A program made the translations under genes and the position numbers. Below are positions 1 to 64,000 of a stretch of 64,000 bases of DNA, piece after piece. The notes below the pieces were generated by a model that saw only the letters and a list, made by a program, of their open reading frames with translations, did no database searches and had not been told where the DNA came from. The DNA is from Enterobacteria phage Aplg8: sequence record NC_054902.1; one strand, written 5' to 3'. How positions within the stretch are numbered: position 1 is the stretch's first letter; each line of letters begins with the position of its first letter.

Positions 1-1757
1 CTACACCATTAAAAATTAAAACTAGATTTAATAGTACTGATCGTACTTCTGTTGTTGCTCTATCTGGATTAGTTGAATCAGGAACTCTCTGGGACCATTA
101 TACCCTTAATATTCTTGAAGCAAATGAGACACAGCGTGGTACACTTCGTGTAGCTACACAAGTTGAAGCTGCTGCAGGAACATTGGATAATGTTTTGATA
201 ACTCCTAAAAAGCTTTTAGGTACTAAATCTACCGAAGCACAAGAAGGTGTTATTAAAGTTGCAACCCAGTCTGAAACCGTAGCTGGAACATCAGCAAATA
301 CTGCTGTATCTCCAAAAAATTTAAAATGGATTGTGCAGAGTGAACCTACTTGGGCAGCTACTACTGCAATAAGAGGTTTTGTTAAAACTTCATCTGGTTC
401 AATTACATTCGTTGGTAATGATACAGTCGGTTCTACCCAAGATTTAGAACTGTATGAGAAAAATAGCTATGCAGTATCACCATATGAATTAAACCGTGTA
501 TTAGCAAATTATTTACCGTTAAAAGCAAAAGCTGCTGATACAAATTTATTGGATGGTCTAGATTCATCTCAGTTCATTCGTAGGGATATTGCACAGACGG
601 TTAATGGTTCACTAACCTTAACCCAACAAACGAATCTGAGTGCCCCTCTTGTATCATCTAGTACTGCTGCGTTTGGTGGTTCAGTTTCGGCAAATAGTAC
701 ATTAACTATTTCTAATACTGGAACGGCAACTCGTCTGATTTTTGAGAAAGGACCTCAAACTGGAACTAACCCAGCACAGACGATGACTATCAGAGTATGG
801 GGAAATCAGTTTGGTGGCGGATCAGATACAACACGTTCTACTGTATTTGAAGTTGGTGATGAAACATCTAATCACTTTTATTCTCAACGTAATAAAGCTG
901 GTAATATTACGTTTAGCATTAATGGTACTGTAATGCCAATAAATGTTAACGCTTCCGGTTCATTGAATGCGAATGGCGTAGCAACATTTGGTAGTTCAGT
1001 TACAGCCAATGGTGAATTCATTAGCAAGTCTGCAAATGCTTTCAGAGCAATAAACGGTGATTATGGATTCTTTATTCGCAATGATGCTGCTAACACATAT
1101 TTTATGCTTACTGCATCGGGTGATCAGACTGGTGGATTTAATGGATTACGTCCTTTAGCTATTAATAATGCATCTGGTCAAGTAACGATTGGTGAAAGCT
1201 TAATCATTGCCAAAGGTGCTACTATAAATTCAGGCGGTTTAACTGTTAACTCGAGAATTCGTTCTCAGGGTACTAAAACATCTGATTTATATACCCGGGC
1301 GCCAACATCTGATACCGTAGGATTCTGGTCAATCGATATTAACGATTCAGCCACTTATAACCAGTTCCCGGGTTATTTTAAAATGGTTGAAAAAACTAAT
1401 GAAGTGACTGGGCTTCCATACTTAGAACGTGGCGAAGAAGTTAAATCTCCTGGTACATTGACTCAGTTTGGTAACACACTTGATTCACTTTACCAAGATT
1501 GGATTACTTATCCAACAACTCCAGAAGCACGTACAACCCGTTGGACTCGTACATGGCAGAAAACTAAAAATTCTTGGTCGAGTTTTGTTCAGGTATTTGA
1601 TGGAGGTAACCCTCCTCAGCCGTCTGATATCGGTGCTTTACCATCTGATAATGCTACAATGGGGAATCTTACTATTCGCGATTTCTTACGAATTGGTAAT
1701 GTTCGCATTATTCCTGACCCAGTAAATAAATCTGTTAAATTTGAATGGATTGAATAA
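1..1757 (+). CDS. 34: Long tail fibre proximal subunit gp34, C-terminal part; 5' end lies upstream of the window
   Basis: Frame 3 is open from the window edge to the stop at 1755-1757; the Met at 183 is internal. Sequence is T4 gp34-like and is followed by 35-36-37-38 in T4 order. Confidence 0.85.
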   Translation, partial: TPLKIKTRFNSTDRTSVVALSGLVESGTLWDHYTLNILEANETQRGTLRVATQVEAAAGTLDNVLITPKKLLGTKSTEAQEGVIKVATQSETVAGTSANTAVSPKNLKWIVQSEPTWAATTAIRGFVKTSSGSITFVGNDTVGSTQDLELYEKNSYAVSPYELNRVLANYLPLKAKAADTNLLDGLDSSQFIRRDIAQTVNGSLTLTQQTNLSAPLVSSSTAAFGGSVSANSTLTISNTGTATRLIFEKGPQTGTNPAQTMTIRVWGNQFGGGSDTTRSTVFEVGDETSNHFYSQRNKAGNITFSINGTVMPINVNASGSLNANGVATFGSSVTANGEFISKSANAFRAINGDYGFFIRNDAANTYFMLTASGDQTGGFNGLRPLAINNASGQVTIGESLIIAKGATINSGGLTVNSRIRSQGTKTSDLYTRAPTSDTVGFWSIDINDSATYNQFPGYFKMVEKTNEVTGLPYLERGEEVKSPGTLTQFGNTLDSLYQDWITYPTTPEARTTRWTRTWQKTKNSWSSFVQVFDGGNPPQPSDIGALPSDNATMGNLTIRDFLRIGNVRIIPDPVNKSVKFEWIE

Positions 1758-1765
1758 GAGGTATT

Positions 1766-2881
1766 ATGGAAAAATTTATGGCAGAGTTTGGACAAGGATA
1801 TGTCCAAACGCCATTTTTATCGGAAAGTAATTCAGTAAGATACAAAATAAGTATAGCGGGTTCTTGCCCGCTTTCTACTGCAGGACCATATGTTAAATTT
1901 CAAGATAATCCTGTCGGAAATCAAACATTTAGCGCAGGACTTCATCTAAGAGTTTTTGACCCTTCCACCGGAGCATTAGTTGATAGTAAGTCATATGCTT
2001 TTTCTACTTCAAATGATACTACATCAGCTGCTTTTGTTAGTTTCATGAATTCTTTGACGAATAACAGACTTGTTGCTATATTAACTAGCGGAAAGGTTAA
2101 TTTTCCTCCTGAAGTAGTATCTTGGTTAAGAACCGCCGGAACGTCTGCTTTTCCATCTGATTCTGTATTGTCAAGATTCGACGTATCATATGCTGCCTTT
2201 TATACTTCTTCTAAAAGAGCTATTGCATTAGAGCATGTTAAACTGAGTAATAGAAAAAGCACAGATGATTATCAAACTATTTTAGATGTTGTATTTGACA
2301 GTTTAGAAGACGTTGGAGCTACAGGGTTTCCAAGAAGAACGTATGAAAGCGTTGAGCAATTCATGTCAGCAGTTGGTGGAACTAATAACGAAATTGCGCG
2401 TTTGCCAACTTCAGCTGCTATAAGTAAACTCTCTGATTATAATTTAATTCCTGGCGATGTTCTTTATCTTAAAGCTCAGTTATATGCTGATGCCGATTTA
2501 CTTGCTCTTGGAACTACAAATATATCCATCCGTTTTTATAACGCATCTAATGGATATATTTCCTCGACGCAAGCTGAATTTACTGGGCAAGCTGGGTCAT
2601 GGGAATTAAAGGAAGATTATGTAGTTGTTCCAGAAAATGCAGTAGGATTTACGATATATGCACAGAGAACTGCTCAAGCGGGACAAGGCGGTATGCGAAA
2701 TTTAAGCTTTTCTGAAGTATCAAGAAACGGCGGCATTTCAAAACCTGCTGAATTTGGCGTCAATGGTATTCGTGTTAATTATATCTGTGAATCTGCTTCA
2801 CCTCCGGATATAATGGTACTTCCTACACAAGCATCGTCTAAAACTGGTAAAGTGTTTGGGCAAGAATTTAGAGAAGTATAA
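1766..2881 (+). CDS. 35: Long tail fibre hinge protein gp35
   Basis: 371 aa (T4 gp35 about 372 aa); position between 34 and 36; starts 9 nt after the gp34 stop. Confidence 0.8.
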   Translation: MEKFMAEFGQGYVQTPFLSESNSVRYKISIAGSCPLSTAGPYVKFQDNPVGNQTFSAGLHLRVFDPSTGALVDSKSYAFSTSNDTTSAAFVSFMNSLTNNRLVAILTSGKVNFPPEVVSWLRTAGTSAFPSDSVLSRFDVSYAAFYTSSKRAIALEHVKLSNRKSTDDYQTILDVVFDSLEDVGATGFPRRTYESVEQFMSAVGGTNNEIARLPTSAAISKLSDYNLIPGDVLYLKAQLYADADLLALGTTNISIRFYNASNGYISSTQAEFTGQAGSWELKEDYVVVPENAVGFTIYAQRTAQAGQGGMRNLSFSEVSRNGGISKPAEFGVNGIRVNYICESASPPDIMVLPTQASSKTGKVFGQEFREV

Positions 2882-2884
2882 ATT

Positions 2885-2908
2885 GAGGGAGCCTTCGGGT
2901 TCCCTTTT
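2885..2908 (+). terminator. GC-rich hairpin with UUCG-type loop after gene 35
   Basis: gggagcc-ttcg-ggttccc followed by a T-run, immediately downstream of the 35 stop. Confidence 0.5.
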
Positions 2909-2912
2909 TCTT

Positions 2913-2920
2913 TATAAATA
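2913..2920 (+). promoter_or_regulatory. T4-type late promoter (TATAAATA) upstream of gene 36
   Basis: Exact TATAAATA about 24 nt upstream of the ATG at 2944; gp55-dependent late promoter consensus. Confidence 0.6.
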
Positions 2921-2943
2921 CTATTAAAATAAAGGGGCATACA

Positions 2944-3609
2944 ATGGCTGATTTAAAAGTAGGTTCAACAACCGGAGGCTCTGTCATTTGGCATCAAGGA
3001 AATTTTCCATTGAATCCAGCCGGTGACGATGTACTCTATAAATCATTTAAAATATATTCAGAATATAATAAACCGCAAGCTGCTGATAACGATTTCGTTT
3101 CTAAAGCTAATGGTGGTACTTATGCATCAAAGGTAACATTTAACGCTGGTGTTCAAGTACCATATGCTATAAACAATACAAACCAAAGTGGTATTTTTCC
3201 TGGTAACGGTGATGCAGCTACTTTTGCTACAGCAAATATTGACATCGTTTCGTGGTATGGTATTGGTTTTAAATCATCACAAGGTTCAGCAGACCGAACT
3301 GTTGTTATTAACGCTCGTACCGGTGATATCAGCACTAAGGGCGGTTTTTATGCAACTGGTCCTGTCCGTTCTAACGCTACTGCTCCTATAGCAGCGAATG
3401 ACCTTACTAGAAAGGACTATGTTGATGGAGCAATAAATACTGTTACAGCAAATGCGAACTCTAGAGTGTTGCGTTCTGGTGACACTATGACAGGTAATTT
3501 AACAGCGCCAAACTTTTTCTCACAGAATCCTGCGTCTCAACCTTCACATGTTCCACGATTTGACCAAATCGTAATTAAGGATTCTGTTCAAGATTTCGGC
3601 TATTATTAA
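2944..3609 (+). CDS. 36: Long tail fibre distal small subunit gp36
   Basis: 221 aa, same length as T4 gp36; synteny. Confidence 0.8.
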
Positions 3610-3617
3610 GAGGACTT

Positions 3618-6600
3618 ATGGCTACTTTAAAACAAATACAATTTAAAAGAAGCAAAACTGCAGGTCAACGTCCTGCTGCTTCAGTATTAGCCGAAGGTGA
3701 ATTGGCTATAAACTTAAAAGACCGTACTCTTTTTACTAAAGATGACTCGGGAAATATTATTGATTTAAGCATTACCGCTGGCGGTAATATTAGTGGAAAT
3801 ATCACTCAAACTGGCGATTATACACAGACTGGAAAATTTAATTTAATTGGTCCGCAAATTGTAGCAAGCGGTGGATATATTGAGTTTAATTATCGTACTA
3901 CTGGAAGTGGGGCTTGGTCTGGTCAACACACTGCAAAAGCTCCAATTTTTGTAGATTTAAGCTCAGCTACTTCCACATCTGAATATAACCCTATAATTAA
4001 ACAGCGCTTTAAAGATGGAACTTTTTCATTAGGTACTTTAGTTTCTGAAGGTTCGTTGAAGATTCATTATATCAATGAATCTGGCGATTCGAAATATTGG
4101 ACGTTTCGACGTGACGGCGGATTTGTTGTTGACGGTGGAGGTTTAGCAGTATCAGGAGGTAGTATAACTACATCTGGAAATATTGCAGCTCTCGGAAATA
4201 TTACTTCGCCTCAGATTAATACTAAAAATATTATTTTAGATACAAAAGCATTTGGACAATACGATTCGCAATCATTAGTTCAATATGTTTATCCTGGAAC
4301 AGGTGAAGAAAATGGTATAAACTATCTTCGTAAAGTTCGAGCTAAATCAGGCGGAACCATTTACCATGAAATCGCTTCAGCTCAAACCGGTAAAAATGAT
4401 GAAATTTCTTGGTGGACCGGAAATACACTTACTACTAAATTAATGGGTCTTCGTAATGATGGCGCAATGGTATTACGTCGTTCACTTGCTATTGGCACAA
4501 TTACCACTGACGAAAATACTAACAACTATGGTTCTCCTACTCCAATGGGAGAAAGATATATTGCTTTGGGCGATGCTGCCACTGGTTTAAAATACATTAA
4601 GCAGGGTGTTTATGATTTAGTAGGTAATTGGAATTCTGTTGCTTCTATTACTCCTGATAGTTTCCGTAGTACTCGTAAAGCGTTATTTGGACGTTCAGAA
4701 GACCAAGGCAGAACCTGGACAATGCCTGGAACGAACGCTGCCTTTTTATCAGTTCAAACACAGGCTGATGAAAACACTGCTGGAGACGGCCAGACGCATA
4801 TTGGCTATAACTCAGGCGGAAAAATGAACCACTATTTCCGTGGTAAAGGCAAAACTAATATTAATACTCAGAAAGGTATGGAAGTTAATCCGGGTATTTT
4901 GAAATTGGTAACTGGCTCTAATAACGTACAGTTTTATGCCGACGGAACAGTATCTTCAATACAAAGAATTAAATTTGATAACGGATTAGTTCTTACTGGT
5001 GCTAGACCCGACGGTATTCAACTTGACGCTCCTACAGCAACAGATGGCACTAAAACTATATTGTGGGCCGGCGGTACTCGCCCAGGTCAGAATAAAAGTT
5101 ATCTATCTATCAAAGCATGGGGTAATGCCTTTAATGCATCTGGCGATCGTGCTCGTGAAACAGTTTTTGAAGTATCAGATGGACAAGGTTACCATTTTTA
5201 TTCTCAACGAGTTGCTCCCGGATCAGGTTCTACCGTCGGACCTATTCAATTTCGAGTTAATGGTGGTTTATTAACTTCTGGTGGTATTACATCATCTGGT
5301 TCTATTGTTACTGAATCAAGTTTAGTTGCAAATAATGGATTATCTGTAAATGGTCAGGCTAAATTCGGCGGAACTGCTGATGCATTAAGAATTTGGAATG
5401 CTGAATATGGCGCAATTTTCCGTCGTTCAGAAGCATCATTGCATATTATTCCAACCCCTAAAGATGCTGGTGAAAGTGGTGGAATAAGTAATCTTCGCCC
5501 GTTAAGTATCAGCCTTAATAACGGTATGGTACAAATGCGTCATTCTGTCACGTTAGGCGATGATGGCGCTGGCGGTAATATGATTACTGTGGACAATGAT
5601 AACAAACTTGTTGTTGTTACTAGTCATAGTCGTATTTCTCCTAATTACCGTATGCAGGTAGGACAAGCAGCTTATATTGATGCTGAATGTACTGACACCG
5701 TTCGCCCGGCTGGTGCAGGGTCTTTTGCTTCACAAAATAATGAAAACGTTCGTGCTCCGTTCTATATGAATATTAATCGCACAGATACAAGTACTTACGT
5801 TCCTATTTTAAAGCAACGTTATGTTCAAGGAAATAGCTGTTATTCTTTAGGTACTTTAATAAATGGCGGTAACTTCAGAGTTCATTATCATGAAGGTGGA
5901 GACGGAAGTTCAACAGGCGCAACTATAAAAGATTTAGGCTGGGAATTTACACGTTCTGGTGATTTTATATCTCCTAAGCGCATTTCTGCCGGGGGTTCAG
6001 TTTATTTAGGTACAGACGGTAACATCACAGGTGGTTCTGGTAATTTTGCCAACTTAAATAGTACAATTGAATCACTTAAAACTGATATTGTCTCAAGTTA
6101 TCCAATTGGTGCTCCGATTCCATGGCCTACTGATACACCTCCTGAAGGTTATGCCATCATGGAAGGTCAAACATTTGATGTTGACTTGTATCCTAAGTTA
6201 GCTGCTGTGTATCCTTCCGGCGCTCTGCCTGATATGCGTGGGCAAACGATTAAAGGTAAACCATCTGGGCGCGCTGTATTAAGTACAGAAGCAGACGGTG
6301 TTAAGTCACATAGCCATAGTGCAAGTGCATCAAGCACAGATTTGGGTACTAAGACCACTTCTAGTTTTGATTACGGTAGCAAAACGACTTCAAGCTTTGA
6401 TTATGGTACTAAGACCAGTAATACCACTGGTAACCATAACCATACAGTGAGTGGTAATACTAGTTCCGCAGGAGCTCACCAACACGCGCGTTCAGGTCCA
6501 CAGGTCACTGCTGCATGGGCAGACGATTTGTTTAGAGACGGGGTTACTACGATAGGTGCAAACTCATATGCTAAAATTAACTCAGGTATCACTGGTTCGA

Positions 6601-6854
6601 CTTTAGCAACTAAGGTCGGTAAAACATCAAATGACGGTGCCCACACCCATAGTTGGTCAGGAACTACTAGCTCTACGGGTAACCATGCTCATACGGTAGG
6701 TATTGGTGCTCATACCCATTCGGTAGGTATTGGTGCTCATTCTCATACTGTTGCAATTGGTTCCCATGGACATACAATAACTGTAAATGCCACAGGAAAT
6801 ACAGAAAACACAGTTAAAAACGTTGCTTTTAACTATATCGTTCGTTTAGCATAA
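3618..6854 (+). CDS. 37: Long tail fibre distal subunit gp37 (receptor-recognising tip)
   Basis: 1078 aa; C-terminal HxH 'His-box' repeats ([27 protein letters not shown]) and ...[11 protein letters not shown] terminus as in T4 gp37. Confidence 0.9.
6351..6407 (+). repeat. Tandem duplication inside gene 37 encoding KTTSSFDYG twice
   Basis: Units 6351-6377 and 6381-6407 encode identical peptides and differ at 6 synonymous positions. Confidence 0.8.
6696..6749 (+). repeat. Tandem His-box repeat inside gene 37 (VGIGAH(T/S)H(S/T))
   Basis: 18-nt gtaggtattggtgctcat is exactly repeated at 6696-6713 and 6723-6740. Confidence 0.8.
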
Positions 6855-6858
6855 GGAG

Positions 6859-6880
6859 AAGGGGCTTCGGTCCCTTTTTA
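6859..6880 (+). terminator. GC-rich hairpin with UUCG loop after gene 37
   Basis: aggggc-ttcg-gtccct followed by ttttta. Confidence 0.45.
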
Positions 6881-6884
6881 TAAT

Positions 6885-7436
6885 ATGAAACTCTATCACT
6901 ATTATTTTGACACTAAAGAATTTTACAAAGAAGAAAATTATAAACCATTAAAAGGCGTAGGATTTCCGGCTCATTCGACACCAAAAAAACCTTTAGACCC
7001 TAAAGAAGGCTATGCTGTTATATTTGACGAACGCGAGCAAGAATGGGTATATGTTGAAGACCATCGAGGAAAAACAGTATGGACATATGATAAGCAAAAA
7101 ATTGTTATTGACACTCCAGGTGCTCTTCAAAATGTTACTACAGAAGAACCTGGTGAATTTGACCTTTGGACCGACGACGGGTGGAAGGAAGATGAAGCAT
7201 ATAAACGCGTAGTTCAACGTGATAAGAAAATTCATGAACTCTATAAATTATTCAGTGTTTTAAGTTCTCTTATTGACGCAGAGGTTGCTAATAGAGAAGA
7301 AAAACGAAAATTTAAAGAGCTCAAAAAATTCTTTGCCCTTTTAGAAAAACATGAACATCTTGGCGGCGAATTCCCTAAATTCCCTGACCTTGAAAACAAA
7401 TCTATTATCAAAGCGATTATAAATATCTTTAAGTAA
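6885..7436 (+). CDS. 38: Tail fibre assembly chaperone gp38 (T4-type, not the T2-type adhesin)
   Basis: 183 aa, same as T4 gp38; lies between 37 and t. Confidence 0.75.
   Translation: MKLYHYYFDTKEFYKEENYKPLKGVGFPAHSTPKKPLDPKEGYAVIFDEREQEWVYVEDHRGKTVWTYDKQKIVIDTPGALQNVTTEEPGEFDLWTDDGWKEDEAYKRVVQRDKKIHELYKLFSVLSSLIDAEVANREEKRKFKELKKFFALLEKHEHLGGEFPKFPDLENKSIIKAIINIFK
7418..7425 (+). promoter_or_regulatory. T4-type late promoter (TATAAATA) upstream of holin t
   Basis: Exact TATAAATA about 20 nt upstream of the ATG at 7446, with an AAGGAGG ribosome-binding site between. Confidence 0.6.
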
Positions 7437-7445
7437 GGAGGTATT

Positions 7446-8105
7446 ATGGCAACACCAAAAGTATCATTTTCGCTTAGTGATATTCTATTTGGGTTGCTAG
7501 ATCGTATTTTCAAAGATAACGCTACTGGAAAGGTTTTAATGTCCCGAGTAGCGGTAATTATTCTTTTGTTCCTAATGGCACTAATATGGTACAAAGGAAG
7601 TATTTTGCTGGATTATTATGTAAGAGCTAAGTATGATACTTATACTGAAATAATCCAAAAAGAACGAGCTTTACGTTTTGAATCTGCGGCTCTAGAACAA
7701 CTGCAAATAGTTCATATCTCATCTGGTGCAGATTTTAGTGCTGTGTATTCTTTCAGACCTAAAAACTTAAATTATTTTGTCGACCTTATAGCTTATGAAG
7801 GCAAACTACCTAGCACAATTTCTGAAAAGTCCCTTGGCGGATTCCCGGTGGATAAAACGGCCAATGAATATATAATTCATTTAAGTGGCCGTCATTTCTC
7901 ATCTAAATCAGAATTTGCATTTTTGCCTACAAAATCTAAGACTGCCGAACTTTCTTATATGTATAGTTGTCCATACTTTAATTTGGATAACATCTACGCT
8001 GGAACTGTGACGATGTATTGGTATAAGGGGAGTAATATACTTGAGGAAGATCGCTTAGCGGCTATATGCAACCAAGCGGTCCGAATACTAGGAAGGGCTA
8101 AATAA
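7446..8105 (+). CDS. t: Holin T
   Basis: 219 aa; near-identical to T4 holin as I recall it (N-terminal TM segment, ...ICNQAVRILGRAK C-terminus). Confidence 0.9.
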   Translation: MATPKVSFSLSDILFGLLDRIFKDNATGKVLMSRVAVIILLFLMALIWYKGSILLDYYVRAKYDTYTEIIQKERALRFESAALEQLQIVHISSGADFSAVYSFRPKNLNYFVDLIAYEGKLPSTISEKSLGGFPVDKTANEYIIHLSGRHFSSKSEFAFLPTKSKTAELSYMYSCPYFNLDNIYAGTVTMYWYKGSNILEEDRLAAICNQAVRILGRAK

Positions 8106-8378
8106 TTAGTTGTTAGAATACATCGCTAAATGACGATAAATATTTTCAAAACCTTCATTGAATTCACTAATCAGTGTTTTCTTTTCTTCGGCAGTTAAAT
8201 TTGTAATTAGTTTTCTGAACGAATTCTGATTTAGCTGCCGACCATCTTTTTTAATTCCAATCTCATTCAAGAATCCGATGAAACTTGCTCGGTCTTCAAC
8301 AATATCTTCCCTAGAGAATTTAATCAAAATAGAAGCAATAGTAATAATTTCACGTACGATTTCAATGTCTTTATTCAT
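8106..8378 (-). CDS. asiA: AsiA anti-sigma70 factor / MotA co-activator
   Basis: 90 aa; MNK.I..VREIIT.ASILIKFSREDIVE... matches T4 AsiA; convergent with t. Confidence 0.9.
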   Translation of the reverse strand: MNKDIEIVREIITIASILIKFSREDIVEDRASFIGFLNEIGIKKDGRQLNQNSFRKLITNLTAEEKKTLISEFNEGFENIYRHLAMYSNN

Positions 8379-8404
8379 AACGGTTTATTCATTCCACTTA
8401 GTTG

Positions 8405-8450
8405 ATATGGATATAGTACCATTATCAGTGTTGATTGTAAACGGCTTTTT
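8405..8450 (-). promoter_or_regulatory. T4 early promoter (sigma70 type) for asiA
   Basis: On the - strand: GTTTAC, 17-bp spacer, extended -10 GGTACTATATC; member of the repeated early-promoter family. Confidence 0.6.
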
Positions 8451-8586
8451 CTACGCTTTTAACGTAATCAATGTAGTCTTCCTGTTCATACGAGTGTAAG
8501 GCCAAGAATGGAACTAATAGTTCATTATAGACTAAAGCCTCACGCTCACGTTCGGCCTCTACTACGTTCTGAAGATTATGACTCAT
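8425..8586 (-). CDS. Hypothetical small protein (about 53 aa from internal Met)
   Basis: ORF between arn-like and asiA; start chosen to avoid overlap with the upstream ORF. Confidence 0.3.
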   Translation of the reverse strand: MSHNLQNVVEAEREREALVYNELLVPFLALHSYEQEDYIDYVKSVEKAVYNQH

Positions 8587-8875
8587 ATTGTTCCTTATAA
8601 CTATCAATGTAGTCCTGTATGTCGAAGAATGACATTTCATATTCTAGGACATTAAGAGCCCGTTCTTCAGTATAGTCAGAACCAAAGACGATAGTGATTT
8701 CACCAGGCTTCATATGGTTGAAATCGACACTAAAAGGAATACGAGAACAGACTTCATCTTCCATATCTACGATAACACTACGACACACTTCTCGGTTAAC
8801 CTGATAAAGCTCTGCAAGTTCTTCACAACGAATAACAAGTTCAGTGGCAGGATTTTCTTTGATTTTAGTAAACAT
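8576..8875 (-). CDS. arn: Arn-like anti-restriction protein (acidic, DNA-mimic-like)
   Basis: 99 aa with an acidic C-terminal half; T4 position of arn between asiA and motA. Confidence 0.5.
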   Translation of the reverse strand: MFTKIKENPATELVIRCEELAELYQVNREVCRSVIVDMEDEVCSRIPFSVDFNHMKPGEITIVFGSDYTEERALNVLEYEMSFFDIQDYIDSYKEQYES

Positions 8876-8949
8876 AGTCTTTACCCTTATGTTTTTGTTT
8901 GCGTTTAGATTGAAGTTCTGATTTCTTCTTGTACTTATGGACAGAAGCC

Positions 8950-9177
8950 TTATTGAAATCGTGTTTTGCTACAAGATTGTTCATAATGATTTATAACCTC
9001 GTTTAAACATTTACTAGTGAAAGAAAACTTTTTAGCCACAGAGCATTCGATAATGTGCTCTTTCAAATCTTTAGAGTTAGTATAACCCATCTCAGTAATA
9101 AAGTGGCGAATTAAAGCTTTATTCTTATCATTAACAGAATTAAAATAATCTGCTTTAGAATCAATTATTCTCATCAT
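8950..9177 (-). CDS. Hypothetical protein, 75 aa
   Basis: ORF in the arn-motA interval, co-oriented. Confidence 0.4.
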   Translation of the reverse strand: MMRIIDSKADYFNSVNDKNKALIRHFITEMGYTNSKDLKEHIIECSVAKKFSFTSKCLNEVINHYEQSCSKTRFQ

Positions 9178-9442
9178 CTAATTTCCTTAATTGATACTGC
9201 AACGAGCTAATAATTTCTTCGTTCATTTTAATATACATGTCGCGCAAGAAAGGTTTTAACCCGTCACGAATAATTGCTAACGTATCACCTTTACATAAAT
9301 TAACCAAATAAGGATGGTCTAAAGCATCCCAACCAGGCTGATTAGCATACATACCATAATTTTCTTCCATCATAGCATTCAGGCGTTTGATATGATTAAT
9401 GTTGGCTTCAATAGCATCAATCTGGAGTTGTTTAAGATTCAT
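9161..9442 (-). CDS. Hypothetical protein, 93 aa
   Basis: ORF in the arn-motA interval. Confidence 0.4.
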   Translation of the reverse strand: MNLKQLQIDAIEANINHIKRLNAMMEENYGMYANQPGWDALDHPYLVNLCKGDTLAIIRDGLKPFLRDMYIKMNEEIISSLQYQLRKLDDENN

Positions 9443-9903
9443 TAGTAAAGGTCCTCAGAGTAAAGTTCTTTTTCACTACCACCACGTTCAATACGTACTT
9501 GTCCAGCGTAAGTTGCAATAATCATTGCTTCTTCACGTGTCCAATAATTACTATATTGGTCAATAAACCCTTGGTCATCATCACAAACTTGTTGAGTAAC
9601 TAATTGAGGTTTAACTACATCTAAAACTTCTGCCATATCTTTAGAATAATGACGAGCACCTGGAATAATAAGAGTTCGTCCATCTTTTAATTTAAAACGG
9701 TTGGCTGCACAGACAATTCGTCGTTGATACTTTTGGTTTTCATCCCAGTACGCAGTCTGCCAACAGATTTCAGGAACTTCTTTCAGAATATCTTCTTCTG
9801 TGCATTTATAACCATGCGCTTTAAATTTTTCAACAAGACTTTCTGGAGTTTCACGAGATAAAGGAACATTCAGCATTTTTAAACGATTAACAAACGGGTT
9901 CAT
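9442..9903 (-). CDS. Hypothetical protein, 153 aa
   Basis: ORF in the arn-motA interval; stop/start overlap with neighbours. Confidence 0.45.
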
Positions 9904-10229
9904 TTAAACCATCCTTTAATACGTTGCCACAAAGTTTTCTGTTGAGCTTTGTTAACACCAATTGAACGAATAACTGGTTGAGATTCCTGGAATTCTTTAT
10001 AATCAGCAAGGTAAATTTCATAAGCCGCTTGAACAAAAGTACTAATCGCTGCCATAAAGTTCTTGCGAATTCCCATAGAGGCTTCAGAACCACCACGGAT
10101 GATTAAATATTTACCAGTCTTAATCTTTACAATAGTTCCAAGATAAGCTCCATGGTACCAAATATCCCAACCCTCTTGAGTAGGTTCTGCACAACGACGA
10201 AGTTCATTGACAATTTCTAACTTGTTCAT
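9900..10229 (-). CDS. Hypothetical protein, 109 aa
   Basis: ORF immediately downstream of motA. Confidence 0.45.
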
Positions 10230-10239
10230 TATTTATTCC

Positions 10240-10875
10240 TCACAGTTCAGATGCTACAGTGATTACAGCTTCAATGTTTTCTACTGAGCGTTTAATGTCA
10301 AGATACACATTACCGTTTTTAGCGATTTTACATGACATTCCGATATCAGTAAATTTCTGAATATGATGTTCCATCATTTTGTATCCAAAAATTCGCATGT
10401 TTCCATTGTTGTTAATTTCAAAATTACGAATTCCGTGAGTGCGTTTTTCTAAAATAGCGAGATAGTTACTGCGATAAGTTTCGACCTTTTTAAGAACAAA
10501 TCCATTTTCATCTAAAAGTTTTAACATGAGGTCTTTATCTTCTTCCATATCAGAAGTAATCTCACGAGCTTTACGAGTTGCTCGTTTTTTCAGCAGTTCC
10601 GGAGCATTTTCCTGCGCGTATAAAGTTGCTGCGTTTGAAATAATATCCTGAGCTTCACCTGTAATGATTAATCCATCACCAGATTTCTCCACCAGGCCTT
10701 TTTTAATCAATACCCCAATATTACTATTAACTACTGCGTTACCTAAATCTGGATGCACCTCACGAACTTCTGCAGCTGTAATGAAATCTTTCTTAGCAAT
10801 GGTAATTAAAATCGCAGCAGTTTTTTCATTCAGAACATCGTTAGAAGCTTTGATGATGTAAGTTACTTTAGACAT
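10240..10875 (-). CDS. motA: MotA middle-transcription activator
   Basis: 211 aa; MSKVTYIIKASNDVLNEKTA... matches T4 MotA. Confidence 0.9.
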   Translation of the reverse strand: MSKVTYIIKASNDVLNEKTAAILITIAKKDFITAAEVREVHPDLGNAVVNSNIGVLIKKGLVEKSGDGLIITGEAQDIISNAATLYAQENAPELLKKRATRKAREITSDMEEDKDLMLKLLDENGFVLKKVETYRSNYLAILEKRTHGIRNFEINNNGNMRIFGYKMMEHHIQKFTDIGMSCKIAKNGNVYLDIKRSVENIEAVITVASEL

Positions 10876-10909
10876 TTTCTAATCTCCGTAATTCTGTATC
10901 AGTAGTTGA

Positions 10910-10960
10910 TAGTTGTATAGTACCACAGTATGCTTTGGTTGTAAACCGTTTTGTGAAAAA
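10910..10960 (-). promoter_or_regulatory. T4 early promoter for motA
   Basis: - strand GGTTTAC, spacer, GGTACTATAC, with an A/T-rich upstream element. Confidence 0.6.
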
Positions 10961-10978
10961 AATTTTTGAAATAAAAAA

Positions 10979-10998
10979 GGGAGAGCCGAGGCTCTCCC
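10979..10998 (-). terminator. Rho-independent terminator downstream of the gene 52 operon
   Basis: 8-bp stem gggagagc/gctctccc with a 4-nt loop, followed on the - strand by a U-run. Confidence 0.55.
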
Positions 10999-11003
10999 TA
11001 AAA

Positions 11004-11153
11004 TTACTGCATGACTGTGATAACTGTCATGATAACACGTTGAATTCCGAACGCAAGAAGACCTCCTGCTACGGCTGGAACAACACCTAAACCCGCCAGT
11101 AAAATGCTACCGGATACTAATGCAGCGCTTGTAATACCTATGAATGGACTCAT
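11004..11153 (-). CDS. Small hydrophobic protein, 49 aa
   Basis: ATG overlaps the gene 52 TGA (ATGA); product MSPFIGITSAALVSGSILLAGLGVVPAVAGGLLAFGIQ... is entirely hydrophobic. Not in the ORF track (under 60 aa). Confidence 0.35.
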   Translation of the reverse strand: MSPFIGITSAALVSGSILLAGLGVVPAVAGGLLAFGIQRVIMTVITVMQ

Positions 11154-12478
11154 TTGATTTCCTCTAAATCTTTAGTGTATTCGGTAACTACATCAGTAGT
11201 TTTCCAATATTCGTTTTCTTCTTTCTTAGCTTTAGCTTCTTCAGCAAGTTTCTTTGCTTCGTCGGAAGTCATATGAAAAATATTCATTCCGACTAGTTTA
11301 TCAACATAAGAAGAATACATCTCAATTTTAGAAAGTTCTTCGGTCAGTTCTTTACGAGTTTTACCTTGAACAACAATTTCACCTGAAATTACTTTCTTAA
11401 TGAAATGTGCCTTGGCAAAGGCTAAACGAAAAGCTGACTCAGTTTCTTTGATTTTGTTATCAATTCGTTTTTGGACATAAGTTTTACGAACTTCAACAAA
11501 GTCTTTAATTAAATCAACTACGTTATCGTAAACTTGCAGTTTTCCTTTCTCATTAATGACGGTAATATTCTGAGAACGACGCTCAATCAACCCGAAGTCT
11601 TTCATAATTTTTGCATGGCGTTCTTCTTCATTATCGCTCAAAGAATATTCTTTACGGAATTTAACTTTGAATCCAAAACCATGCTCACCACAAGCATCAT
11701 CCCATGTAATGAAGCCTTTATCTTCAAGTGGGTCTAAGATTTTACTCACATAAGTTTCACGATCATACTTATACGGAATCTCAGTGATATGCATTTGAGT
11801 TCGTGAAGTAAACTTATATGTTCCACGAATTTCATATTGCCCATCAATTTCAACGACTTCACCACGAAATTCTGGGAATTCTACCTTCGGTTTAGTTACT
11901 TTCTTTCCTTGAAGAGCTTGCAGTACAGCTTTCTTAACAGAAGAAACACTATGAGGAAGAATGTAAGTTGCATAACCAGTTGCAATACCGGAAACGCCAT
12001 TAAGAAGAACAGTAGGAATAATAGGCAAATAGAAAGCAGGCGGAATGTGTTCTTTATCTTGATGTACCGGAGCATATTCAGTATCTTTATATACGTTATA
12101 GAAATTTTTACTTACACGAGCAAAAATATAACGACTTGCTGCTGCTTTTTGGACGGTACGAGAACCGAAGTTTCCTTGACCATCTAACAAAGGAAAGTTA
12201 TTATTCCAAGTGTTAGCCATCAAAGCCCCCGCATCTTGTGCAGAGTTTTCACCATGGTGATATCCAAGGTCCGCTACACCACCTGCAATAGAAGCGAGTT
12301 TGTGAAACTTATCTTTATTTCCTCGTGCCAAATCAAGAGCTCGAGCAATAACAAATCGTTGAACTGGCTTAAATCCATCAATCATATTTGGAATAGCACG
12401 ATTTTCAACCGTGTACATAGCATAAGCCAATGCTTCATTATCAATGATACTTTTTAAATCGCGATTATTCAGTTGCAT
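11150..12478 (-). CDS. 52: DNA topoisomerase II medium subunit gp52 (GyrA-like)
   Basis: 442 aa, same as T4 gp52; GyrA-like N-terminus. Confidence 0.9.
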   Translation of the reverse strand: MQLNNRDLKSIIDNEALAYAMYTVENRAIPNMIDGFKPVQRFVIARALDLARGNKDKFHKLASIAGGVADLGYHHGENSAQDAGALMANTWNNNFPLLDGQGNFGSRTVQKAAASRYIFARVSKNFYNVYKDTEYAPVHQDKEHIPPAFYLPIIPTVLLNGVSGIATGYATYILPHSVSSVKKAVLQALQGKKVTKPKVEFPEFRGEVVEIDGQYEIRGTYKFTSRTQMHITEIPYKYDRETYVSKILDPLEDKGFITWDDACGEHGFGFKVKFRKEYSLSDNEEERHAKIMKDFGLIERRSQNITVINEKGKLQVYDNVVDLIKDFVEVRKTYVQKRIDNKIKETESAFRLAFAKAHFIKKVISGEIVVQGKTRKELTEELSKIEMYSSYVDKLVGMNIFHMTSDEAKKLAEEAKAKKEENEYWKTTDVVTEYTKDLEEIK

Positions 12479-12482
12479 AAAT

Positions 12483-12623
12483 TTACCATACTAGTGAATG
12501 TAGTGCCATAATAACATCAGAAATGAAAAGCACGACTTGAATTAATCCAAACATTACTCCATAATATAGTGCTATTAATAAAATAGCAAGGGCTAATGAA
12601 TAGCCCAAGATTTTCTTAATCAT
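12483..12623 (-). CDS. Small membrane protein, 46 aa
   Basis: Hydrophobic ORF immediately upstream of gene 52; not in the ORF track. Confidence 0.3.
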   Translation of the reverse strand: MIKKILGYSLALAILLIALYYGVMFGLIQVVLFISDVIMALHSLVW

Positions 12624-12774
12624 TAGTAGATAACAACACAAATGTTAAATATGCACACATACCCTGAGCTAAAGCTTGCGAAAACACACTGCTGGCATCA
12701 ATACAGATAGTTAAAACACATGCTACTATCCAACAAATAAATGAAATAACTCCTAATAATTTTGCAATATTCAT
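12616..12774 (-). CDS. ac-like small membrane protein, paralogue 1
   Basis: About 52 aa from internal Met (MNIAKLLGVISFICW...SVFSQALAQG...); T4 has ac next to stp. Confidence 0.4.
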   Translation of the reverse strand: MNIAKLLGVISFICWIVACVLTICIDASSVFSQALAQGMCAYLTFVLLSTND

Positions 12775-12784
12775 AATATTCTCC

Positions 12785-12940
12785 TCAACTATTTTTAGAA
12801 CCAATGTACGCGAATAATGATAAAATCGCTAATACGCCCTGAGCTGATGCTTGCAAAAATACTGAAGTTTCTCCAGTTATTACTGTTCCGATGCATAAAA
12901 AGAACCAACAGAAAAAGGCTATACCGTGAACAAATTTCAT
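12785..12940 (-). CDS. ac-like small membrane protein, paralogue 2
   Basis: 51 aa (MKFVHGIAFFCWFFLCIG...SVFLQASAQG...), clear paralogue of the 12616-12774 ORF; not in the ORF track. Confidence 0.4.
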   Translation of the reverse strand: MKFVHGIAFFCWFFLCIGTVITGETSVFLQASAQGVLAILSLFAYIGSKNS

Positions 12941-12947
12941 ATTTTCC

Positions 12948-13028
12948 TCACTGGCGTCCGAAGACGCCTTTGGTTTTAAGATTGTTACGATAGAACTGCA
13001 TCACGTGTTCGTTGTGGAAATTACTCAT
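12948..13028 (-). CDS. stp: Stp peptide (activator of the host PrrC anticodon nuclease, anti-restriction of EcoprrI)
   Basis: 26-aa [29 protein letters not shown] matches T4 Stp as I recall it; lies between ndd and ac-like as in T4. Not in the ORF track. Confidence 0.7.
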
Positions 13029-13486
13029 TAATATGCCTGCAAAACGAATTTAAAGTTATCAGCCAACATACGGTTCATTTCTTCAAGTGTTTGATACTCA
13101 GAATGATGATTACGAGTAAACGCCAAAGCTAACTGACCTTTACCAAATCCTGTCGTCAGAGGTTTCATCTTAGAAGCAGGCAGATAAAATACTGTGTATG
13201 GAACATTGTTATTTGCAATAGTACGTGCAAGCTGAGACCGACGTTGACGAATATGACTTAGAACTGCACTGAATCCTTGCTTAGAACGCTGATTACCTAC
13301 ATAAAATCGTGCAGACACGCATGGATTACTAAATGGACGACCATCTAATTTACTTACTAAAAAGTAAAATCCAGGTTTAGATAAAATATCTTTATGCGGA
13401 GTTCCCAAAAACCATTCACCACCCTTGATTGTACCAATAACAGTAGCACCTGCGTTGTTCAGATCAGTAACAGTCATATATTTCAT
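13028..13486 (-). CDS. ndd: Ndd nucleoid-disruption protein
   Basis: About 152 aa from [13 protein letters not shown]...; Shine-Dalgarno GAGGAAA precedes this Met; T4 position and size. Confidence 0.7.
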
Positions 13487-13544
13487 ATTAATTTCCTCTA
13501 AATTATTTTCTACTCCAAGGCCGCATGAATACGCGGCCATTAAA

Positions 13545-13760
13545 TTAATCGTCACAGTCGACGCTCAATTCCCAAAACTCTTCTACGGTATAAGTTTCAG
13601 TATCATTTTCAATACAGAAACGTTCATTACTGTTATTTGCTAAAGTAGCATTAACTGTCGGTTTCTCGCTAGTGCTCTTAAGAGGTGAAATACGAATTAA
13701 CTGATCACCGTTATCTAAACAGAAAATTTCACCAACTTTTACATCTTTAAAACTTTTCAT
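13545..13760 (-). CDS. Hypothetical protein, 71 aa
   Basis: ORF upstream of ndd, co-oriented. Confidence 0.4.
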
Positions 13761-13875
13761 AATTCACCTCAAGGAGTATAAAATCCAAATGCAGTTGTTG
13801 ACCATCCCATCCAATACGGAAAATTTGCACCAATGTAAAACATAAGAATATAAAACCAAATGTTTAGTAAATTCA

Positions 13876-14073
13876 TCATTTTACACCATTCCAAATTGTT
13901 TCAACTACGGATTTTAAACCATTTTGATGAATATCCATTCCGACTACCGCCATCAAATAGATTCCAACTACAACTGAACCTAAGGCAAAAATCAGCATGA
14001 AAATGAATAAAGCCGGAAAAATATTATCGAAAAACCATTCAATAAATGTAAAAGCACTGCGTTTACGCTTCAT
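13876..14073 (-). CDS. Small membrane protein
   Basis: Hydrophobic ORF (…FFDNIFPALFIFMLIFALGSVVVGIYLMAVVG…). Confidence 0.35.
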   Translation of the reverse strand: MKRKRSAFTFIEWFFDNIFPALFIFMLIFALGSVVVGIYLMAVVGMDIHQNGLKSVVETIWNGVK

Positions 14074-14080
14074 ATTTTCC

Positions 14081-14194
14081 TCACATAAATCCAAAGTAAA
14101 CGTTTAATACATCAATCATTAAAACGATTGGGAATATACTCAAAACTACTAGTATTATAACTACATTCCATATAGCTTTAACAATCTTTTTCAT
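14081..14194 (-). CDS. Small membrane protein, 37 aa
   Basis: MKKIVKAIWNVVIILVVLSIFPIVLMIDVLNVYFGFM with GGAGG ribosome-binding site; the ORF-track 82-aa version extends over the promoter. Confidence 0.35.
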   Translation of the reverse strand: MKKIVKAIWNVVIILVVLSIFPIVLMIDVLNVYFGFM

Positions 14195-14214
14195 TTTCTG
14201 TTCCTCCGTAGTTG

Positions 14215-14260
14215 ATAGGGTAATAGTACCACGGAAGAACAGTCTTGTAAACAACTTTTT
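14215..14260 (-). promoter_or_regulatory. T4 early promoter
   Basis: - strand GTTTAC, spacer, GGTACTATTAC; GGAGG ribosome-binding site and ATG follow. Confidence 0.55.
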
Positions 14261-14437
14261 TAAAAATATTCGTAATAAATGTGAATACCAACTACTACCG
14301 CTGAAACCTGTGCAACCCACCACGCACAAGCAATAAGTACAGAATTCAAAATTTTCATAATAACCTCATCACAAAAGTAAATGTTAAACAAATTACTGGA
14401 ATACTAATTAACCAAACAAAACACCACCATAGTGAAC

Positions 14438-14701
14438 TCATAACTCAATCTCAGCGATTTTCATTTCATTACTATTAATAGCCGCTTTAAGACTATCTGA
14501 AAGAATTACATTCCAGTGGTCATTCATATGACCATTAACTAAGCGTGTAATTTCTTCAGGAGTTGAAAAATAAGGCTGATCAGACTCCCAATGCGATAAT
14601 CCTAAGCGAGTATAAATCATGCCTTCATCATCACTAGAATATTCAACTGACACAAACTCATCAGTTATTTTATGTTTAGCGTAATAAAATTTAAATTTCA
14701 T
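14438..14701 (-). CDS. Hypothetical protein, 87 aa
   Basis: Start at MKFKFYYAK... with GGAGAATAAAA ribosome-binding site; downstream of denB. Confidence 0.4.
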   Translation of the reverse strand: MKFKFYYAKHKITDEFVSVEYSSDDEGMIYTRLGLSHWESDQPYFSTPEEITRLVNGHMNDHWNVILSDSLKAAINSNEMKIAEIEL

Positions 14702-14724
14702 TTTATTCTCCAAATCCGTATCAG

Positions 14725-14770
14725 TTGATAGTTGTATAGTACCACGGTCCTTGTGGTACGTAAACTGTTT
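14725..14770 (-). promoter_or_regulatory. T4 early promoter
   Basis: - strand GTTTAC, 17 bp, GGTACTATAC. Confidence 0.55.
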
Positions 14771-14781
14771 TGTGAAATTTT

Positions 14782-15339
14782 TTAAATGGAAAGATACCAT
14801 CCGTTGTAGTTGCTTTTTCTTACAACCCTACGAAGGTCTTCTCTGTCACCGATGAACTTCGGAGTGTACTGGATGACACCTGGATGAATTTCTTTAGTGT
14901 TGAATATAATTATACAGTCAGCGACTTGATGATTTAGAATGGGCCCTAGATTTATTCCAGAACCATATGGATACTCTCCGCTGCATCCTGTTGTTACCGA
15001 AATCCAACGTGAGTCAGTTTGATGTGTCTTAACTTCTACGCGAAGCCCGCAATATTTTGGATGCGCCAATACATCCCATGCATATGTGTACGGATCATCG
15101 ACATCTTCTTGGCCTTTATTGACATATCCGCTTAGCCAATCTGCCACAAAAAACTCTGCGTACACAGCGATACGGCATCTTTCGATAACTTCTGCCTTAT
15201 CCTGGTTCGGGTTTTGTTTTAAAGAGTATCTTACAGTATCAGCAATTTTGACCTTCATTTCATTGGTTAAATCGCTGTTCGATAGAGTAAATGTCGGAAT
15301 CTGAAATAGTCTCTGTAACCCAGGATTCGTTTTCTGCAT
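14782..15339 (-). CDS. denB: DenB endonuclease IV-like (dC-specific ssDNA endonuclease)
   Basis: 185 aa, same as T4 DenB; position between rIIB and ndd. Confidence 0.6.
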   Translation of the reverse strand: MQKTNPGLQRLFQIPTFTLSNSDLTNEMKVKIADTVRYSLKQNPNQDKAEVIERCRIAVYAEFFVADWLSGYVNKGQEDVDDPYTYAWDVLAHPKYCGLRVEVKTHQTDSRWISVTTGCSGEYPYGSGINLGPILNHQVADCIIIFNTKEIHPGVIQYTPKFIGDREDLRRVVRKSNYNGWYLSI

Positions 15340-15402
15340 TTAAACTTTCCTTTATGTCGGAATCACTGATATTCATATAAATCATAATTTCTCTTAAAAC
15401 AA

Positions 15403-15420
15403 AAGGGCCGAAGCCCCTTA
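15403..15420 (-). terminator. GC-rich tetraloop hairpin and U-run
   Basis: gggccgaagcccc followed on the - strand by a U-run. Confidence 0.45.
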
Positions 15421-15422
15421 TT

Positions 15423-15617
15423 TTATTTGAATTGTGCAATTCTTTTCTCTAGACACTCAGCATAAGATTTCATTGAGATGAACTGTGAAAGCAGCAGTTC
15501 TTGCTCAACTGCACTAACCGTTAGAAACTTTGTGCTTTCTAAAAATTTGCTCAGTGCATTAATTTTGAGCATTAATTGATCGTATTCTTCTTTTACTCGT
15601 GCTTGATAACCTAACAT
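15423..15617 (-). CDS. Hypothetical protein, 64 aa
   Basis: ORF between rIIB and denB. Confidence 0.4.
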   Translation of the reverse strand: MLGYQARVKEEYDQLMLKINALSKFLESTKFLTVSAVEQELLLSQFISMKSYAECLEKRIAQFK

Positions 15618-15632
15618 AATTTTCCTTAGTTA

Positions 15633-15648
15633 AGGGCCGAAGCCCTTA
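15633..15648 (-). terminator. GC-rich tetraloop hairpin at the 3' end of rIIB
   Basis: agggccgaagccct overlapping the rIIB stop. Confidence 0.4.
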
Positions 15649-16584
15649 TTTAAATTGTTCAGTAACGTCTTCAACTACTTCGTATTGGCAGGTACGCATT
15701 TTAGCATCGTTGTAATCAATCGGAATTGATACTACATCACGTGGATGTACTTTAACTTTTACAACTCGGCTAGTTGAACTGCCAAAGTGACGAATATAAG
15801 ATTTAGAACACACATGCAGACCACGAGAACAAGTTTGTGTATCATCGTCATTCACACGAGTACGCGGCATTTTAACTACTTTACCAGGACTGTTATCAAA
15901 GGTGTTTGAGTGACAGTCAAAGTAGTTGTCACGAACTACTTTCCAAGCATAGAAGTAACCATCTTCTGTAATTTCAATATCGTTTGCTACCAAGAAATCA
16001 AAGAGTCGAGATACCGCTTTCTGGCTTGGGTTTTCCAGCAGATTTTCCAAGAACGGAAAATAAAATTCAAAGTTTTCACCTTTTTCCATCGAATCGAGAA
16101 TACGATCAACTAAACCAGACCGTAATTCGATATTTTGATAGAACAAGCTTCCGCCTTCAATTCGAACATCGCCGGAAATATATTTTTCAACAGCGCGACG
16201 AACATTAATTTTTTGTGCCGCTTCTTCCAGCTTATCCGCTACAAGCAGATTAAGAATTTCCTGGAAGTTTGAATGAGTATTAGGAGTTGCGTTATAAGTT
16301 ACACCGTCAACAGTAATTGAAATGAATTTTTTAGATGCATTCCAAATAATGTCAGATTTAGCAACTGGAGCAATAACTTCATCGCTATTAACTTTAACTG
16401 TAATATCACCGCTAATAGTAACTTTAGGGTGTTTAGCTTCTTCAGCATTTTTCAAAACACGACGGATTGTGTCAACCGATACATCCTTCCAATAAGCTAA
16501 TTCCTGCTGAGTGTAATTACCGCTTGAATACAGTTTAACAATTTCAGCTTGTTCGTTTTTGGTCAGGCATTTAATATTGTACAT
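15646..16584 (-). CDS. rIIB: rIIB rapid-lysis/membrane integrity protein
   Basis: 312 aa, same as T4 rIIB; MYNIKCLTKNEQAEIVKLY... Confidence 0.9.
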   Translation of the reverse strand: MYNIKCLTKNEQAEIVKLYSSGNYTQQELAYWKDVSVDTIRRVLKNAEEAKHPKVTISGDITVKVNSDEVIAPVAKSDIIWNASKKFISITVDGVTYNATPNTHSNFQEILNLLVADKLEEAAQKINVRRAVEKYISGDVRIEGGSLFYQNIELRSGLVDRILDSMEKGENFEFYFPFLENLLENPSQKAVSRLFDFLVANDIEITEDGYFYAWKVVRDNYFDCHSNTFDNSPGKVVKMPRTRVNDDDTQTCSRGLHVCSKSYIRHFGSSTSRVVKVKVHPRDVVSIPIDYNDAKMRTCQYEVVEDVTEQFK

Positions 16585-16595
16585 AATTTTCCTTA

Positions 16596-18773
16596 TTAGG
16601 CCGCAAGGGCCTTCATAGTTTTAGCGATTTGGGAAACTTCATCATCACTTAAAGAACTGCGATATCCGATGAAGTCGGAAACAATACGGAATTTCTTGGT
16701 AAACTCAGCAACCATTTTATCACTGTTTTTTGAAGCATTATTTGATAATACATCAAAAAGATTAGTTACTGTCCAGATGTCATGACCGATGGTATCTTTT
16801 CCACCATTAAAATATACACCGCGCAATGAACTAACTATATTAGCGAGTCGTGTATATTCTTCAGAAACTTCATCTGTACTGAAGTACTTCATCATAAAAT
16901 CTAGTTCAGGATACTTGATAATTTTATCAATATATCGTTGAGCTGAACTTGAATAACCTACATACTTATCATAATCTACATCATCAAAAGCATCTACATA
17001 TAAATCACGCAAAGCTTCAAAAATACATTGGCACTGACCAAGCTCTTTTACCTTTTTCTGCAAAAGCGGACGAATAACATAAAATTCATTAATGCCAATA
17101 AGATTAGCCATACGAATCAAAATATTCATAGATGGATGACAAAGTGATGTAGTACCATCCATAGAGAAAATATCAGAACGATGCATATACGCTACATAAC
17201 CAGTAATTTCATCTGCTTCTGACGTAAGTGTAAATAGTTCCTCTTTTTCCCAGCGCCCGTCTTTAATTTCAAACTTAAATGCTGTAGCAGCTTTAGGACG
17301 AGGAGCTTTACTTTTAACTACCTTTGGAATATAGCTTTTAACTAAAGCTTCAATTTCTGACAAATAATGAATGTTAACTTCATCACTTTCAAACATCGCC
17401 ATAATATCAGGAAGTAAATCAATCTGCGATTCTACTTCTGGGTTAATAAACAAAAGGCGTTCGTTATGATGAATATTCAAAGTGTTATTAAATTCACTAT
17501 CATCTAACGCATGTGCTAATCCACGAACAATATTAACACGATTTTTAATATTATCAATAACGATATTAATTTTTGTTGTATTAATACCAAACAGACGATA
17601 ACTTGATGCAACGGCTGAAGTTTCATGACTTTGCTTAATGCGCTTCAGTCGAGGGTCAAGATTTACTTCATACACAACTCCTGCATTGCATAACTTACTG
17701 TCAGGTTCAAACATGCTCTGCATCTTTTTATATGACAGATTTTTAGTCGTGAATTTGACTGAATTACTAATCATATAATCTCGAGCAGAATACCCCATCT
17801 TCATTAATTCACGATATGTGTGACGAGGAGATGTAGATTCTTTAAATCGTTTTACATCTTCATTAAATGCTTTCTCACTAAGCTCTTTAACTCGTTCAAT
17901 AATATTTTTACGAGTGCGATCATCTAATGAAAGAGCTTCACGTGATGGAGCAATATCAAGTGAACCCATTGGAAATTTAATGTAATTCACTTCATTACGA
18001 ATGCTTAGCCAGTTACGGTCTCTAATAACACCATCGATAGGATAAACAATACCACCATAGATAGCATATAATCCACCACGATCAGGCCAGTATCTTTCTG
18101 GATTTACACCGTAATAGTCATCAAAATCCGGAAAATAGTCAATTTCACGGTCAAGACCATTAATGATAGCCAAATCTTTGAACGGCCGCATGATATAAGA
18201 AACTTCATAAGCAAAGTTTCTAAAGTCTTTTTCTTCAACTGGAACTACGATTTCAATACCAGTTTTATCATCTGGACCCATTTCTTTTACGAATGTAGGT
18301 TTAATCTGTGGTCCATCGCCATCCATGTAAGCTACATAACCACGAATTTCACCTTTATGATACGAAGTAATACTAAATGTATCAGTATAACTAAACGGAG
18401 ATTTAGAACCTAAACCAAACCCGCCAATAAAGTCATTAGATTCAGCCTTAGATGAACTGAAGTATGAATTATACAGACCAGGAGAATTATCATCACCCTG
18501 AATATCAAAATCACTCATACCCGGACCAAAATCTCGACAAACAAATCGTGGATCTAATCGTCCTGGAACTTGAATGATAAATTTTTCAGGATTTCCATTA
18601 AGTGCATGAGCATCAATCATGTTAGTAATCAATTCACGGACTACTGCGCGAATCTTGTTTGTATACAAATCAGATGACAGAATTTTAAATACTTTAGGAT
18701 TTGCTGCGATGCTAAATGCTTTTGATTTAGAACCATTGCCAAGAATTGTTTCTTTTTCAGTGGTGATAATCAT
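16596..18773 (-). CDS. rIIA: rIIA protein
   Basis: 725 aa, same as T4 rIIA; MIITTEKE... N-terminus with a GHKL-ATPase-like motif ([10 protein letters not shown]...DFGPGMS). Confidence 0.9.
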
Positions 18774-18783
18774 AATTTCCTCA

Positions 18784-18987
18784 TTAATTCATATTACGCT
18801 TAATAACTTCAGCAACTTCTAGTAGTTCATCTTTAGTTGCGGTGTCTGATTGAATTTTATCTCTAATATCCTTAAAGCGGTTTTTAAACTCTTCGGCTTC
18901 TCCCATATCGAAAAAGCGTTGAATGATTCTATATTCTCGATGAACTGCTTTATCAAAAAGTTCTAAATTTACTTTATATGATTTCAT
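18784..18987 (-). CDS. rIIA.1-like hypothetical protein, 67 aa
   Basis: Small ORF immediately upstream of rIIA. Confidence 0.45.
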
Positions 18988-19004
18988 TTCAATATCCTCA
19001 TTTG

Positions 19005-19045
19005 CCCAATTAATTATACCACATCCTTGTGGTAAAGTAAACTAC
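19005..19045 (-). promoter_or_regulatory. T4 early promoter
   Basis: - strand GTTTAC (19037-19042) and -10-like GGTATAATTA. Confidence 0.45.
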
Positions 19046-20859
19046 TGGCTCATCCATTCTTTGCGAAGGTCAGCATTATCTCCCATGAGCATTTCAAAAA
19101 GCTCTTTCCAGTTCTCAGGAAGTTTAACAACATCATATACTGGATTTTGAATCATCTCACGATATTCAGATTTTTCCAAAGAGCCAAGTCCTTTAATATA
19201 ACGGATGCTATGTTTAGGTAGAGCATCTTTGGCACTCTCATATTCAGCGACTGTATAAAACCATTCTTGTTTTTTACCGACCTGAGCGATGATTACAGGA
19301 GTTTTGACAAAGCGAATTCGTCCTTGCTCAAACAATTCTGGCCAATTACTAAAAAACCCGAGCAGAGAAGGATAAATGCTTCCTAGACCATCATGGTCAG
19401 CATCAGTCATAATAGCAATATTGCGATAATTCAAGTTTTCAGCTTTTTCACCAAGAACTAGACCAGTGATTGCGCAAATATCAAATAGTTCTTTGTTTTT
19501 AAGCATATCGGCATATGACATACCCCAGCTATTAAGAACTTTACCGCGCAATGGATAACCACCATGAAGTTCTTTATCGCGAACATCAATAAGATATCCG
19601 ATAGCTGAATCACCCTCAGTCAAGAACAATGTAGTGTCAGCATCTTTACCGCAAAGATTCGCTTTGATATGTTTGTGAACCTTAGCTTTAGAAGCCTTTT
19701 TAGCTGCTTTAGTTTCTGCTGCTTTTTCTGCCGCCAATTTACGAGCCAAAGCAGCTTCAATAATCGGCATTAAAATTGCTTCATTATTTAGAATAGCGCG
19801 TGAAATCTTTTTAGCATCAAGTTGAATATGACTACGGATTTCACCAAATGGAGAAGTCAAACGCTCTTTAGTTTGAGAATCAAATCGCATGTTTTTCATA
19901 TCACGAACAAACATAACGATAGTCAAACATTCTTTGACACGCGCTTTGGTTACATCAATTTTGAACTTACGTTTGATTTGTGGAATAAGGTCTTCACAAA
20001 TATCATCCATAACACAGTCAATGTGATGGCCACCATTCTTAGTATGAATGTTATTGACGTATGTTAATTGACGAAAACCATCCGGTGAACGACCAACCGC
20101 AATAGAACAATTTTCTTGTTCTTGAACGATAGCATGTTCATCATATTGGCGTGCGTATTTCTTAAAATTACCCTGAACCTTTTTACCATTAAAGGTAAAT
20201 TGAATATCAGGATAAACAACAGCAAGTGTTTGGAGACGATCTAGTGTAATGTCAAGATAAACTTGGGACAGCTCATTAGTTTCAAATGACATAAAATCAG
20301 GAATGAAAGTAACACGAGTTCCTTTCCATTTTCCAGGAATATCTTCCCATGATTTATTTTCCATGCCATTTGAGCAACGAACTACAATATTATTTTGACC
20401 ATCGCCAGTTTCACCGACAAACATCACAGAAAAAATGTTTGTCAAACTAGAACCAACACCGTTCATACCGCCAGTGACGCGTTCTTTATCATCACCGAAG
20501 TTACCACCTGCTTTTGGAATAGTCCATGCGGCAACAGGACCAGGAATTTCTTCACCGGTAGGTGTTTTAACCATCGCTTGTGGAATACCGCGACCGTTAT
20601 CTTCAACTGTTACTTGATTGTTTTTAATAGTAACATTAATTTTATTTGCGAATTTAAACTTAGTACGAATACCTTCATCTACTGAGTTATCGATAATTTC
20701 ATCAATAAGCTTAACAAGACCAGGTACATACTGAACACTTTCCCATTTACCAAACAGAAAGCGCTCATGCATTTCATTAGCAGAAGAGCCAATGTACATG
20801 CCACTACGCTTTTTGATATGTTCAATATCGCTCAGAATTTTAATTTCATTCTTAATCAT
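19042..20859 (-). CDS. 39: DNA topoisomerase II large subunit gp39 (GyrB-like), uninterrupted
   Basis: 605-606 aa single ORF; MIKNEIKILSDIEHIKKRSGMYIGSS... ATPase N-terminus and Toprim-like C-terminal region in one reading frame. Confidence 0.9.
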   Translation of the reverse strand: MIKNEIKILSDIEHIKKRSGMYIGSSANEMHERFLFGKWESVQYVPGLVKLIDEIIDNSVDEGIRTKFKFANKINVTIKNNQVTVEDNGRGIPQAMVKTPTGEEIPGPVAAWTIPKAGGNFGDDKERVTGGMNGVGSSLTNIFSVMFVGETGDGQNNIVVRCSNGMENKSWEDIPGKWKGTRVTFIPDFMSFETNELSQVYLDITLDRLQTLAVVYPDIQFTFNGKKVQGNFKKYARQYDEHAIVQEQENCSIAVGRSPDGFRQLTYVNNIHTKNGGHHIDCVMDDICEDLIPQIKRKFKIDVTKARVKECLTIVMFVRDMKNMRFDSQTKERLTSPFGEIRSHIQLDAKKISRAILNNEAILMPIIEAALARKLAAEKAAETKAAKKASKAKVHKHIKANLCGKDADTTLFLTEGDSAIGYLIDVRDKELHGGYPLRGKVLNSWGMSYADMLKNKELFDICAITGLVLGEKAENLNYRNIAIMTDADHDGLGSIYPSLLGFFSNWPELFEQGRIRFVKTPVIIAQVGKKQEWFYTVAEYESAKDALPKHSIRYIKGLGSLEKSEYREMIQNPVYDVVKLPENWKELFEMLMGDNADLRKEWMSQ

Positions 20860-20911
20860 CACTTATCCTCGTTTGGTTTCGGGAATATTATACTCCGGTA
20901 ATCATAAAGCT

Positions 20912-20929
20912 AAAGGCCCGAAGGCCTTT
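20912..20929 (-). terminator. GC-rich tetraloop hairpin
   Basis: aaaggcccgaaggccttt. Confidence 0.4.
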
Positions 20930-21198
20930 TATTTAAAACGAATAGTTGAATCCTTAAAGAACAGCCCAGAACATACTGTTCCTTCTACTTTCTGCCCAGT
21001 AGGTCCAATAGCACGAAATCCAGTATGTTGGAAATCATTTTCAGAACAACCAAACCAATTATATCCAGTGATTTCAATATTAGTAAAACCACTTGAAGAT
21101 AAAACTTTGGTTGCATTATCAGCATCAGTACATCCTGCTAAAGACACTGCTAATACTAATGCCGCGATAGAACGATTAATATATTTCATAATTTTCAC
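20929..21198 (-). CDS. Putative lipoprotein, 89 aa
   Basis: Signal peptide plus lipobox (…ALVLAVSLAGC). Confidence 0.45.
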   Translation of the reverse strand: MKIMKYINRSIAALVLAVSLAGCTDADNATKVLSSSGFTNIEITGYNWFGCSENDFQHTGFRAIGPTGQKVEGTVCSGLFFKDSTIRFK

Positions 21199-21566
21199 TC
21201 AAATTTAATGGCTTGAAGAAGACTAATAATTCTCAAGCGACTTCTTTCATCTTTAACTGTAAAAGAAAGAGGGTCACCAGATTTCATAGTAATAGTACAT
21301 TCAAAATCAAAATCTTCTGTGACTTCTTCGAAGAAGTCAAATTCTTCATCATAAATTAGAACATTACTCTGACAACTATGAAGAATTTTTCCATCATTTC
21401 CAGATGCTGTACTAATCATTGTAACATTATGACCTTTCATATCTTCAACGATAAATTCACTAGTCAATATTACGGCATTAATAGAACTATTCCTATTACT
21501 AGCAGAAAGTAGATATTTCTGTTCTTCACCTTCACGAATACGATATTTCTTACCGATTTTAAACAT
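21195..21566 (-). CDS. Hypothetical protein, 123 aa
   Basis: ORF in the 39-upstream variable region. Confidence 0.45.
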   Translation of the reverse strand: MFKIGKKYRIREGEEQKYLLSASNRNSSINAVILTSEFIVEDMKGHNVTMISTASGNDGKILHSCQSNVLIYDEEFDFFEEVTEDFDFECTITMKSGDPLSFTVKDERSRLRIISLLQAIKFE

Positions 21567-21568
21567 AA

Positions 21569-21745
21569 TTACCCTTTAAGTAAGTCGTAAAATCCACCAT
21601 TCACATGCTTAGGAGCAGAAGGCCGACGAATAGACAGACGATGACATTTAGGGCAAACATCATTTTCTCGTTCAGAAATCTTTTTAATTTTTTCATATTC
21701 ATGCCCGCAATCTTCGGATTGGCATTTATAATCATACATTGGCAT
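21569..21745 (-). CDS. Zinc-ribbon protein, 58 aa (FmdB-like CxxC...CxxC)
   Basis: MPMYDYKCQSEDCGHEYEKIKKISERENDVCPKCHRLS...; fills the gap between flanking ORFs. Not in the ORF track. Confidence 0.4.
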   Translation of the reverse strand: MPMYDYKCQSEDCGHEYEKIKKISERENDVCPKCHRLSIRRPSAPKHVNGGFYDLLKG

Positions 21746-21747
21746 AA

Positions 21748-22173
21748 TTATTCCTTAAAGTGAGCTTTCAACATCTGATACAAGGACCATGCATGTTCAT
21801 TATTTTCAATAGTAACTTTCATGACTGGGAATTCTGTGAAATCTTCTATTTGTTCTTGCTCTTTCTCTTCCTGCTCTTGCTCTTCAACTGCCTGATATGG
21901 ATTTTCCACTTCATCAAAGAACCCAGCTTCGTTAGTAGAAAGCCAAATAAAGTTTTCGTCAAGGATATCACCATGTGTTGCATATCCAACTGTGCCAGTA
22001 GATGTCACAATTTTAGTAGGACGACCAAGATGGTCAACATCTAAAATTTTAAAAGGATGCATACCTAAACGGCGTGCATAGATTCCGTTATCAGTATGAT
22101 CTTTAATAAAATTTTCTTGAGCTTGTTTATTTTTAAATTGATACCATTTATTAACTTCAAATCTAATAGCCAT
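21748..22173 (-). CDS. Hypothetical protein, 141 aa (goF-sized), acidic C-terminal region
   Basis: 141 aa, the size of T4 GoF, at a similar map position; assignment is tentative. Confidence 0.4.
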
Positions 22174-22421
22174 TAATAAATTTCCTTCCAGTAAGTTGTA
22201 CCGTCTTCAGTGATTTCACGGAATACACCATAAATCGGTTGTTTATCACCAACCTTTTCATACACATAAACCGAAGTCAAGTGAGTAAACTTGATGGTGT
22301 GTTCCTTTTGAACTACTACCAAATCTGGATCGAATAATACATCTTCAAATTCGTCATTAGTGCAATTCTGAACAATTTTACGTTTCATTACAATTTCCTC
22401 ATTAATTGAACAGTGGAGCAA
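22173..22421 (-). CDS. Hypothetical protein, 82 aa
   Basis: ORF; stop/start overlap with neighbours. Confidence 0.35.
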
Positions 22422-22683
22422 TGCGTTTCAGAAGAGTAGCAGCACCTTTGGCGAATTTTACATCATGAAAAACAGTTTCTTCTTCCGTTACAACACGAGC
22501 TTTAATGTTTTCACAATCCCAATTTTTGCGAACAATCTTCAAAAGCTGCAGTAAATCTTTACATTCAGCAATATCGATAACACATCCACGAGAATCTTCC
22601 ATTATCGCACGATAACCGTAAGCCATACCATAATTGTTGAAAGATTGCTCGATGATAATTAAGTTTTCCATTTTATTCTCCAA
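22402..22683 (-). CDS. Hypothetical protein, 93 aa
   Basis: ORF downstream of an early-promoter-like element at 22690-22765. Confidence 0.35.
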   Translation of the reverse strand: MENKMENLIIIEQSFNNYGMAYGYRAIMEDSRGCVIDIAECKDLLQLLKIVRKNWDCENIKARVVTEEETVFHDVKFAKGAATLLKRIAPLFN

Positions 22684-22778
22684 GTTGTTTTCTGTATCAG
22701 TAGTTGATATTGATATAGTACCATAATCAACTACTGATGTATATAGTTTTATGAAAAAATTTTAAACTTTATGCAAAT

Positions 22779-23198
22779 TTATGCTAAAGCTGCTTCGCAC
22801 CATTTTTTAATTTGGAATTCAGGAACTACCATGAACTGGCCTGCAAAAACAATATTGTAGAGCTTGACACCATCTTCTACCCAACGGTCCGAAATAAAAC
22901 CAGCGACTTGATTCGTTGTCCATGGAGTTCCATCTGTTGCCGCCGCAATTGTGAATTTATGGTCTTTTACAACTAAAACTGAAGAACAAAGTTTCCATTT
23001 AAATGCGCTTTCTTCTGGCTCAATGAACTGACTTGAGACATAACCAATGTTACCATCAGCGTCACGAACTTTAACCTCGTTACGACCAAAAACTGGATCA
23101 CTTACAGAAAGAACTTCAACCAGCTTTCCTGCAACTTTAGAACGAGAAGCAACGGATACATATACGTAATCACCAGTAGAGAGATTTACAATATTCAT
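22779..23198 (-). CDS. Paralogue-family protein P3 (KOW/SH3-like N-terminus, conserved C-terminal motif)
   Basis: 139 aa; N-terminus VSVASRSKVAGKLVEV...; C-terminus FISDRWVEDGVKLYNIVFAGQFMVV, shared with 23208-23681 and 23754-24248. Confidence 0.5.
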   Translation of the reverse strand: MNIVNLSTGDYVYVSVASRSKVAGKLVEVLSVSDPVFGRNEVKVRDADGNIGYVSSQFIEPEESAFKWKLCSSVLVVKDHKFTIAAATDGTPWTTNQVAGFISDRWVEDGVKLYNIVFAGQFMVVPEFQIKKWCEAALA

Positions 23199-23207
23199 AA
23201 TAATTCC

Positions 23208-23681
23208 TTAAGCTTTACGAGGAGAAGCATAACGAGTGATTTCAGATTCTTCAACAACCCGGAAGTCACCTAAAAATACAATATTGTATAGCTTTTTACC
23301 GTCTTCAATCCATTGGTCTGTGATGAAGCCACACATCCTATCAGTTTTACTTGGACCAGCGAAATCATCAATATAATCGAATTCTTCATCAGTTACAAAT
23401 TCAACGCCTTTACACAACGCCCATTTAAATTGTGCATTAGACTCAGTGGATTCAACTTCTTCAACAGAAGCAAAATGAGAGCTAACACGAGTTTCCAGAA
23501 ATTTAGGACTTACGTAAGCGTACTGAGTTTCAGTTTTTCCAGAACTAGGAATGATTCGAACTTTAACTTCTATAACACGACCAGTACCATTAGTACGAAG
23601 TCCTACCACTTCAACTAGACGACCTGCAGCTTTAGAACGAGATGCAGACGATACACGCTTAATTTCACCGATAGTAATCAT
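23208..23681 (-). CDS. Paralogue-family protein P2
   Basis: 157 aa; VSSASRSKAAGRLVEVVG... and FITDQWIEDGKKLYNIVFLGDFRVV. Confidence 0.5.
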   Translation of the reverse strand: MITIGEIKRVSSASRSKAAGRLVEVVGLRTNGTGRVIEVKVRIIPSSGKTETQYAYVSPKFLETRVSSHFASVEEVESTESNAQFKWALCKGVEFVTDEEFDYIDDFAGPSKTDRMCGFITDQWIEDGKKLYNIVFLGDFRVVEESEITRYASPRKA

Positions 23682-23753
23682 AATTTTTCTCTCTTTGCTG
23701 TTAAGATTTATTCTCCATGAGAGCCATTATAACAGGCTCTCTATAAAGTAAAC

Positions 23754-24248
23754 TTAATTAAGGATATTAATTACTGCACTACGTGGAACTACACTAAAAT
23801 CACCTGCATGAACAACGTTCAGAAGTTCAACACCGTCTTCAATCCACTGATCAGTTACCCATCCACTCACTGGACCTGCGAACGGACGTCGAATTGAAAC
23901 AGCTTTACACAACAAATCAGTAGGCTCAATAGGCTTAACCAGAGTACCGTACATACAAGCGATATCCATATCAATACAGATGTCTTTAACGGGTTCTACT
24001 TCTTCAATCAACAGTTCAAAGTCGGTGCTTGGAAGGGCGGTAGTAGAAATTGTACCGTATGAATTTTTAATTTCTAAGAATAACCAAGGGCCTTCAGCTT
24101 GTTTGATGAAGTTAACAATAGTGAAACTATTACCTTGAGTGGCGCCTAAAATTTCACAAAACTTTTCATAAGCTCGCACTGAAGCACCATACCAGTTGAT
24201 TTGCTTTTCGTCTTTCAGGATGTAAGTAGCTGTAGTACTGATATTCAT
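23754..24248 (-). CDS. Paralogue-family protein P1 (shares only the C-terminal motif)
   Basis: 164 aa; WVTDQWIEDGVELLNVVHAGDFSVV. Confidence 0.5.
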   Translation of the reverse strand: MNISTTATYILKDEKQINWYGASVRAYEKFCEILGATQGNSFTIVNFIKQAEGPWLFLEIKNSYGTISTTALPSTDFELLIEEVEPVKDICIDMDIACMYGTLVKPIEPTDLLCKAVSIRRPFAGPVSGWVTDQWIEDGVELLNVVHAGDFSVVPRSAVINILN

Positions 24249-24260
24249 GATGTTTTCCCC

Positions 24261-24764
24261 TTAATCTAAGGTAATAAAGCCTTTTAATTCGGCATGTGAC
24301 TTGCGGAACATTACTTGATGACCGCCAATGATAACTTGGTCATCAGGTACTTCGTATACAGCGAGATAAAATCCTTTAGAAGCTAATTCTTCACGCTCTT
24401 CTCGTGTGAACCATCTCATCATATCATATTCGCTAGCGAAAGCAAAATGATAAAGAGCTATAAACCATCCTGGAATATAGTGATCTACGCCTACATATTC
24501 TTCTTTCTCAAAATTAGTATTAATTGCTATATTAGCATTTTTAACTAATAATTTGTCTTCATGCGGCACAGGAATTCTTTTATTATCATTACTATGATGC
24601 ATAAAATTAGGTCTGTCATAACCTACGTGTAATAACCACTCTTCACTCCATGAATCTATTATACTCCTGTACGGAGTTATTTGAACACAAAGATCTCGAC
24701 GTATTGTTATAGCATCTTCATAATTAAGAATACTAAATGATGATTCAACACGATAAATTTTCAT
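24261..24764 (-). CDS. Hypothetical protein, about 167 aa
   Basis: Start at MKIYRVESS with GAGGATAATAAA ribosome-binding site; early promoter directly upstream. Confidence 0.45.
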   Translation of the reverse strand: MKIYRVESSFSILNYEDAITIRRDLCVQITPYRSIIDSWSEEWLLHVGYDRPNFMHHSNDNKRIPVPHEDKLLVKNANIAINTNFEKEEYVGVDHYIPGWFIALYHFAFASEYDMMRWFTREEREELASKGFYLAVYEVPDDQVIIGGHQVMFRKSHAELKGFITLD

Positions 24765-24784
24765 TTTATTATCCTCAGTAGCTA

Positions 24785-24825
24785 TGGTGTTATAATACCA
24801 CAACTAACCGAGGAAGTAAACAACT
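24785..24825 (-). promoter_or_regulatory. T4 early promoter
   Basis: - strand GTTTAC, spacer, GGTATTATAAC. Confidence 0.55.
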
Positions 24826-24827
24826 TT

Positions 24828-25511
24828 TTATCGTTTTGTTGGAAGAGACAGAGGATCGCACTCTTCCTCTGACGGAGCATCTTCAAGACCCATAGCGTAT
24901 CGCAAAGCATACTTCATCATCAGGATGTCTTTCGCACAGTCATGAATAGAATCATGCGCAACGAATCCATCTAAGGTTCCCTTTGGAAGAGGACATGTTG
25001 TCATATCACGAACAAGCAGAAGTGCTTCAATTCTGGTACGAATATCACGCTGATTCCAGAATTTACATGGTTCTAACTTAAATGTGTCAAGCTCATTCTC
25101 AGAAACACCATTAAGACGTTGAATATCACGAATGAGATCGACTAAAATTGGAAAATCAAACGACATTCCACGGCACCAGCCTTGAGATTTCCAAGGATCG
25201 ATATTATGTGCATTGATGTAATCATTAAATTTTGCAATACCGTCGATAGTGCTTACATCTTCATCGGATGGTGCAATATTTTTTCGAGCTTCAGGAGATT
25301 GATTTTTCCACCATTCGATAGTGCTTTTAGTAAAAAGACGATGTCCTTTTTGGCTTTTTAAATCAAATTTGATTTTAATGCCACGTGAAACTAATTCATC
25401 AAACGTTTCAACTACTTCTGGGTTAGGGTCAAAAGCAATTACAGCCAAATCAATAACAGCTGCTTTTTCACCGCTTCCCATTGTTTCAAAATCTATAATA
25501 AAATCAAACAT
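24828..25511 (-). CDS. dexA: Exonuclease A (DnaQ-like 3'-5' exonuclease)
   Basis: 227 aa, same as T4 DexA; MFDFIIDFETMG... Exo-I motif. Confidence 0.85.
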   Translation of the reverse strand: MFDFIIDFETMGSGEKAAVIDLAVIAFDPNPEVVETFDELVSRGIKIKFDLKSQKGHRLFTKSTIEWWKNQSPEARKNIAPSDEDVSTIDGIAKFNDYINAHNIDPWKSQGWCRGMSFDFPILVDLIRDIQRLNGVSENELDTFKLEPCKFWNQRDIRTRIEALLLVRDMTTCPLPKGTLDGFVAHDSIHDCAKDILMMKYALRYAMGLEDAPSEEECDPLSLPTKR

Positions 25512-25786
25512 TAAATTTTCCTTGCTAAATCGCGAATTTGACCTACAGTATAATCTTGGATATAAACTTTATTAATAGGCTCATCAATAAATTTTGCCAT
25601 AGATTCAATATCTTTTTGCATCTCTTCAAGACTGTATATTATCTTTAAAGCTTTTTCGCGAATAGTAATATTTTCAGGACCAGAATTTTTCTCAATGACA
25701 GCTTTAACATTTGTCATAAGAGATTTAAACTGCTGCAAACTTAATTCAATCATTAATAACCGCCTTATAAAGATGGCTAATTTCAC
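25511..25786 (-). CDS. Hypothetical protein, 91 aa
   Basis: ORF; paralogous to 25746-26006. Confidence 0.4.
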   Translation of the reverse strand: MKLAIFIRRLLMIELSLQQFKSLMTNVKAVIEKNSGPENITIREKALKIIYSLEEMQKDIESMAKFIDEPINKVYIQDYTVGQIRDLARKI

Positions 25787-26006
25787 CTAAAATGTAATCA
25801 CTGATTGTAACAGTTTTTACTTCACCACAAAAGAATTCTAACGCAATTAAATCTCGTTCAATTTCTTCTAATTGAAGCATTAACTTGCCAGATTCAATTT
25901 TTACATTTCTACGATTTTTACTATAAGCTATTTCATAAATTTCGCTCACTTTATCTTGAAGCAGATAAAACTGGTCTTTAGTTATTTCCACGAATAGCTT
26001 CCTCAA
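25746..26006 (-). CDS. Hypothetical protein, 86 aa
   Basis: ORF with recognisable similarity to the downstream 91-aa ORF (QF..L...V......LEE...D......V.I.DY..G.I..L). Confidence 0.4.
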   Translation of the reverse strand: MRKLFVEITKDQFYLLQDKVSEIYEIAYSKNRRNVKIESGKLMLQLEEIERDLIALEFFCGEVKTVTISDYILGEISHLYKAVIND

Positions 26007-26238
26007 ATTTAATTAGTAATTTACAGACACTTTCATCTAGTGTAATTACCGTATCTGTATTACTGTGATATGATTGTTTTTCAATTCGTTTAATTGCTAA
26101 TATAGTATCACTTATAAGATAAAGCTTATGAAGGAGCTCAGCTCCTGTTACCATAACATCGAGATTATCTTGCTTATTAGTATGCTTCCTTATACCATCT
26201 ATTAGACGATTTAAATATTTTGAATTGATGTTAATCAT
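25978..26238 (-). CDS. Hypothetical protein, 86 aa
   Basis: ORF immediately downstream of dda. Confidence 0.4.
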   Translation of the reverse strand: MININSKYLNRLIDGIRKHTNKQDNLDVMVTGAELLHKLYLISDTILAIKRIEKQSYHSNTDTVITLDESVCKLLIKFEEAIRGNN

Positions 26239-26244
26239 ATAGCC

Positions 26245-27564
26245 TCACACATAAAACACATCATAACGACCACGTGTTACACCAACATAAAGAAGTTGTT
26301 GAGCTAGTTCAGCATCTGCATAATGAATACAAGGCGTATAAATGAAAGCACGGTCTACAGACATACCCTGAGCTTTATGGAATGTTGATGCAGGAAGTGC
26401 TTTCACTTTACTAAACTGTGATTTAGCATCCCAAAAATCACTCCACGGAGCCTTTCCGCCTTTATTCCAATTTTTATAAGTTTCTGCCGTTTTACCTAAA
26501 AACAGGTTAAACTTATATAGCTCTTCATCAGATGAAATTATTTTAATCTTTTCACGATAATATTCATCATCGCCGTAAGTTTCTACTGTTAAATCCCAAT
26601 GACGAATTAAGTATTCTCCAGGAACACCACGAGCTTTAACAAACGTTGATGTATACTCTGCTTCTATAATACGAACTAATTGTCCATTATTAAAAATAAT
26701 TTCTGATACAGGCTTTCCATCAATTTTATATGTTTTAATTAATGGTTCCTGCATTACAATAATTTCACCAACAATAAAATCTTTATCAGTTTCAAAAATC
26801 TTTTTACGAATAATATTGTTTAACTTGTCAACAGATTTATTCGTAAATGCCATTACGCGATTTTCAAACAAATCATCTAGTGATTTGACGATTGAAAAAT
26901 AATTTACCATAAAATCGCGTAAAGCGGTATCACCAGTAAATCCACGTACTCCATGCCCGTCAACAACTTTATCATAAATCCACTTACCGTTACGAACGTC
27001 AGTAGCTACATCAATAATAGGAGCATTACTGCGTTTAACTTCAGTGAGTTCACACTGATAAAAATCTTTATGCGTAAAGAATGGACTGATATAAGCAGTA
27101 TTTTCTCCTGGGTCAACAGGTCTAATTTGCTTATTATCACCTATTCCAATTATAGTACACCACGGCGGGATAGTTGAAAGCAGAATTTTAAATAGCTTTC
27201 TATCATACATTGACACTTCATCGCAGATTAATACTCTGCATTTAGCTAAATCTGGTACTTCCTTCTGCTCAAAGAGGACATTTTCTTCATATGTTACCGG
27301 GTTAATTTTGAGAATACTGTGAATAGTACTCGCTTCTTTCCCTGATAGTTTTGAAAGAATCTTTTTAGCTGCATGAGTAGGAGCTGCTAAAATAATGCCA
27401 GTTTCGCCCGTAGATATTAAGGCTTCAATGATGAACTTAGTAAGAGTAGTCTTACCAGTACCAGCAGGTCCATTAATAGTTACATGATGTTTCTTTTCTT
27501 TAATAGCCCTCATAACAATGTTAAAGGCATTTTTCTGGCCTTCAGTCAAATCATCAAATGTCAT
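26245..27564 (-). CDS. dda: Dda DNA helicase (SF1B)
   Basis: 439 aa, same as T4 Dda; Walker A GPAGTGKTT; near-identical to T4 Dda as recalled. Confidence 0.9.
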   Translation of the reverse strand: MTFDDLTEGQKNAFNIVMRAIKEKKHHVTINGPAGTGKTTLTKFIIEALISTGETGIILAAPTHAAKKILSKLSGKEASTIHSILKINPVTYEENVLFEQKEVPDLAKCRVLICDEVSMYDRKLFKILLSTIPPWCTIIGIGDNKQIRPVDPGENTAYISPFFTHKDFYQCELTEVKRSNAPIIDVATDVRNGKWIYDKVVDGHGVRGFTGDTALRDFMVNYFSIVKSLDDLFENRVMAFTNKSVDKLNNIIRKKIFETDKDFIVGEIIVMQEPLIKTYKIDGKPVSEIIFNNGQLVRIIEAEYTSTFVKARGVPGEYLIRHWDLTVETYGDDEYYREKIKIISSDEELYKFNLFLGKTAETYKNWNKGGKAPWSDFWDAKSQFSKVKALPASTFHKAQGMSVDRAFIYTPCIHYADAELAQQLLYVGVTRGRYDVFYV

Positions 27565-27872
27565 CGTAAATTCCCTGCAATTGGTATACTAACAATACGC
27601 CCAGTATCTAAAATTCGCCGATATAATCTTTGTGTGTCTACATCAGGCTTAACATGTTTAACTTCTATTTTATTAAACCAAAACTTGCGTGGAGTCTCAA
27701 CTAATCTTGGAATTCCCTTACCTAAAGCTAATCGATACTGCTCTTTAAGAGTAGTAAATACTTTATCAGCAATATTCCATTCAAAAAATACAGCAGGACG
27801 ATGTTCATCAAGCGGAACTGGCGCCGTAAATCCGTCTTTGTCTCGGTAAACTATCGCATATACATAAACCAT
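27561..27872 (-). CDS. dda.1-like hypothetical protein, 103 aa
   Basis: ORF with stop/start overlap with dda. Confidence 0.45.
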   Translation of the reverse strand: MVYVYAIVYRDKDGFTAPVPLDEHRPAVFFEWNIADKVFTTLKEQYRLALGKGIPRLVETPRKFWFNKIEVKHVKPDVDTQRLYRRILDTGRIVSIPIAGNLR

Positions 27873-27873
27873 A

Positions 27874-28629
27874 TTATCCTCGGATAAGTTTAAAAATTGA
27901 ACAATTTAGCGGGTATCCTCTTTTCAGTTTAAGTTTATCAATAAAAGACAAGTTTTGATACCGCTCTACACCTTGAATAATTTTATCACACATATCATAT
28001 TGCATTTCTGCTTCTGACAACTTTTTCACAATTTTCCAATCCGAGCCTTTAAGAAGAACGTTCAGTTTAACAACTTCAGCGCCTTCTGCTATGCGAGAAC
28101 CATCAATACGAGCTTTAAGTGCTATAATTCTTAGCTTAATGTCAGAGGTCTGTTTTGATTTAGAAAGCTGAGAAATGTGTTCAATTCGGTTTTCACGTTT
28201 TTTCTGTATAGCTTTAATTTGATTATAAGTCTTTTTGATTTTAGCCCATTTCTTTTCATCTAAATTTAGTTTATGAACTTTTTTCGCAGATGAACGACCA
28301 ATTCGCAAAGCAAACAAATCACGTTTTTCAATTAACTCCTCTAAAGTATAATCAGAACGAAATGTATTATACTTTTTCTTTACTGCAATAACATTCCCTT
28401 TAATGTATCCAACGTTATTATCAAAACGTTCTAATGATAATTTCTCTCCTTCAATACGATTATCAAAAGGTTCTCCCGAGTAAGCACAAACTTTTTGATC
28501 TAAAATGTTCTTAATGTAATTGAAGTCTAAGTTAAAATCTTTAGAACGTCTTTTTGCAGATGCCTGAGTATGCTCTAAACGACGTTTAATTTTACGAATT
28601 TGGTTATTAGACATATTATGCAGTTTCAT
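27874..28629 (-). CDS. Srd-like protein (putative anti-sigma/sigma-decay factor)
   Basis: 251 aa basic protein at the T4 srd position between modA and dda.1; assignment by synteny only. Confidence 0.45.
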   Translation of the reverse strand: MKLHNMSNNQIRKIKRRLEHTQASAKRRSKDFNLDFNYIKNILDQKVCAYSGEPFDNRIEGEKLSLERFDNNVGYIKGNVIAVKKKYNTFRSDYTLEELIEKRDLFALRIGRSSAKKVHKLNLDEKKWAKIKKTYNQIKAIQKKRENRIEHISQLSKSKQTSDIKLRIIALKARIDGSRIAEGAEVVKLNVLLKGSDWKIVKKLSEAEMQYDMCDKIIQGVERYQNLSFIDKLKLKRGYPLNCSIFKLIRG

Positions 28630-28654
28630 ATTTTTATCACATCTTACGGACGAT

Positions 28655-28700
28655 TGACTACTATACTATAACATTTTTACTTTAACTTGTAAACAACTTT
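28655..28700 (-). promoter_or_regulatory. T4 early promoter
   Basis: - strand GTTTAC (28689-28694), spacer, -10-like TATAGTATAG. Confidence 0.45.
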
Positions 28701-28751
28701 ATGTAAAAATGCTTTAAAAATTTCATGGTATAATGAATCTAAGTCCTTCCA

Positions 28752-29354
28752 TTATAGATTAAATCCTTCAAAATCAAGAGTATAGATAGTGTATGTTGAA
28801 TACTTTTTGTACTCATATCTATCTGCAATTTTAAATACACTTCCAGCTGGTATCATTACTTCTTGTTCATCTGAAACTAATTCCATATTACGATAACGAT
28901 GGCTATCCGGAAACTTAAAGTTTGGATTGTATTCTTTACAGCGTAGAGCTTTTATAGCATACTCCTGGAAATTGAATACCATAGGAGCTTTGAATTCAAA
29001 AATAACTTGTGTGTTGTATTCTAATCCAGAAGCAAAATGTAGAGCTATATTTTTATCATATGAAGCTGATACTACTTTATCAAATGTAATAATATCAATT
29101 CCTTGATTTAACACCTGCTTAGTCTCAACTGGAACACCTCTCCAAAGAGGTTTATCGTTTGGAACCAAACGAGATTTGATTATTTCATTTAACCAAGTAT
29201 GGTCATCTGGCTTATTAGTAATACAATGAATTAAAAGTTCAATTTCAGATAAATTAAACCCTTCAGAAAGTAATTCTTCACGAATAGAAGCACGCACCGA
29301 TGCATCCATTGATTTTATTTTAAAATCTTTTAGTTGCATTACTGAGTATTTCAT
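28752..29354 (-). CDS. modA: ModA ADP-ribosyltransferase
   Basis: 200 aa, same as T4 ModA; R...S...E-type motif (RGVP ... SASYD ... EQEVMIP). Confidence 0.7.
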   Translation of the reverse strand: MKYSVMQLKDFKIKSMDASVRASIREELLSEGFNLSEIELLIHCITNKPDDHTWLNEIIKSRLVPNDKPLWRGVPVETKQVLNQGIDIITFDKVVSASYDKNIALHFASGLEYNTQVIFEFKAPMVFNFQEYAIKALRCKEYNPNFKFPDSHRYRNMELVSDEQEVMIPAGSVFKIADRYEYKKYSTYTIYTLDFEGFNL

Positions 29355-29974
29355 TCAACTACCTCAATATCATAAACTTTAAATGTTCCAAATGAATCGT
29401 GTAATTTTTCTTTTGAAATAGAAGTTATTTTATACTTTCCAATTGGAATCATCCATTCTTGTTCATGTGCAATCATCATTAAGTTATCAGTACGTTCTGA
29501 ATCTAATCCATCAGTATCTTCATATGTATACTTAAACTCAGTATTAGGAGAAGAAAGTATAATATCGCTGATATGGTCAGAGTAATTAAAAGCTTTATCC
29601 GTTTTTAAGCGAAGTACTATTTCAGTGAAATATTCAGCATAAGAAAAAGAACACGCTGTATGCAAACTAGTAGTAAATGAATCTACTCTGTTCGTTGAAA
29701 ACACTTCTCCAACTTGTAAATCTTTAATGAGTTCTTTTGTCGATTTTGATATACCACGATATAGCTGATACGGCGATTTAGTTAAATGCTTTTTAACGAT
29801 TTTATTCAACTGTTGGTGAAGAGCTTCATTCTTTTTGGCTTCCATACATTGCCAAAGAACTGACTGTTCAAAGTCAGTAAATTTTTCACAGACCTTTTTA
29901 TACATATCATATTGAAAATCAACACTTTCAGCTTTTATAGATAGCTGTTCAACATCTGCAAGATTAATAATCAT
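29351..29974 (-). CDS. modB: ModB ADP-ribosyltransferase
   Basis: 207 aa, same as T4 ModB; paralogue of ModA (RGIS ... EQEWMIP). Confidence 0.7.
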   Translation of the reverse strand: MIINLADVEQLSIKAESVDFQYDMYKKVCEKFTDFEQSVLWQCMEAKKNEALHQQLNKIVKKHLTKSPYQLYRGISKSTKELIKDLQVGEVFSTNRVDSFTTSLHTACSFSYAEYFTEIVLRLKTDKAFNYSDHISDIILSSPNTEFKYTYEDTDGLDSERTDNLMMIAHEQEWMIPIGKYKITSISKEKLHDSFGTFKVYDIEVVE

Positions 29975-30041
29975 GATAGCCTCCGTATACTTCAGAAGCT
30001 ATCATATCATTGTTAGGAAGGAAAGTAAACAACTTTTTGAA

Positions 30042-30224
30042 TTATTTTGCCCAGGGAGCCCAGGGCGGAGGGTCAAGATGGTATGAAGCTAGTTCTTCTA
30101 GAAGAGCATCTGGGGCTTCAATTCCATAATTCTGTAATACTATACGGTATTCTTTCTTATAATCACTAGAATCATTCTGGATATTCGTAGAATGATTATC
30201 TTCTAACATCTCAAATAAATCCAT
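30042..30224 (-). CDS. Hypothetical protein, 60 aa
   Basis: ORF. Confidence 0.35.
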   Translation of the reverse strand: MDLFEMLEDNHSTNIQNDSSDYKKEYRIVLQNYGIEAPDALLEELASYHLDPPPWAPWAK

Positions 30225-30232
30225 ACTAATTC

Positions 30233-30703
30233 CTAGCGATAAAAACCAAATTGACGATTAGCTTCAATAATCTTTCTTTCTTCTTCGGACATTCTCCAAC
30301 GTAGTCCAACATCAAAATGAGCCCAGACCATCTTAACAAATGCATTTATATCTTTAATATCTTCAATAATGAATGTTTTACTTTTAGAAGGTTGACTCGC
30401 TAATTTAACTTTATCGTCTTCAAACATGTCAAAAAGACCATATTCATGAGCTCTTTTATAGCCTTTAATAGTTAAAGCTTCAGAAGAAGAAAATGGTGAA
30501 TCTGTATTCTGCAAAATATCTTCAGTATGCTTTATAATTAGAATAATATTTTCTGGATATTTTCTTTCTTTTATATCTTTAATTAAAATATCCGGATTTT
30601 CTGCTAAAGGAATAATTAACGAGCATTTTTTATCAAGTGTATTTACTGATTTACCTTCTTTAGACATAAATCCTATTGAATACAGTTTTGCTACTTCAAT
30701 CAT
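30233..30703 (-). CDS. Hypothetical protein, 156 aa
   Basis: ORF. Confidence 0.45.
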
Positions 30704-30856
30704 GTGATTTCCTCTTGCCTACTAATGGACCATCAGGAATTTTGTTTTCCTGGATATATTTCTCATTTTCTTCCATCATTTTACTACCGATTTTAAGAAG
30801 CAAATCTAAGGCTTCATTTGCTTTATCCTTAGCCTCTTCTAACGTCATGTTCTTGT

Positions 30857-31060
30857 TCATGATTTATCCCCATAGATGTCTCTCATCAATTTAAGCACTG
30901 AGCGTTCTAATTTCTTTTCTTTCTCAGCACTAATCATTGATTTCATCCATTCTTCTGATTCGTTCTGCATTTCTTTATTTGCCTGTTCAACCCAACCATC
31001 ATCAATATACATTGAGTTTGGTCTACTGAACCATTCAAGCATCTTCTTCAGAACTTTCAT
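30857..31060 (-). CDS. Hypothetical protein, 67 aa
   Basis: ORF. Confidence 0.35.
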
Positions 31061-31520
31061 TTGTTTTACCTAAAACAATAGTAGGAGCATCGTCAAATTC
31101 ATGAATTTTTAGCAATTTTGGATTTAAATTATTCCATACATAATAAATAAAGTATGATAAAGCATCTTCACTCGCAATTATAAATTTATTTCCTTCATTT
31201 ATTTTCCAGTCATATACTGAATCGTACGAATAAAAAGATAAAGGATTACCATTATATTGTTCTGCGCTAACATTAATGTATTCGGATTTAGTAAATGCTT
31301 CAATTGCTCTAAACGGACTATTTGGCACAGTTTCAATAATTCCGATCTTTTTAAGTTTTATTTCAACATCTTCTGGAACTGGCATTGAAACGAAATTTTC
31401 TACGAGATACATAGGGTTACAATAACCCCTATCAATCACTACGGCTACAGTAATTGGAACATCTTTAGCAAACGACATGCTATTACTGCTAATATACATT
31501 TCAAACAAAATCGCTTCCAT
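31035..31520 (-). CDS. Hypothetical protein, about 161 aa (mrh-sized)
   Basis: Start at MEAILFEMY avoids overlap with the upstream ORF. Confidence 0.4.
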
Positions 31521-31528
31521 AATTTTCC

Positions 31529-31870
31529 TCAATCGCAAGATGTAGATGAACAACCAGAATCACAAGAACTTCCACATGAATCACCTGCCCATACATGAAC
31601 AGGAACATTGGTGTCATATGAATCAGAACTAGACTGTGTATTTTGTGTGTTAGATGATGCAGTAGGTGTTGACCAGCGCCAAGGATTTTTATAATATTCT
31701 TGGGCTTCTTCATAAGTCATAGTAACTGCTTCTACTGTTCCATCTCCCATATAAACATACTCAACTACAGTTAAAGGAAGGTAGTCATTTGAAATAGGAA
31801 CTACACCTTCTCCAGGAGTCGTAGAGAAAAAATCCGTAAAGAAACTTTTAAACCAATTAAAAATAAACAT
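31529..31870 (-). CDS. Hypothetical protein with Cys/Ser-rich C-terminal tail
   Basis: 113 aa; C-terminus ...[20 protein letters not shown]. Confidence 0.4.
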
Positions 31871-32076
31871 TACAAAAAGCCTCTTTTGAATTCGACTTGC
31901 TTCTCACCATAATCATATCGAATCTCTGCATTAAATTCGACAGAACCATCTGCGTACATCATAAATGAATGCACAACAACTTCTGTAGACCATGGTTGTA
32001 GTTCATATTTCTTCATTACATGCCGTGAAATGATAATATCTAAATCTTCATTTGGTTTAATCCAACGATTTAACAT
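31870..32076 (-). CDS. Hypothetical protein, 68 aa
   Basis: ORF downstream of an early promoter. Confidence 0.4.
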   Translation of the reverse strand: MLNRWIKPNEDLDIIISRHVMKKYELQPWSTEVVVHSFMMYADGSVEFNAEIRYDYGEKQVEFKRGFL

Positions 32077-32097
32077 AGTGCTCTCCTCTATAAGATA

Positions 32098-32135
32098 ATT
32101 CTATTATACCATACTCATTTTGGAAAGTAAACCAT
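32098..32135 (-). promoter_or_regulatory. T4 early promoter
   Basis: - strand GTTTAC, spacer, GGTATAATAG. Confidence 0.5.
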
Positions 32136-32146
32136 TTAAATGAAAA

Positions 32147-32168
32147 AAGGACTCCCGAAGGAGTCCTT
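32147..32168 (-). terminator. Rho-independent terminator downstream of soc
   Basis: 9-bp stem aaggactcc/ggagtcctt with cgaa loop, followed on the - strand by a U-run. Confidence 0.6.
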
Positions 32169-32172
32169 GAAT

Positions 32173-32418
32173 TTATTCACCAGTTACTTTCCACAAATCT
32201 TCATTTGCAGCAATCCATTCAGTACGTTGATTTTCTTCATATACTGTAGAATATGCTGCTTTTTCTGAAGGGAATGTCTGATAATGAGCACCAGAAATTT
32301 TGTGAACGTCAGAATAAAGAGGGAAAGCTACAGAAATTTCCTTTCCTTCAATTTTCTTATTTCCATCTAATTTCTGCTCAAATGTTTTGATATTAACATA
32401 ACCGCGAGTACTAGCCAT
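32173..32418 (-). CDS. soc: Small outer capsid protein Soc
   Basis: 81 aa; MASTRGYVNIKTFEQKLDGNKKIEGKEISVAFPLY... matches T4 Soc. Confidence 0.85.
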   Translation of the reverse strand: MASTRGYVNIKTFEQKLDGNKKIEGKEISVAFPLYSDVHKISGAHYQTFPSEKAAYSTVYEENQRTEWIAANEDLWKVTGE

Positions 32419-32434
32419 GTAATTCTCCTTTTAT

Positions 32435-32644
32435 TTAAATTACATGATTATTTATAATAAATTCTCGCGGAACGTTAAAATACCCAATTTTAGTTAATAT
32501 AACAATATCGCCGTTAATAATTACCGGAGAATAATCGGCTGGAGCATTAAATTTCCAATGGGCTCTAATATTATATCCATCAGAACCAAATGCTCGACTA
32601 GCCGGTCTCCCGGCTTTTTGCCACGCGTAGAAATCAAATTTCAT
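32435..32644 (-). CDS. Hypothetical protein, 69 aa
   Basis: ORF between 56 and soc. Confidence 0.35.
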   Translation of the reverse strand: MKFDFYAWQKAGRPASRAFGSDGYNIRAHWKFNAPADYSPVIINGDIVILTKIGYFNVPREFIINNHVI

Positions 32645-32835
32645 TTTGAATGATCTATAATTAATTTTAAATCTTCTTCACTGACAAAAATTTCGTCAGG
32701 ACCTTCTATAACTTCAACCATACGAAGTTGATTAGTTAAGAGCTCACATACGAGCTCCTTGTTATAATCTTTAAATAGCTGGTCAATACGTTTCTTGCGG
32801 GCTTTCTTAAGCTGGCGTTTATTTAAACGAGCCAT
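32641..32835 (-). CDS. Hypothetical protein, 64 aa
   Basis: ORF between 56 and soc. Confidence 0.35.
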   Translation of the reverse strand: MARLNKRQLKKARKKRIDQLFKDYNKELVCELLTNQLRMVEVIEGPDEIFVSEEDLKLIIDHSK

Positions 32836-33353
32836 TAATAGCCTCTGTCTTGACGAGCGAAGTTTTCAGCATTTTTCAGATAATAAAGTTTAAATATTTC
32901 TTCAGCTGACATTCCAAGAGCAATGAATTTATTCATGAAAAAGTGAAATTGATCAATCAGTTCAAATTTAATTTCAAGTTGATCTTCAGGAGATAAATCT
33001 TGAATTTTCTTGGATTGCATTTCAGAATAACGTTTCTTCCAAGGTTTCCATACAGCAGAAGCTTCTTTTTCACCATTACTCATACCACCAAGAGAAGTAT
33101 ATAGCTCGCGAGTTTCGTCTGCGATATAATCGTCTTGGTTTCGCAGCCAAGCAAGAACTTCTCCTGCAGTTTCAAGTGAATCAGGATGACGATTTGTTTC
33201 TGGTTTATCATTAGCCAAACGAATCTGTAAATGCCGCTGCATATCAAGCATAACCTGCAGTGGGTCAATATTGTGCATAATATTCTCAGCATATGCACGA
33301 TTTGCTTTATCAACACCTTCGATCAAATGAGCACATTCATTAAAGTAAGCCAT
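32835..33353 (-). CDS. 56: dCTP pyrophosphatase gp56 (MazG-like)
   Basis: About 172 aa from MAYFNECAHLIEGVDKA... with GAAAGGAAA ribosome-binding site; the ORF-track N-terminal extension is probably not translated. Confidence 0.85.
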   Translation of the reverse strand: MAYFNECAHLIEGVDKANRAYAENIMHNIDPLQVMLDMQRHLQIRLANDKPETNRHPDSLETAGEVLAWLRNQDDYIADETRELYTSLGGMSNGEKEASAVWKPWKKRYSEMQSKKIQDLSPEDQLEIKFELIDQFHFFMNKFIALGMSAEEIFKLYYLKNAENFARQDRGY

Positions 33354-33424
33354 TATTTTTCCTTTCAATTCATGGGTTAGTAGATTAATTATACAATAAA
33401 TATATAAAGCAATAAGGAGGACAT

Positions 33425-33625
33425 ATGATACAAAAATTAATGGCACTTGTTAATGCCATAAAAGGTAATAAGAAACGTATAGCTTTTACTATTTCTGCTA
33501 TGGTAGGAATTTTACTCTGGAACTTTATTTTATCACCTGTTGCAATTGCACATGGTATTAATATTCCAGTAGTTACTCTTGATACATTCGTAGATTTAGC
33601 ATTTGCTTTAGTTGGGTTAATTTAA
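33425..33625 (+). CDS. Small membrane protein, 66 aa, on the opposite strand in the 56-61 gap
   Basis: Strong AAGGAGG ribosome-binding site 5 nt before the ATG; two hydrophobic segments; its stop overlaps the stop of gene 61. Confidence 0.5.
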   Translation: MIQKLMALVNAIKGNKKRIAFTISAMVGILLWNFILSPVAIAHGINIPVVTLDTFVDLAFALVGLI

Positions 33626-34650
33626 ATCTTAGCATATTTAGATAACCTCATTTTAGCCATCAACCCCTGGGCAATATTATTTTTCATATATTCCATAATT
33701 TGTTCAGGGGTTGCACCTTCCTTTCTAATCATATCATTAACATCTTTTGATTTCCAGGGAGATTTATCCCAAAACATAACTCTTTCTCCTGCATCAACTA
33801 ATTTAGTCATTCGTTTGATAGTGTCAGGATGACGAGGTTCATTATCTAAAACCCACACACGTCTATCTTTAAATGGAACAACTTCTAGGTCTAATTGACC
33901 ACCCGTAATAGCTATACCATTTTCAATAAAAAGTGAATCTATAGGTCCTTCTAGAACATATACATCACCATCTTTAACTCGTTCGACTCCATAGATTTTT
34001 GTTGCTTCAGGATAAGCTTTGATGGTGATATATTTTTGGGGAGCATCTTTCTTTAATGCACGTCCTTGAAAAGACTCAGCTTTTCCATTAGCATTATAAA
34101 TTGGAATAACAAGACGAGGCTCAGAAATTTCCTTTTTGTATGTTCCCGGTGCTATGCTATTAACTAATTTAGGCCATTCGGTTGTAAACCAAAGATATTT
34201 CCATTTATCCTTTGGAATACAACGAGCTTTTACATATTTTATAATTGGATGGTCTTCCGCCAGTTTATCTAATCTAACACATGACGGAAGAGATTTAATT
34301 ATTTTCTTCTCAGGTTGCTTAGGAAGTTCTTTAGGTTTTTCTACTGGACGACTTTTACCTTTTTCTTTTCTTATTTCAAAGATATACTCACGATATAAAT
34401 CAGGTTCAAACTCCTTTAAATATATTCCGATTGGTGCATGATAATTACAGTTATAACAATGAATATTTCCTTCATTATTATCACCATAATACCATCCACG
34501 AGCTTTATTCTGGTCGGTTTTTGAATCTCCACAAACAGGACATCTAAACCGCAATTTAAAAGTTGAACTATTATTTACTTGTGTGAATTTAGGTAAATGA
34601 GCTAATGCACGGTATGCAAACTCATTATCAATCCAAGGTATTGATGACAT
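33622..34650 (-). CDS. 61: DNA primase gp61
   Basis: 342 aa, same as T4 gp61; N-terminal zinc ribbon CPVCGDS...CYNC. Confidence 0.9.
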   Translation of the reverse strand: MSSIPWIDNEFAYRALAHLPKFTQVNNSSTFKLRFRCPVCGDSKTDQNKARGWYYGDNNEGNIHCYNCNYHAPIGIYLKEFEPDLYREYIFEIRKEKGKSRPVEKPKELPKQPEKKIIKSLPSCVRLDKLAEDHPIIKYVKARCIPKDKWKYLWFTTEWPKLVNSIAPGTYKKEISEPRLVIPIYNANGKAESFQGRALKKDAPQKYITIKAYPEATKIYGVERVKDGDVYVLEGPIDSLFIENGIAITGGQLDLEVVPFKDRRVWVLDNEPRHPDTIKRMTKLVDAGERVMFWDKSPWKSKDVNDMIRKEGATPEQIMEYMKNNIAQGLMAKMRLSKYAKI

Positions 34651-34652
34651 TT

Positions 34653-34817
34653 TTACTCTTCTTTTTCTTTAGATTCCTCTTTCTTCTTTTTAGGAATCTG
34701 TTCAGGACCTTTATTTACTACAGCACCTGACGTTGTTCCAGTAGAGATATTTTCAGGATTACCGCCTGAATCTCCAGCGACCATATCTTCTTTAATAAAT
34801 TCTTTATATGTTTTCAT
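34653..34817 (-). CDS. Hypothetical Lys/Glu-rich protein, 54 aa
   Basis: Fills the gap between the 208-aa ORF and gene 61. Not in the ORF track. Confidence 0.3.
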   Translation of the reverse strand: MKTYKEFIKEDMVAGDSGGNPENISTGTTSGAVVNKGPEQIPKKKKEESKEKEE

Positions 34818-34818
34818 A

Positions 34819-35445
34819 TTAACCTCTATTCATAAAAGCATTAAAAATTTGGTCATCAATAGAAACATTTACTTTAGACTGTTTTTCAGATGGCAATTCA
34901 TATCCACATATTACAATTTTGTGATCAATATCAAAATATACAGAAGCAATATGATTAATGATGTTTTCAGTAAAGTCTAAATCAACATCAATATCTTTTT
35001 GACCACAGCCCAAAGGATAAATAATGCGAGTAATTCGATTATCTTTAACAAAGATTCCACCGACATACTCTGTACTGCGTTTAAAGTCTACACGCCGACG
35101 AAATGAAAAATATTCAGGCTCTTTATGAGCTCGGCTCATAGGACACAACGAATAACTAGAATAAGAGATGTCAAATCCTACGCCTTCGATATGAGCCAAA
35201 GTGTCATGATTAAACCAATTATAATCGTACGCCAAATCCATTAGATTATAATATGTAAAAGGCACCGGATTAACATCATTAGTCACAAGCATGTAATTAG
35301 CAACTGCTATAATTTCATTGTTTTTAACGAATACAAACCGTGATTGATGCGAATGACCTGGACCCGCGTTTTCACGATTAATGATATAACACTGGGCACC
35401 TTTATATTTGTATGTATCTTTGCACTTGTGCATTTGATAGAGCAT
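34819..35445 (-). CDS. Hypothetical protein, 208 aa
   Basis: ORF between sp and 61. Confidence 0.5.
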   Translation of the reverse strand: MLYQMHKCKDTYKYKGAQCYIINRENAGPGHSHQSRFVFVKNNEIIAVANYMLVTNDVNPVPFTYYNLMDLAYDYNWFNHDTLAHIEGVGFDISYSSYSLCPMSRAHKEPEYFSFRRRVDFKRSTEYVGGIFVKDNRITRIIYPLGCGQKDIDVDLDFTENIINHIASVYFDIDHKIVICGYELPSEKQSKVNVSIDDQIFNAFMNRG

Positions 35446-35738
35446 TATTCACCTACCACTTCAGCGATGATATTTTTGTTATTAAAGTTTTTATCGCAAT
35501 ACAGAACATAATTATACTGCATTACACCACCAGACTTAAGTTGTTTTTGCACTTCAGCTTTCATTTCAGGACGATCACGCTCAACGATATTCATAATATC
35601 CGCTTCAATTTGAGTTTCAACTTCAGTCTGATCCGCAGTCATAGACCATTCGCACAAATCTTTATCATAACCTGCCATAGCAGGCTGAGCAGCGCAAGAA
35701 GCTAAAGCAAAAATTGTAGCAAAGATAAATTTTTTCAT
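35445..35738 (-). CDS. sp: Spackle-like periplasmic protein (superinfection exclusion; lysozyme inhibitor)
   Basis: 97 aa with signal peptide MKKFIFATIFALASCAAQPAMA; T4 position (61.3) and size. Confidence 0.55.
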   Translation of the reverse strand: MKKFIFATIFALASCAAQPAMAGYDKDLCEWSMTADQTEVETQIEADIMNIVERDRPEMKAEVQKQLKSGGVMQYNYVLYCDKNFNNKNIIAEVVGE

Positions 35739-35759
35739 GATAATCTCCTCAGTAGTTTA

Positions 35760-35800
35760 TGTTTATATAGTATCTCAATTTCCAACAAAAGTAAACAGTT
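35760..35800 (-). promoter_or_regulatory. T4 early promoter
   Basis: - strand GTTTAC (35791-35796), spacer, GATACTATATAAAC. Confidence 0.5.
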
Positions 35801-36098
35801 ATTTTAAAATTTCTGCGTAATCACATGTTACAAACTGTTTCTCTAGCTTGACGATTTTACGAAAGTATCTTTTACATTGACGAATCTGTCGCTTAGTAGG
35901 GCGCACAGCAAACTTAATAAATTCCACTCGACCAAATGGAGGGCTTTCTTCTGATGGAATATCTAACACCAATTCCCACGTATCTGCAATAAGTGCTTTG
36001 AATTGCGTATTTTTCCTGACGTTATACGGAGTAGGTTTAAATAAAACAATATGCATATTATCCTCGGCAATCCACTTCACATACTTTCTTGTCATCAA
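35799..36098 (-). CDS. Hypothetical protein, 99 aa
   Basis: ORF. Confidence 0.4.
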   Translation of the reverse strand: MMTRKYVKWIAEDNMHIVLFKPTPYNVRKNTQFKALIADTWELVLDIPSEESPPFGRVEFIKFAVRPTKRQIRQCKRYFRKIVKLEKQFVTCDYAEILK

Positions 36099-36240
36099 TG
36101 AAAGCTTTAACTAATGCTTTATTAACTTCAGCATATTGAGTAGTAGCCCATTGAACGTCATCTTTCATCATTGTGGTTTCTTTAGTAAACATGCTTTCAT
36201 TCTTAAACCACCCCATAAAAACTACCTTTACCAATTCCAT
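36058..36240 (-). CDS. dmd: Dmd-like protein (inhibitor of RnlA/LsoA toxin RNases)
   Basis: 60 aa, immediately downstream of gene 41, as for T4 dmd (61.5); assignment by size and position. Confidence 0.5.
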   Translation of the reverse strand: MELVKVVFMGWFKNESMFTKETTMMKDDVQWATTQYAEVNKALVKAFIDDKKVCEVDCRG

Positions 36241-36298
36241 AACAATCTCCTCATTTAACCAACAAGACTACTATACCATAGTCTTGTCAGCTTGTAAA

Positions 36299-37726
36299 CT
36301 AAAATTTTAATTCATTCGCCAAAGCATCTAACTGAGCTCGAGTGGATTCATTTCTTTGATAGCGATTCTGCTCAGCCTGAATCTGTTGTGAACCTGCTAC
36401 TTCGTTCACTTCAGTTGGAGTAGAATCTTGTTCAATTTCTACCCATTTCTGATTTCCTTTTTGAACACCCATCAAAAACTTATTCCATTTGTTCTTATCG
36501 CCATATCGTGATTTGATTTGCTTAATGAGTTGTTGTTCAGCAGCTGCTAGCTCCTCGGTTTCAATGACCGCAAGCATAAAATCAGCTGTTGCTGGAAGAC
36601 CAGCAGATTCTGCAATATCGCTCATGTTAACATCAGAAGAGTCCCAAGCTTGTTTACCGACCTGTGCTGCAGTCCAAAGAACAGTTTCGGTTTCAACAGC
36701 AAGAGCACGCAATTCCTCTGCAATAGCTTTAACAGTTGTGTAACTATTTTCTGAATAAACTCGGATGCGACAAGATTTACAAATACCTAGATAGTCGACA
36801 ATAATGATTGTTGGAACAAAATTCTTTTTGAGCTTCAATTCATTCAAGAGAGACCTGAATGTATTAGCGTCTGCTCCACCAGTAGGATACTGTTTAACGA
36901 TTAAACGACCGAGGGTAGATTTCTCACGCCATTTTTCCATTTTTCCTTTATACTCGGCGTAAGAAATATGTCCATCATCAATATCGTCAAGAGAAACATC
37001 GAGCATATTAGCATCAATACGTTTAGCACAGACTTCTTCTGCCATTTCCATGGAGATATAAAGAACGTTATGACCAAGCTGCAAATAATCTGCTGCTAAT
37101 GAACAAAGTCCTAATGATTTACCAACGTTAACGCCAGCCATTAAAACGTTCAGTGTTCCAGTCTCAGCTCCGCCTTTAGTAATTTTGTTTAGAATTCTGA
37201 GTTTAAATGGAACCTTACGAGCTTTATTCATATAAGATAGCCAACGCGCTTCGTAGTCATCCATCCAATCATGACCAACGTAACTATCAAATGAAATTGA
37301 TAATGCTTGGCGCATGATGTCAGGAATAGCACCAACATCCGGCATTTTCTTATTTCGTTTTTCCGGAGGAAGTTCAGCATTAGTTTGAATTTCGATTATT
37401 TTAGACGTAGCATTAAACATCGCCCTTTGCTGAACATATTTTTCTGTTTCTTTTACTAACCAACTGTGGTCTTCCGGAGAATCAGCTAGTTTTGAAATAA
37501 GTGTTTTTACACCAGAATATTCTGTTTCAGTAAATGAACTATTTTCTAATGCAACATTTAACGCATTAATAGATGGAACGCTATGGTACTCATTAACATG
37601 AGATTTAATTAATTTGAATGTATTTTTAGCTGGACCACTTTCAAAATATTCTGAATCCATATATGGCCAAACTTTTGAAAAATAAGCTTGATCAAATATA
37701 AGATGAGAAAGAATAATTTCTACCAC
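36299..37726 (-). CDS. 41: Replicative DNA helicase gp41 (DnaB-like)
   Basis: 475 aa, same as T4 gp41; Walker A GVNVGKS. Confidence 0.9.
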   Translation of the reverse strand: MVEIILSHLIFDQAYFSKVWPYMDSEYFESGPAKNTFKLIKSHVNEYHSVPSINALNVALENSSFTETEYSGVKTLISKLADSPEDHSWLVKETEKYVQQRAMFNATSKIIEIQTNAELPPEKRNKKMPDVGAIPDIMRQALSISFDSYVGHDWMDDYEARWLSYMNKARKVPFKLRILNKITKGGAETGTLNVLMAGVNVGKSLGLCSLAADYLQLGHNVLYISMEMAEEVCAKRIDANMLDVSLDDIDDGHISYAEYKGKMEKWREKSTLGRLIVKQYPTGGADANTFRSLLNELKLKKNFVPTIIIVDYLGICKSCRIRVYSENSYTTVKAIAEELRALAVETETVLWTAAQVGKQAWDSSDVNMSDIAESAGLPATADFMLAVIETEELAAAEQQLIKQIKSRYGDKNKWNKFLMGVQKGNQKWVEIEQDSTPTEVNEVAGSQQIQAEQNRYQRNESTRAQLDALANELKF

Positions 37727-37735
37727 ACTTACTCC

Positions 37736-38098
37736 TTAAAAGAATTTAAACTTTTTCTTTGACCTTTTATTAAATGCATCTTGTAGTTGCATTGTAATAC
37801 ATTTTTCTACATGAGGAGCTAACTCAGCTTTTCTTTCTTGGTCAAGAACAGCAAAGTCCATTACAACCTTTCCATCAACCCAATCCAGTTTAGTTACATA
37901 CACTATATGTGTAGAACCATCTTCTAGTTTAATGACAATCTCCTGGATAACATTTTCCATGGCAGATTTAATTATCTTAAGAGATTCATTAAAAAGACGT
38001 TCTTTTCTTTCTTCTTCCCCCTCCGAAGAGGGGGATTCGTCGATAATTTCTAGATCTAAATCTAAATCATCTTTATTCATTAAATTCTTCCATATCAC
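37736..38098 (-). CDS. gp40-like protein (head assembly)
   Basis: 120 aa between uvsX and 41, as for T4 gene 40. Confidence 0.45.
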   Translation of the reverse strand: MIWKNLMNKDDLDLDLEIIDESPSSEGEEERKERLFNESLKIIKSAMENVIQEIVIKLEDGSTHIVYVTKLDWVDGKVVMDFAVLDQERKAELAPHVEKCITMQLQDAFNKRSKKKFKFF

Positions 38099-39254
38099 TT
38101 AACTGTTCGAGGTCAGTTTCTAAATCAGCTGCTGATTTACTTTTACTTTCTGGAGATTTAAATTTTTCAACCTTTGAGTTAATCAATTCATCAACTTCAG
38201 CTTCAACAATTTCATTACTATCAATAGCACCTAATTGATAAGCACGTTTAATAGCATCTCGGAATGGTTGATGCTTAAATAAAGGACCCCAGAATGTAGT
38301 GCAGTTGGTATCTTTTGCACGCCAAGATTTTTCTTCGCGAATCATCTCGCCGGTTTCTTCGTCAAGAAATTCACGAGCATACCAGCCATTTTTAGGTTTT
38401 ACTACAAATCCTAATTCTAGAGCCATATCTAACAATCCAGAATAAGGATCGATACCACCGTCAAATTTAACATCAATAAAGAATTTACTTTTTTCTTTAA
38501 CGGTACGAGATTTTTCTACATTTAGAACAAATTGATACCCCTGAAGATCAGAACCATCTTTAATCTGGCGTTTACCGATAATGAATACAGTATCAGCCGA
38601 ATACATTACGCCTGTACCACCTGTCATCACGGTTTTACTAAACATTTCAATTGTTTCAATTGTATGGTTAACCGCAACGCACGGAATATTTTTAATGCTA
38701 AAATAAGGAGTAACAATACGGAATAATGACTTCAGTGATTTAGCACGAGTCATATCTGCCACAGATTTTTCATTCAAGGCATCTTCCGTTTCTTTCTTAG
38801 AAGCCATATTACCAATTGAGTCGATGAATACTATAACCTTTTCACCACGCTCAATAGCTTCAAGCTGATTCACCATATCAATTTTCAGCTGTTCAACTGA
38901 CTGGATTGGCGTATGAATTACTCGTTCCGGGTCAACTCCCATGGATCGCAAATAAGCTGGAGTAATACCAAATTCGCTATCATAGAATAGACAAACCGCG
39001 TCAGGATATTTGTTCAAATACGCCGCAACCATAGTCAAAGACATATTTGATTTAAAGTGTTTAGAAGGACCTGCAAAAATAGTTAAACCAGACTGCATGC
39101 CGCCATCAATCGCACCAGAAATAGCAATATTAAGCATTGGGATTTTTGTACGGATTACATCCTTTTCATTAAAGAATTTAGATGTAGTCAGTTCAGCAGT
39201 CATTTTAGAAGTGGAAGCTTTAATCAAACGGGATTTTAAATCTGCAATAGACAT
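38073..39254 (-). CDS. uvsX: UvsX recombinase (RecA-like)
   Basis: 393 aa; MSIADLKSRLIKASTSKMTAEL..., Walker A GPSKHFKS; T4 UvsX-like. Confidence 0.9.
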   Translation of the reverse strand: MSIADLKSRLIKASTSKMTAELTTSKFFNEKDVIRTKIPMLNIAISGAIDGGMQSGLTIFAGPSKHFKSNMSLTMVAAYLNKYPDAVCLFYDSEFGITPAYLRSMGVDPERVIHTPIQSVEQLKIDMVNQLEAIERGEKVIVFIDSIGNMASKKETEDALNEKSVADMTRAKSLKSLFRIVTPYFSIKNIPCVAVNHTIETIEMFSKTVMTGGTGVMYSADTVFIIGKRQIKDGSDLQGYQFVLNVEKSRTVKEKSKFFIDVKFDGGIDPYSGLLDMALELGFVVKPKNGWYAREFLDEETGEMIREEKSWRAKDTNCTTFWGPLFKHQPFRDAIKRAYQLGAIDSNEIVEAEVDELINSKVEKFKSPESKSKSAADLETDLEQLSDMEEFNE

Positions 39255-39331
39255 TCATTTTTTCCATAGGCATCATTATATTTTCCTCACTGGTTAAAGA
39301 TAGAGTAATTATAACACAATAAATTTAGGCA

Positions 39332-40174
39332 TTAATCAACTGCTATTGGATGAATAGCATTAAACTTATGAAATGCTTCTGATTTTTCTTTACGCGAAAC
39401 ACACATGCGAAGAACCTTTAATGGCTCGTCTTCTTCACCCAACGATTTTCGTTTTTCAATATTCGACGTTTTCCAACGAGCTTGCTCTGGAAACTCTCTA
39501 TTGATTTGCTCAAGCGCTCTATTATGTTTAGAATTACTACGAATTGAACTACACCCACCAGGAGCTTGCGCTTTACCTGATACAACCAGATATTTGAACA
39601 AGGCCAAATGCGGATAACCTTGATTAATTAAATTGAGAAATGCATACATATCTTCGCACAAATCAATTTTTCCATACCCAATTTGTTCTGTCGTAAGTTT
39701 TCCGAGGTCATACCATGTATTCGTGAATCCATATGAATTTTCACGATAATTACCCCAAGATGAAGTAATTTTAAAAATAGGTAGACGAGCATGGCCATGA
39801 TAATACCCGCAATCCATGGCATCCTCAACATATTGAATCAATTCATAGAACTGTTCACGAGTCAATTGATTGACTTTATCTACGCAACGACGATCATCTC
39901 TTTTTCGCATTGAACTCATACGAATAGTAGTATCATCGTCAATCATCCAGATTCGTTGGCCTGCATACATATCAGTAATTGCTTTACGAGTACCGGCAAT
40001 TCCGTTTACATCATCAGGAATAGTTATAATTTTAGCTCTAGACCCATAGGCATCATAATAAGCTTTTTCTTCATGTTCACGCACTACAATATGGGGTTCA
40101 TAATCAGTCGGAAACATATCAAGGGCAGAAACTGCCCCTACACGTTGATAACTTGGAATTACGAATTGAATCAT
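39332..40174 (-). CDS. Putative GT-A fold glycosyltransferase (DxD motif) at the beta-gt locus; candidate hmC-glucosyl modifying enzyme
   Basis: About 280 aa; N-terminal FVIPSYQR strand and IWMIDDDTT (DxD) motif; sits between uvsX and 42 where T4 has beta-gt; ATG overlaps the gene 42 TGA. Confidence 0.55.
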   Translation of the reverse strand: MIQFVIPSYQRVGAVSALDMFPTDYEPHIVVREHEEKAYYDAYGSRAKIITIPDDVNGIAGTRKAITDMYAGQRIWMIDDDTTIRMSSMRKRDDRRCVDKVNQLTREQFYELIQYVEDAMDCGYYHGHARLPIFKITSSWGNYRENSYGFTNTWYDLGKLTTEQIGYGKIDLCEDMYAFLNLINQGYPHLALFKYLVVSGKAQAPGGCSSIRSNSKHNRALEQINREFPEQARWKTSNIEKRKSLGEEDEPLKVLRMCVSRKEKSEAFHKFNAIHPIAVD

Positions 40175-40911
40175 TTCCACTCACCGTTATAATCTTTTTT
40201 CACAATATGAGTTTCGCCAGTATTCCACCAATGATCAACCAAGTAAAAATGACGAGAATATACATGAAGACTTCCAACATTCCATATAATAGAACCTGCT
40301 TTATACTGACGAGTTGAATCGCCGGCATTCAAATCAGATACTAATTTATCTAATACGTATTTTTGCCATGCATAATCATTACGGAATCCGAAGACCACGT
40401 CATTTGAGCGCATGCTTACTACTGCATTGACTTTCTTATCACGAATCAGGTACTGTACTGTATTAGTACACATGAAATCTGACATACCATCTTTATTGTA
40501 GTCAAATTGCATGGATGGACGAGTATAAATCATGATACCACGTCGAGAATCAGGATTTTGACCAAGTTCAGCTAAACACATATCATACTGGGCATAGTTA
40601 TCTTCTGACCAAATAGCCCAACCATAATTCGAGTTAATTTCGCCTTTAGAAGATGCTACCTGCTGCCAAATCTTTGGTGTTTCGCCTGGAATATCTTTGA
40701 CAAACAGACTTTGAGACTTGTACCATTCAAGTTCACGCTGAATGTATTCATCATTAAGAGCGCCAAAAATAAAGGGTTCATCTGCTACAAATGATGCGCC
40801 AATAATTTCAATAGTTTTAACACCGGTTTTATCAACTACGAAATCTTTTTCTTTTAATGCAAGCCCCAAATGAAGACGGATTTCTTCAACTGTCATAGAG
40901 TCACTAATCAT
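40171..40911 (-). CDS. 42: dCMP hydroxymethylase gp42
   Basis: 246 aa, same as T4 gp42; thymidylate-synthase-like fold motifs. Confidence 0.9.
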   Translation of the reverse strand: MISDSMTVEEIRLHLGLALKEKDFVVDKTGVKTIEIIGASFVADEPFIFGALNDEYIQRELEWYKSQSLFVKDIPGETPKIWQQVASSKGEINSNYGWAIWSEDNYAQYDMCLAELGQNPDSRRGIMIYTRPSMQFDYNKDGMSDFMCTNTVQYLIRDKKVNAVVSMRSNDVVFGFRNDYAWQKYVLDKLVSDLNAGDSTRQYKAGSIIWNVGSLHVYSRHFYLVDHWWNTGETHIVKKDYNGEWK

Positions 40912-41064
40912 TTAAACCTCAATTGATACATTCATATTTAAATTGTAACAGTAATAAACCCCACCCTATGATAAGAGTTGGAATCATAGCAGGAACTGTT
41001 ACGCTATAGTATATACTTATTATAACCATCAAGATTAAAAGCAACACTGTTATAATTTTGCTTT

Positions 41065-41316
41065 TCATTCTTTCTCTCTGATGATAATTACCTGATTTGG
41101 CTGTGCAGACTTTTTAGTTTCACCAGCAATTGACCAAATAAATGTAATAAACCAACCAATAATTGACCAGTTAAACAGTAAAGATGTGAAAAAGATTCCT
41201 ACTGTCGATTTTGACCCACGCATCAAGGCGATAAACCATGGAAGCATGTATATAATAATAGCCAACACACCTGAAACTAAAACCATAAAAATTGAACCTG
41301 CTACTAAAGTTTCCAT
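41065..41316 (-). CDS. imm: Immunity protein Imm (superinfection exclusion membrane protein)
   Basis: 83 aa with two TM segments, same size and position as T4 Imm. Confidence 0.7.
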   Translation of the reverse strand: METLVAGSIFMVLVSGVLAIIIYMLPWFIALMRGSKSTVGIFFTSLLFNWSIIGWFITFIWSIAGETKKSAQPNQVIIIREKE

Positions 41317-41323
41317 GTTTTCC

Positions 41324-41704
41324 TCACTTAGTCAAATTTTTTACACATGAATTATAAGAATTCACTACATACTCCATCGGAGCATTTTTACCAGTACGCC
41401 ATTGGTAATTATTAGCCCAATTAGCCCAAATTTCGGCGCAGTAGTTTTCAATTTTTTCTTCGCGTGTAATTACATCAGAATTACGATATGCTTGAGCAGA
41501 TTCATCTGGACGAATAGCTTCGTCAAAATTCGCCTGCATTTGTTCGACTGTTTGCTTTGGAGCTTCTTTATAACACTTGACATTAGGATTATAAAATTTG
41601 CTTGAACAGTTTACAATTTTTCCTACATCAGACTGATTTACTACCGGTCCTTGAGCTATACAACCAGTAAGACCTAATGCAATAACCAAAATAGCGATTT
41701 TCAT
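41324..41704 (-). CDS. Putative lipoprotein, 126 aa
   Basis: Signal peptide plus lipobox (LGLTGC). Confidence 0.45.
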   Translation of the reverse strand: MKIAILVIALGLTGCIAQGPVVNQSDVGKIVNCSSKFYNPNVKCYKEAPKQTVEQMQANFDEAIRPDESAQAYRNSDVITREEKIENYCAEIWANWANNYQWRTGKNAPMEYVVNSYNSCVKNLTK

Positions 41705-41714
41705 AATAATTTCC

Positions 41715-41963
41715 TCAAATGCAAGTAGTAATTACTCCAGTAGTGCTTATGCAGGTATTACCCATTTGCACACCTAAAGATCCATTTGTATTCACATGAA
41801 GATTATCATCAATTTTAACTGATATTTTACCATTAGTGTGAATAACGGTGCTAGATTCAATCACAGGTTGAGTATCATTTTCAACACTAACAAATGGAAC
41901 TGCTGCTAATGCAACTAAACAAACTGCTAAGCATCCCATAACAATTTTCATTTTATTCTCCAA
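41715..41963 (-). CDS. Secreted/membrane small protein, 82 aa
   Basis: N-terminal signal-like hydrophobic segment. Confidence 0.4.
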   Translation of the reverse strand: MENKMKIVMGCLAVCLVALAAVPFVSVENDTQPVIESSTVIHTNGKISVKIDDNLHVNTNGSLGVQMGNTCISTTGVITTCI

Positions 41964-41974
41964 ATCCGTATTAG

Positions 41975-42020
41975 TTGATAGTTGTATAGTACCATGGAAG
42001 AACAGTCTTGTAAACAGTTT
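41975..42020 (-). promoter_or_regulatory. T4 early promoter
   Basis: - strand GTTTAC, 17 bp, GGTACTATAC. Confidence 0.55.
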
Positions 42021-42102
42021 TGTGAAAATTTTTTAGGGAATTCTAAAGGTCCAGAATCATCTGTTTTTCATAAGTATAGATTTATATTACTTGTATGAAA
42101 AA

Positions 42103-42118
42103 GGGACCCGGAGGTCCC
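42103..42118 (-). terminator. Rho-independent terminator downstream of gene 43
   Basis: gggacc-cgga-ggtccc followed on the - strand by a U-run. Confidence 0.55.
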
Positions 42119-42131
42119 CAGATTTATTCTA

Positions 42132-44828
42132 TCAGCCAAACAGGAAGTCTAACGAAGCTTTTTCTTCATAGTCCATACCAGCCGATTCACACATACCCGC
42201 AAGCGGTTTAACAAACGATTTTTGGAACAAAGTTGAGTAGTCAATCCAAGACAGTACGTCAGAACGAATTTCTTTTGGAAGTTCTGTGCCCGACGGCCAA
42301 GCAATACACTTGTCACCAAATGGATTTCCTTCACGTAATGGAAGAACCATTACTTTATTTCCATCCAAAATTGGAGCTACACCCAGACCATTAACAGCTC
42401 GACGATAAGTTAGCACACCACGAATATGGAACGGGCATTTAAATCCTGGCCAACCTTTATCATCATATTTCGCTATATCGTTCGCAGTTTTTACTTCAGC
42501 AATAACTTTATAGTCAAGTTGACGATATTCTTTCTCGAAGTTCTTGTAATATTCTTGGACAGACTCTTCACCTTCCTGAAGAATACGACGAATACTTTCT
42601 TCGAGAGCTTCTTGCACTGCTTTTGGTGTTGAACTCTGCTGAGTTTCCATACCCATGATTTTTAGATGCGGTTCAGCAAATCGCTTATCTTCCATATCAT
42701 AAACGTTCAGAGCATAACGCTTTTTCGCTTTCCAAAATCCGCCAACGCCTTTTGAACCAAGTGGAGGGCAAGAAATAGCTTCACGGTCCATATGCATCAG
42801 ATGCTCGCGGTTATTCATATAATCACATAACTCACGATATGCAACATCAATCATAGGTTCCATCTTTTTCTTACCGAACTGATTCATGAATTCAACTAAA
42901 TCGTTCTGCTCTTTGAATCGGTCAAGACCAACTTTTTCAATAACTTTATCTACACAAACATATACCGAATCAGTATCACCTGCTGCGATGAAATCTTCGC
43001 CATTAGTTCCACATACTTTATTCAGATACTCATTAATTTTACGAGCAATCCACTGAATACCGACTTGACCAAAAATTGTAATAGCAGTAGCATTTCGCAA
43101 ATCATAGTAGCGGAAATGAATATTACCAAGAGCACCGTAAAGGCTGTTAATAAGAATTTTACGGTTCAGCTGATTTGTATTAGCAAGTGTAGCCGCTTTT
43201 TCACATTCTTCAATCAAACTATTGAGAACAGATTCAGTATAATTCGATAGTTCATTTAAGAAATCATCACTGAACTTAACATATCGTTCAACTTCAGGTT
43301 TAGTTGAACAAGACCCTGCGCCTTTCATAATAATCTTTTTAATAGCTTCGGCATTCATTTCTTCAGCGAACATTTTCTTTTTCCAATCTTTACGCTGGAA
43401 AAATACTTTAGCGATTTCCTTTGGAATGATACCTTCTTGATGCTTATCATACATCCATCCATTCGGAGAACAAGAATATTCATCACTCGGTTTAGGAGCT
43501 GTTCCTGCGATATATTCATGAATTGGATGAACTTTAAACTGCCCACGAATAGTCTCAGGACTAATGTTAACCTGACGAATAATGCTCGGATACAGAGACG
43601 TCAAGTCAAAACTCATAATATATCGACGAGCAATTGGTTTAGGTTCAAACACAAATGCACCCGGAAAACTCTGTTTAACATGCGAACCTTGTTGAGGAAT
43701 AACCTTATGTTCACCTTTCAATGAGTTAAAAATAATAGCATCCCAGGTTTTAATAGGACTCATTACACCGGAAAAAGGCATTTTAGCGTAATAAGACATA
43801 CTTAAAACTAGATCGATAAACCCGCGAATTTTATCAATTGCTTGAACTGATTCTACGTCAATGATGTTATAACTAATGTATCGTTGATGATTAGTCTCAC
43901 GAAGTTTATTAATAGGACCGTCGTATGGTAATTTACCTTTTTTGGTTTCATGTTGAGCAACTGATTCCAAAGAGAATGACGGCAAATTAGTAAAAGCGAA
44001 TTTCTTGTACAAATCTAAATAATCAAGAATAGATACGCCATCAATAGAATAAATTTCTTTGCTACCGTACATATTTTGAATTAATTTAGATTTTACTCGA
44101 CCGATTGGAGAGAAGCGTTTCATACTACGTTCACCGAGAACCATTTTAACGCGATTCATGATATACGGAACGTCAAATCCCTCAATATTCCAACCGGTAA
44201 AAATAGCAGGTCGTTTCTGTTCCCAAAGATTAATATATTCCATGAGCATATCACGCTCATTATCGAATGGCATATAAATTACTCGGTCAAGAATTTCTTG
44301 AGGAACTTCATCACCACCTTCACAGTCAAGCTTAGCAGCTAACTTTGCATCCCATTTTGATACTGAACCATACATTGAATTCAAAAGGTCGAAAACATAA
44401 AAACGATCATCAATTGAATCGTAATGAGTGATAGCATCAATTTCATATTCAGCTTTCATTGGGTCAGGAAATTTATCACCAGTAACCTCAATGTCACAGT
44501 TAGCTACACGAACAAATTTTCGGTCATAAACAATTTCTGAACCGTATGTATCACTGATATAAGCGAGTTTAAAATCGTTCATACCGAGAGCTTCGAGACC
44601 GATGTCTTCCATTCGTTTCATCCAATCTCGAGCATCTTTCATTGATGAAAATTTTTGAGGAGCGCAATTTTTACCATAGATGTCTTTGTACTTTGACTCT
44701 TCCTTACAATGCCTAAACATAGTCGGAAGATATTCTACTTCACGAGTACGTTCCTTTCCGTTTTCATCAATATAACGTTCAACAATGTTATTTCCGACTG
44801 TTTCGATAGAGATATAAAATTCTTTCAT
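42132..44828 (-). CDS. 43: DNA polymerase gp43 (family B)
   Basis: 898 aa, same as T4 gp43; exonuclease motifs and polymerase motif C (AAGDTDSVYV). Confidence 0.95.
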   Translation of the reverse strand: MKEFYISIETVGNNIVERYIDENGKERTREVEYLPTMFRHCKEESKYKDIYGKNCAPQKFSSMKDARDWMKRMEDIGLEALGMNDFKLAYISDTYGSEIVYDRKFVRVANCDIEVTGDKFPDPMKAEYEIDAITHYDSIDDRFYVFDLLNSMYGSVSKWDAKLAAKLDCEGGDEVPQEILDRVIYMPFDNERDMLMEYINLWEQKRPAIFTGWNIEGFDVPYIMNRVKMVLGERSMKRFSPIGRVKSKLIQNMYGSKEIYSIDGVSILDYLDLYKKFAFTNLPSFSLESVAQHETKKGKLPYDGPINKLRETNHQRYISYNIIDVESVQAIDKIRGFIDLVLSMSYYAKMPFSGVMSPIKTWDAIIFNSLKGEHKVIPQQGSHVKQSFPGAFVFEPKPIARRYIMSFDLTSLYPSIIRQVNISPETIRGQFKVHPIHEYIAGTAPKPSDEYSCSPNGWMYDKHQEGIIPKEIAKVFFQRKDWKKKMFAEEMNAEAIKKIIMKGAGSCSTKPEVERYVKFSDDFLNELSNYTESVLNSLIEECEKAATLANTNQLNRKILINSLYGALGNIHFRYYDLRNATAITIFGQVGIQWIARKINEYLNKVCGTNGEDFIAAGDTDSVYVCVDKVIEKVGLDRFKEQNDLVEFMNQFGKKKMEPMIDVAYRELCDYMNNREHLMHMDREAISCPPLGSKGVGGFWKAKKRYALNVYDMEDKRFAEPHLKIMGMETQQSSTPKAVQEALEESIRRILQEGEESVQEYYKNFEKEYRQLDYKVIAEVKTANDIAKYDDKGWPGFKCPFHIRGVLTYRRAVNGLGVAPILDGNKVMVLPLREGNPFGDKCIAWPSGTELPKEIRSDVLSWIDYSTLFQKSFVKPLAGMCESAGMDYEEKASLDFLFG

Positions 44829-44886
44829 AGATATTCCTTAGTTTATAGCCCGAGTTATTAGGCTCTTGATATATTATACTCCAAAT

Positions 44887-44904
44887 AAGGGGCCGAAGCC
44901 CCTT
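44887..44904 (-). terminator. GC-rich tetraloop hairpin after regA
   Basis: aaggggccgaagcccctt. Confidence 0.4.
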
Positions 44905-44906
44905 GC

Positions 44907-45275
44907 TTAATTACCAATCGTATATTTAGGAACGAGTTTCCATTCATGTTTTTGTTTAAAAGAAATAACTCGGAAGTTATTAGTTAAATCTTTCATAAAA
45001 GTTCTTTGACCAGGAACGATTTCAATCAGTCCCCAATCTTCTAACAACCATGCAATCGAATCACGACGAACTTCATCTTCTTCTGTCATTTCAACTTGAC
45101 GGCCATCCATACGAAGCATTTCTTTAAAATGAACGATATAGTATAGTCCTTTTTTCTGAAGAATATGACAGGACTGATACAGAACTTTATCTTTATTATT
45201 AGCAATTCCCATACGAGTCAAAGTTTCTTTTACTTTCAGAAAATCTTCAGGTTTTTTAAGAGTAATTTCAATCAT
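44907..45275 (-). CDS. regA: RegA translational repressor
   Basis: 122 aa, same as T4 RegA. Confidence 0.85.
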   Translation of the reverse strand: MIEITLKKPEDFLKVKETLTRMGIANNKDKVLYQSCHILQKKGLYYIVHFKEMLRMDGRQVEMTEEDEVRRDSIAWLLEDWGLIEIVPGQRTFMKDLTNNFRVISFKQKHEWKLVPKYTIGN

Positions 45276-45276
45276 T

Positions 45277-45840
45277 TTACCATTCCAATGCTAGTTTTTT
45301 GAGTTGTTTCTGTTCTTTTACGTTCTTAGTCACTTCTTTCAAAAAATCATCCGTGACTAAACCTTTTAGTTCTTTTAATACTAAAGGAAGTTTTCCATTT
45401 TTAGTAAGAATTGATTTATAGTTAATTGCATCATTTGTATTAACTTGATACCGCTTAGCAAGTAACTTAATAATCAATACTTCGGTGGAATCTTCAACTA
45501 GTTTTGCCCATTTACCATATCTTTTACCACGAGGAACTGCAGCCATTAGATAATTAAAATGGGCTTCATCACTTAAGCCTGATCCAATTAAATTCATAGC
45601 ATATACGGCTGGCATGCACTCTGGAAATTGTGATAATGCATTTTCAACCATGAATTTTGAATAATCTTTTTGAGCAATAGAGCATTTAGTTTTATTATTA
45701 ATAGCTCCAATTATTTCAAAAAATTCATTTTCAGCTTTTTCTTTAAAAGAATCAGCAGCGGATTGGACAGCTGTCCAATCTTTAGAATACCAAGCAACTT
45801 GATGCTCGTTTAATTGAATATCATCTTCAAATAAGCTCAT
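45277..45840 (-). CDS. 62: Clamp-loader subunit gp62
   Basis: 187 aa from MSLFEDD...; position between 44 and regA. Confidence 0.8.
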
Positions 45841-45841
45841 A

Positions 45842-46801
45842 TCACTTCCACTGCATTTCACATGCTAACTGAATGAAAAGATAAGCTAAATGCAATTCAG
45901 TATTAGCTGCAATACCATGATACTGATTATTTTCGCCGACAATTTCGTACATACGAATAATACTCTGTGGAGTTACACGTGAATAGATTTCTTCGGCAAG
46001 TTTACCCACGAACCACGAATAATCGGCTGCATATTTTGGTGCTAAAGCTCTGAGTTGTTTAACATCTTTATTTTTGAGAGACTCAAGAACATCATCAATA
46101 GCACCACGATCGTTAGTAACCAGTGATAAAATACCAGCATCCAAAACACCTTTAGATGAATAACTATCGAGCTCGCCAATAGTTTTACGAAAATCAGGAA
46201 AATTCTTTTTAACCAAAGCTGCTACAACTTTCATATCAGCTATAGCAATACCTTCATGTTTACAGATTTCAGTCAATCGACGAATCATCTGCTTCATCAT
46301 TTCAATTTTATCTTCATCGGTCGGTTGACCGAACGTAATAACTCGGCAGCGTGACTGAAGTGGTTTAATAATACCATCAATATTGTTAGCAGTAATAATA
46401 ATACTACAGTTCGAACTATAAGCTTCCATAAAGGAACGAAGATGTCGCTGAGACTCTGCTAATCCTGAGCGGTCAAATTCATCAATAACGATTACTTTTT
46501 GACGCCCATCAAATGAAGCGGCGCTAGCAAAATTAGTCAAAGGACCACGAACGAAATCAATTTTACAGTCTGATCCATTTACAAACATCATATCAGCATT
46601 TACATCATGACACAATGCTTTCGCTACAGTTGTTTTACCTGTTCCTGGAGAAGGAGAATGAAGAATAATATGTGGAATCTTACCTTTACTTGTAATAGAT
46701 TTAAAGGTTTCTTTATCAAAGGCGGGAAGAATACATTCATCGATAGTAGATGGACGATATTTCTGTTCAAGAATGTGTTCTTTTTCATTTACGGTAATCA
46801 T
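45842..46801 (-). CDS. 44: Clamp-loader subunit gp44 (AAA+)
   Basis: 319 aa from [17 protein letters not shown]...; Walker [11 protein letters not shown]. Confidence 0.9.
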
Positions 46802-46835
46802 AATTTCCTCATTCAAGTTTTAGTGTAAATTATAA

Positions 46836-46849
46836 AGGGCCGAAGCCCT
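46836..46849 (-). terminator. GC-rich tetraloop hairpin between 45 and 44
   Basis: agggccgaagccct; may act as an RNA-stability or attenuating element rather than a full terminator. Confidence 0.35.
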
Positions 46850-46852
46850 CTA

Positions 46853-47539
46853 TTAAAAATCGTGGGTAGAATCAGCTTCAAGAGCTACTACATAATTCGC
46901 GTGTTCACCTTCAAATTTAGCAGCACCTTGTTTACCTTTTGCCCAGAGCAGAAGTTTATAATTTCCTGGTTGCATTTTCATATTTGCCATATTGATAATG
47001 AAATTAAATGTATTTTCACCATCATAATCACCAAGAGTCAAAGAATATTTAACACGGGTAAGAGCAGAATCTTCTACTTTATTAAAACCGTTAATTACGA
47101 TTTTACCTTCTTTTACCGTGATAGCAATTGTATCAATCTGCAGACCACGAGATACACGCAACAGCTGTTGAAGGTCTTCAGCTTTAATTTCAGTAACAAC
47201 AGATGCTACCGGGAATGGAATTGGTTTATTAGGAGCAACTACTGTACTCGGATCGGCTGCTGGCCAAAAAATTGTTGAACGGGCATCAGCAATTTTAATA
47301 TTACCATCTTCTGACTGGGAAATTTCTGCATCGTCATTAACTAGAGACAGAATACCGAGAAAACCGTTCAAATCGTAAATCGCTACATCAAAATCAATAG
47401 TGTCAGAAATATTTGCTTCCGCATAAGTTGTACCATTAACTGCGCGAGTCATAATAAATTGACCGGATTTAAGCATAATACCAGAGTTAATAGTAGCGAA
47501 ATTTTTAAGCAGAGCAGTAGTATCTTTAGACAGTTTCAT
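46853..47539 (-). CDS. 45: Sliding clamp gp45
   Basis: 228 aa, same as T4 gp45. Confidence 0.9.
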   Translation of the reverse strand: MKLSKDTTALLKNFATINSGIMLKSGQFIMTRAVNGTTYAEANISDTIDFDVAIYDLNGFLGILSLVNDDAEISQSEDGNIKIADARSTIFWPAADPSTVVAPNKPIPFPVASVVTEIKAEDLQQLLRVSRGLQIDTIAITVKEGKIVINGFNKVEDSALTRVKYSLTLGDYDGENTFNFIINMANMKMQPGNYKLLLWAKGKQGAAKFEGEHANYVVALEADSTHDF

Positions 47540-47594
47540 GTAATTTCCTTCAATTCAAATGAGATTTAATTTTATAACTAATTTAATAAAGCAA

Positions 47595-47984
47595 TTAACG
47601 ATTAAAATCAGCCGCAATTGTTTCCGCAACAATTTGAGCAGCAACAATTAGACGTTCATCTGCATTACCACAATAATCATCTTCAAGGCGTTCACCACAT
47701 GAAGTCATAATAAATTTAGCACCGGCGTTTAGAGATTCTGTAGTATGTTTGCGCATTAGTTCAATCCATTTATTACTTACTTCACGATCGATAGCTTCAT
47801 AATACGCATGACGAGCAGGTGCAGATTTAATTTTGTTCTGAATAACTTCCATTGCGTTATCAGAAAGAGACAAAACCCATGCTCGACGGATTTTATTTTG
47901 GTTTTGTGGATTTGATTCAGAACGCACGTGTTTTGGCTGAATATCTTTTACATCAACAGTATAATTCACAGTAATTTTAGTCAT
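47595..47984 (-). CDS. rpbA: RpbA RNA-polymerase-binding protein
   Basis: 129 aa, same as T4 RpbA; position upstream of 45. Confidence 0.7.
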
Positions 47985-47993
47985 AATACACCT

Positions 47994-48185
47994 TTAGTCA
48001 TAATAATCAGTAACAGTCCAAGCTTCATTTCTATTGGACATTATTTTTGTATATTCTGCTTTAAATGCATTCCTAAGCATATATTCAGTAACTATATGCT
48101 CTTCATTAGAAAAATTATTTCTCAGAATATATCGTTTTATTTCAGGAAAAGTTAATAGATGCTGTCCAGTTGAATATTCTGCCAC
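47994..48185 (-). CDS. Hypothetical protein, 63 aa
   Basis: ORF between 46 and rpbA. Confidence 0.4.
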   Translation of the reverse strand: MAEYSTGQHLLTFPEIKRYILRNNFSNEEHIVTEYMLRNAFKAEYTKIMSNRNEAWTVTDYYD

Positions 48186-48195
48186 AGTTCCTCCG

Positions 48196-48203
48196 TATAA
48201 ATA
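48196..48203 (+). promoter_or_regulatory. T4-type late promoter (TATAAATA) upstream of the + strand HNH ORF
   Basis: Exact TATAAATA about 34 nt upstream of the ATG at 48237. Confidence 0.5.
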
Positions 48204-48236
48204 TGTTTATCACTCGCTGTATCAAAAGGATATGTT

Positions 48237-48953
48237 ATGAATTATAAACTAATTTATGAAAAGTTAATCTCTAATGCTAAATCTCGAAAACTTGATTGCT
48301 ATACTGAATCTCATCACATTATACCACGCTGTTTAAATGGCAGCGATGATGCCTCAAACTTAGTAGATTTAACACCAGAAGAGCACTATGTAGCTCATCA
48401 ACTTTTAGTAAAAATTTATCCTTCTGAACCAAAATTAGTCTATGCTGCTAACATGATGACAGTTTCCACGAAATACGCTAAACGTAACAATAAAACTTTC
48501 GGTTGGATTCGTCGTAAACTCTGGGAAATAGAAAAGAATAAAGAATTCTCCCAGGAGACACGAAAGAAAATGTCTGATGCAGTAGCTAATAAAGCAAGAC
48601 TAACTTGTCCACATTGCGGTAAGTCCGGATTAAGCGGGAATATGAATCGATGGCATTTTGATAACTGCCCGAATCACCCTAATCCTAAAGTTAGACCACC
48701 GATGTCTAAAGAACACAGAAATAATATCTCAAACGGGCTTAAAGCAATCATTCTTGAAGAAACATCCTGCGAATTCTGCGGAATGATAGGCAAGAAATGC
48801 GTTATCGCAGCGCATAGAAATTTCTGCAAGAAAAATCCAAATGGACGCAAGAAAACTGAAAAGACTGGTACTTGCGTCCATTGTGGTAAAGTTACCACTT
48901 TCGGAAATTTATCAAGATGGCATAATGATAACTGTAAATATAAACCTAGCTAA
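48237..48953 (+). CDS. HNH-family (homing) endonuclease-like protein with three C-terminal zinc-finger-like repeats
   Basis: 238 aa; HNH core ESHHIIPRCLNGSDDASNLVDLTPEEHYVAH; three repeats of C-x2-C-G...RWH.DNC...NP (from CPHCGK, CEFCGM, CVHCGK); opposite strand to its neighbours; its stop overlaps the gene 46 stop. Confidence 0.6.
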   Translation: MNYKLIYEKLISNAKSRKLDCYTESHHIIPRCLNGSDDASNLVDLTPEEHYVAHQLLVKIYPSEPKLVYAANMMTVSTKYAKRNNKTFGWIRRKLWEIEKNKEFSQETRKKMSDAVANKARLTCPHCGKSGLSGNMNRWHFDNCPNHPNPKVRPPMSKEHRNNISNGLKAIILEETSCEFCGMIGKKCVIAAHRNFCKKNPNGRKKTEKTGTCVHCGKVTTFGNLSRWHNDNCKYKPS

Positions 48954-50634
48954 TCTTAGCTAAACTAAATCTACCAACTTTTTCCATTTGAATATGCTGA
49001 CCATATTCTTGTGGGTCATGGTCTTTATGCGAAATTATGAAGAAGTTGGTATCCTTCAAACCATCTAAAATTTTAGCTACATTTTTAATACCTTCAGCAT
49101 CAAATGCACCGTCATACACTTCATCAAGAAATAAACAACTTATTTTAACACCTGAAACTTTTTCAGCAATATCACGCCAAGTAAATAAAAGAGCAATATC
49201 AATTCGTGCTTTTTCACCTTGACTGAATGAAGCATAACTAAAATCTTCACGACCACGGGATTTAATTGTCTCATTAAATTCTTCATCTAATGTAAACACA
49301 TAATCCGCTTCCATTATTTTAAGATAATGGTTAATCTGCTTATTAAATAATGGAATGTACTTTTTAATAATAGCACCTTTAATACCAGAATCTTTGAGCA
49401 TATCAGTCAAAATTCCTCGGTGGTATTTTTCCATTACTAAATTAGTTTTTGTCTTAACAATTTTATCAAGTTCTTCTTGAAGCAGTGCTATTTCATCAGC
49501 ATGGTCAATAAACTCAGAAGATGCTTTTTCTATAGCTGCTTTAACTTTTTTAGCTTTATCTACCGTCGTGATTAGAGATTGCTTTTTATTGCGAATATCA
49601 TTTGCCAACGACTGCTGAGTTTTAATATTATCTCGGTATTCATCAACAAGAACTTTTAAATTATCACGGTGTGTTGAAAGCTGTTCAAACGAATGCGTAC
49701 ATTCAGAAACTTTATCTTTAATTTTAGAAACAACTTTATCACCGGAACTTAATTGTGACAAGCAGGTTGGACATAATCCACCTTCGTGATACATATTAAT
49801 GACTTTATTATACGAGTCAATTTTTGATTTAATTAAAACTGCTTCTTGACCGATTTTATTAAATGCATCAGTCGGGTCTTCATCCAAAACAATATTAACT
49901 AATCTTTCATTAGCTTCTTCTATTTCCGATTTTAGCGTTCTAGCTTCTTTTGCCAAATCATCATACATATTTTGTAGACGAGTAAGGTTGTCACCCGTTA
50001 ATTTTTTCTGGCGTTCAACGTTATCATTATATATTTTAATTTGTTGGATAATACTATCTTTTTTAACATCAAGCACTTGGTTTTGTGAATTTAATTCACG
50101 TATTAGTGCTTTATTAAGCTTATCCATTTCAGCTAATGTTCCTACCTCAAGCAGGTCTTCCACAAGCTTTCTTCGCGCAGGGGTCGACAAACCCATGAAA
50201 GGGGTATACCCTGCTGTACCAAGGACAACAATCTGCTTGAAACTGGCATATGACATTCCGATAAGCTGTTCAAATTCTGCTTGGAAATCTTTACTGCTGG
50301 CAGATTCATTAAGACGTGTACCGTTAACGGTGATTTCGAAAACGTTTGGTTTTTGTCCTCTTTTGATATAGTACTTTTTCTCATCATATTCCATCCACAA
50401 TTCAACTAAAAGTTCTTTCTTATTTGTGCTGTTTATTAATTGACCTTTCTTTACATCACGAAATGGCTTGCCAAAAAGCCCAAATGTGATGGCTTCTAAC
50501 ATAGTAGACTTACCACCGCCATTTCGTCCAGTAATAAGAGTTTTTTGAACCTTATCTAATTGAATGTCAACTCCATTTTGACCAACTGACATTATATTTT
50601 TATATTTTACTCTATTAAGTTTAAATGATTTCAT
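48946..50634 (-). CDS. 46: Recombination endonuclease subunit gp46 (Rad50/SbcC-like)
   Basis: 562 aa; Walker A GRNGGGKST, zinc hook CPTC, signature and D-loop at the C-terminus. Confidence 0.9.
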   Translation of the reverse strand: MKSFKLNRVKYKNIMSVGQNGVDIQLDKVQKTLITGRNGGGKSTMLEAITFGLFGKPFRDVKKGQLINSTNKKELLVELWMEYDEKKYYIKRGQKPNVFEITVNGTRLNESASSKDFQAEFEQLIGMSYASFKQIVVLGTAGYTPFMGLSTPARRKLVEDLLEVGTLAEMDKLNKALIRELNSQNQVLDVKKDSIIQQIKIYNDNVERQKKLTGDNLTRLQNMYDDLAKEARTLKSEIEEANERLVNIVLDEDPTDAFNKIGQEAVLIKSKIDSYNKVINMYHEGGLCPTCLSQLSSGDKVVSKIKDKVSECTHSFEQLSTHRDNLKVLVDEYRDNIKTQQSLANDIRNKKQSLITTVDKAKKVKAAIEKASSEFIDHADEIALLQEELDKIVKTKTNLVMEKYHRGILTDMLKDSGIKGAIIKKYIPLFNKQINHYLKIMEADYVFTLDEEFNETIKSRGREDFSYASFSQGEKARIDIALLFTWRDIAEKVSGVKISCLFLDEVYDGAFDAEGIKNVAKILDGLKDTNFFIISHKDHDPQEYGQHIQMEKVGRFSLAKIS

Positions 50635-50649
50635 TTTGTATCCAATTGT

Positions 50650-51504
50650 TCACAATGAAGAAAATTCTTTAACTAAAGCCTGTAATGAAGCCTCTATTGG
50701 ATATCCATTCTTAACTAACATTTTCCTAAACATTACATGTTTAGGACGATTATATGATATCCACAATTCATACAATTTATCTTTATTATCCCAATGATAG
50801 CCTTTTCGTCGAGATGCTATATGAGCTTTTCTAATCTCCGGATTTTTCCAACTAGCAGCTACTGAATTTGATATAGCTATTTTATATTCAGGTTTTGATA
50901 AAGCAGCACGAACAGCCTTTTGGTGTTTAATTTTATTTTCTTCGTTATTAAACCATTCCCTTGAAGCCATTGAAATTTTTTGTTTTGTTTTAAAATTATT
51001 TAATCTTTCTTTATTATCTTTCCTATTTTTTGCTACTGAAAAATATTTTAATGCCCTTTCTCTAGCAGCATTTCTATTTTGCGGATTTGAATAATACTGT
51101 TGAAGCCTTTTTGATATTGTGTCACTTACATCTTGTTTTATAAAACTATATTCAGCAGCTATTAAATCAACTTCGGCTAAAGATAAATTTTTATATGTTT
51201 TTCCTGACATCATTCTATTTAAAGCATTTAGCATTTTTCCATTTTTACCTTTTGCTAATAAGAAGTGTGCTTTAAAATGATTAAAATGACTTAAATTAAC
51301 TAAATTCCATGTAGATTTTAAATATTCAGGAAATATTGATTTAGGAAGCACGTGGTGTGCTTCCGTTTTACCTGGAGTTTTAACAGTTGAATTCACAGAA
51401 ATAAAATTAATGTAAGACTTGGCGTCTTCTTCACTCAACGCTAATTTTTCAACTAATTCCTTTATTAAAAATTCATCATTAATGTCAAGTTTAAAATTCT
51501 TCAC
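50650..51504 (-). CDS. HNH-family (homing) endonuclease-like protein, apparent GTG start
   Basis: 284 aa; HNH core EAHHVLPKSIFPEY...NLVNLSHFNHFKAH; basic repeat-rich C-terminal half; AT-rich; first 12 codons duplicate the 5' end of the upstream small ORF. Confidence 0.55.
   Translation of the reverse strand: MKNFKLDINDEFLIKELVEKLALSEEDAKSYINFISVNSTVKTPGKTEAHHVLPKSIFPEYLKSTWNLVNLSHFNHFKAHFLLAKGKNGKMLNALNRMMSGKTYKNLSLAEVDLIAAEYSFIKQDVSDTISKRLQQYYSNPQNRNAARERALKYFSVAKNRKDNKERLNNFKTKQKISMASREWFNNEENKIKHQKAVRAALSKPEYKIAISNSVAASWKNPEIRKAHIASRRKGYHWDNKDKLYELWISYNRPKHVMFRKMLVKNGYPIEASLQALVKEFSSL
51470..51488 (-). repeat. Direct repeat copy A (aattcatcattaatgtcaa) at the 5' end of the HNH ORF
   Basis: 19/19 identical to 51673-51691, with about 10 of 15 flanking matches; encodes (L/F)DINDEF. 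Confidence 0.8.
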
Positions 51505-51716
51505 AAAAGATTCCTTTTAATGTATCTTTTAGACCATTCTATCATATCATCATAATCTAAAAAGTATTCATCAAATTCAGCCATGCAAACAACGCCTTGT
51601 GCTGTTTTTGATGTAATATAAATTATTCCAACATATCTAGAATCTTCTTCGGTATAATCAATGTTTGCTATGAATTCATCATTAATGTCAAATGTCGAAA
51701 ACTTCACAGTATGCAT
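51501..51716 (-). CDS. Hypothetical protein, about 71 aa
   Basis: ORF from MHTVKFSTFDINDEF...; shares its 5' sequence with the HNH ORF. Confidence 0.4.
   Translation of the reverse strand: MHTVKFSTFDINDEFIANIDYTEEDSRYVGIIYITSKTAQGVVCMAEFDEYFLDYDDMIEWSKRYIKRNLL
51673..51691 (-). repeat. Direct repeat copy B (aattcatcattaatgtcaa)
   Basis: See copy A at 51470-51488. Confidence 0.8.
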
Positions 51717-51951
51717 CCTTAATACAAGATACAGCCATATCTCGTAATGATTTAGGTGTGTCATTATCTAAAATGTTGAAGTTAAAAGATACAGCCCAGT
51801 CAGTGCAGACTGTAACCTTTTTAATACAATTATCTTCAACTTCTAGCGGTTCAAACCAATATTCAATAATTTCTTTATGCCCAATATCATCTTTTACTTC
51901 GCATTCAAAATGCTGACTCATCATGACATCTTTAAATTCATCAAAAATCAT
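51688..51951 (-). CDS. Hypothetical protein, 87 aa
   Basis: ORF immediately downstream of gene 47. Confidence 0.4.
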   Translation of the reverse strand: MIFDEFKDVMMSQHFECEVKDDIGHKEIIEYWFEPLEVEDNCIKKVTVCTDWAVSFNFNILDNDTPKSLRDMAVSCIKDAYCEVFDI

Positions 51952-52967
51952 TGTGTTGCCTCTACATATAACTGATTTGCATATTGAATAAGTGCTTCAC
52001 GATCAGAATCAGTGATGTCTGGAATTGCATTAATGTATTCTTCCATTAACGTCTGAAGAGATTGAACTTCAACTTCTTCACTGTCATCTGACTCGACAGA
52101 GTTATCAATCTTTGACACAACTCGTAATGAATGCACAACTTTTTCTAGTTCAGATTCGAACTTCGTCAGATTTTTGTCTACCTCAGTTACTATAACACGT
52201 ACTGATAGATTTGTAAAATCTTTATAGTCAATTTTTCCTTTAAATGGATAATGAATTCTACGATGCCAGGTAGTGTTGTTTGGAATAAATTCCATTCGTT
52301 CTGTTTTTGTATCAAACATCCAGAACCCGCGAGGGTCATTCTCGTCACCTGCAGTTAGTGTCCATGGTGTCCCAATATATCTGACGTTAGCAGCCTCAGA
52401 GATAGTATGGAAGTGACCAGACCACACTTCTTTATAAGTCTTAAGGAAATCAGGTTCAAGACCGTGAGATTTCATTCCTTTATAAAAATAAAATCCATTC
52501 AGTTCCCAGTGACCAACACAAAAAGAAGCAGAAGAAGTTTTTATGTGCTCGAGAATTTCACCAGTATTTTCTTCACACATCCAAGGAATTAAATCAATTA
52601 AACATCCGTCAAAATCTACTGTAGTAGGCTTATCATATACTTTAACATTAGGATATTTAGCCAAAAGCTCAGTAGAGGCATTTGGAGTTAAAGTATTTTT
52701 AAAGTGCATATCATGGTTTCCTACAACAGTATGCAGGGTAATACCAGCATCATCAAGCATTTGAACTATTTCACGAGCGAACTCCATAGTTTTATGTGTG
52801 ATTGCTTTTCGCACATCAAAAATATCACCATATTGAATCCAGGTAGTAATTCCATTTTTCTTAGAATATTCTATTGCTTGTTTAATTCCATCTAACTGAA
52901 TGGATTGAACCCACTCATCATCGGCTTTAACGCCTAAATGCCAATCACCTAAATTTAAAATTTTCAT
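51948..52967 (-). CDS. 47: Recombination nuclease subunit gp47 (Mre11/SbcD-like)
   Basis: 339 aa, same as T4 gp47; phosphoesterase motifs (GDWHLG, GNHD, GHFH). Confidence 0.9.
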   Translation of the reverse strand: MKILNLGDWHLGVKADDEWVQSIQLDGIKQAIEYSKKNGITTWIQYGDIFDVRKAITHKTMEFAREIVQMLDDAGITLHTVVGNHDMHFKNTLTPNASTELLAKYPNVKVYDKPTTVDFDGCLIDLIPWMCEENTGEILEHIKTSSASFCVGHWELNGFYFYKGMKSHGLEPDFLKTYKEVWSGHFHTISEAANVRYIGTPWTLTAGDENDPRGFWMFDTKTERMEFIPNNTTWHRRIHYPFKGKIDYKDFTNLSVRVIVTEVDKNLTKFESELEKVVHSLRVVSKIDNSVESDDSEEVEVQSLQTLMEEYINAIPDITDSDREALIQYANQLYVEATQ

Positions 52968-53104
52968 ATATCAAGAACCGTCATTGAAATGCAAAATAAA
53001 ATTATTGAAATAAACCCATCTGGTGTGCTAAAGAAACCAATCCAGCATGCTCTAGTGAATAGATAAAATGCGAGAAAAAGTATCACATATCCAAGAAATA
53101 TCAT
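52964..53104 (-). CDS. Small membrane protein, 46 aa
   Basis: Hydrophobic ORF; TGA overlaps the gene 47 ATG (ATGA). Not in the ORF track. Confidence 0.3.
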   Translation of the reverse strand: MIFLGYVILFLAFYLFTRACWIGFFSTPDGFISIILFCISMTVLDI

Positions 53105-53127
53105 TATATCAAACTCCGTATAAAGCT

Positions 53128-53145
53128 AAAGGGCCGAAGCCCTTT
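53128..53145 (-). terminator. GC-rich tetraloop hairpin at the 3' end of agt
   Basis: aaagggccgaagcccttt followed by a T/U-run. Confidence 0.5.
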
Positions 53146-54346
53146 ATTTTGTAATAATGTCAAACTGTTCTTTAAAGCAGAAGCTTGAATCTTGATGCTG
53201 ATACAAAAATTCATAAGCTTTTTCGCGTTCACGGTCATAAAGAGTTCGGTCAGATGACAGTTCTTTAATACGTTCAAACGTTGATTCCATGTCATTTTCA
53301 TCAAACCAAATGATACCGCTATCATGCGAGGTCAAAGGAGTATTATCAACACGGAATTTTAAATTTTCGCCAGTAGATTTCCAAAATACCGGAATTGTTC
53401 CACATGCACCAAGCTCGAGATGAGTATATTCTAAAGAACGTTGTAGATATTTTTTATCCAACTTACTCAACTGATAACCAAATCCGGATTTACTCATGCG
53501 TTCAAGCATTTCGCTATTTACATAACGGTCAAGAATTTGCGTTGGCAAATTAGGAGCAATTTTAATTTGGTCTACTTGATGAAGACGATAATACTCGTAT
53601 GGAATTCCTTTTTCTTTAATAGGAATGAACGCTGGAGAACGTTCCAGACCTTCCATAATAGTACTTAGTCCTGCAGGTTTAAGATGTTTTTCATGAAAAT
53701 CAAACATCTGATAAAAACCTTTCCATGTAGTCGTACGACCAATCCAACGGTTGATATTCATGTTAATTTCAGAAACATCTTTCCAGTAGGTTGACCGAAC
53801 CTTCGCAATATCCATAGGAGGCTGAAAGTTATATACTGTCGGTGCTTCTTCAATATCATCAAACAGAGAAACTGTTTCAGGATACCATTCTTTCATCAGA
53901 ACTTTATTAAAATCACCATTATCAGAATGGCTAAAAATAACATCAGCTCGACGAACAGTTTCTTCTAATCCCAAATTTCGGCGCAAAGAAAGAGAAGAAT
54001 GGTCATGTTGATAAACTACAACACGAACCGAAGGTTTAATGTTATCAATAATTTTTTTATAGTTATTAATAGTGTCTTCTTCAACCGAAGTAGCAGGAAC
54101 TGAATTGATAATTAGAATATCACAATCATTTACCAGCTTAAGTGTTTTATCATATTCTTTTGCCAATAAAACCGGAATTGAAAATGATTTATAATCATGC
54201 GCGCAATTACGAGTAAATGATTTATCTTTAGCATAAACCAAAGTTACTTCATGACCATTCTTAATAAACCAATCACGTTGCTCAAGAGAAAATTTAGTTA
54301 CACCACAACCTTCAAGACCTCGAGCCATAAAAATACATACTTTCAT
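53144..54346 (-). CDS. agt: DNA alpha-glucosyltransferase (hmC alpha-glucosylation)
   Basis: 400 aa, same as T4 AGT; MKVCIFMARGLEGCGVTKF... near-identical to T4 AGT as recalled. Confidence 0.9.
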   Translation of the reverse strand: MKVCIFMARGLEGCGVTKFSLEQRDWFIKNGHEVTLVYAKDKSFTRNCAHDYKSFSIPVLLAKEYDKTLKLVNDCDILIINSVPATSVEEDTINNYKKIIDNIKPSVRVVVYQHDHSSLSLRRNLGLEETVRRADVIFSHSDNGDFNKVLMKEWYPETVSLFDDIEEAPTVYNFQPPMDIAKVRSTYWKDVSEINMNINRWIGRTTTWKGFYQMFDFHEKHLKPAGLSTIMEGLERSPAFIPIKEKGIPYEYYRLHQVDQIKIAPNLPTQILDRYVNSEMLERMSKSGFGYQLSKLDKKYLQRSLEYTHLELGACGTIPVFWKSTGENLKFRVDNTPLTSHDSGIIWFDENDMESTFERIKELSSDRTLYDREREKAYEFLYQHQDSSFCFKEQFDIITK

Positions 54347-54398
54347 TTAATATCCTCTTTGTTTTGGTTTATTTTACCAAAAATTTATAAAGCAATAT

Positions 54399-54414
54399 AG
54401 GAGCCGAAGCTCCT
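54399..54414 (-). terminator. GC-rich tetraloop hairpin
   Basis: aggagccgaagctcct. Confidence 0.35.
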
Positions 54415-54589
54415 ATCCACATAATACGCCATACAGAGGCTCGTTAGAACTTTTAAATTTTATGCGCTTATATTTTATAGTTCCTTCTGCTTTAGCTTTA
54501 TCATGAGACGCTTTAAAGAGTCTCATCATTTCCTCTTTAGAGGAACGAATTTTATTATAATCTATTTCAGAAGTCTGGGTGTTCATCTT

Positions 54590-54796
54590 TCATAACTGCC
54601 ACCATTTTTTGACTTGATAAGAATCAACCCACACTTTCATATTAGGGTCTGCTCTTACAATAGGAGGATTAACTTCTTTAATTGAACTATCATGGTATTC
54701 TTTTTCAGAAATTTTCACACAAAGATGACCATTCAAAGATTCAGTAAATCCTGCATTAATTTTAAGACGCTTGAATTTTACGTGTGTAAGCATCAA
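54590..54796 (-). CDS. Hypothetical protein, 68 aa
   Basis: ORF in the 55-agt interval. Confidence 0.35.
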   Translation of the reverse strand: MMLTHVKFKRLKINAGFTESLNGHLCVKISEKEYHDSSIKEVNPPIVRADPNMKVWVDSYQVKKWWQL

Positions 54797-55079
54797 TCAT
54801 ATCCTCAATTTGCGATCTAGTAGTCTTCCAAAGAATACTGATGAGTTCATCGTTATATGGCTGTTTTAGAATATCCCGACTTTTCTTGATAGCATATTCG
54901 TATTGAGCAAAATTATTATTTTCAGCTGCAATCTGAGCGTGCTTATAAAGACGATTCAGTTCGCGTTTGTTTTTAGACAATAACTTATTTGCTTTTCTTT
55001 CTGCTTCAAGACGGTTCTTTTCTTCAATAGAAGAAATAAGCTTTTCCACTTCATCATTAATTTCGGGTTTATCAGTCAT
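54762..55079 (-). CDS. Hypothetical protein, 105 aa
   Basis: ORF in the 55-agt interval. Confidence 0.4.
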   Translation of the reverse strand: MTDKPEINDEVEKLISSIEEKNRLEAERKANKLLSKNKRELNRLYKHAQIAAENNNFAQYEYAIKKSRDILKQPYNDELISILWKTTRSQIEDMIDAYTRKIQAS

Positions 55080-55080
55080 A

Positions 55081-55299
55081 TTATTTCTCTAATATAAAAT
55101 AAAAATCATCATCTGTTAAATGATACCGATAGTTTAATTCTACACCATTAGATTTAAAAGCGGTATCATACGGATTTTCTGGATCAATATCAATGTCAAG
55201 AGCTAAAACTTCCCTGAGATACATTTTAAGTAAATAGGGAATAGCTTCAACTTCAGGTATTTCTTCCAAGAATCCGGAGAGGTTAATCGTTAGCCTCAT
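55081..55299 (-). CDS. Hypothetical protein, 72 aa
   Basis: ORF immediately downstream of gene 55. Confidence 0.4.
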
Positions 55300-55840
55300 A
55301 TAAAAAATCCAAACTAGGAGAATCGTCTACAACACTTTTCTTTTCAGCCCCCGGTGTTCTATAGGTTGATTCTTCGTAATGCGTCATTTTATCATAGATG
55401 TCTTGAATAAAAGTTTCATCTACTAACGCAACCATATCGTCGTCACGGCTGTCATAGACATTGTGAACGAAGTAACTATATTTCTTTGCAACTTCCTTAC
55501 GTTCTTTTTTAATACGTTGGACGAATGCATTAAAACAAGCTTGAGTTATATATGCATGTGGGTTTTTATATTTCGTTTCATCAAAATTATGAAGCCCCTT
55601 AATAGAAGCTTCTATACCATCTGCAATCATTTCTTGTTTCCAAGACTGGGTGTATCCTGAAAAGTTGAAACGTTTAGATAAGCCTTCTGCAATAAGCATA
55701 ATGGCTAATCCGATAGTATCATTCTGACGAACTACTTTATTTGGGTCTTTATTATTTGCTAATTCTGTTTTCCAATCAATAATAGCTTGTAAAAGCTCTT
55801 TATTGTTTACGTAATTATATTTAGGCTTAGTTTCTGACAT
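55283..55840 (-). CDS. 55: Late sigma factor gp55
   Basis: 185 aa from [24 protein letters not shown]...; matches T4 gp55. Confidence 0.85.
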
Positions 55841-55918
55841 TTTCACCTCTTAGCTCAATTCATAGATCTATTATATCATAATATTTGAAGATCTATCTTA
55901 AAGCATAGAGGATATCAG

Positions 55919-56188
55919 TTATCTAAGTAAACAGTATGCTTGGAACACTTTCTCCATCATCTTTTTAAATTCATGAATATCTATATAATGACTAGTTAGA
56001 TCAGCATGATATAAAAAGTCTAAAAACTTTTCATGTGTACTAACATATTCACTTTCATTTAATTCAGAAACATGGCTTTCCCAATATCCAACACCAGTCT
56101 TATTTGGGAAAAATGAAATTTTCATGTATTGGTCAACATAGAAAATGCCATAATTTTCAATAGTAATAGAAATATTAATAAATTTCAT
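55919..56188 (-). CDS. Hypothetical protein, 89 aa
   Basis: ORF. Confidence 0.35.
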   Translation of the reverse strand: MKFINISITIENYGIFYVDQYMKISFFPNKTGVGYWESHVSELNESEYVSTHEKFLDFLYHADLTSHYIDIHEFKKMMEKVFQAYCLLR

Positions 56189-56400
56189 ACATTCATCAAC
56201 TTAGCCGCTCCAAGAGCTGCATCTAGTGAATCAAATTGGTCAACATATTCAATCAATTCGCCGTAATTGGCATATAACCACCATTGGCTAAATTCATACT
56301 CAAGGATGAATCCATTTCCTTCAATTTGAGTTAAACCATTGCCGTTTGTATTTACTTCATATCCGGAAAGACGCAAATCGTTAATAAGAGCTTCGTTCAT
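56185..56400 (-). CDS. Hypothetical protein, 71 aa
   Basis: ORF. Confidence 0.35.
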   Translation of the reverse strand: MNEALINDLRLSGYEVNTNGNGLTQIEGNGFILEYEFSQWWLYANYGELIEYVDQFDSLDAALGAAKLMNV

Positions 56401-56402
56401 AA

Positions 56403-56729
56403 TTATACCTTAGTAATTTTCAGGTCTGCAAATTTTTTCTTGCGTTGATTTTTCATGCGACGAATAGTTTTATCGGAAATTTCATGCTTTTGATAAGCTT
56501 TAGATTCTACACCAAAAGCTTTAACATCAAATTCTGACAAGATATATTGAACCAACAATTCACGGACAGTATTGCGTCCAATCTTCTGATCATTCTGTTT
56601 CATCATTTGATGAAGCTCTTTTTCCCATTTATCCAAAATTTGAGGAGTTACAATATCGCCTTTTTCTAGCAAAGAAACTACTTTATCATATGCGTAAGAA
56701 TTGATGGCGTTTTTAATTTGAATAGTCAT
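56403..56729 (-). CDS. Hypothetical protein, 108 aa
   Basis: ORF. Confidence 0.4.
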   Translation of the reverse strand: MTIQIKNAINSYAYDKVVSLLEKGDIVTPQILDKWEKELHQMMKQNDQKIGRNTVRELLVQYILSEFDVKAFGVESKAYQKHEISDKTIRRMKNQRKKKFADLKITKV

Positions 56730-56768
56730 ACATTATCCTCAATTGCATTAAAATTTTATTATCCAAAA

Positions 56769-56784
56769 AGGGCCGAAGCCCTTA
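56769..56784 (-). terminator. GC-rich tetraloop hairpin
   Basis: aagggccgaagccctt. Confidence 0.4.
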
Positions 56785-56982
56785 GCTAAACCGTTTGGCA
56801 CCCTTCCAGCCTTCGTACATCATTGCGGCTGATATTAATATTGCTCCTGAGCAACTTGAATATTTGTGATTCCAAAACCAGTTTAGAAAAACTTCGTCAT
56901 CAATACCTTGGGCTATCATATTTTCAAAGAACTGACGACGAGCTTCAGCAATTCGTTGCGATAATTTAGATTCGGGATTCAT
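56782..56982 (-). CDS. Hypothetical protein, 66 aa
   Basis: ORF. Confidence 0.35.
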   Translation of the reverse strand: MNPESKLSQRIAEARRQFFENMIAQGIDDEVFLNWFWNHKYSSCSGAILISAAMMYEGWKGAKRFS

Positions 56983-57114
56983 TTAAATTTTCCAGTTACC
57001 ATTTTCATCAATAAATTTAATCCAGTCATTTACTGACCACTTAGTTGTATCGCCTTTTGGAGTAACATTTAAAGTATATAGCCCTTGCTTAAAAAGCATT
57101 CGTTTGATATTCAT
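56983..57114 (-). CDS. Hypothetical small protein, about 43 aa
   Basis: Internal Met with GAGGAAAAT ribosome-binding site; the longer ORF-track version overlaps the upstream gene. Confidence 0.3.
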   Translation of the reverse strand: MNIKRMLFKQGLYTLNVTPKGDTTKWSVNDWIKFIDENGNWKI

Positions 57115-57121
57115 ATTTTCC

Positions 57122-57415
57122 TCAGCTGTAACGATAACACTCGTTTGATTTACGTTTAGCAACTCGTTGAGAAGTATTATAATCAAAATCATCGTCAATG
57201 TAAACTGATTTTTTCAACTTTCTTACTTCACCACGTAATTGGCGATTTAGCTCATCTTTAACTTCTGAATCAATGCCTTTCATTCTACGCCATTTATCTG
57301 AGCGAAAAATGTTTTCAACCATATCTTTATGACTTACCCCATCAGGGGCTTTACGCTTTCCGAAATAGTCATAATCACGAACTTTCAAGTCTTTACGACG
57401 ATACGTTTTACCCAT
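57122..57415 (-). CDS. Hypothetical basic protein, about 97 aa
   Basis: Start at MGKTYRR with AAGGAAAT ribosome-binding site. Confidence 0.35.
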   Translation of the reverse strand: MGKTYRRKDLKVRDYDYFGKRKAPDGVSHKDMVENIFRSDKWRRMKGIDSEVKDELNRQLRGEVRKLKKSVYIDDDFDYNTSQRVAKRKSNECYRYS

Positions 57416-57590
57416 GGAGTTTAATTTCCTTAGCAACTGAACTAAATACAGCACGATCACAAATCATGTGTTTATGTAACTTGAGTATAATATAGCAAAC
57501 TTCAAAACTATTTACATGAGTAACACGAACAGCATTACCATTAATGAGATAATACTGTCCCTTTTTAATTTCTTTATCAACCACAACCAT
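57408..57590 (-). CDS. Hypothetical protein, 60 aa
   Basis: ORF downstream of an early promoter. Confidence 0.35.
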   Translation of the reverse strand: MVVVDKEIKKGQYYLINGNAVRVTHVNSFEVCYIILKLHKHMICDRAVFSSVAKEIKLHG

Positions 57591-57611
57591 ATCAATTCCT
57601 CAAAGGTAATT

Positions 57612-57655
57612 CATGTGTTAATAATACCACAGTTTGAGCTCGTTGTAAACAACTT
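57612..57655 (-). promoter_or_regulatory. T4 early promoter
   Basis: - strand GTTTAC (57645-57650), spacer, GGTATTATTAAC. Confidence 0.5.
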
Positions 57656-57748
57656 TGTGAAAATTATTTTAGGGAATGATAAGAAGGGAACGATAGCTTA
57701 GAATGGTAATATACAGAATGTAAGAAAGAAAGGCCCAGAGGGCCCGTC

Positions 57749-58057
57749 TCAGTCTTCTATGATATCTCTATCATATCCAAGTGAAATGAGAGTTTCTTTG
57801 AAGTGTTTAATGTTCTTTTGTCTAGAATCATTAATGAAAATGACTGGATAACGAATGTTAAGAGATGTGAATCCAGCGCGTTTAGCAAGAGATACAATCA
57901 GTGGACGATCATACTCAATCTTACCATTATTTGTAAGAACTTTATAGAAAGTAAAAGGAGCATTGAGCTCCTTTAGAAGTTTTGTAACTGATTGACATCC
58001 AGGACAACGACCTACTTCATCTGGAATTCCATAGACTTCAATCTTATTTTGTTTCAC
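57749..58057 (-). CDS. nrdH: NrdH-like glutaredoxin
   Basis: 102 aa; redox motif CPGC near the N-terminus; position upstream of nrdG. Confidence 0.6.
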   Translation of the reverse strand: MKQNKIEVYGIPDEVGRCPGCQSVTKLLKELNAPFTFYKVLTNNGKIEYDRPLIVSLAKRAGFTSLNIRYPVIFINDSRQKNIKHFKETLISLGYDRDIIED

Positions 58058-58059
58058 AA

Positions 58060-58272
58060 CTATTCCTTACTAAGAGCAGCATTCAGCTTGTTAGTAATTT
58101 TATCCAGACGCTTATTGAACTCACTAGAAGATAAGCCCTTTTCTGGAGAAATTAAACTAATAACGAAAAATACAACAATAAAAGGAATAAGGAAAATAGC
58201 TCCAACTGCCATAAACAGAAAGAATGTTACAGTTGTAAGAAAATCAGCTAAACCTTTACGAAATTTATACAT
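58060..58272 (-). CDS. Small membrane protein, 70 aa
   Basis: Hydrophobic core. Confidence 0.35.
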   Translation of the reverse strand: MYKFRKGLADFLTTVTFFLFMAVGAIFLIPFIVVFFVISLISPEKGLSSSEFNKRLDKITNKLNAALSKE

Positions 58273-58387
58273 ATTTTACCCTTAATTGATTAACCAAGCA
58301 TTGATAAGCACTAAACTATATTGCGAATAAAATTCTGGACCAAAATGAAAAATCATATCATTTATAGTATCCATAATGTAATTCAAT

Positions 58388-58858
58388 TTAATCATGTGTC
58401 CACACCCCATCGGTATTTGACCAAAGTCGCTGATTATCTGATCCTCGCCACAGCTTTTTAGTCGGAAGATTTTTCTCATACTTCCCATCAATAATAACAT
58501 CAACATATTTAAGCATTTCTAGTTGTTTAATATCTTCAAACTTATATCCTGTCCACAACCAAATGCTTTTATTGGGATAAAGATTTTTAATAGTTTGAAC
58601 CACAGAGTGAATCACGTCTCTGTTATCAGGATAGAGAGGGTCTCCTCCAGTTATAGTTAATCCTTCTATATAATCATTATTCAAACATTCAATTAATTGC
58701 TCTAGTGTTTCACCAGTGAATGGAATACCATTTCTAGCATTCCATGTTGATTTATTATAACACCCTTCACATTTATGCAAACAACCTGTAACGAAAAGAA
58801 CGACCCTGCAACCAGGGCCATTCACAAAATCACAGGGATAAAATCTATCGTAATTCAT
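58388..58858 (-). CDS. nrdG: Anaerobic ribonucleotide reductase activating protein NrdG (radical SAM)
   Basis: 156 aa; Cys cluster CDFVNGPGCRVVLFVTGCLHKCEGC. Confidence 0.85.
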   Translation of the reverse strand: MNYDRFYPCDFVNGPGCRVVLFVTGCLHKCEGCYNKSTWNARNGIPFTGETLEQLIECLNNDYIEGLTITGGDPLYPDNRDVIHSVVQTIKNLYPNKSIWLWTGYKFEDIKQLEMLKYVDVIIDGKYEKNLPTKKLWRGSDNQRLWSNTDGVWTHD

Positions 58859-60672
58859 TGGTGTTTAACCCTATGCATGATTTCTTTATTTTTACCGAGA
58901 TTAAATCCGCGCTCGTTCGGATTTCCCAAATAACCACATGTTCTTCTTATGGTATTCATCTTTTTAGGATCAGTTTCTCCACAAATAGAACAAACAAATC
59001 CGTTTTCAGTAGGAGTCATTTCATGGGTACTTCCGCATGTAAAACACTTATCTACTGGCATGTTAACACCAAAATAATCTAAATGTTGTGCAGCATAATC
59101 CCACACGGCCTCAAGACCTTTTAAGTTATTTTTCATATCAGGAAGTTCAACATAAGAAATGTGACCACCTGTCGCAATGAAATGATATGGCGCTTCACGA
59201 GAAATCTTTTCAAACGGAGTAATATTTTCTTCTACTGAAACATGGAAACTGTTAGTGTACCAGCCTTTATCGGTAACATCTTTTACACTTCCATATTTTT
59301 CTGTATCAAGTTTACAGAAGCGATAACAAAGGTTTTCAGCAGGAGTCGAATACAAACTAAAAGCAAACCCAGTTCTTTCAGCCCACTGTTTAAGACGAGC
59401 ATTCATTTTAGTTAAAATTTCTTGTCCAATGTCACGACCGACAAGAATATTCAATTCATGAATACCAATGTATCCTAAAGACACTGAACTTCTACCGTTT
59501 TTAAATAACTCAATTATGTCGTCATCAGGTTTAAGACGAACCCCGAATGCACCTTCTTGGTAAAGAATAGGAGCAACAGTCGCTTTAACTCCTTTTAAGG
59601 AACTAATTCTACACATCAAAGCTTCAAAACACAGATCCATTCGTTCATTGAATAATTCAACAAATTTCTGTTCATTGAACTGTGTTCCAATATAAGAATC
59701 TAACGCGATGCGAGGAAGATTCAGTGTTACAACACCAAGATTATTACGTCCATCAAGAATTTCATTACCAGTCGAATCTTTCCATACGCTCAAGAAACTA
59801 CGACAACCCATTGGAGAAACAGGAATAGATGAGCCAGTGATAGCTTTATTGTTCTTAGCTGAAATAATATCAGGATACATTCTTTTGCTTGCGCACTCTA
59901 GAGCAAGCTGCTTAATATCGTAGTTCGGATCGTCTTTATAAAGATTAACACCTTCTTCAACGAACATAACAAGCTTAGGGAAAATAGGAGTTATCCCATC
60001 ACGACCGAGACCTTTAATACGATTTTTCAGAATTGCTTTCTGAATCATTCGTTCAGTCCAGTCAGTTCCTGTACCAAATGTAATTGTTACAAAAGGTGTT
60101 TGTCCGTTTGAACTAAAGAGAGTATTTACTTCATATTCATAAGCTTGGAACGCATCGTATACGTCTTTTTCTGTTTTAGATTGGGCATAATTCAACGCAT
60201 CAGCGATTTGCCATTTTTCTGCATCCTCAATATGTTTTGCATAGGTGCGTTTAACATAAGGAGAAAGGACTTTGTCTACATTTGCAAAAGTCGTTCCACC
60301 GTATTGATGGGAAGCAACCTGTGCAGTAATTTGTGCCATAATTGCAGTAGCAACACCGATTGATTTAGGAGTTTCAATCTGTGCATTACCGAGCTTAAAT
60401 CCGTTCTCAAGCATTCCTTTTAAATCTACTAAACAGCAATTAGTAAATGGAAGAGCAGGGGAATAATCAATATCATGGAAATGAATAATTCCGCTTTCAT
60501 GCGCTTTCATAATAAAAGACGGGACCATATTTTTGGCAATGTGTTTAGACACAATACCAGCCATAAGGTCCCGTTGAGTTGGAAAAACACGAGAATCTTT
60601 ATTAGCATTCTCGTTCAAAAGGTCTTTATTAGTTTTATGAATCAATCCTTCAATTTCTTTTTCAATTGTCAT
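58855..60672 (-). CDS. nrdD: Anaerobic ribonucleoside-triphosphate reductase NrdD, uninterrupted
   Basis: 605 aa continuous ORF; C-terminal zinc ribbon (CFTCGS...CSICG) and glycyl-radical region (RTCGYLG). Confidence 0.9.
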   Translation of the reverse strand: MTIEKEIEGLIHKTNKDLLNENANKDSRVFPTQRDLMAGIVSKHIAKNMVPSFIMKAHESGIIHFHDIDYSPALPFTNCCLVDLKGMLENGFKLGNAQIETPKSIGVATAIMAQITAQVASHQYGGTTFANVDKVLSPYVKRTYAKHIEDAEKWQIADALNYAQSKTEKDVYDAFQAYEYEVNTLFSSNGQTPFVTITFGTGTDWTERMIQKAILKNRIKGLGRDGITPIFPKLVMFVEEGVNLYKDDPNYDIKQLALECASKRMYPDIISAKNNKAITGSSIPVSPMGCRSFLSVWKDSTGNEILDGRNNLGVVTLNLPRIALDSYIGTQFNEQKFVELFNERMDLCFEALMCRISSLKGVKATVAPILYQEGAFGVRLKPDDDIIELFKNGRSSVSLGYIGIHELNILVGRDIGQEILTKMNARLKQWAERTGFAFSLYSTPAENLCYRFCKLDTEKYGSVKDVTDKGWYTNSFHVSVEENITPFEKISREAPYHFIATGGHISYVELPDMKNNLKGLEAVWDYAAQHLDYFGVNMPVDKCFTCGSTHEMTPTENGFVCSICGETDPKKMNTIRRTCGYLGNPNERGFNLGKNKEIMHRVKHQ

Positions 60673-61142
60673 TTTAAACTCTTTCTAAGCTGCTTCTTAA
60701 ATGAAGCTATTAATTGTGTTTTAGTGTCAGATTCATTATATTCAAATCCTCTTTGAAGCATCTCAGCCATCATTTCCTCTTTTCCTAAACGAGAAAATTC
60801 CTTTGATTTATCTCCAACGAAGTTAGGGTGAATATTATTTTGGGTGTAATCGGATTTTAAATAAGTAAGTAAATTTTCTAACCATTCAAGATAATCAACG
60901 CCTTGTCCCTTTAAGCCGGAACGATTAAATTTGTGCTTCATTTGACCTTCCGCTGCATTGCAGAGATTACAGAGCAATCCACGTACCTTTCCTGCTTTTT
61001 GTCCATTTAATTCATGATCATGGTCAAGGTGATTAGCTTGAACATCAGGATTTAGTTCTCGTTGGCAAATTAAGCATTTACCGTTTTGTGCATTATAAAA
61101 TTTCTGTTTTTCTTCTTTATATAATTTGCCAGTCAATAACAT
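60669..61142 (-). CDS. 49: Endonuclease VII (Holliday junction resolvase) gp49
   Basis: 157 aa; MLLTGKLYKEEKQKFY.AQNGKCLICQREL... matches T4 endonuclease VII. Confidence 0.9.
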   Translation of the reverse strand: MLLTGKLYKEEKQKFYNAQNGKCLICQRELNPDVQANHLDHDHELNGQKAGKVRGLLCNLCNAAEGQMKHKFNRSGLKGQGVDYLEWLENLLTYLKSDYTQNNIHPNFVGDKSKEFSRLGKEEMMAEMLQRGFEYNESDTKTQLIASFKKQLRKSLK

Positions 61143-61184
61143 AATAAAACCCTTACCTTAAATAGATAAGGGTATTTATTATTT

Positions 61185-61361
61185 TCAAGTATTGTAAAAC
61201 ATTCGATGCAATCGCTTATATTGTCGAATCATCTTTTTAGTAGGACGAGAATAAGTTCCTATACAAGTGGTCATATTAGGGTCAGTAGGACTTCCTTTAA
61301 TAAAAAGTTTCCAAACCTTACCACCATTTAACTTTTCAGTATAAATTAATTCGGTTTTCAT
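61185..61361 (-). CDS. Hypothetical basic protein, 58 aa
   Basis: ORF filling the gap upstream of gene 49. Not in the ORF track. Confidence 0.3.
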   Translation of the reverse strand: MKTELIYTEKLNGGKVWKLFIKGSPTDPNMTTCIGTYSRPTKKMIRQYKRLHRMFYNT

Positions 61362-61825
61362 TAAAACGCTCGGTCAGAAAAAGAAATTTGAGTTTCAAGC
61401 CATTCAATATATTCTGCCGCGGCTTGCATTAAATTTCCTTCGTAATCATCAATATCTTTTTTCAACGCCGATTTAGATAATGCATATGAAATGCGTTCAC
61501 CCTGAAATCCAGCTTTAGGTTTATGAATAACTTGATCAATTCGTTCTACGACTTCTTCAATTTCGCCATTTTCTGCGGATTCAGTATTCCACAAGCACCA
61601 ATATGTAATTGGCTTATCATAGATGTTAATAATCTTTCCATCAGAAAGTTCAATTTCAATAATTCCAGTGTCAGGCTCTATATCATCTTCACATTCTTTT
61701 GCAAGTTCACGAACTTTAAAGACAGTACCTGCACTAAGTTCCGGCCAGTAATTACACAGCCCTTTATCAGCACGATTAATTCTAAACCACTTATCTACTG
61801 CAATCATACCCCATCTCCATATCAA
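61361..61825 (-). CDS. Hypothetical protein, 154 aa (pin-region)
   Basis: ORF between nrdC and 49; T4 has pin here, but I cannot confirm identity. Confidence 0.4.
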   Translation of the reverse strand: MIWRWGMIAVDKWFRINRADKGLCNYWPELSAGTVFKVRELAKECEDDIEPDTGIIEIELSDGKIINIYDKPITYWCLWNTESAENGEIEEVVERIDQVIHKPKAGFQGERISYALSKSALKKDIDDYEGNLMQAAAEYIEWLETQISFSDRAF

Positions 61826-61930
61826 TTAAGTCATTTATCGTCGGTTCATTATATACTGTTTCTTCATCAGTGTAAACCGGTTCTTTCGGCTCTGGCTCTA
61901 CAGTTTCCCATCTAGCCGCCCACCAAGGTT

Positions 61931-62251
61931 TTATAGTGTAATCCATTCTCGTACTGTCTGAGTTACTACACGTTCACGGGGCTCGACTAGTTCAACAGTC
62001 GGAACTGCATAATACCAGTCAGAATGATAAGAACCTGACCGAGATTCATTTACAGCCACATGTACATTATGTTTTGGACTAAAGTAAACACACTGACGAT
62101 ATTGACATTTACCATCTTGCACCCAGTCTTCTATTTCGACAGGTTTAAGATAATCGGAAAAATCGAAATCATAGTTTTCCGAAAATGCATCATGGTCTTC
62201 GATGATTTCGCTCAGAACTGCATCAACATCTAATTTATTTTCAATAGTCAT
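61931..62251 (-). CDS. Hypothetical protein, 106 aa
   Basis: ORF. Confidence 0.4.
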   Translation of the reverse strand: MTIENKLDVDAVLSEIIEDHDAFSENYDFDFSDYLKPVEIEDWVQDGKCQYRQCVYFSPKHNVHVAVNESRSGSYHSDWYYAVPTVELVEPRERVVTQTVREWITL

Positions 62252-62434
62252 TTTTCACCAATTAATTTCGCAATTTATTAAGTTCTTCATCATCAATCCA
62301 GGATTCTAGTCCTGATGGCAGGTCACATTCAATTTCCCAAAGAAGTTCTTCAATTTTCTGAAGACGATCTAGTTCTTCGGCTGGAATAGTAACCATTGAC
62401 GGAGCTCGTGATACATTAATATCGTAAATCATAT

Positions 62435-62650
62435 TTACCCCAATTTAACCATACAATCGCCGTATTTCCACTTAGAAATAGACTTTTCACCATTAGAATA
62501 ATAAACTTCGAGTTTAGCACGATTATTTTTAATTTGAATAACCTTGGCTGTCATCAAAGTTCCATACCCATAATAAACTGCAACTTCATCACCTACATAT
62601 ACCGCGCTTCCGCGGTAATCATGAATATAGTCAGTTCCTTCGAGCATCAT
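62435..62650 (-). CDS. Hypothetical protein, 71 aa
   Basis: ORF immediately downstream of nrdC. Confidence 0.4.
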   Translation of the reverse strand: MMLEGTDYIHDYRGSAVYVGDEVAVYYGYGTLMTAKVIQIKNNRAKLEVYYSNGEKSISKWKYGDCMVKLG

Positions 62651-62910
62651 TTAAAATATTCTCGCAGTTGGTCAAATCCACCAATATGACTTCCATCAGG
62701 AGCAAATACCTGAGGCATTGTCAAGCCGATTTGAGTATCACGACCTAGTTTAGTCAGAAGCTCAGCGATTTTCTCATCATCAAAAACACCTTTTTCCGGC
62801 ATAATGTTGATAAATTCAAACGGCTGTTTCTTCACAGTCAAAAGACGTTTTGCATTATCGCAATACACGCATTTATGAATGTTGCTATCATAACCATATA
62901 CTTTAAACAT
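62647..62910 (-). CDS. nrdC: Thioredoxin/glutaredoxin NrdC
   Basis: 87 aa; CVYC active site; matches T4 NrdC. Confidence 0.85.
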   Translation of the reverse strand: MFKVYGYDSNIHKCVYCDNAKRLLTVKKQPFEFINIMPEKGVFDDEKIAELLTKLGRDTQIGLTMPQVFAPDGSHIGGFDQLREYFK

Positions 62911-62911
62911 A

Positions 62912-63154
62912 TTATTCCTTAATTCCTAGTACTTGTTTAAAAGTCTCGTCGTAATCAAGACTTTGGCCCGTTTGTTCTTTATGTTTGTATATAATATCAC
63001 TTACTTCTGATAGCATATTTTTATATGAACGAGTTAAAGCAGATTTAAGCACGCTGTATCTATCAGGAAATTTACCATGTTCATTATAATAAGCTATTGC
63101 TAATTCACGGACTGCCTTTTCAGCAGTCTCCATATATTCTTTACGCTTGGTCAT
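62912..63154 (-). CDS. Hypothetical protein, about 80 aa
   Basis: Start at [10 protein letters not shown]...; the longer ORF-track version overlaps the upstream ORF. Confidence 0.35.
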
Positions 63155-63437
63155 TTTCTTCTCGGTCAAATCGGTGTTTACAATGGCGACATTTATAACG
63201 AAGATTATTAGTCTGCCAATGGACCAATTGCACCTGTTCAGTTCCACATTCAGGGCAATTAGGAACGTTTTTAGAAGCCCTTTCGCGACGTTCAACCATA
63301 GCCATAATAGCATCCCATGCTGGAGGTTTAAAATCTAAATCGTCAGTAACTAGCAGTCCTTTATCAAACCCAGCGCATGGAGTCCATTCAGGAAAATCTG
63401 AAGCTTCGGCAATATCTTCTAATAAACGCTTTTTCAT
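63141..63437 (-). CDS. Zinc-ribbon protein, 98 aa
   Basis: C-terminal CPECG...CRHCKH. Confidence 0.4.
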
Positions 63438-63955
63438 TTCAGTACCTCAATAGCATCACGTAAACCATTTGCTTTGGCGGTTAAAGCCTTAATAACTTTA
63501 GTATGCTCTTCAATCTGTTTTTCAACTTCAATCAAACGGGCACTGAGATATTCGCGTTCTTCTTTCATAGTATCATTCCCATGATTGGGCTTTGGCGTAG
63601 GTTTAAATTTATTAGGGTCCTTTAACTTAATAACAACTTTAGTTTCAAACAGTGAAAGACCATAATTCGTATTATCATCAAAGGATTCAACTACGTCCAT
63701 TTTAGACAATAACGTACGAAGATTATAAGTCAAAGAACGAATCGTTTTATTATGTTTATTAGCTTCACATGGTTTCATATATGGAAGATTTTTATATATT
63801 TCATGCGGAGCACAAACAATAATTGACAATTCAAATGGTCCATTCTGTGATGATGGAATGAATTTAGCCGTAACCCAATCTTTTACATTTACATTAATAG
63901 TACGATCATCGCCATGACAAAACAGTCTACGAGAATGCTTAAAAAGCATATTCAC
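63434..63955 (-). CDS. Hypothetical protein, about 171-173 aa
   Basis: ORF; the ORF-track start is GTG, an in-frame ATG lies 2 codons in. Confidence 0.4.
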   Translation of the reverse strand: MNMLFKHSRRLFCHGDDRTINVNVKDWVTAKFIPSSQNGPFELSIIVCAPHEIYKNLPYMKPCEANKHNKTIRSLTYNLRTLLSKMDVVESFDDNTNYGLSLFETKVVIKLKDPNKFKPTPKPNHGNDTMKEEREYLSARLIEVEKQIEEHTKVIKALTAKANGLRDAIEVLK

Positions 63956-64000
63956 ATTATTATTAAATTCGTGTGAAAACTCACTGGCAAATTTTTCTTT

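Follow-up and report, generated by a model that had tools for sequence, protein, structure and literature searches.

Among the Mob proteins of T4, site-specific nicking and preferential inheritance in mixed infection have been shown only for MobE, which places a strand-specific nick more than 100 bp from its own gene, with co-conversion (PMC2790892). A different architecture is represented by I-TevIII of phage RB3, a double-strand cutter that dimerises via its finger region (PMC1865063). The I-TevIII finger motif has been defined as CX2C-X12-13-H-X3-C; mutation of C211/C214 leads to the loss of one zinc, and mutations of C211, C214, C242, and C245 abolish both zinc and DNA binding (PMC1865063). 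For elements of this kind, no convincing evidence of crossing between T4-like clusters was seen in an earlier report (PMC2993671), whose Table 5 gives two mob-like HNH genes for phage RB32.

The gene described here lies in the genome of Enterobacteria phage Aplg8 (NC_054902.1), of which a stretch of 64,000 nucleotides was analysed (hereafter the window). An intact 238-aa ORF runs there on the + strand from an ATG start to a TAA stop, between genes 46 and 45.2, both of which are uninterrupted. Judged by its sequence, it is a free-standing HNH homing endonuclease gene (HEG) with three zinc fingers, placed antisense between two conserved genes of a T4-like phage.

48237..48953, + strand: homing endonuclease ORF, 238 aa, supported by homology searches and codon-change analysis
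48948..48961, no strand assigned: palindrome AGCTAA-TC-TTAGCT, containing the HEG stop and abutting the gene 46 stop (read from the sequence)

The preliminary description of this DNA had proposed a selfish HNH endonuclease on the strand opposite its neighbors, and this reading gained support from homology to Mob proteins and PHROG 655, from the I-TevIII-like fingers, and from the patchy distribution of the gene. Its remark that + strand genes are rare in the - strand block also holds, the HEG being the only convincing + strand ORF of at least 90 aa there. The stop codons of the HEG and gene 46, by contrast with the claim that they overlap, are separate (CTA at 48946-48948 for gene 46, TAA at 48951-48953 for the HEG), with the two ORFs sharing 8 nt at their tail-to-tail junction. 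A terminator scan called no intrinsic terminator between the HEG and gene 46 in the window; orthologous cassettes have, at the equivalent junction, a hairpin (GCCTC-loop-GAGGC) stronger than the palindrome listed above, whose loop contains the stops or lies close to them. Gene 46 is indeed bracketed, as described, by the HEG and a second HNH ORF (50650-51504, - strand), and both HNH ORFs fall in one PHROG (655). The terminase genes are far from the HEG. Equivalents of the gene are annotated as 'homing endonuclease' or 'mob-like endonuclease' in dozens of public phage genomes, and the label is correct in most records. The gain in annotation is small. A literature search found no publication on this specific gene, which has apparently never been studied, and no cleavage, transcript, or inheritance data for it.

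We consider it likely that the HEG encodes an active homing endonuclease, free-standing and of the T4 Mob family, whose DNA-binding half consists of three I-TevIII-type C2HC fingers. The N-terminal part of the protein carries the nuclease assignment.

48306..48398, + strand: HNH catalytic core, aa 24-54 (E24, H26, H27, P30, G35, N41, H50, H54)
48543..48581, + strand: NUMOD3-like linker segment, aa 103-115 (weak, Pfam NUMOD3 E 0.14)

The nuclease domain (aa 1-115) is 37-53% identical to T4 MobB, MobC, MobD, and MobE, with BLASTP E values of 8e-29 for MobB, 4e-28 for MobE, and 1e-22 and 2e-21 for the other two; identity is 44% for MobB, 42% for MobE, and 53% over 75 aa for MobD. The protein matches PHROG 655 ('homing endonuclease') with an E value of 1e-68, and 2304 homologues were found. 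The HNH core claimed earlier was located at aa 24-54 (ESHHIIPRCLNGSDDASNLVDLTPEEHYVAH), and all eight of its residues named in the list are invariant in 44/44 aligned homologues. The His-(His)...Asn...His motif of HNH (beta-beta-alpha-metal) nucleases is thereby present with the correct spacing (H26, H27, N41, and H50, plus H54). The HNH_3 profile (PF13392) named for checking that claim gave no match; the nuclease is of the PF01844/Mob type. With Pfam HNH (PF01844), the single protein scored 16.9 bits (E 0.007), under the 21.4-bit cut-off, and 27 of the 44 family members matched, the best with an E value of 1.3e-5. A profile built from the family matched the solved HNH domain of McrA (E 6e-4) as well as the Cas8-HNH and IscB motifs, and the motif residues align one-for-one with those of McrA, Cas8-HNH, and a group II intron maturase; a weak IscB match was also returned by NCBIfam. 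The AlphaFold2 model (mean pLDDT of 93 for the whole protein) has, around the HNH core, a strand (24-27), a second strand (42-45), and a helix (47-60). The linker segment resembles a type recognized in 28 of the 44 family members, in which the best NUMOD3 E value is 1.7e-29.

The C-terminal half contains the three finger modules.

48606..48668, + strand: zinc finger 1, CPHCGKSGLSGNMNRWHFDNC, aa 124-144, CX2C-X12-H-X3-C; 50% identity to I-TevIII finger 2
48768..48827, + strand: zinc finger 2, CEFCGMIGKKCVIAAHRNFC, aa 178-197, CX2C-X11-H-X3-C; counterpart of I-TevIII finger 1
48873..48935, + strand: zinc finger 3, CVHCGKVTTFGNLSRWHNDNC, aa 213-233, X12 spacer; counterpart of I-TevIII finger 2

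Three tandem copies of one module had been described, and three C-x2-C...H-x3-C modules are present; the RWH.DNC element ascribed to all of them occurs only in modules 1 and 3, module 2 (CEFCGMIGKKCVIAAHRNFC) being without it. At least one C-x2-C...H-x3-C pattern appeared in just 98 of 20,000 shuffles of the protein. Modules 1 and 3 are 56% identical to each other (E 1.5e-8), and aa 174-236 align with I-TevIII 207-266 at 37% identity (E 8e-8), which brings C178, C181, C213, and C216 into register with I-TevIII C211, C214, C242, and C245. The proposal that these modules are zinc-binding DNA-recognition repeats is strengthened by this homology, the I-TevIII fingers being themselves zinc- and DNA-binding by experiment (PMC1865063). 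All twelve finger ligands are intact. Finger 3 is the sole finger kept family-wide, with C213, C216, H229, and C233 invariant in 44/44 homologues. AlphaFold2 gives each finger as strand-strand-helix, with pLDDT above 90 for finger 1.

Upstream of the ORF, the preliminary description had placed a late promoter and a ribosome-binding site of the gene's own, and both were found.

48196..48203, + strand: T4-type late promoter box TATAAATA, exact match, 33 nt ahead of the ATG
48226..48230, + strand: Shine-Dalgarno AAGGA, 6 nt ahead of the ATG (read from the sequence)
48208..48224, + strand: leader element TATCA-N7-TATCA, between promoter and ribosome site, conserved in orthologous leaders

The box is rare in the 64-kb window (4 copies observed versus 10.3 expected), and the T4 counterparts of its other three copies lie shortly upstream of the late genes 36, t, and soc. 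Of the 15 orthologous loci compared, 10 have an exact TATAAATA ahead of the gene and the other 5 keep TAAATA; the ribosome site is conserved among orthologues as well. The leader pattern TATC[AT]...TATCA is retained in most of the 15 orthologous leaders (one-base variants occur in loci L019, L183, L185, and L186) and is better conserved than the coding sequence, in which orthologues are 44-65% identical. Two explanations of the leader were rejected. A stable RNA hairpin controlling translation is not indicated by RNAalifold, which returned no consensus pairs, nor by single-sequence folding energies, which were no lower than those of shuffles. For I-TevI-style autorepression via mimicry of the homing site, promoter and leader were locally aligned with the empty-site region of cassette-free relatives, and in four genera the alignments were no better than those of shuffles.

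Pairwise alignment with T4 delimits the inserted DNA and the changes on either side of it.

48195..48965, no strand assigned: inserted cassette, 771 bp replacing a 56-bp T4 segment (~33260-33315)
48946..49250, - strand: diverged gene 46 3' end, a putative co-conversion/immunity tract linked to the cassette
48180..48185, - strand: rewritten gene 45.2 start (GTG GCA here, whereas T4 has ATG), bordering the cassette on the left

The replaced T4 segment consists of the 45.2-46 spacer plus the final codons of gene 46. The cassette is ~715 bp longer than the T4 spacer it replaces; in the T4 annotation, 45.2 and 46 are separated by a 55-bp spacer with no ORF. Presence of the ORF at this site in all relatives including T4 had been named as an observation that would speak against a mobile element. 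The HEG is absent from T4 and from ~90% of related records. The cassette was found in 58 of 595 matching records (Tequatrovirus, ~10%), in 9 of 59 Dhakavirus-type records, and in 4 of 80 T4-like loci of IMG/VR. Wherever the position of an orthologue (44-65% identity) was examined, it was antisense at the 45.2/46 junction (18/18 loci, from at least five further T4-like lineages). A copy in Yersinia phage P8 that looked ectopic turned out to occupy the standard position, its 45.2 neighbor being mislabelled as 'topoisomerase'.

Carriers and non-carriers have different gene 46 3' ends, the last ~250 nt being 15-35% diverged from cassette-free relatives. Over the tract, Aplg8 is 66-90% identical to seven cassette-free Tequatroviruses, versus 98-100% in the DNA on either side. 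The tract (~250 nt) is one-sided, with a sharp return to 97-100% identity in three genera and an unchanged 45.2 side, and it rewrites the gene 46 C-terminus (RFSLAKIS* here versus RFTVMV* in T4). A 222-bp query from the tract matched 58 records at 95% or more, none at 90-95%, and the remainder at 81% or less; cassette carriers also number 58. Cassette-linked diverged tracts are present in Dhakavirus and Klebsiella phages too, and in Mosigvirus the tract allele is less strictly tied to the cassette, RB69 having the NHEP10 allele without it. Among cassette-free alleles, the best match reaches 83% over the tract versus 98-99% over the adjacent core, and no sampled lineage exceeded this 83% as a potential donor; the protein stretch CLFLDEVYDGAFDAEGIKNV is common to the tract and Klebsiella phage Roth77. 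At the other edge, phages of Dhakavirus and Mosigvirus with and without the cassette differ in the first 2-3 codons of 45.2, and genes 46 and 45.2 overlap (ATGA) in cassette-free Dhakavirus and Klebsiella phages. No target site was located by comparison of orthologous loci or by alignment of the leader with the empty site.

A separate observation concerns the Leu codon of the gp46 'H-L-Q-M' motif. Phages lacking the cassette have CTT or CTC there in four genus pairs, and their cassette-bearing partners have ATT, TTA, TTA, and TTG. As a general signature, such an 'immunity codon' was discarded, the pattern being broken by the independent carriers L179 and L180 (CTC) and L182 (CTT).

On the reading we prefer, a late transcript would start at the cassette's own promoter, which is supported by its sequence and conservation, and would come from the strand opposite the early/middle genes. 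With this promoter, the enzyme would be made late in infection. The fingers, probably together with the NUMOD3-like linker segments, would recognize a long, asymmetric site in a co-infecting cassette-free relative, at the gene 46/45.2 junction or close to it, and the HNH domain would nick or cut there. Phage recombination would then repair the lesion off the cassette-bearing genome, and the repair would copy the cassette along with up to ~250 bp of the gene 46 3' end, the linked tract seen in carriers. Both neighbors are altered by the cassette, gene 46 in its last codons and 45.2 in its first.

Part of the same evidence could be explained by a cassette that is long-resident, partly domesticated, and kept for a benefit to the phage rather than for homing, which we regard as unlikely. 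The benefits proposed are exclusion of T4-like competitors through cleavage in their gene 46 region, late antisense transcription over the gene 46 end, and action of the protein as a DNA-binding regulator via the conserved leader repeats. A regulatory role has a precedent in I-TevI, a homing endonuclease that doubles as the repressor of its own late promoter (PMC2988022), and would agree with the greater conservation of the TATCA-N7-TATCA leader relative to the coding sequence; the leader, however, bears no resemblance to the empty site. Long residence would be in line with an unchanged site and orientation in six or more T4-like lineages and with cassette identity following gp46 core identity. 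Across 12 lineages, divergence of the cassette tracks that of the gp46 core and backbone (Spearman 0.82, from non-independent pairs), which is as compatible with long residence and losses as with frequent homing. Between Tequatrovirus and Mosigvirus, on the other hand, the cassette is 58% identical versus 81% for the backbone, and this difference, together with the foreign-looking gene 46 tract, indicates lateral arrival. Patchy presence, at ~10% within each genus, is likewise unlike that of an advantageous fixed gene. Selection on the ORF was seen in the codons changed between Tequatrovirus copies, with synonymous to non-synonymous ratios of 18:3, 10:2, and 20:3 (~6:1). The HEG ORF is under purifying selection within Tequatrovirus, which agrees with a retained function on the preferred reading and also with domestication; against domestication, the catalytic residues are all intact, so that nuclease activity is what is under selection.

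We also give a small chance to the idea that the Mob/zinc-finger lineage is an ancient resident dedicated to the 46/45.2 site, co-diverging with its hosts and persisting through an acquired second job. Candidates for this job are autoregulation or late regulation via TATCA-N7-TATCA, and the exclusion of rivals by attacking the Walker-B/D-loop end of the Rad50-like gene 46. As this end is mosaic across genera, the element would, if this idea is true, drive the shuffling of alleles between genera in an essential recombination gene.

That the ORF is decaying, or a relic without catalytic activity, appears very unlikely. Defunct homing endonuclease genes are common in T4 (PMC2988022, Table 1), T4 mobA and T4 I-TevIII being reduced to 37 and 97 aa, and the single Aplg8 protein does fall under the Pfam HNH threshold. 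Every orthologue of the HEG, however, is full length (236-247 aa), none of the motif residues or of the twelve finger ligands has been lost, conservation extends to the promoter and ribosome site, and the ~6:1 ratio is opposed to decay. A non-mobile, general-purpose HNH nuclease with a housekeeping role (packaging-associated or restriction-like) is very unlikely: its profile matches are to McrA-type, Cas8-HNH, and IscB domains rather than I-HmuI, and NCBIfam adds its weak IscB match, but ~90% of close relatives grow without the gene, the T4 Mob proteins are the nearest relatives that have been characterised, the gene keeps to one intergenic junction and has a diverged flank linked to it, and terminase genes are nowhere near.

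For specialists, the locus is of interest in several ways. The joining of a Mob-type HNH nuclease to an expanded I-TevIII-type finger array is a clear natural case of domain shuffling. In six or more T4-like lineages, a single endonuclease lineage occupies the same junction, with the same orientation and type of promoter, which is relevant to what PMC2993671 states about crossing between clusters. The sharply bounded linked tract marks the gene 46 3' end as a recombination hot spot. The locus is also a ready system for mapping the specificity of a three-finger nuclease from a bacterial virus.

In comparison with the T4 Mob proteins, the Aplg8 protein has the same N-terminal nuclease domain ('MNY..IY..L...E.HHIIPR..GG.DD..NLV.LT..EH..AH.LL.KIY'), and both kinds of gene are free-standing, intergenic, and patchy among relatives. 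It differs in its three C2HC fingers, the compared Mob proteins having no match to the finger region. The resemblance to MobE extends to the flank of the neighboring conserved gene, which differs between carriers and non-carriers as it does at the MobE nick site (PMC2790892). The gene mobE, however, is promoterless and co-oriented with its neighbors (PMC2790892), whereas the Aplg8 gene is antisense and has its own late promoter, and their sites are nrdA/nrdB and 46/45.2, respectively.

With I-TevIII, the protein shares homologous CX2C-X11-13-H-X3-C fingers and a modular layout of nuclease, linker, and fingers, and a late promoter is associated with each gene (for I-TevIII, PMC2988022). Outside the fingers, no alignment with full-length RB3 I-TevIII was obtained, and the nuclease domains have no detectable similarity; I-TevIII has two fingers and is encoded in a group I intron, in contrast to the three fingers and free-standing gene found here. 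The closest named counterpart is RB32ORF054w ('homing endonuclease; similar to mobB'), which is the same gene at the same site, with 98.4% nucleotide identity and 2 aa differences. In its antisense position within an oppositely transcribed block, the HEG resembles segD, the only T4 homing endonuclease gene that opposes its neighbors (PMC2988022). The segD product belongs to the GIY-YIG type and no promoter of its own was found for that gene (PMC2988022), whereas the Aplg8 gene encodes an HNH enzyme and is preceded by the conserved TATAAATA.

The window is a Tequatrovirus (T4-like) segment, collinear with T4 from gene 34 through the map origin to nrdC, with 92-98% identity in most blocks. The plus-strand ORF that the preliminary description had placed within the early-gene block was confirmed as a complete frame from ATG to TAA (hereafter HEG, for homing endonuclease ORF), and no further gene-like plus-strand ORF of at least 90 amino acids was found in that block. 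HEG lies among the following genes:

around HEG, minus strand: regA, 62 and 44
46853-47539, minus strand: gene 45
47595-47984, minus strand: rpbA
47994-48185, minus strand: 45.2
48237-48953, plus strand: HEG, 238 aa
48946-50634, minus strand: gene 46
50650-51504, minus strand: second HNH ORF
around HEG, beyond the second HNH ORF, minus strand: 46.1, 46.2 and 47

The HEG and gene 46 ORFs share 8 nt, but their stop codons, which had been described as overlapping, do not (48951-48953 and 48946-48948, respectively). A palindrome at 48948-48961 (AGCTAA-TC-TTAGCT) encloses the HEG stop and abuts that of gene 46. It is weak compared with the GC-rich hairpin of several orthologues, inside or next to which both stop codons lie, and no terminator was called at this junction in the window. 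Public records already label HEG 'homing endonuclease', apparently with no dedicated study; its equivalent in RB32, a phage with two mob-like HNH genes (PMC2993671 Table 5), is ORF054w, 'similar to mobB'.

Judged by its homologies, the HEG protein is made of two halves of different ancestry. In a comparison with all T4 homing endonucleases, residues 1-115 matched MobB (44%, 8e-29), MobE (42%, 4e-28), MobD (53% over 75 aa, 1e-22) and MobC (37%, 2e-21), and the protein matched PHROG 655, 'homing endonuclease', at 1e-68. Taken alone it scored under the cut-off for Pfam HNH (E 0.007); among 44 family members, 27 matched Pfam HNH and 28 matched NUMOD3. The family profile aligned its E-x-H-H...N...H core to the HNH motif of McrA (6e-4), as well as to those of Cas8-HNH, IscB and a group II intron maturase. 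Because of these family matches and profile alignments, the nuclease is assigned to a PF01844-like type rather than to the HNH_3 (I-HmuI) type suggested earlier; the HNH motif string quoted with that suggestion is indeed found in the protein. Eight residues of this half (E24, H26, H27, P30, G35, N41, H50 and H54) are invariant across 44 homologues. The AlphaFold2 model (mean pLDDT 93) places a strand-strand-helix at the HNH core and at every finger, and whole-model fold searches returned weak matches to tandem classical zinc-finger arrays (e.g. CTCF) and to HNH domains, which are consistent with the assignment and are not counted as evidence for it.

In the other half, a regular-expression scan found three CX2C-X(11-12)-H-X3-C modules (fingers 1, 2 and 3; residues 124-144, 178-197 and 213-233); shuffling the protein 20,000 times gave one or more such modules in only 98 cases. 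Modules 1 and 3 are 56% identical (E 1.5e-8), and module 2 has only the ligand spacing in common with them; the three RWH.DNC copies of the preliminary description thus stand as three modules, with the likeness of the second overstated. The sole match of residues 118-238 among T4 homing endonucleases was I-TevIII, of which T4 retains a C-terminal fragment. Against full-length RB3 I-TevIII, residues 174-236 aligned with 207-266 (E 8e-8), a match restricted to the fingers, and the two nuclease domains gave no alignment. The last-finger ligands C213, C216, H229 and C233 are invariant in the 44 homologues. In distant family members runs of NUMOD3 repeats take the place of fingers 1 and 2, which makes the DNA-binding half a modular, variable part of the protein.

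HEG is carried on an inserted cassette at a fixed site. T4 has a 55-bp spacer without an ORF between 45.2 and 46, and in the alignment 771 bp of the window (~48195-48965) stand against ~56 bp of T4. The replaced segment covers the last codons of gene 46 (RFSLAKIS-stop in the window, RFTVMV-stop in T4), and the cassette edge alters the opening codons of 45.2 (GTG GCA in place of ATG). Comparison of this interval among relatives, proposed as a check, revealed a presence/absence polymorphism: the ORF is missing from T4 and present in 58 of the 595 phage records that match the flanks, with 57 records holding copies at 95% identity or more. Full-length orthologues of 44-65% identity share the 45.2/46 junction, antisense to both genes, in Dhakavirus KIT01 and IME281, Klebsiella phage Roth77, the RB69-like phage NHEP10, Yersinia phages MHG19 and P8, and several metagenomic T4-like contigs, one group of which has a gp46 just 35-39% identical to that of the window. 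Same-junction loci number 18, with no exception among orthologues at 42% identity or more; the cassette occurs in 9 of 59 Dhakavirus-type records and 4 of 80 IMG/VR T4-like loci. In cassette-free Dhakavirus and Klebsiella phages, 46 and 45.2 overlap (ATGA), and the insertion therefore falls precisely at the gene junction. The cassette of Yersinia phage vB_YenM_P8 (PP693301.1) is at the usual site; the 45.2 homologue of this phage (L189:2501-2692) carries the label 'DNA topoisomerase II medium subunit', apparently in error.

On IMG/VR contig 648936715_000001 (L151:1752-2327), the 46/45.2 junction holds another endonuclease gene, of 191 aa and on the gene 46 strand, which, on sequence motifs alone, looks like an HNH type with an added AP2-like DNA-binding part. 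With a different endonuclease at the same place, the junction is therefore a hot spot at which unrelated homing endonuclease genes settle. A further junction variant, on another T4-like contig (L123:1750-2144), has two small ORFs (65 and 66 aa) with no assigned function between 46 and 45.2.

The cassette is linked to a diverged tract of gene 46. Compared with seven cassette-free Tequatroviruses, rpbA and 45.2 up to the cassette are 98-100% identical; identity drops to 66-90% across the final ~250 nt of gene 46 and recovers to 98-100% beyond them. A 222-bp query from this tract matched 58 records at 95% or more, none at 90-95% and the remainder at 81% or less, the number of records with the tract allele equalling that of cassette carriers (58). 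A one-sided, sharp-edged tract also distinguishes KIT01 from QL01 and Roth77 from Roth51; the RB69 group is looser, RB69 having no cassette yet sharing its allele with the carrier NHEP10. Such a pattern would be expected if co-conversion from a diverged donor were combined with selection of an allele that resists cleavage. No good donor was found among the sampled lineages (best match 83%). The tract encodes the Walker-B/D-loop part of gp46 (Rad50-like), and a stretch of it ~80-200 nt from the gene 46 stop (window ~49030-49150) is mosaic across genera, non-carriers included, as seen also at compared loci L008, L015-L018 and L104; the NHEP29 allele is similar to that of KIT01, and the Tequatrovirus allele at L104 to that of RB69. 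A candidate immunity codon held in four genus pairs and was contradicted by three independent carriers, and an attempted prediction of the target site gave none.

The Tequatrovirus cassette copy is closest to those of Roth77, KIT01 and MHG19 (64-65%); with NHEP10, the nearest backbone relative, it shares 58%, against 81% for the gp46 core. Since the nearest copies are not in the nearest backbone relative, the Tequatrovirus copy probably arrived laterally. Overall, cassette identity rises with backbone identity (Spearman 0.82; 66 pairs, not independent of one another), a trend pointing to a cassette long established in most lineages.

Both expression signals ascribed to HEG are present: a late-promoter box, TATAAATA, at 48196-48203, and a ribosome-binding site, AAGGA, at 48226-48230, six bases 5' of the ATG. 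TATAAATA is strongly rarer than expected in the 64-kb window, with 4 copies (2913, 7418, 32449 on the minus strand, and 48196) versus 10.3, a deficit in keeping with stray late promoters being selected against. The three other copies occupy T4 positions directly upstream of genes 36, t and soc, which we take to be T4 late genes. The promoter is conserved, the exact box preceding the orthologue at 10 of 15 loci compared and TAAATA being retained at the remaining five. From box to ribosome site the leader carries TATCA-N7-TATCA (48208-48224), a direct repeat that, among the orthologous leaders (L006-L008, L019-L021 and L179-L186), most keep as TATC[AT]-N7-TATCA and a few carry with one-base variants; the leader is better conserved than the coding sequence. 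Neither a stable RNA fold nor likeness to the empty site was found in it, and the repeat may serve the finger protein as an operator. HEG itself is under purifying selection: changed codons in the three Tequatrovirus copies compared were 18:3, 10:2 and 20:3 synonymous to non-synonymous, and orthologues are 236-247 aa long throughout, a codon pattern and constancy of length that indicate retained function.

The view of gene 46 as bracketed by two selfish genes is fair for this genome. The second HNH ORF (284 aa) is free-standing between 46 and 46.1, MobD-like (30% identity, 2e-17) and, like HEG, in PHROG 655; it is missing from T4 but found in 69 phage records, T2, T6 and RB51 among them, and its occurrence is independent of that of the 45.2/46 cassette. 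Gene 46 is also diverged from T4 over its first ~100 nt, which adjoin this second ORF. Elsewhere the window is without T4's gene 60/mobA insert, segF, mobB, mobC and nrdD intron with I-TevII, and in the segA/beta-gt and gene 56 regions it differs or is diverged from T4; the homing endonuclease gene set therefore differs from that of T4 (19377-19442, 32456-32835, 39242-40189, 54337-54362, ~58840 and 60134-60137).

HEG is a genuine and probably active homing endonuclease gene of the Mob family, and its finger array is of the I-TevIII type. We propose that the enzyme would be made upon late transcription from the cassette's own promoter, and that the finger array and linker would recognise a long site on a co-infecting genome that lacks the cassette, at its 46/45.2 junction or close by. 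The HNH domain would then nick or cut, and recombinational repair would copy in the cassette with up to ~250 bp of gene 46. A MobE-like nick is one possible chemistry; MobE nicks T2 nrdB 122-126 nt inside the gene and co-converts flanking markers (PMC2790892), a precedent for the co-conversion reading of the tract. The other is a dimeric double-strand break as in I-TevIII, whose finger cysteines C211, C214, C242 and C245 align with those of the HEG protein; in I-TevIII these cysteines were shown to coordinate a single zinc in each finger and to be required for binding DNA, and dimerisation depends on the same C-terminal region (Robbins et al., PMC1865063).

Follow-up and report, generated by a model that had tools for sequence, protein, structure and literature searches.

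What kind of gene is the reading frame that stands before gene 46 of Enterobacteria phage Aplg8, and how can such a gene enter this place while its neighbours on both sides stay whole? A first-pass annotation of the window, by which we mean the whole stretch of 64,000 nucleotides analysed here (from NC_054902.1), had proposed that a free-standing HNH homing endonuclease gene was dropped between genes 46 and 47 and left a direct repeat behind as a recombination scar.

The endonuclease gene and its product

The features first needed are the gene, the two regions of its product and the host gene.

50650..51504, minus strand: endonuclease ORF, 284 aa (ORF list, phrog_655 match, tblastn to MobD)
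51253..51366, minus strand: HNH core, residues 47-84, TEAHHVLPKS...NLVNLSHFNHFKAHFLLA (invariant residues, AlphaFold2, BLASTP)
50803..51084, minus strand: basic helical-repeat C-terminal region, residues ~141-234 (AlphaFold2 helices, pLDDT ~90-96)
48946..50634, minus strand: gene 46, the host gene, Rad50/SbcC-like recombination nuclease subunit, 562 aa (ORF list, annotations of relatives)

The ORF is present on the minus strand as first annotated, and it is indeed richer in AT than gene 46: its GC content is 0.284, against 0.329 in gene 46 and 0.351 in the 64-kb window. In a profile search, the family phrog_655 ('homing endonuclease') matches residues 1-282 with an E-value of 7.8e-45, and the RefSeq label of the gene is likewise 'homing endonuclease'. 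Comparison with the Mob enzymes, which the first-pass annotation had recommended, gives 30% identity to MobD over residues 47-281 (tblastn, E 2e-11), matches to annotated mobD genes with E-values from 2e-11 to 3e-13 (tblastn), and 74% nucleotide identity over 165 nt to mobC-annotated genes (blastn).

The HNH core noticed at first reading (EAHHVLPKS...NLVNLSHFNHFKAH) is borne out by conservation. H50, H51, P54, N67, H76, A79 and H80 are invariant in alignments of 7, 37 and 41 homologues, and five of them, H50, H51, N67, H76 and H80, form the His-His...Asn...His/Asn...His motif of the HNH family. AlphaFold2 places a strand at residues 47-51, another at 68-72 and a helix at 73-84, and a mobB-like endonuclease in the same window has an HNH motif, TESHHIIPRC..NLVDLTPEEHYVAH, that aligns to this core in BLASTP (E 2e-5). 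With the window protein itself, a Pfam search at E<=1 gave no HNH match and only two sub-threshold non-HNH matches, an NCBIfam search gave zero matches, fold searches with the AlphaFold2 models gave no significant HNH match, and no solved structure was matched by sequence or by fold. Among the 37 aligned homologues, Pfam finds HNH (PF01844) in 24 and HNH_5 in 9 (E<=0.01), NUMOD3 in 15 and I-HmuI_NUMOD-like in 5, the window protein having neither of the last two. Residues 1-10 are predicted by AlphaFold2 to be unstructured, while the basic helical-repeat region in the C-terminal half is presumed to bind DNA. This helical-repeat half, with a tail of the form YHW..LY..W..N.PK, is shared by the window protein only with its homologues at the gene-46 locus in Mosigvirus and Gelderlandvirus.

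An intron or intein context was considered and rejected. An Rfam scan of 47500-53500 at E<=1 found no group I or group II intron or other family, apart from two chance snoRNA-like matches, and gene 46 follows downstream as a complete 562-aa ORF; therefore the endonuclease gene is regarded as free-standing, outside any intron or intein. Judged from its sequence, it is a free-standing Mob-type HNH homing endonuclease gene at the 5′ end of gene 46, as had been supposed, with one departure from the free-standing type, namely that its ORF is fused to six codons of the host gene.

The insertion inside gene 46 and the 19-nt repeat

How the gene sits between its neighbours is read from the following features.

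51501..51707, minus strand: gene 46.1, intact, 68 aa, DUF5487 (Pfam PF17589, E 4e-49; same extent in T4)
51673..51691, minus strand: repeat copy A, gene 46.1 codons 6-12, the source copy (also in T4 and IMG/VR relatives)
51470..51488, minus strand: repeat copy B, TTGACATTAATGATGAATT, endonuclease codons 7-12, DINDEF (exact 19-mer of copy A)
51487..51504, minus strand: T4-type gene-46 start GTGAAGAATTTTAAACTT, now endonuclease codons 1-6, MKNFKL (18/18 against T4)
50617..51486, minus strand: cassette absent from T4, 870 nt (comparison of window and T4)
50617..50634, minus strand: cassette-borne replacement gene-46 start ATGAAATCATTTAAACTT, MKSFKL (window sequence and ORF list)

T4 lacks the endonuclease ORF both in its annotation and in its sequence, as the first-pass annotation had supposed, and the cassette is missing from the six IMG/VR relatives L009-L014 as well. 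Alignment of the 46-47 interval with T4 brings out the expected insert, with its boundary not in intergenic DNA but between codons 6 and 7 of a T4-type gene 46. T4 reads ...AGGAATCTTTTGTGAAGAATTTTAAACTT/AATAGAG at this place (the slash marks the junction), while the window follows T4 through AAACTT and continues with GACATTAATGATGAATT..., the endonuclease gene, and ...ATGAAATCATTTAAACTT/AATAGAG. An imperfect direct repeat (13/18) with an exact 9-nt core, TTTAAACTT, flanks the insert, and owing to it the edges of the cassette can slide by up to 9 nt.

The first 18 nucleotides of the endonuclease ORF are identical to the T4 gene-46 start in 18/18 positions, to gene 46.1 in 12/18, and to the window's own gene-46 start in 13/18, and the Shine-Dalgarno sequence of the endonuclease, AAGGA at 51512-51516, matches the T4 gene-46 ribosome site. 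Therefore, the insertion lies inside gene 46 and is not simply intergenic. The ORF is in frame with the resident ribosome site, GTG and six codons of gene 46, and because of this fusion its start codon (GTG, 51504-51502), from which the predicted product begins MKNFKLDINDEF..., overlaps the TGA stop of gene 46.1 as GTGA. At its other end the cassette carries, behind a 15-nt spacer (ACAATTGGATACAAA, 50635-50649), a new ATG and six codons, so that gene 46 stays whole. The first 15 nt of this replacement start equal the gene-46 start of RB69 and differ from T4 at 5/15 positions. As a side observation, the 3′ tail of the cassette (EFMRKNL) resembles the C-terminus of gene 46.1 (YIKRNLL) and might derive from it, but the similarity is mostly ribosome site and AT-rich spacer.

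The direct repeat itself is exactly as first described, 19/19 nt with partial identity around it: over 45 nt that include the repeat, the two places are 78% identical. By chance, exact 19-mers are expected about 1.3e-4 times in 1.8 kb and 0.16 times in the whole window. Copy A lies inside the DUF5487 profile match, which begins at profile position 1; the real start of the small upstream gene is GTG 51707, not the ATG at 51764 assumed before. Both copies stand in equal register to their GTG starts, and endonuclease codons 7-12 are an in-register copy of gene 46.1 codons 7-12 (17/18 nt), downstream of which identity falls at once to 8/24. The earlier statement that the first 12 codons copy the 5′ end of the small gene is accordingly to be narrowed to codons 7-12, while codons 1-6 are those of T4 gene 46.

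A drop of the gene into an intergenic 46-47 site, with its first 12 codons duplicated from gene 46.1, would fit the 45-nt stretch, which includes a shared GTGAAG, as well as the absence from T4. We hold it to be very improbable: the first six codons and the ribosome site go with gene 46, the overlap of the 46.1 stop and the 46 start (GTGA) in T4 leaves no intergenic space, and the cassette holds a second gene-46 start, so that the comparison of T4 with the window already contradicts it. Still less credit can be given to the idea that the 19-mer is a selected functional signal at both ORF starts, such as a translational operator, a downstream box or a -35 element. It does include TTGACA, and both copies lie at +17 to +35 of GTG-AAG starts, but RNA folds at both starts are no stabler than shuffled ones (z -0.07 and -1.58), a promoter scan missed both copies, the endonuclease copy of T2 is already substituted to GATATT, and the 19-mer is absent from homologues in other genera. 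The repeat is best read, as it was from the beginning, as a recombination scar.

Carriers among phages and the patch in gene 46

The gene is not rare. Among about 515 Tequatrovirus records, these being the ones that match the flanks at 95-99%, it is carried by about 69, namely T2, T6, RB51, PP01 and some 65 others, with 97-100% identity. Several copies are broken, with frameshifts in T2 (a 2-nt deletion), RB51, RB68, G2133 and MLP2, the copies of RB51 and RB68 matching in two pieces, and at the gene-46 locus RB51 and T2 have unannotated or split pseudogenes. Presence in some and absence from other near-identical genomes, along with degenerate copies, is the pattern of the Mob family; it may also mean that the element is largely inactive today, as several of its carriers hold broken copies. 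Ac3, with 71% nucleotide identity, was considered as a divergent lineage of the endonuclease and rejected, since the difference is a recoded stretch in the record and not a natural variant.

Homologues with 44-56% identity occupy the 47-46 interval in Mosigvirus (G2469 and nine other records) and Gelderlandvirus (Melville, SEA1 and CF-SP2). In Mosigvirus, the first seven codons of gene 46.1 form the front of the endonuclease ORF: the ORF of G2469 starts with MTKTDYE, which is codons 1-7 of RB69 gp46.1, and the DNA is identical up to there. In Melville, the endonuclease ATG takes the position of the 46.1 start of S16 and overlaps the stop codon of gene 47.

What else distinguishes carriers from non-carriers? 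Just downstream of the cassette, gene 46 holds a short dense patch of substitutions.

50571..50617, minus strand: 'type I' substitution patch, gene 46 nt 18-64, codons 6-22 (comparison with the type II allele)

The window differs from the type II allele at 14 positions in nt 18-64 and at 6 in the next 828 nt. The same contrast of carrier and non-carrier gives 12 differences in the patch and 13 in 828 nt for G2469 against RB69, and 24 and 53 for Melville against S16, so that carriers of all three genera have a dense patch at nt ~18-64; positions 34, 51, 55 and 56 are altered in all three pairs. Between the window and Melville, identity is 81% in the patch and 69% elsewhere. On the side of 46.1-47, no comparable co-conversion patch was found, only scattered SNPs. 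Type I is present in every carrier among the matches listed and type II in about 366 records, while about 78 records, including T4, have type I without the endonuclease, an association counted over related genomes and not over independent events.

A co-conversion tract or immunity polymorphism beside the gene is what a Mob endonuclease is supposed to have, and the patch is linked to the endonuclease gene in three genera. We infer that it is a co-converted immunity patch overlapping the target of the endonuclease, the immunity itself being part of the inference; which allele is the target and which is immune is read from linkage only.

It may be asked instead whether the arrangement of T4, type I without endonuclease, was the ancestral target, the patch being ordinary lineage variation unrelated to immunity and type II having entered Tequatrovirus from Mosigvirus-like phages. 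The type II patch peptide is that of RB69, with 81% identity to RB69 in the patch against 77% elsewhere, and the endonuclease-free type I records would find a natural place; given these records, the type I patch could be the older state in Tequatrovirus. On the other hand, it is again in this short stretch, and at the four positions named above, that carriers in Mosigvirus and Gelderlandvirus differ from congeners without the endonuclease, and Melville shares 24 identical nucleotides with T4 in the patch region while the rest of its gene 46 is only 69% identical. Such a pattern across genera is difficult to account for if the patch does not move together with the endonuclease gene, and we take an ancestral T4 arrangement to be unlikely.

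A possible route of homing and its meaning

How would such a gene be expressed, and how would it move? A promoter of its own was rejected, as the minus strand has no late promoter TATAAATA close by, and sigma-70-like sites near the endonuclease are not enriched over shuffled sequence. Regulation by RNA structure or a hairpin was likewise rejected, as folds around the starts of the endonuclease and gene 46 are indistinguishable from those of shuffles.

A precedent is MobE of T4, a promoterless HNH homing endonuclease encoded between nrdA and nrdB, which nicks nrdB downstream at nt 122-126, and whose carrier is protected by a polymorphic region at nt 114-131 of nrdB (Wilson and Edgell, 2009; PMC2790892). 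Both enzymes have an N-terminal HNH domain followed by a variable C-terminal DNA-binding part, both genes lie directly upstream of an essential or conserved gene and are patchy among T-even phages, and the window gene, like mobE, would depend on upstream transcription. The layout is also the same: the target of MobE maps to the 5′ region of the downstream gene, where carriers have a short polymorphic stretch thought to block self-cleavage, as the patch at gene 46 nt 18-64 might do. MobE differs in its locus (nrdA/nrdB and not 46.1/46) and in being intergenic, whereas the window ORF is fused in frame to six codons and a ribosome site and its cassette duplicates codons; the window enzyme, moreover, is known here from sequence. 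MobD, MobB and MobC belong to the same PHROG family (phrog_655) and their HH..N..H..AH motif aligns with that of the ORF through the window's mobB-like endonuclease, but they are only 20-35% identical to it overall and occupy other genomic sites.

Intronless endonuclease genes are also found interrupting coding sequences, as mobE does in nrdA of Aeromonas phage Aeh1 and mobA between genes 39 and 60 of T4. In these cases, too, an HNH gene lies inside a coding sequence for replication or recombination and the host function is kept. The difference is that their host is split into two polypeptides, while here only six codons are detached, and as these are duplicated the host protein remains undivided; the original start signals pass to the endonuclease. 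The intron-encoded HNH nicking endonuclease I-HmuI of Bacillus phage SPO1 resembles the window protein in that a long helical DNA-binding region of the NUMOD type comes after its HNH domain, the I-HmuI_NUMOD-like domain being the one found in 5 of the 37 homologues; the window gene differs in not being in an intron.

The reading we find probable, with considerable reserve, is therefore MobE-like intronless homing at gene 46, with the type II allele as target, the patch as immunity and the repeat as the scar of an unequal crossover. The endonuclease gene, presumably without a promoter of its own, would be expressed from the early/middle transcript of 47-46.2-46.1 through translational coupling. 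In a mixed infection, the putative nuclease would nick or cut the common type II allele in or near the patch, and repair from the carrier genome would copy both the patch and the endonuclease gene, as with MobE, the carrier being protected by its type I patch; its cleavage site and biased inheritance are equally putative. As for the scar, in an earlier Tequatrovirus allele the endonuclease is proposed to have replaced gene 46.1 while keeping its first 12 codons, for which the fusion with seven codons of 46.1 that Mosigvirus still shows provides a model. This intermediate might have undergone an unequal exchange with a genome free of the endonuclease, its start codon pairing with that of gene 46 there, and the crossover would have restored a full 46.1 upstream and left codons 7-12 as the scar. 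The empty site of T4 with its type I patch would then derive from a carrier allele, by deletion between the TTTAAACTT repeats or by conversion of the patch only.

Does the proposed intermediate, with the gene order 46.2, endonuclease (bearing 12 codons of 46.1 at its front) and 46, exist among present-day phages? It was found neither in GenBank phages, IMG/VR (searched by protein and by exact pattern) and JGI metagenomes (exact-pattern scan) nor in ENA/Logan contigs, where contigs with the exact endonuclease protein show a single context. A chimeric query of 328 nt was covered to at least 80% by 69 records of GenBank phages, and the 60 carriers among the matches listed all align to it in two pieces, with an identical span of 531 nt. 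Such absence would be expected if no fusion intermediate ever existed in Tequatrovirus and the insertion was a single illegitimate step with templated filler: a break at codon 6/7 of gene 46, whose invading end copied 17-19 nt from the 5′ end of 46.1, 203 nt upstream, and then switched to the endonuclease donor. The shortness of the copied piece, its place exactly at the junction and the abrupt fall of identity past it also agree with this route. However, the copy comprises codons 7-12 in both genes, as homeologous pairing of start against start predicts and random template switching does not, and Mosigvirus has a real N-terminal fusion of 46.1 and endonuclease; we thus regard templated filler as rather improbable and keep to the unequal crossover.

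It might even be, though we put this forward only as a conjecture with somewhat less than an even chance, that the endonuclease belongs to a lineage which, in three or more genera of Tevenvirinae, has become specialised for the 5′ end of the phage Rad50 gene, its start codon always placed on the start signal of a resident gene (46.1 in Mosigvirus and Gelderlandvirus, 46 in Tequatrovirus), and that the first 22 codons of T4 gene 46 are the fossil immunity patch of an endonuclease gene that was lost or never fully acquired. If so, the phages with type II, about 70% of sequenced Tequatroviruses, would be susceptible as targets, the naive, invaded, decayed and lost-but-immune stages of homing would be seen together at one locus, and a selfish nuclease would be aiming at the gene for a part of the gp46/47 complex, which is thought to process homing breaks.

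These results leave the general picture of intronless homing as it was. They would add to the classical phages T2, T6 and RB51 a well-defined but uncharacterised homing endonuclease, with a predicted target, type II gene 46 at nt ~18-64, and a predicted resistant allele that is borne by T4 itself. For annotation, carriers and non-carriers differ in where gene 46 truly begins. And for the life of such elements, the case shows how a free-standing endonuclease gene can invade a coding sequence and leave the host protein undivided, by taking over its start signals and bringing spare first codons along.

An insertion inside gene 46

The window belongs to a T4-like genome of the genus Tequatrovirus, and PhiZZ23, RB51, RB68, PP01 and CM8 match a 1.8-kb query around the 284-aa ORF at 99.1%. 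The ORF itself, its HNH-like core and a direct repeat, all reported in the first-pass annotation, are present, and its greater AT-richness relative to gene 46 is borne out, if modestly (GC 0.284 versus 0.329; window, 0.351).

Genes at the locus
51948-52967, minus strand: gene 47
51688-51951, minus strand: gene 46.2 (Pfam T4_Y03C)
51501-51707, minus strand: gene 46.1 (GTG start; DUF5487, E 4e-49)
50650-51504, minus strand: 284-aa ORF, the endonuclease gene under study
48946-50634, minus strand: gene 46

How does this ORF sit among its neighbors? In T4 the gene-46 start overlaps the 46.1 stop (...AAAAGGAATCTTTTGTGAAGAATTTTAAACTT joined to AATAGAGTAAAATAT). The window is identical to T4 through AAACTT and then continues as GACATTAATGATGAATTTTTAATAAAGG... 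into the 284-aa ORF, so that the ribosome site, the GTG and the first six codons of the ORF (MKNFKL) are the gene-46 start of T4 (18/18 nt; only 12/18 for 46.1). Codons 7-12 (DINDEF, 18 nt) copy gene 46.1 at 17/18, and the next 24 nt agree at only 8/24. Thus, the claim that the ORF opens with 12 codons copied from the small gene was half right, since only codons 7-12 derive from 46.1. A second gene-46 start, ATGAAATCATTTAAACTT (MKSFKL), lies 15 nt past the ORF stop, and beyond it the sequence meets T4 again at AATAGAG. Compared with T4, therefore, an 870-nt cassette holding the ORF and the replacement start separates codon 6 from codon 7 of gene 46, and its earlier placement between genes 46 and 47 was imprecise. 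An imperfect direct repeat of 18 nt, exact over a 9-nt core (TTTAAACTT), flanks the cassette.

Other repeats are scattered in the window. The palindrome TAAAGGGCCGAAGCCCTTTA, a GC stem with a tetraloop, occurs at 15632, 46833, 53127-53146 and 56767, one copy being immediately downstream of a-gt, and is probably a recurrent intrinsic terminator placed between early genes. Distant sites share several exact 17-26-nt repeats (10892-10910, 14696-14729, 41946-42000, 14233-14237, 22690-22693), among which AGTTGATAGTTGTATAGTACCA recurs at 10904, 14723 and 41973 and TTTCATTTTATTCTCCAAATCCGTAT at 14696 and 41946.

Two endonuclease genes beside gene 46

The product of the 284-aa ORF matches phrog_655 'homing endonuclease' (E 7.8e-45), and its tblastn identity to annotated MobD genes is about 30% (E 2e-11 to 3e-13). 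A profile search gave 2432 relatives, many with NUMOD3; alignments of as many as 41 homologues show no variation at H50, H51, P54, N67, H76, A79 and H80. Pfam matches among 37 aligned homologues are to HNH (24/37), NUMOD3 (15/37) and I-HmuI_NUMOD-like (5/37); the protein itself does not reach the Pfam and NCBIfam HNH models. AlphaFold2 models (pLDDT 86-87) put two strands and a helix exactly over the motif and leave residues 1-10 unstructured. The motif aligns with TESHHIIPRC...NLVDLTPEEHYVAH of a mobB-like protein encoded nearby. On sequence grounds, we call the 284-aa protein an HNH Mob-family member. No intron or other RNA family was found at the locus. An 8-9-bp GC-rich hairpin (GGAAGCAC...GTGCTTCC, 51344-51364) lies over the EAHHVLP codons of the motif and was scored terminator-like on the plus (antisense) strand; an internal terminator has been reported for MobE, a T4 endonuclease.

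The mobB-like HNH homing-endonuclease gene (238 aa; 48237-48953, plus strand, between 45.2 and 46) belongs to the same family (phrog_655, E 1e-68). It shares 8 nt with the 3' end of gene 46, and a perfect T4 late-promoter box, TATAAATA, stands 41 nt upstream at 48196-48203. Since T4 and an ENA contig (L015) lack it at the corresponding site, two endonuclease genes flank gene 46 in Aplg8.

Start regions and the origin of the repeat

Homologues of 44-56% identity occupy the 47-46 interval in ten Mosigvirus records (e.g., G2469) and several of Gelderlandvirus (Melville, SEA1, CF-SP2). In G2469 the endonuclease replaces 46.1, and its start, MTKTDYE, is the first seven 46.1 codons of the endonuclease-free Mosigvirus RB69, the DNA being identical up to there. 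In Melville the endonuclease ATG takes the place of the S16 46.1 start and overlaps the gene-47 stop. As judged from the layouts of Aplg8, G2469 and Melville, the endonuclease start codon is on the start signal of a resident gene in all three genera.

The repeat is an exact 19-mer, TTGACATTAATGATGAATT, at 51470-51488 and 51673-51691, inside a 45-nt stretch of 78% identity. Base composition predicts about 1.3e-4 such repeats for the 1.8-kb region and 0.16 for the window, so it is not due to chance, and a regulatory function is unlikely. Its codon register is the same in the 284-aa ORF and 46.1, consistent with two start regions having paired unequally. In an older allele the endonuclease may have been fused to codons 1-12 of 46.1 (Mosigvirus still shows seven codons), and the start region of that allele would have paired with that of gene 46 in a genome lacking the endonuclease. 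A crossover at TT of nt 17-18 would then give the observed layout, in which a complete 46.1 is followed by 18 nt of gene 46 and then by codons 7-12 of 46.1, fused to the endonuclease. The alternative, that a one-step templated insertion made the repeat, is still live because the fusion intermediate predicted by unequal pairing was absent from every collection searched. The feature first annotated as a recombination scar is real and is a scar, left by an event different from the one guessed.

A linked patch, and proposed homing at gene 46

Codons 6-22 of gene 46 exist as two alleles among endonuclease-free Tequatroviruses. Type II is found in about 366 records, type I without endonuclease in about 78, and carriers number about 69; every carrier among those listed has type I.

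Alleles of the gene-46 patch
Type I (T4): ...CTTAATAGAGTAAAATATAAAAAT...GGTCAAAATGGG
Type II: ...CTAAACCGAGTTAGGTATCAAAAT...GGTGGAAATCCT

Differences between a carrier and a non-carrier of the same genus
Window vs type II: patch nt 18-64, 14; next 828 nt, 6
G2469 vs RB69: patch nt 34-66, 12; next 828 nt, 13
Melville vs S16: patch nt 9-63, 24; next 828 nt, 53

All three pairs differ at positions 34, 51, 55 and 56, so that Q12 becomes K or S and G19 becomes Q. Between the window and Melville, identity is 81% in the patch, with 24 consecutive identical bases, versus 69% elsewhere. No comparable patch was found on the 46.1-47 side. Thirteen records (e.g., MT611523.1, DK-13) are only 60-80% identical to the type II gene-46 query, which suggests at least a third patch allele among Tequatrovirus-like phages.

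MobE has no promoter and nicks nrdB, the gene downstream of it, at nt 122-126, and a polymorphic region in its carriers is thought to prevent self-nicking (PMC2790892); the 284-aa ORF and the gene-46 patch match this layout. For the 284-aa ORF we found no late promoter, no excess of sigma-70-like sites and no regulatory hairpin, and we therefore propose that it is expressed from the 47-46.2-46.1 transcript via coupling at the GTGA overlap. In the mechanism that we infer, the enzyme would attack the type II allele of gene 46 in the patch or close to it, repair off the carrier genome would transfer patch and endonuclease gene together, and the type I allele would be immune. The empty type I site of T4 would go back to a carrier allele, through repeat-to-repeat deletion at TTTAAACTT or through patch-only conversion.

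The endonuclease gene is present in about 69 of about 515 Tequatrovirus records, including T2, T6, RB51, RB68 and PP01, always with identical junctions. The T2 copy (about 2100 of its record, L005) has lost 2 nt near codon 205 and is thereby split into two ORFs, and two-piece matches indicate frameshifts in RB51, RB68, G2133 and MLP2; all five copies are decaying. The original annotation of RB51 has no gene there. In phage Ac3 (OK040907.1), from 1462-2410 onward, the endonuclease gene and gene-46 start are only about 71% identical in nucleotides, and the endonuclease GTG is GTT. The differences are almost all synonymous toward E. coli-preferred codons (TTA to CTG, AGA to CGT, AAT to AAC) and the upstream DNA is identical; the segment looks like synthetic recoding or an assembly artefact rather than natural divergence.

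RefSeq labels the gene 'homing endonuclease', and the one 'other HNH' gene that a 2010 census gave to each of T2, T6 and RB51 (PMC2993671) is probably the same. The review of mobile elements in T4 that accompanies the census leaves the 46/46.1 locus unmentioned (PMC2988022), and our literature search found no paper describing this gene. This uncharacterised element belongs to a well-known class; databases annotate it, and T2 and T6 carry it. What is new is the takeover of a start signal, the fidelity to one site across three genera and the linked patch, and these details lead to directly testable predictions.
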